The notes: generated from the letters alone by a model not told the origin. DNA of 13,169 nucleotides from Nitrospirota bacterium (GCA_040758355.1 JBFLWF010000050.1:1-13169), one strand, 5' to 3'. Shown: positions 1-13,169, counted from the first letter of the stretch. A program made the numbers and translations.

Positions 1-53
1 GACTTGAAGCCGCGTTGTTTGAGGTTATTATGTGCTGTAGTTGCGGTTTGCAT
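1..53 (-). CDS. 5' fragment of an ORF, possibly the N-terminus of the IS transposase (MQTATTAHNNLKQRGFK..., runs off the window)
   Basis: ATG at 53..51, preceded by CAAGGCA and open to the window edge. It lies about 70 bp inside the putative IS end. No diagnostic motif in the 17 visible codons. Confidence 0.3.
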   Translation of the reverse strand, partial: MQTATTAHNNLKQRGFK

Positions 54-67
54 TGCCTTGTTGTCTG

Positions 68-96
68 ATTTGCCCAGTTTGTTAACTCCTTGTCAA
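68..96 (-). promoter_or_regulatory. Candidate sigma70 promoter inside the putative IS end
   Basis: Perfect -35 TTGACA (96..91), 17-bp spacer, then a weak -10 GCAAAT (73..68) preceded by TGn. It points towards the ATG at 53. Confidence 0.25.
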
Positions 97-1058
97 AAAC
101 TATTCGCTGTTATTGAACAGCCTTTATATGAGGCAAGTCCGTGAACAGTCCCGGCTACAGGAGAGCAGAGCCTTTCGAGATCATATCGCTTCTTTGCCTT
201 TACAACCTCTCCTTCGATGGCAGTAATGCTCTTTTCCCTGTCTACGATATCGCTGAGTATTCCCTTCTCCCTCTCTTTTTTAATGGCATCGAGATTTTTC
301 CGCGCCTCTTCAAGGCTGTCCTTCGCCTGCTTTACTATCCTCTTCTGCGCCTCCATCTCCTGCTCGGCAGAATGAAATTCCATCTGCTTGTTAAGCAGAT
401 CCATTTTAGATATGTATTCGTGCTTATAAAGATTTCTATATGCTATTTCCTGCTCCTTTAATATCGCATGTGTTTTTTCAAGTTTTATTAAAATTGCCTC
501 TGCTGCAAGAAGTGCATTTTCCCTCTGGGAAATAATGAGCCGCAGCGCATCTTCCCTTGCCTTATATTCCGACTCCCTCGCCTCTTTAAGTTTCGTCTGC
601 AATGCAAAGATACCTTTTGTCTTTCGCCTTTTGCTGATTGCTGACGGCTGATTGCTGATAGCTGATTCCTCACCATTCAGCTCCTCCATCAATCTTTCCT
701 TATCAGTTACATGAATCGACAATGCCTTTGCAGTGCTTTCAACATCCGCCTGTTTGATTGTCGGGTCAAGCTCTATGAGGATCTGTCCCTTTTTGACCTG
801 CTGCCCTTCCTGCACATGGATTGCCCTTATCACGCCTGTCTCCATGGGCTGTATGACCTTCACCCTTCCGTCAGGGATCACCTTTCCCCTTGCCACTGCG
901 ACTTCATCGACCTTGCCGAAATACGACCAGATAAATGATAGAAATACCATTCCAAAAATCATCCATATCAATATCCTCTTAACAGGAGAAGGAGGCGTAT
1001 CCTCTATCTCAAGGGCATGAGGCAGGAATTCGTACTCCAGATTGTCGTTCTTAAACAT
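93..1058 (-). pseudogene. hlyD: HlyD-family T1SS membrane fusion protein, C-terminally truncated/interrupted
   Basis: N-terminal EFLPHALEIEDTPPSP plus a transmembrane segment, then VDEVAVARGKVIPDGRVKVIQPMETGVIRAIHVQEGQQVKKGQILIELD, a long coiled coil, and SPVAGTV. The expected continuation (T.GGVV... and the C-terminal beta-barrel) is replaced by KGCSITANSF*. It is 321 aa, whereas family members are usually well over 400 aa. Confidence 0.85.
613..667. repeat. Composite heptamer array inside hlyD (family B x3 plus family A x5)
   Basis: CCTTTTG TCTTTCG CCTTTTG (613-633) runs into GCTGATT GCTGACG GCTGATT GCTGATA GCTGATT (633-667). It encodes ESAISNQPSAISKRRKTKG. Confidence 0.9.
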
Positions 1059-1117
1059 AGCTGTTAGTTTTCAGCATTCAGCGGTCAGCTTTTCCTGATG
1101 GCTGACGGCTGATAGCT
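1059..1117. repeat. Intergenic inverted heptamer array (family A), predicted hairpin
   Basis: Left arm AGCTGTT AGTTTTC AGCATTC AGCGGTC AGC (1059-1089) faces right arm CTGATG GCTGACG GCTGATA GCT (1095-1117). The array fills the whole hlyB-hlyD spacer. Confidence 0.9.
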
Positions 1118-3396
1118 TATTCCCCCCTTTCCTGCTGGCTGTATAAATAATGATAAAGCCCCTTTTGCGCCATCAGTTCCTCATGACTCCCTGCTTCTAT
1201 AAGCTCGCCTTTATCTATAACCAATATCCTCTGTGCATCTCTCAGTGTGGATAGCCTGTGGGCTATGATAATCACTGTCCTTCCCTGGCATATCTTTCTG
1301 AGGTTCCTCTGTATAATGCTCTCGGATTCATAATCGAGTGCAGATGTCGCCTCGTCAAATATCAAAAGCCTCGGGTTCGTCAGGAGCGACCTTGCTATGG
1401 CAATCCTCTGCCTCTGCCCTCCTGAAAGTGCCGTTCCCTTTTCTCCAACCATTGTGTCATACCCTTCGGGAAGTTCGAGTATAAAGTCATGCGCGCCTGC
1501 CAGTTGCGCAACCCTTACAATATCCGACATGGAAGCCGATGGATAATGGATTGCTATGTTGTCCCTCACGCTCCCGTTGAAAAGAAAATTCTCCTGAAGA
1601 ACAACCCCTATCTGCCTCCTGAGCCATGCAGGGTCTGCTAAGGAAATATCAACTCCGTCGATGAGTATCCTGCCAGATTCAGGGATATAAAGCCTCTGAA
1701 TGAGTTTTGTCACAGTGCTTTTTCCTGAGCCGCTCCTTCCTACAATCCCTACTGTCATGCCCGGCTGTATGTCAAATGCAATATTTCTCAACACCTCGGG
1801 ACCATCCACTCTATATCTGAATCTCACGCCTTCGAGCCTTACATTTCCTTTTATGGCAGGAAGCCTTGCCTTTGCCGAGTCCATTGCAGGCTCAGGCTTT
1901 GCATTGAATATATCGCCGAGCCTCTTTATGGAAAGCCCTGCCTGCTGGAATTCCTGCCACATCTGCACAAGCCTCAGCACAGGGTCGCTCACCCTTGCAG
2001 AAAGCATCTGAAATGCTATGAGCTGACCCACTGTAAGATTGCCGTCCATCACAAGATGCGCTCCGACCCACAGGATTAATAGATAAGATGACCTGTGTAT
2101 GAACTGTCCTATTGCACCCGCACTTCCTGACAATTGATATGTCTTGAAACTCGCCCTTATATAATCCGAAAGAAGACCTTCCCACTTTTTCTGCACCTGC
2201 GGCTCGAGGGCAAATGACTTTACTGTCTGCACGCCACCGACTGCCTCCACCAGATATGATTGTGCATCAGCCCCTTTGTTGAACCTCTCATCGAGCCTGT
2301 GTCTGAGCATCGGTGTTACAAATGCAGACAGCCCTGCAAAAAGCGGCAAGGCAGCAAGTGCGACAAATGTCAATTTCACGCTGTAAAAGAGCATAACTGC
2401 TATAAACACCACCATGAACATCACATCGAGCACAGATGTGAGAGGCGCTCCTGTGAGGAATTGCCTTATGTTTTCGAGCTCCCTCACCCTCGCAACCGTA
2501 TCACCGACCCTCCTGACCTCAAAATATCTTAAAGGCAGCGCAAAGAGGTGTTTGAACAATTTTGTTCCGAGGGTAACGTCTATCCTGCTTGTTGTATGAG
2601 TGAACACATAAGTCCTCAATATGCTCAGGATTGCTTCGAACAGGGCTATAGCCGCAAGACCTATGGCAAGGACGTCCAGAGTAGTTATTCCCCTGTGGAC
2701 CAAGACCTTATCGATAATTACCTGCGTGAATATGGGTGTGACAAGTCCGAATATCTGAAGGACTAATGATGCAATCAATACCTCTGAAAGCGGGCCCCTG
2801 TATTTCCATATCGCAGGGATAAACCACTTTATGCCAAAACCTTCCCCGGAAAACGATTTCAATCCCCTGAGTGCAAAAAGGATTATTTTCCCTTCCACCT
2901 TTTGCCCCTTGCCATTTGTCCCTTGCCTATTGCCACCCCACAGGGATATAAATTCATCTTTGTTGATTACTCTTGGTTTGCCTTCAGATGGATTCAGTAT
3001 CAACACCTTCTCAGCCTCTGCCTTTGCGAGGATAACGTATTCCCCTTCGCTGTTTGCTGAAGGCTGATCGCTTGCTGTTTCTTCTTCGTCTTTGCCTTTG
3101 CTGAAAGCTGACGGCTGATTGCCGATAGCTATCTCCACTATTGCCGGCAGTTGAAGTCTCTGAAGCCTTTCATATTCCACATTCACTGCCTTTGCCTTAA
3201 GCCCCATATCCTTTGCTGCCCTTAAGATGTCAATTGTCCCGGCGCCGTCATTTCCAATAGCATAGGCATGCCTTATCTGCTCGGCGTCTGCAGCAATGCC
3301 GTGATATTGCGCTATCATCACGAGGCAGGATAAACCGGTGTCAAGTTTAGGTTTTTGAGAATCAACGTTTATATTTTCTTCTGTTGTTTTATTCAT
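1117..3396 (-). CDS. hlyB: T1SS permease/ATPase (HlyB family) with an N-terminal inactive C39-like domain
   Basis: 759 aa. CLD start DTGLSCLVMIAQYHG. TMD motifs FGIKWFIPAIWKYR, TPIFTQVIIDKVLVHRG and RRVGDTVARVRELENIRQFLTG. Walker A GRSGSGKS, signature LSGGQRQR, Walker B LIFDEATSALD, H-loop IAHRL. Confidence 0.97.
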   Translation of the reverse strand: MNKTTEENINVDSQKPKLDTGLSCLVMIAQYHGIAADAEQIRHAYAIGNDGAGTIDILRAAKDMGLKAKAVNVEYERLQRLQLPAIVEIAIGNQPSAFSKGKDEEETASDQPSANSEGEYVILAKAEAEKVLILNPSEGKPRVINKDEFISLWGGNRQGTNGKGQKVEGKIILFALRGLKSFSGEGFGIKWFIPAIWKYRGPLSEVLIASLVLQIFGLVTPIFTQVIIDKVLVHRGITTLDVLAIGLAAIALFEAILSILRTYVFTHTTSRIDVTLGTKLFKHLFALPLRYFEVRRVGDTVARVRELENIRQFLTGAPLTSVLDVMFMVVFIAVMLFYSVKLTFVALAALPLFAGLSAFVTPMLRHRLDERFNKGADAQSYLVEAVGGVQTVKSFALEPQVQKKWEGLLSDYIRASFKTYQLSGSAGAIGQFIHRSSYLLILWVGAHLVMDGNLTVGQLIAFQMLSARVSDPVLRLVQMWQEFQQAGLSIKRLGDIFNAKPEPAMDSAKARLPAIKGNVRLEGVRFRYRVDGPEVLRNIAFDIQPGMTVGIVGRSGSGKSTVTKLIQRLYIPESGRILIDGVDISLADPAWLRRQIGVVLQENFLFNGSVRDNIAIHYPSASMSDIVRVAQLAGAHDFILELPEGYDTMVGEKGTALSGGQRQRIAIARSLLTNPRLLIFDEATSALDYESESIIQRNLRKICQGRTVIIIAHRLSTLRDAQRILVIDKGELIEAGSHEELMAQKGLYHYLYSQQERGE
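2891..2934. repeat. Heptamer array (family B) in frame inside hlyB
   Basis: CCTTCCA CCTTTTG CCCCTTG CCATTTG TCCCTTG CCTATTG CC, encoding GNRQGTNGKGQKVEG. Confidence 0.85.
3049..3130. repeat. Two heptamer blocks (family A) in frame inside hlyB
   Basis: GCTGTTT GCTGAAG GCTGATC GCT (3049-3072) and GCTGAAA GCTGACG GCTGATT GCCGATA GCT (3100-3130). The region encodes AIGNQPSAFSKGKDEEETASDQPSANS. Confidence 0.9.
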
Positions 3397-3407
3397 AGCA
3401 ATGGTTT

Positions 3408-3559
3408 AGCCTTCAGCTATCAGCCATCAGCCTTCAGCTTTCAGGGTTTATTTTTTGCTGACTACTGACACCTGATAGCTTTTACCCTGACGGCTGATTG
3501 CTGATCTTTCTAATATTTTTCATCCTTTCCTGACGGCTGATTGCTGATCGCTGACAGCT
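3408..3559. repeat. Intergenic heptamer arrays (family A): one TCAGC-type arm and three GCTGA-type blocks
   Basis: AGCCTTC AGCTATC AGCCATC AGCCTTC AGCTTTC AG (3408-3444) and GCTGACT ACTGACA CCTGATA GCT (3457-3480). CCTGACGGCTGATTGCTGATC occurs exactly twice (3486-3506, 3529-3549), the second followed by GCTGACA GCT up to the RTX stop codon. Confidence 0.92.
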
Positions 3560-6500
3560 TATCTATTCCCCTCCCAATATTGCACTAAAATCTGGTTCAC
3601 CTCCTGCGGCTTCTGCTGTATCGCATCGCTCCAGCTTATGCCGTTGTTTGTTGTGAATGTAGCCATTGCCTGAATGAGCTGATCAACTTGCCTGTCATGC
3701 AGATGCCTCCCATCTGTTGTCCTGAATTCGTCAATAAGAAATTCCTTATCATCCCTTTCGCGTCTTCTGCCCTTGCCGTTTTCATCCCGCCAGTTCCAGT
3801 CTTCTATGGTGATTTTATCTGCGCCTCCGTTGATTATGACTTCGAGGTTATCTCCTGAGCGTGAGAAGATCAGGTCGAGGGGATTGACATCGAACTTTAA
3901 TCTGTCTTCATGCCCTTCATGACCGTCGTCCTCACATTTGAATGCTGACTGCTGATAGCTCTTTATTGTGTCGTGCCCGTCTCCACGATTGAAGATGACA
4001 GTATCTTTGCCTTTGCCTGCGTATATGATGTCGTCTCCTTTTCCTCCTATCAGGGTGTCTTTTCCTTTTCCGCCGTAAAGGATATCGTTTCCATTTCCGC
4101 CGTCGAGGAGATCGTTGCCCTTGTCGCCATAAAGCGTATCGTTGCCCTGTTCACCGTAGAGTTTGTCATTGCCCTTTTCTCCGAATATGGTGTCATTGCT
4201 CAGTCCGGCATAAACAGTGTCGCCGCCCTTGCCTGCATAGATGGTGTCGTCATGCCTTCCAGTGCGGATAATATCGCTTTTCTTCGTGCCGTAGGTGGTT
4301 TTCTGTTGGATGATGAGGTCATCCATACTGAAGCTGCTTCCGTCTGCAAAGCCGATTGTTTCAACAGGAATTGTTCCGTCAGGCTTCAGAGTTATATCAA
4401 TGCCCTGAGTTGTTTCGTTGCCTTCGATATCGAGGAGACGCAGATGTGCAACTCCCTGCTGTATGCGGATGATTGTATGGTCAAAGTCGATGCCTGAGCC
4501 CATTTGAAGGGTGTCTGCGCCTGATATATCATCAATACTGTCGAGGCCGTCGCCGATGTTATATATGTAGGTATCATCTCCTGTACCGCCATTCAGAATA
4601 TCGTTGCCGATATTACCTTGCAGTACATCATTACCGTCTCCGGCGTTAATAATGTCATTGCCTTCAAATGTGGTAATTCTATCAACCACATTGGTGCCGT
4701 TTATGATATCATCACCTGTTGTGCCTGTGAGGTCGAAACCCTTTGCAATCAACTGATTGTACGATAGTGTTGTCCCATCGGCGAATTTGAAGGTTTCTAT
4801 GGCGTGTGTTCCGTAAGCATCATCTGGATTGAAATTTTCTATATGGATCTCATCACCCTCATTTCCAACTTTGATGAGCAGAGAACCGAGGCTCAGGCTC
4901 AATGAATCAGGGGTTATACCTGTTCCAAAGACCAGTGTGTTGCCTTCTGTAGCAGTGGCAGTATCATTGATTCTGTCTATGCCGTCGCCGATGTTATAGA
5001 TATAAGTGTCGTCTCCTGCGCCTCCGTTTAGGGTATCATTTCCAATACCTCCATTGATGGTGTCGTTGCCTCCGTCCGTGTTTACAATGTCGTTTCCGCC
5101 TTTGGCATTGATAACATCATTGCCTGCACCTGTGTTGATGACATCGTCTCCCTCTGTGCCGGGGTCGAGAAGGTCTCTGAGTGCAACTTGCGTTCCATCG
5201 CTGAATTCGATTGTGCGGATGTTGGGATTGTCAGGATTAAAGTCGAGGATATTGATTGCATCCCCATCTGTTCCTATTTCTATTGTAAGAATGCCTTCAG
5301 CCTCTACCCTTTCACCTTTTACCTTTAAACCTTCCTTAGTTATCCCCTCACCAAACACTATTAGATTGCCTTCGGTTTCTGTGGCTGTGTCCTGAATGGT
5401 GTCTACACCGTCACCGAGGTTAAAGACGTATGTATCGCTGCCCTCGCCGCCGATAAGCTCGTCATTGCCTGTGCCGCCGGTTAATGTATCATTGCCGCCT
5501 TTGCCTTCCAGTCTGTCAAAACCTTCATATCCGTACAATCTATCCGTTACATTTGTTCCTTTAAGCGCATCATCTCCAAAGTCGCCCTGCACAATGAAGG
5601 TATTCCGCACCAGCTCTCTATAGCTGATAGTTGTGCCATCAGAAAATTTGAACATCTCAACTGCATGGGAGCCGAGGTCTGCATCGTCAGGATCAAAGCC
5701 TGTAAGATGCACTTCATCGCCTTCTCTGCCTACACGGATTATCAGTTTTCCATCCCTATAGGTCATGGAGTTTCTCATATCTTCAATGGTAATGCCCTCA
5801 CCAAAGATTAGTGTATTGCCTGCTGATGATGTTGCAGCATCGTCTATTAAATCAATTCCATCACCTTTATTAAACAGATAAGTATCATCTCCTTCTCCAC
5901 CTGTTAAAGTATCATTGCCGGAACCACCTGAGAGCGTATCGTTACCTGAATTGCCGATAATGTGGTCAGTGACAGCAGTACCGATTAAAGTATCATCACC
6001 TGCGGTCCCTGTGATATCAAAGCCCTTGTCAATCAACTCACTGTAGGTAAGCACAGTGCCGTCCGAAAACTGGAAGTATTCAACAGCGTGCGGGCCATAG
6101 GGATCATCGGAATTAAAGTTCGTAAGTTCCACCCTATCGCCTATTGCCCCTTGCCCATCGCCTATATTTATAATCAGGGTCTTTGCGTCAGGGTCATGGC
6201 TTAAAGTAATATCTGAAAGCTTGATGCCCTGTCCAAAAATCAGGGTATTAGACTGGCCCGGAAGCGATTCATCACTAATGGTGTCAACACCATCTCCGGG
6301 ATTGAACACATAGGTATCATCCCCTGAACCACCTGTCAATACATCGTTTCCGGTACCGCCTCTGAATGTATCATTGGCACTGGTTCCAGTGAGTGTATCA
6401 TTGTTAGTGGTGCCAGTGAAATTGAAGCCTAAACCAATAAGGTCATCATAGCTCAGGATTGTACCATCAGCAAATCCAAAGGTCTCTACTATATGTGAGC

Positions 6501-9500
6501 CGTATACATCGTCAGGATTAAAGCCTTCAAGACGCAAAGCATCACCGCCTTGGCCGACTTGAATAACGAGTGTATTGCCATCTGCAGTCAGCGTTAAATC
6601 TGAAACAGTTATTCCCTCACCGAATTGAATTATATTGCCTGCTCCTTCAGATGCGATGTCGTTTATCGTGTCAATACCGTCGCCGAGATTGAACACATAG
6701 GTGTCATTTCCGCTTCCGCCTTCAAGCGTGTCATTGCCAGGGCCTCCTGTAATAATATCATCACCGCCGAGGGTGGTTATGTGGTCAGGCGCATCAGTGC
6801 CTGACAGCATATAATCAGACTCAGTGCCTGTAAAATTAAGTCCTTTATCAATCAACTGCCTGTAAGTGAGGATTTGACCGTCAGCAAATTCAAATGTCTC
6901 AACTGCATGTGTGCCGTAAACATCATCAGGGTTAAAGTTGCTCAGGCGAATACTGTCACTACCGCTGCCTACCTGAATAATAAGGGTATCATCTTCTATT
7001 TTAATATGTAAGTCATCAGGGGCAACTCCAGCGCCGAAGACTATCCTGTTTCCTTCCTGAGAAGTAGCCTGGTCATCTATTGTGACAGTTCCATTTCCTG
7101 CATTGAATTGATATGTGTCATTGCCTGCGCCGCCGACTAAAATATCCCCTTGATTTCCAGTAAGTGTATCATTGCCGGCACCACCGTTTAAAATATCCTT
7201 TCTTGAATTTGTGCCGCTCAAAGTGTCATTACCTGATGTTCCATTAGTTGGGTAGAAATAGCCGGTTATATCAATATCAGAGGGCGTCAGCACTGTTCCA
7301 TCAGCAAACCTGAACTGGTCTATCTTGAAGTAATTGCCACTAAACCAGTTTTGTATTGTTAGAGAGTCGTTGGTTCCCTTGATTGTTATCTTGAGATTAT
7401 TGCCCTCATAGATGAAGTCTAAGTCATCCTTTGTCATGTCTTCTGCAAATTCCACAATGTCTGTAGCTGTATTAGTGCTATCGTAATCAGCGATTGTATC
7501 CACCCCGCTGCCAAGTCCGAATTTGTATGTGTCGCTGCCAGCACCGCCATTCAATGTGTCGTTGCCTGCTCCCCCGTCAAGTGCATCATTGCCTGCTTCT
7601 CCATATAGCCTGTCATCTCCACTGCCTCCAGTAAGTGTGTCATTGCCTCCGCTGCCCTGCAATGTATCATTGCCCTCATAGCCATATATGTAGTCGGTTG
7701 CTTCTGTGCCGCTGAGTGCGTCGTTTCCTGCTGTCCCATATACCTTGTAGCCTCCAGTTTCAATCTCTGCTGTTGTGATGATGCTGCCATCTGAAAACTT
7801 CAACTGGTCTACCCTGAAAGGGATACCCGAAAACCAATTCTGCAGTATCAGGGAATCCGCTGTACCTTTGATGTTTACTCTCAGGTTGTTGCCGTCCTTT
7901 ATAAAGTCCACATCGTTTCTGGTTATGCCTTCTCCAAATTCCACTGTGTTTATATCATTGACATAGTCGTACTCGGAGATGGTGTCTACCCCGCTGCCAA
8001 GTCCGAATTTGTATGTGTCGCTGCCTGCACCGCCATTCAATGTGTCGTTGCCTGCTCCCCCGTCAAGTGCATCATTGCCTGCTTCTCCATATAGCCTGTC
8101 ATCTCCACTGCCTCCAGTAAGTGTGTCATTGCCTCCGCTACCCTGCAATGTATCATTGCCTTCATAGCCATATATGTAGTCGGTTGCTTCTGTGCCGCTG
8201 AGTGCGTCGTTTCCTGCTGTCCCATATACCTTGTAGCCTCCAGTTTCAATCTCTGCTGCTGTGATGATGCTGCCATCTGAAAACTTTAATTGGTCTACTC
8301 TGAAAGGGATTCCTGAAAACCAGTTCTGCATTGTCAGTGAGTCATTCGTTCCTTTGATTGCTATCCTGAGATGGTTGCTATCCTTTATAAAGTCTAAATC
8401 ATCCTTTGTTATGCCTTCTGCAAATTCAACTGTGTCTGTCTGGGTATTTGTAGAATCAAATTGACTTATCTTATCCTGTCCGCTGCCCCTGCCGAATTTG
8501 TATGTGTCATTGCCTTCTCCGCCCTGAAGAGTATCATTACCCATGCCACCGTCCAGCATGTCATTTCCACTGTCGCCATACAAATAGTCATCTCCAGCAC
8601 CTCCAATCAGGTTATCACTGCCGCTGCTGCCCTGTAATGTATCATTGCCTTCATAGCCATATATGTAGTCGGTTGCTTCTGTGCCGACGAGTGCGTCGTT
8701 TCCTGCTGTCCCATATACCTTGTAGCCTCCAGTTTCAATCTCTGCTGCTGTGATGATGCTGCCATCTGAAAACTTCAACTGGTCTACCCTGAAAGGGATT
8801 CCTGAAAACCAGTTCTGCAGTATCAGGGAATCCGCTGCACCTTTGATGTTTACCCTCAGGTTGTTGCCGTCCTTTATAAAGTCAACATCGTTTCTGGTTA
8901 TGCCTTCTCCAAACTCCACTGTGTTTATATCACTACTCGCCCAGTGATAATCAGCGATTGTGTCTACTCCGCTTCCTCTTCCAAATTTGTATGTGTCATT
9001 GCCTGCACCGCCATTCAATGTGTCATTGCCTGCTCCCCCGTCAAGCACATCGTTGCCGCTGTCTCCATATAGCCTGTCATCTCCGGTACCTCCAGTAAGA
9101 ATATCGTTTCCACCGGTCCCATAAATAGTGACACCATGATTTGGAGCGACAGGAGGCACTATTTGTTTGATGGTATTTACATCCCACATCGTGCCGTCTG
9201 CAAACTGGATTCTCTCGACCTGATTTACAGGGCTTTCATTATTAAACCAGTCTTTAACTGTAAGACTGTCTGTTGTCCCTTTAATGGAAAGAACAAGATG
9301 ATCACCGCTGCGTGTAAGACTTATATCAGACGGCTGAATACTGCCGTCAATCAAAACAGTGTCTATATTGCCTGTGGTTGCATCATAATCCCAGACTATA
9401 TCCTGTCCGCTTCCCCTGCCAAAGATATAGGTATCATTACCTGCTCCTCCGTAAAGGGAGTCATTCCCAGCGCCTCCATCGAGCATGTCATTACCTTCTC

Positions 9501-12500
9501 CGCTGTAAAGGATGTCATTACCTTCGCCTCCTCTAAGCATATCATTCCCTGCTTCATCATAAATGTAATCATCTCCTGAACCTCCGTCTGATATGTCGTC
9601 CCCAAGACCGCCTATGAGAATATCGCTTCCCTCACCGCCACGAAGAATATCATTGCCTGCTTCACCATAAAGATAATCATTCCCTGCACCGCCTTCTAAG
9701 GTATCATCGCTCTGTTGTCCGTAAAGATTGTCATTGCCTCCGAATCCTTGAATTACATCTCCTGTGTTGTAGCCAATCAGTGTATCGTTTCCCTCCGTAC
9801 CTTGAAGGACAAGTTTTTTGATAGCAGGCACATCCCATATAGTGCCGTCGGCAAATTGAATGCGCTCTACCTGATTTGTATTTGTATCGTTCAAAAACCA
9901 GTCTTTAACTATAAGACAATCTGCTGTTCCATTAATGGACAATACAAGGTCATCGAATCTGCGTTGAGTTAAAATATCTGCCGGCAAAATATCGTCAGCT
10001 ATAAGAATGGTATCTGTATTGCCTGCTGTTGTATCAGTATCTATTATTGTGTCCTGACCTGAGCCTCTGCTGAAAATATATGTATCGTTACCTAAACCTC
10101 CGTAAAGTTGGTCATTTCCTGCACCGCCATTGATAATATCATCTCCTTCATGACCATAGAGAGTATCATCACCCTCACCGCCTTGAAGGGTATCATTCCC
10201 TGCCTCACCAAAGAGCTTGTCATCTCCGGCATTACCTCTAAGAATATCGTCTCCCTCTCGTCCATAAATCCGGTCATTGCCAGCCATACCATTAATTACA
10301 TCTGATGATGAGAAGCCGTATAAAATATCATCTCCTTCACTGCCCTGAAGCACGAGCTGTTTGGTGGCATCAATATCCCATATTGTGCCGTCAGCAAACT
10401 GAATGCGCTCTACCTGCCATTGCTTTGTATCATTCCTGAACCAGTTTGAAACTGTAAGTGTATCATTTGTGCCGTTTATGGACAGTACGAGATCATCCCC
10501 TGTCTGCCGGAGCCTGATATCAGATGGTGTGATATCTGAAGATAAAATTATCGTGTCAATATTGCCAGGTGATTCATCGCGGTCAATAATTGTGTCCTGT
10601 CCACTTCCGCGGCTAAAAATGTATGTATCATTGCCGTAACCACCATAAAGGGTGTCGTTTCCTTCACCTCCTGTAAGCGTGTCATTTCCTGCCTCACCAA
10701 AGAGATTATCATTCCCTGTACCCCCGTCAAGGACATCATTGCCACGGCGTCCATAAATAATGTCATTGCCTCCCAATCCTTTAAGCACTTCATCTGTGTA
10801 ATTGCCGACTAAAATATCGTCCCCCTCTGTGCCCTGAAGCACTATTTGTTTAATGGCATCCACATCCAAAACTGTGCCGTCAGCGAATTGGATTCTTTCT
10901 ACCTGCCATTCTCTGGAATCGTTCCAGAACCACTTTGAGACTGTGAGCTTATCCTCTGTGCCTGTTATTGAAAGCACAAGGTCTTCGCCAATGTGCTGAA
11001 GCTTAATATCAGAAGGTGTAATGTCAGGGTTCAGAAGAATGGTATCAACATTTCCGGATGATGCATCCCTGTCTATGATCGTATCCTGTCCTGAGCCCCT
11101 GCCGAATTTGTAGGTATCACTGCCATTAGGGCTATTGGGAGTATAGCCGCTCATTGTTCCGCCTATAAGGACATCATTGCCGGCACCACCATTTAAGATG
11201 TCGTCTCCGGTTCCTGCATGTATGGTGTCGTTGCCATCACCGCCGTCTAAAACATCATTCCCTTCTTCACCATAAAGATAGTCATCTCCCATGCCTCCGT
11301 CAAGAATATCACCACCTGTCCGGCCATACATTTGGTCATTGCCAGCCATGCCATTGATTATGTCAGGAGATGAGTAGCCTATTAATGTATCATTGCTGTC
11401 TTTACCTTGAAGCAATATCTTTTTAACAGTGTCAGCATCCCATACTGTACCGTCGGCAAATTTGATGTTTTCCACAAGGTAGCGGGGGTCTTCATTCAAA
11501 AAATAGTTTTTGACTGTGAGCTGGTCAGTGCTGTCAGCTATTTTCAAAATAAGGTCTTCGCCATTTCGCCGGAGGCTGACGGCTGACGGCTGAATACTGC
11601 TGTCAAATAAAATAGTGTCAATGTTATCAGGTGTTGCATCATTATCACTGATTATGTCCTGTCCGCTGCCGCGACCAAAGATATATGTGTCATTGCCTGT
11701 GCCTCCGTCTAAGGTGTCATTTCCAGTTCCGCCGTCCAGTATGTCTTCCCCGGCTCCTCCATAGAGTTTGTCAAGGCCGGAATCTCCATACAGAACATCG
11801 TTCCCTCCCTGCCCGTAGATTGTATCATCTCCGTCAAACCCCCTCAGGGTGTCGTTATTAGGGCTCCCATATATTACGTCATCAATGTTAGAGGAAAGAG
11901 CAACCCTGTTATACATTTCATTTACATCCCATATTGTGCCGTCCATGAATTGTATTTGCTCTATTCTGTTTAATGGACTGTCGTTTTTGAAGAAGCCTCT
12001 TACGGTGAGTTTGTCGGTGGTATCGTTGATTCTTACTACGAGGTCGTTGACGATTCGTCTGAGTGTGATATCATCCGGCGTGAGGTTGCTGCCAAGCCAT
12101 ATCTTGTCTGTGTTTCCGGCTGTTGGGTCAGAGTCTATGATAGTGTCTTGCCCTGAGCCTACTCTGAAGATGTAGGTGTCATTGCCTGCTTCACCAAAGA
12201 GCATATCATTGCCGCTTCCTCCATCAAGGATGTCATCTCCTGCTCCGGCAAGTATCGTATCGTCAGCTCCGCCAGCAACGAGGGTAGCATTGCCGCTTTC
12301 GTTGATTAAGAATTCACTTATTGTGGTGCCATAGATTACATCATTGCCTAAAGACCCATTGAGAGCTCCACCAAGCCATGTTACGCTTCCTTTGATTGCT
12401 TCGGCATCGGTGATGCCTTCAAAGTGTGGATATCTATTGTGCCCTTCTACATTCAGATCAATTATCGGCAGTCCTGCGGAGTCTATTATCCAGCCAAGTT

Positions 12501-13169
12501 CAGGGTCTATGTTTATAAATGTTTCTCTGAAGTTTAAATAGTTCATCATCTCCTGTGCGCCAAAGCCTCTTATGGTTCTGCTGAATTCGCCGAGAAGTTG
12601 TTTGCCCTGTTCTGCATCGGTCGTAAGGCTATTCTGAAGGTCTGCTATCACTGCGCTCATGTCTGTCTTCACGCTCTGCGTTGCATCATCCCATGTATAA
12701 GTAATCTTTTCATATAAGGGCTTTAAATGCGTCTGCGCCATGAGCTGTGAATACATCATCTCGGATAATCCTCTGTATGCTTCTTTGAGAAGTATCGCTG
12801 ATTCAGGTATTGGGTTGACTCCGTATTGAGAGACAAAGGGCTGGCCGAAGAACTTTTCCAATACCGCAAGTTTCCTTGCATCTATACTGCCGCCTCTGCT
12901 GTTTGGATCTATTCCATCGCTGCCTGTCCATTTGAAAAGTATCTGATCCATGAGGCTGCTGCGGGCAGCGGTGTCTGTTGTGGCTATGAATTGCTCTATC
13001 AGTCCCTTTAGCCCTTCGCCATTTGCCGCTTGCCTGTCTCTCGCCATCGCTTGTTGTAAATCATACATATTGCCATATCCCTGCAAATCAGGGAGAACGG
13101 CTATATCAGGCGGTACATCAAGCCATTCATTGGCAATGGTGTATGTAGTATCTCGTTGTAGGTTGTATT
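3559..13169 (-). CDS. Giant RTX calcium-binding protein, T1SS substrate (5'-partial; FrpA/FrpC-like segment at the visible N-terminal end)
   Basis: Dozens of GGxGxDxLx nonapeptides alternate with about 18 hemolysin-type Ca-binding-related modules (DTYxFxxGxGxDTI...VExIxFADG). The C-terminus VDQLIQAMATF...ILVQYW is typical of T1SS substrates. The frame stays open upstream of the track's TTG at 13086 (YNLQRDTTYTIANEWLDVPPDIAVLPDLQGYG), so the real start lies outside the window. Confidence 0.95.
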   Translation of the reverse strand, partial: YNLQRDTTYTIANEWLDVPPDIAVLPDLQGYGNMYDLQQAMARDRQAANGEGLKGLIEQFIATTDTAARSSLMDQILFKWTGSDGIDPNSRGGSIDARKLAVLEKFFGQPFVSQYGVNPIPESAILLKEAYRGLSEMMYSQLMAQTHLKPLYEKITYTWDDATQSVKTDMSAVIADLQNSLTTDAEQGKQLLGEFSRTIRGFGAQEMMNYLNFRETFINIDPELGWIIDSAGLPIIDLNVEGHNRYPHFEGITDAEAIKGSVTWLGGALNGSLGNDVIYGTTISEFLINESGNATLVAGGADDTILAGAGDDILDGGSGNDMLFGEAGNDTYIFRVGSGQDTIIDSDPTAGNTDKIWLGSNLTPDDITLRRIVNDLVVRINDTTDKLTVRGFFKNDSPLNRIEQIQFMDGTIWDVNEMYNRVALSSNIDDVIYGSPNNDTLRGFDGDDTIYGQGGNDVLYGDSGLDKLYGGAGEDILDGGTGNDTLDGGTGNDTYIFGRGSGQDIISDNDATPDNIDTILFDSSIQPSAVSLRRNGEDLILKIADSTDQLTVKNYFLNEDPRYLVENIKFADGTVWDADTVKKILLQGKDSNDTLIGYSSPDIINGMAGNDQMYGRTGGDILDGGMGDDYLYGEEGNDVLDGGDGNDTIHAGTGDDILNGGAGNDVLIGGTMSGYTPNSPNGSDTYKFGRGSGQDTIIDRDASSGNVDTILLNPDITPSDIKLQHIGEDLVLSITGTEDKLTVSKWFWNDSREWQVERIQFADGTVLDVDAIKQIVLQGTEGDDILVGNYTDEVLKGLGGNDIIYGRRGNDVLDGGTGNDNLFGEAGNDTLTGGEGNDTLYGGYGNDTYIFSRGSGQDTIIDRDESPGNIDTIILSSDITPSDIRLRQTGDDLVLSINGTNDTLTVSNWFRNDTKQWQVERIQFADGTIWDIDATKQLVLQGSEGDDILYGFSSSDVINGMAGNDRIYGREGDDILRGNAGDDKLFGEAGNDTLQGGEGDDTLYGHEGDDIINGGAGNDQLYGGLGNDTYIFSRGSGQDTIIDTDTTAGNTDTILIADDILPADILTQRRFDDLVLSINGTADCLIVKDWFLNDTNTNQVERIQFADGTIWDVPAIKKLVLQGTEGNDTLIGYNTGDVIQGFGGNDNLYGQQSDDTLEGGAGNDYLYGEAGNDILRGGEGSDILIGGLGDDISDGGSGDDYIYDEAGNDMLRGGEGNDILYSGEGNDMLDGGAGNDSLYGGAGNDTYIFGRGSGQDIVWDYDATTGNIDTVLIDGSIQPSDISLTRSGDHLVLSIKGTTDSLTVKDWFNNESPVNQVERIQFADGTMWDVNTIKQIVPPVAPNHGVTIYGTGGNDILTGGTGDDRLYGDSGNDVLDGGAGNDTLNGGAGNDTYKFGRGSGVDTIADYHWASSDINTVEFGEGITRNDVDFIKDGNNLRVNIKGAADSLILQNWFSGIPFRVDQLKFSDGSIITAAEIETGGYKVYGTAGNDALVGTEATDYIYGYEGNDTLQGSSGSDNLIGGAGDDYLYGDSGNDMLDGGMGNDTLQGGEGNDTYKFGRGSGQDKISQFDSTNTQTDTVEFAEGITKDDLDFIKDSNHLRIAIKGTNDSLTMQNWFSGIPFRVDQLKFSDGSIITAAEIETGGYKVYGTAGNDALSGTEATDYIYGYEGNDTLQGSGGNDTLTGGSGDDRLYGEAGNDALDGGAGNDTLNGGAGSDTYKFGLGSGVDTISEYDYVNDINTVEFGEGITRNDVDFIKDGNNLRVNIKGTADSLILQNWFSGIPFRVDQLKFSDGSIITTAEIETGGYKVYGTAGNDALSGTEATDYIYGYEGNDTLQGSGGNDTLTGGSGDDRLYGEAGNDALDGGAGNDTLNGGAGSDTYKFGLGSGVDTIADYDSTNTATDIVEFAEDMTKDDLDFIYEGNNLKITIKGTNDSLTIQNWFSGNYFKIDQFRFADGTVLTPSDIDITGYFYPTNGTSGNDTLSGTNSRKDILNGGAGNDTLTGNQGDILVGGAGNDTYQFNAGNGTVTIDDQATSQEGNRIVFGAGVAPDDLHIKIEDDTLIIQVGSGSDSIRLSNFNPDDVYGTHAVETFEFADGQILTYRQLIDKGLNFTGTESDYMLSGTDAPDHITTLGGDDIITGGPGNDTLEGGSGNDTYVFNLGDGIDTINDIASEGAGNIIQFGEGITVSDLTLTADGNTLVIQVGQGGDALRLEGFNPDDVYGSHIVETFGFADGTILSYDDLIGLGFNFTGTTNNDTLTGTSANDTFRGGTGNDVLTGGSGDDTYVFNPGDGVDTISDESLPGQSNTLIFGQGIKLSDITLSHDPDAKTLIINIGDGQGAIGDRVELTNFNSDDPYGPHAVEYFQFSDGTVLTYSELIDKGFDITGTAGDDTLIGTAVTDHIIGNSGNDTLSGGSGNDTLTGGEGDDTYLFNKGDGIDLIDDAATSSAGNTLIFGEGITIEDMRNSMTYRDGKLIIRVGREGDEVHLTGFDPDDADLGSHAVEMFKFSDGTTISYRELVRNTFIVQGDFGDDALKGTNVTDRLYGYEGFDRLEGKGGNDTLTGGTGNDELIGGEGSDTYVFNLGDGVDTIQDTATETEGNLIVFGEGITKEGLKVKGERVEAEGILTIEIGTDGDAINILDFNPDNPNIRTIEFSDGTQVALRDLLDPGTEGDDVINTGAGNDVINAKGGNDIVNTDGGNDTINGGIGNDTLNGGAGDDTYIYNIGDGIDRINDTATATEGNTLVFGTGITPDSLSLSLGSLLIKVGNEGDEIHIENFNPDDAYGTHAIETFKFADGTTLSYNQLIAKGFDLTGTTGDDIINGTNVVDRITTFEGNDIINAGDGNDVLQGNIGNDILNGGTGDDTYIYNIGDGLDSIDDISGADTLQMGSGIDFDHTIIRIQQGVAHLRLLDIEGNETTQGIDITLKPDGTIPVETIGFADGSSFSMDDLIIQQKTTYGTKKSDIIRTGRHDDTIYAGKGGDTVYAGLSNDTIFGEKGNDKLYGEQGNDTLYGDKGNDLLDGGNGNDILYGGKGKDTLIGGKGDDIIYAGKGKDTVIFNRGDGHDTIKSYQQSAFKCEDDGHEGHEDRLKFDVNPLDLIFSRSGDNLEVIINGGADKITIEDWNWRDENGKGRRRERDDKEFLIDEFRTTDGRHLHDRQVDQLIQAMATFTTNNGISWSDAIQQKPQEVNQILVQYWEGNR
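3944..3960. repeat. Short family A heptamer array in the last RTX module
   Basis: GCTGACT GCTGATA GCT, encoding SYQQSA(F) in DTIKSYQQSAFKCEDD. Confidence 0.65.
5294..5328. repeat. Heptamer array (CCTnnnn) in frame inside the RTX gene
   Basis: CCTTCAG CCTCTAC CCTTTCA CCTTTTA CCTTTAA, encoding LKVKGERVEAEG. Sibling modules lack it. Confidence 0.75.
6133..6165. repeat. Heptamer array (family B) in frame inside the RTX gene
   Basis: CCTATCG CCTATTG CCCCTTG CCCATCG CCTAT, encoding IGDGQGAIGDR. It shares the units CCTATTG and CCCCTTG with the hlyB array at 2891-2934. Confidence 0.85.
7260..9100 (-). repeat. Tandem RTX module repeat, about 486-489 bp period, four related modules (three nearly identical in part)
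   Basis: QNWFSGIPFRVDQLKFSDGSIIT.AEIETGGYKVYGTAGNDAL.GTEATDYIYGYEGNDTLQGS occurs three times. Shadow ORFs recur at 7775/8261/8750 and 7551/8037. About 7502-7800 and 7988-8286 differ by only a few substitutions. Boundaries are approximate. Confidence 0.95.
11574..11594. repeat. Family A heptamer triplet in frame inside the RTX gene
   Basis: GGCTGAC GGCTGAC GGCTGAA, encoding IQPSAVSL. Confidence 0.75.

Follow-up and report, generated by a model that had tools for sequence, protein, structure and literature searches.

Dispersed arrays of 7- and 8-base units in a Nitrospirota genome, their same-site replacement within genes and their link to TIGR02436 cassettes

The window analyzed in this study, a stretch of 13,169 nt that forms the whole of contig C50 of a Nitrospirota genome (G000; 2.77 Mb, 93 contigs, 99% complete), contains nine tracts with a period of 7 nt. 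Our preferred reading, which is tentative and in our estimate somewhat short of an even chance, is that they belong to a genome-wide set of arrays of about 32 nt and 4-5 units that carry the arm motifs of TIGR02436/S23p genes and are likely made in one step, in trans, by a process tied to the cassettes of these genes. An array event swaps host DNA for an array block without target duplication, and it recurs at the same site with other families. Surviving coding arrays have a net length of 3n and lie mostly on the stop-free strand, and both inserts in HlyB are located at gaps relative to the E. coli protein. Two long-standing questions, why bacteria have an excess of 7-base repeats and what S23p/TIGR02436 proteins do, meet here, and a protein clade, a motif and a measurable product together offer a direct test.

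Tracts of the secretion operon

The minus strand of the window encodes a type I secretion operon consisting of an RTX-repeat protein, HlyB and a truncated HlyD. The homology of HlyD between G000 and its congener breaks off at about position 125, where hlyD is cut short by a multi-copy sequence; the HlyD frames of orthologs have 438-537 aa. A close HlyB is present in 11 of 61 genomes, and a metagenome scan for HlyB yielded distant relatives only. The genes and the tracts are as follows.

1..124, no strand assigned: terminal part of a multi-copy sequence, probably that of an IS, truncating hlyD (16 BLAST matches in G000 including the window itself, all at contig ends)
93..1058, minus strand: hlyD, type I secretion adaptor, 321 aa, 3'-truncated (TIGR01843, E 3e-56, under the cut-off, profile positions 2-285 of 422)
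1117..3396, minus strand: hlyB, type I secretion ABC transporter, 759 aa (TIGR01846, 952 bits, over the cut-off; match to PDB 7SGR)
3559..13167, minus strand: large calcium-binding protein with RTX repeats, 3202 aa or more, its frame open at the contig end (36 PF00353 and 15 PF06594 matches)
613..667, minus strand: TCAGCnn array and GGCGAAA-type units in a HlyD loop, aa 131-149 (ortholog comparison)
1059..1117, minus strand: inverted pair of a TCAGCnn arm, a loop and a GCTGAnn arm, filling the hlyB-hlyD gap
2891..2934, minus strand: GGCAAnn array in HlyB loop 2, aa 155-169 (14 aa absent from E. coli HlyB)
3049..3130, minus strand: two TCAGCnn arrays in HlyB loop 1, aa 89-116 (ortholog comparison)
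3408..3559, minus strand: RTX-hlyB gap filled by several TCAGCnn arms and a single GCTGAnn arm
3944..3960, minus strand: short TCAGCnn array in the C-terminal region of the RTX protein (ortholog comparison)
5294..5328, minus strand: AAAGGTG-type array in an RTX module (module comparison)
6133..6165, minus strand: GGCnATA-type array, net +4 aa (against the array-free homolog L061)
11574..11594, minus strand: three TCAGCCG units changing IQPSDISL to IQPSAVSL, length unchanged (paralogous module at aa 1277 and G058 module)

An earlier note on this DNA had described at least nine tracts in two families, seven of them in frame. All nine listed tracts are indeed 7-periodic, with a lag-7 identity of 0.53-0.93, and seven lie in frame within the HlyD, HlyB and RTX ORFs; TRF reports arrays in six, the exceptions being 3049-3130, 3944-3960 and 6133-6165. 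Two tracts, 2891-2934 and 3944-3960, are weak on their own because their segment score of 6 is under the threshold of 8, and both are supported by orthologs. The number of families proved too low: there are at least three in the window and at least 16, 8-mers included, in the genome. The coding sequences of the window contain six period-7 segments, compared with means of 0.37 and 0.27 and a maximum of 2 in 300 synonymous and 300 codon-order shuffles, so these tracts are not a product of chance.

Alignment of orthologs, suggested in the earlier note, revealed sites without arrays as well as sites with other ones. Inserts of differing families occupy both HlyB loops in G000, the congener G002, G058 and G022, and the loops are short or empty in G001, G005, G021 and G020, loop 2 being empty in all four. 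At loop 2, a run X2 contig whose flanks are about 98% identical carries GCTGAnn units (by eye from a difference table). Loop 1, which comprises two short arrays with a non-periodic stretch in between, is 25 aa shorter in G002 and has 4 letters instead of 79 in contigs of runs X7 and X12. The HlyD site, with TCAGCnn in G000, is occupied by an inverted AAAGGTG/TTCACCT pair in G002 and by GGCnAn-type arrays in G001, G058 and L061; G022 has the family of G000, and G021 and L071 have a loop with no obvious array. Thus the claim that such tracts create new loops holds for the two HlyB inserts, which lengthen loops and are both absent from E. coli HlyB; it does not hold for the HlyD site, a variable loop in array-free orthologs as well, or for 11574-11594, a same-length overwrite rather than an insertion.

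In the RTX gene, the 3944..3960 site encodes an identical peptide in G001, contains GGCnATA-type arrays in G002 and G058 and is near-empty in L061, and the module position of G001 that matches 5294..5328 carries a TCAGCnn array. The array-free L061 has Ile-Gly-Asn at the 6133 site, with codons spelling one unit, and the overwrite at 11574-11594 begins at the codons of Ile-Gln-Pro-Ser. Both spacers are variable too. The hlyB-hlyD gap of G002 holds a GGCAATA-type pair and is about 400 nt longer; in the RTX-hlyB gap, G002 has an unrelated spacer and a run X4 contig 144 different letters.

Number, orientation and anatomy of arrays in the genome

As the earlier note had supposed, the system is genome-wide: the genome contains 325 lag-7 segments with a score of at least 12, compared with none in a 5th-order Markov null. 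Its coding sequences have 236 period-7 segments versus 5-10 in synonymous and 0-1 in codon-order shuffles, and period 8 is also enriched (140 versus 1 in the null). The resulting set comprises 576 arrays, 397 with period 7 and 179 with period 8, of which 255 are gene-internal according to our own hexamer-model gene calls, which make the CDS classes approximate. Sixteen seed families, 8-mers included, accommodate 550 arrays, and the largest is the TCAGC family (88 of 550). Array length has a median of 32 and 34 nt and is alike in genes and spacers. The number of units in a chain is distributed non-geometrically, with a peak at 4-5 followed by a sharp drop and almost none at 6. Since arrays have about 4.6 units for 7-mers and 4.25 for 8-mers, the length cap is not simply five subunits.

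Tabulation by orientation showed that coding copies follow the stop-free strand, for instance 55:4 for TCAGCAG and 29:2 for AGGGTCA. Of the families with stops on both strands, TAGGTTA and TTAAGTCA have no internal coding copies, and the third, TAGCTCA, has three. TAGGCAA is an exception (13:15), rescued by variant units, as in the window. The genome contains 47 inverted pairs; L arms begin at stop codons in 122 of 136 cases and R arms end before starts in 67 of 77. In their far-above-chance period of 7, preference for about four units, inverted pairs and stop/start polarity, the arrays agree with dispersed heptamer arrays (LSSR/STRR). The pairs and the polarity, as well as two Y1_Tnp matches in G000, could also be expected of a MITE- or REPIN-like fixed element moved by a transposase (e.g., a RAYT-like Y1), single arms being its scars. 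We consider this highly improbable: no fixed ends, loops or target duplications were found, neither Y1_Tnp gene has heptamer arms by eye, and single arms reside in apparently essential genes, where a path of insertion followed by deletion would probably not be survived.

Unit variation within one array is position-specific, in young arrays included, and substitution between species in shared arrays is nearly uniform over positions (0.057-0.079, with 0.079 in flanks). We conclude that the degeneracy arrives with the patch. On account of the near-uniform substitution, continued selection on unit cores inside genes was rejected.

The hairpins were considered separately. None of 59 has arms that are perfect complements, and the likeness of arms is 0.817 within the same hairpin versus 0.826 between different hairpins of the same family. 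An origin by fold-back was rejected on these grounds, and a loss of perfect palindromes could mimic the pattern. The loops lean toward A-rich, then T-rich sequence. On the sense strand, G.U and A.C pairs are nearly equal (88:81), so the stems have no RNA-strand bias; selection on the hairpin at the RNA level was rejected as well, the sense strand folding better in just 38 of 65 cases.

Seeds are visible at the sites of the window, and over the whole genome their signal is slight (4.4 versus 3.8 nt), the three longest seeds occurring at duplication-type sites. Priming is significantly directional when every site is counted (57 versus 26); with paired sites removed, the direction persists for L arrays (30 versus 12) and is lost for R arrays (6 versus 10). 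Most array flanks are unique, and only 3 of 22 tails recur in G000. On the other hand, block copying occurs at least at times, as indicated by a degenerate 31-nt string from 6133..6165 that is identical at a non-orthologous site in G058, and by a 14-mer with four of its seven genome copies in the window.

These two observations are what would be expected if host recombination, by short-patch gene conversion or illegitimately, copied arms from another array or an incoming cassette onto tolerant sites, the gene being cargo that seeds new families. This would require no enzyme, and it is consistent with the sharing of a word of at least 16 nt with another array by 452 of 576 arrays and with the array at C1:179859, where all four units differ at one position. 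Host copying should, however, carry unique flanks along more than the seldom observed, and neighboring arrays should share a family more than barely above distant ones (0.09-0.10 versus 0.057). Alone, it also leaves the length cap and the independent hairpin arms over, and we regard it as possible, though on balance unlikely.

Replacement of arrays between related genomes

The congener G002 was compared with G000 over 2.2 of about 2.6 Mb, with a flank identity of about 91% and, as only two genomes are involved, with the polarity of events unassigned. Among 213 coding sites with both flanks, the array is shared at 87, changed within the family at 7, replaced by another family at 63 and missing at 56, the last class being defined by our own threshold and including several decayed arrays of other families. 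Thus half of the unshared sites (63 of 126) have a different family in G002, whereas arrays occur in 83 of 5000 random coding windows. In agreement with the trans-acting process proposed in the earlier note, the arrays behave as if written in trans. The occurrence of different families at identical protein sites in relatives suggests that such a process likely keeps rewriting protein loops.

Coding indels of at least 6 nt provide a control for site tolerance. Of 245 such indels between the two species, 109 involve arrays, and G002 has an array (some of them inherited) at 41 of the 79 sites with a G000 array versus 30 of the 166 sites lacking one. Site tolerance therefore explains much of the recurrence, and an approximately threefold excess remains. 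The share of indels with arrays implies that the process shapes proteins on a large scale, the secretion machinery included.

Junctions are clean at 81 sites, where the two genomes differ by block replacement, with a median of 40-50 nt against 27-44 nt. Its net length is 3n in all 81 cases and 7n in nine, and a duplication of at least 4 nt was found at three. Block replacement, the 3n rule and the lack of target duplication argue against simple slippage, and the unit-wise slippage proposed as the origin of LSSR/STRR arrays is likewise not seen, changes within a family being as rare as given above (7 of 213). Ordinary long microsatellites would grow from a chance 7-mer by local polymerase slippage, three units at a time within genes, and tolerant loops would be hit repeatedly. 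A few clean 21-nt duplications (C43:584, C6:30445), the identity of adjacent units in 89 of 163 steps and the visible seeds are of this kind, and tolerant loops are common, as 136 of the 245 indel sites have no array. As the main route, slippage is already weakened by the nine multiples of 7 among 81 changes, most of which replace host letters, and by the recurrence of the same few families, both at hundreds of sites and throughout the order, where a reversed-pattern control stays near 0. It leaves the length distribution, the inverted pairs and the cassette link over, and is thus improbable.

The swaps also bear on copying by the host. Purine polarity is retained in 49 of 63, as copying would predict; yet the families joined have little homology, and swaps from 7-mer to 8-mer are among them.

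TIGR02436 genes, a proposed mechanism and related systems

The earlier note had guessed at a tie to TIGR02436 four-helix-bundle genes, and such a tie was found. Each of the six TIGR02436 matches in G000 has its own inverted 7-, 8- or 9-mer arms by eye; none of the six is in the window, so no cassette ORF stands between the arms here. Among 50 distinct TIGR02436 genes from G000 and 14 relatives, a script called inverted arms in 29 and not in 21, compared with 6 of 155 other ORFs and 182 of 2450 mismatched pairings. Arms are shared by all seven protein pairs with at least 60% identity and by 8 of 387 pairs below 50%. One protein clade (support 99/97) from three host families has arms of the TCAGC/GCTGA type, the motif seen in the window, in four of five members; these arms occur in L197, L201, L202 and L198, and TAGGYnA arms in L001 and L200. 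No four-helix-bundle gene with TCAGC arms was found in G000, though the TCAGC family is the largest there. The covariation of protein and arm may be plain co-inheritance.

Across genomes, at least 10 matches to two array patterns were found in 19 of 45 gene-bearing and 0 of 16 gene-less genomes, and at least 5 in 22 of 45 and 1 of 16, kin not being independent in either comparison; 26 of the 45 gene-bearing genomes have fewer than 10 matches to the two patterns tested. The G000 cassettes with examined flanks are located beside protein genes or inside a CRISPR array, and a 22-bp direct repeat around the C24 cassette was rejected as a target duplication, since it is the CRISPR repeat. The PDB relatives 2GSC and 2RLD have five chains each. 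We know of no catalytic activity of a TIGR02436/S23p protein. Such four-helix-bundle genes were noted in cas loci in the text available for PMC3936711, and the Coxiella S23p member is probably not expressed, according to the available part of PMC4990558.

The proteins also score weakly against Avd (NF033474, E 8e-9, under the cut-off), which would suit RNA-templated writing of the repeats by an Avd-like protein and a reverse transcriptase, the latter being one of the enzymes considered in the earlier note. This is scarcely credible: the 99%-complete genome has no PF00078 match, array-rich genomes are 8 of 22 RT-bearing and 11 of 39 RT-less ones (61 genomes, p 0.57), and the stems lack the RNA-strand bias.

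Our preferred reading, one-step writing in trans, can be sketched as follows. At a nick or break, host repair would add 4-5 loosely specified units to the free end, with the motif set by a pentameric protein or by an arm nucleic acid held by it. A single arm would result from addition at one end, and an inverted pair enclosing a unique AT-rich loop from addition at both; a gene captured between the arms would make a cassette. Some events are probably primed by chance matches among the codons of the host (Ile-Gly-Asn, Ile-Gln-Pro-Ser, Ser-Tyr), and the patches would then be filtered by selection for frame and against stop codons. The writer of the arrays is one that we infer. The templated, telomerase-like process of the earlier note fits the array anatomy and is conjectural beyond that. 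A bolder version, whose chances we rate as low, is that the pentamers provide the specificity of a DNA-writing system that resembles telomerase and needs no RT, each clade adding its own 7-8-base repeat, about 33 nt per event, on broken ends. If true, it would build the arms of its own cassettes, account for the excess of heptamers in many bacterial genomes and, in these bacteria, be a main source of new loops in proteins.

Several known systems share features with the arrays. In REP/REPIN-RAYT systems, a small gene stands between two inverted repeat copies, and the repeat also occurs dispersed, singly or in doublets; in G000, by contrast, the flanked gene does not encode a transposase, and the repeat is tandem instead of palindromic. 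Similar to Rickettsia palindromic elements (RPEs) and MITEs, selfish-looking repeats are translated in frame in ordinary genes (PMC10969869, as far as its available text goes). RPEs are described there as elements of about 150 bp with a conserved peptide, whereas the patches of G000 are tandem, about 32 nt long, uniquely flanked and free of target duplication, and use all three frames in turn; no fixed element having common ends and a conserved peptide was found. In the Coxiella 23S rRNA IVS, an S23p ORF lies between inverted ends with tandem heptamers (GACAGAT) before its start, and a relative, XCC0516, is pentameric (Warrier et al. 2016, PMC4990558, in the part available). The G000 cassettes likewise have a four-helix-bundle ORF between inverted ends; unlike that IVS, those with examined flanks are next to protein genes or within a CRISPR array, the window has arms without a gene, and the stems show no RNA-strand bias.

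The closest parallels are dispersed heptamer arrays, GGGAATC of Xanthomonas and GGGGAYT of Nostoc (Rehm et al. 2015, PMC4692102) and TAACTGA of Beggiatoaceae, with coding copies in the stop-free orientation (MacGregor 2015, PMC4679880), both sources being cited from their available parts. The former already describes heptamer arrays of four units, inverted pairs and gene polarity, which are thus published. We found no paper tying TIGR02436 cassettes to genome-wide arrays or reporting same-site family swaps in a search that most subscription papers lay outside. As far as these parts of the two papers go, the G000 arrays resemble the Xanthomonas, Nostoc and Beggiatoaceae ones in the 7-nt unit, the preference for four units and the inverted pairs, and also in having the purine-rich arm after stops on the coding strand, its complement before starts and coding copies mainly in the stop-free orientation. 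The same parts describe one family per genome, mostly intergenic and read as G-quadruplex or translational control. G000, in contrast, has at least 16 families of 7- and 8-mers, 255 of 576 arrays in genes, family swaps at the same site and a tie to TIGR02436.

Cassettes at the CRISPR array end and a second cargo family

The cassettes, each consisting of a gene between inverted repeat arms, and the other occupant of the CRISPR-end site are as follows.

G000:C24:130-650, four-helix-bundle cassette (L002), between CRISPR repeats at the array end
G002:C21:2043-2492, another cassette (L044/L092), at the matching place
G004:C97, an occupant (L029) resembling an AbrB-PIN toxin-antitoxin pair, with repeat remnants on either side, at the matching place
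G000:C7:41200-41630, GxxExxY (TIGR04256) gene (L193), with its own inverted arms of GATTACACA-type repeats

Comparison of G000, the genome of the window, with its congener G002 shows two different cassettes, with different arms, in an identical place at the array end. The GxxExxY gene, the only one in G000, represents a second family of cargo, arranged in the same way as the four-helix-bundle cassettes.

The hlyB-hlyD region and the RTX gene

Complete inverted pairs, with both arms and the loop, are also found in frame in the predicted translations of HlyB loop 2 of G058 (L009) and of the HlyD loop of G002 (L019). The hlyB-hlyD gap of the latter locus (G002:C20:4137-4612) contains a GGCAATA hairpin followed by approximately 300 nt, which apparently code for small hydrophobic ORFs on the other strand.

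In the window, hlyD is truncated by the end of a multi-copy sequence (positions 1-124), whose 16 matches are located at contig ends. Since a contig from the likely source run covers positions 125-3431 and then continues into different sequence, the break in hlyD may be a polymorphism or result from joining during assembly. An RTX module of 489 bp is repeated at 7484-9099 (3.3 copies, 80% alike).

Array clustering and other small repeats

The heptamer and octamer arrays are clustered across the G000 genome (variance 2.2 versus mean 1.1 per 5 kb). About 16 in-frame arrays are densely packed in consecutive genes across 18 kb at G000:C1:179800-198200. Another small dispersed repeat, of approximately 21 nt with a CAAGACCCTG core, adjoins arrays within genes (G000:C8:20352, C32:7428, and C7:24176).

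The two Y1_Tnp (RAYT-like) genes of G000 each lie between short inverted repeats whose core is TAGGGACA.

G000:C10:9150-9900, Y1_Tnp gene (L195)
G000:C21:12700-13450, Y1_Tnp gene (L194)

A palindrome resembling these repeats, GGGACTGTCCC, occurs within two genes (C2:32608 and C23:34880). The Y1_Tnp genes, together with the TAGGGACA and GGGACTGTCCC repeats, possibly constitute a separate REP-like system.
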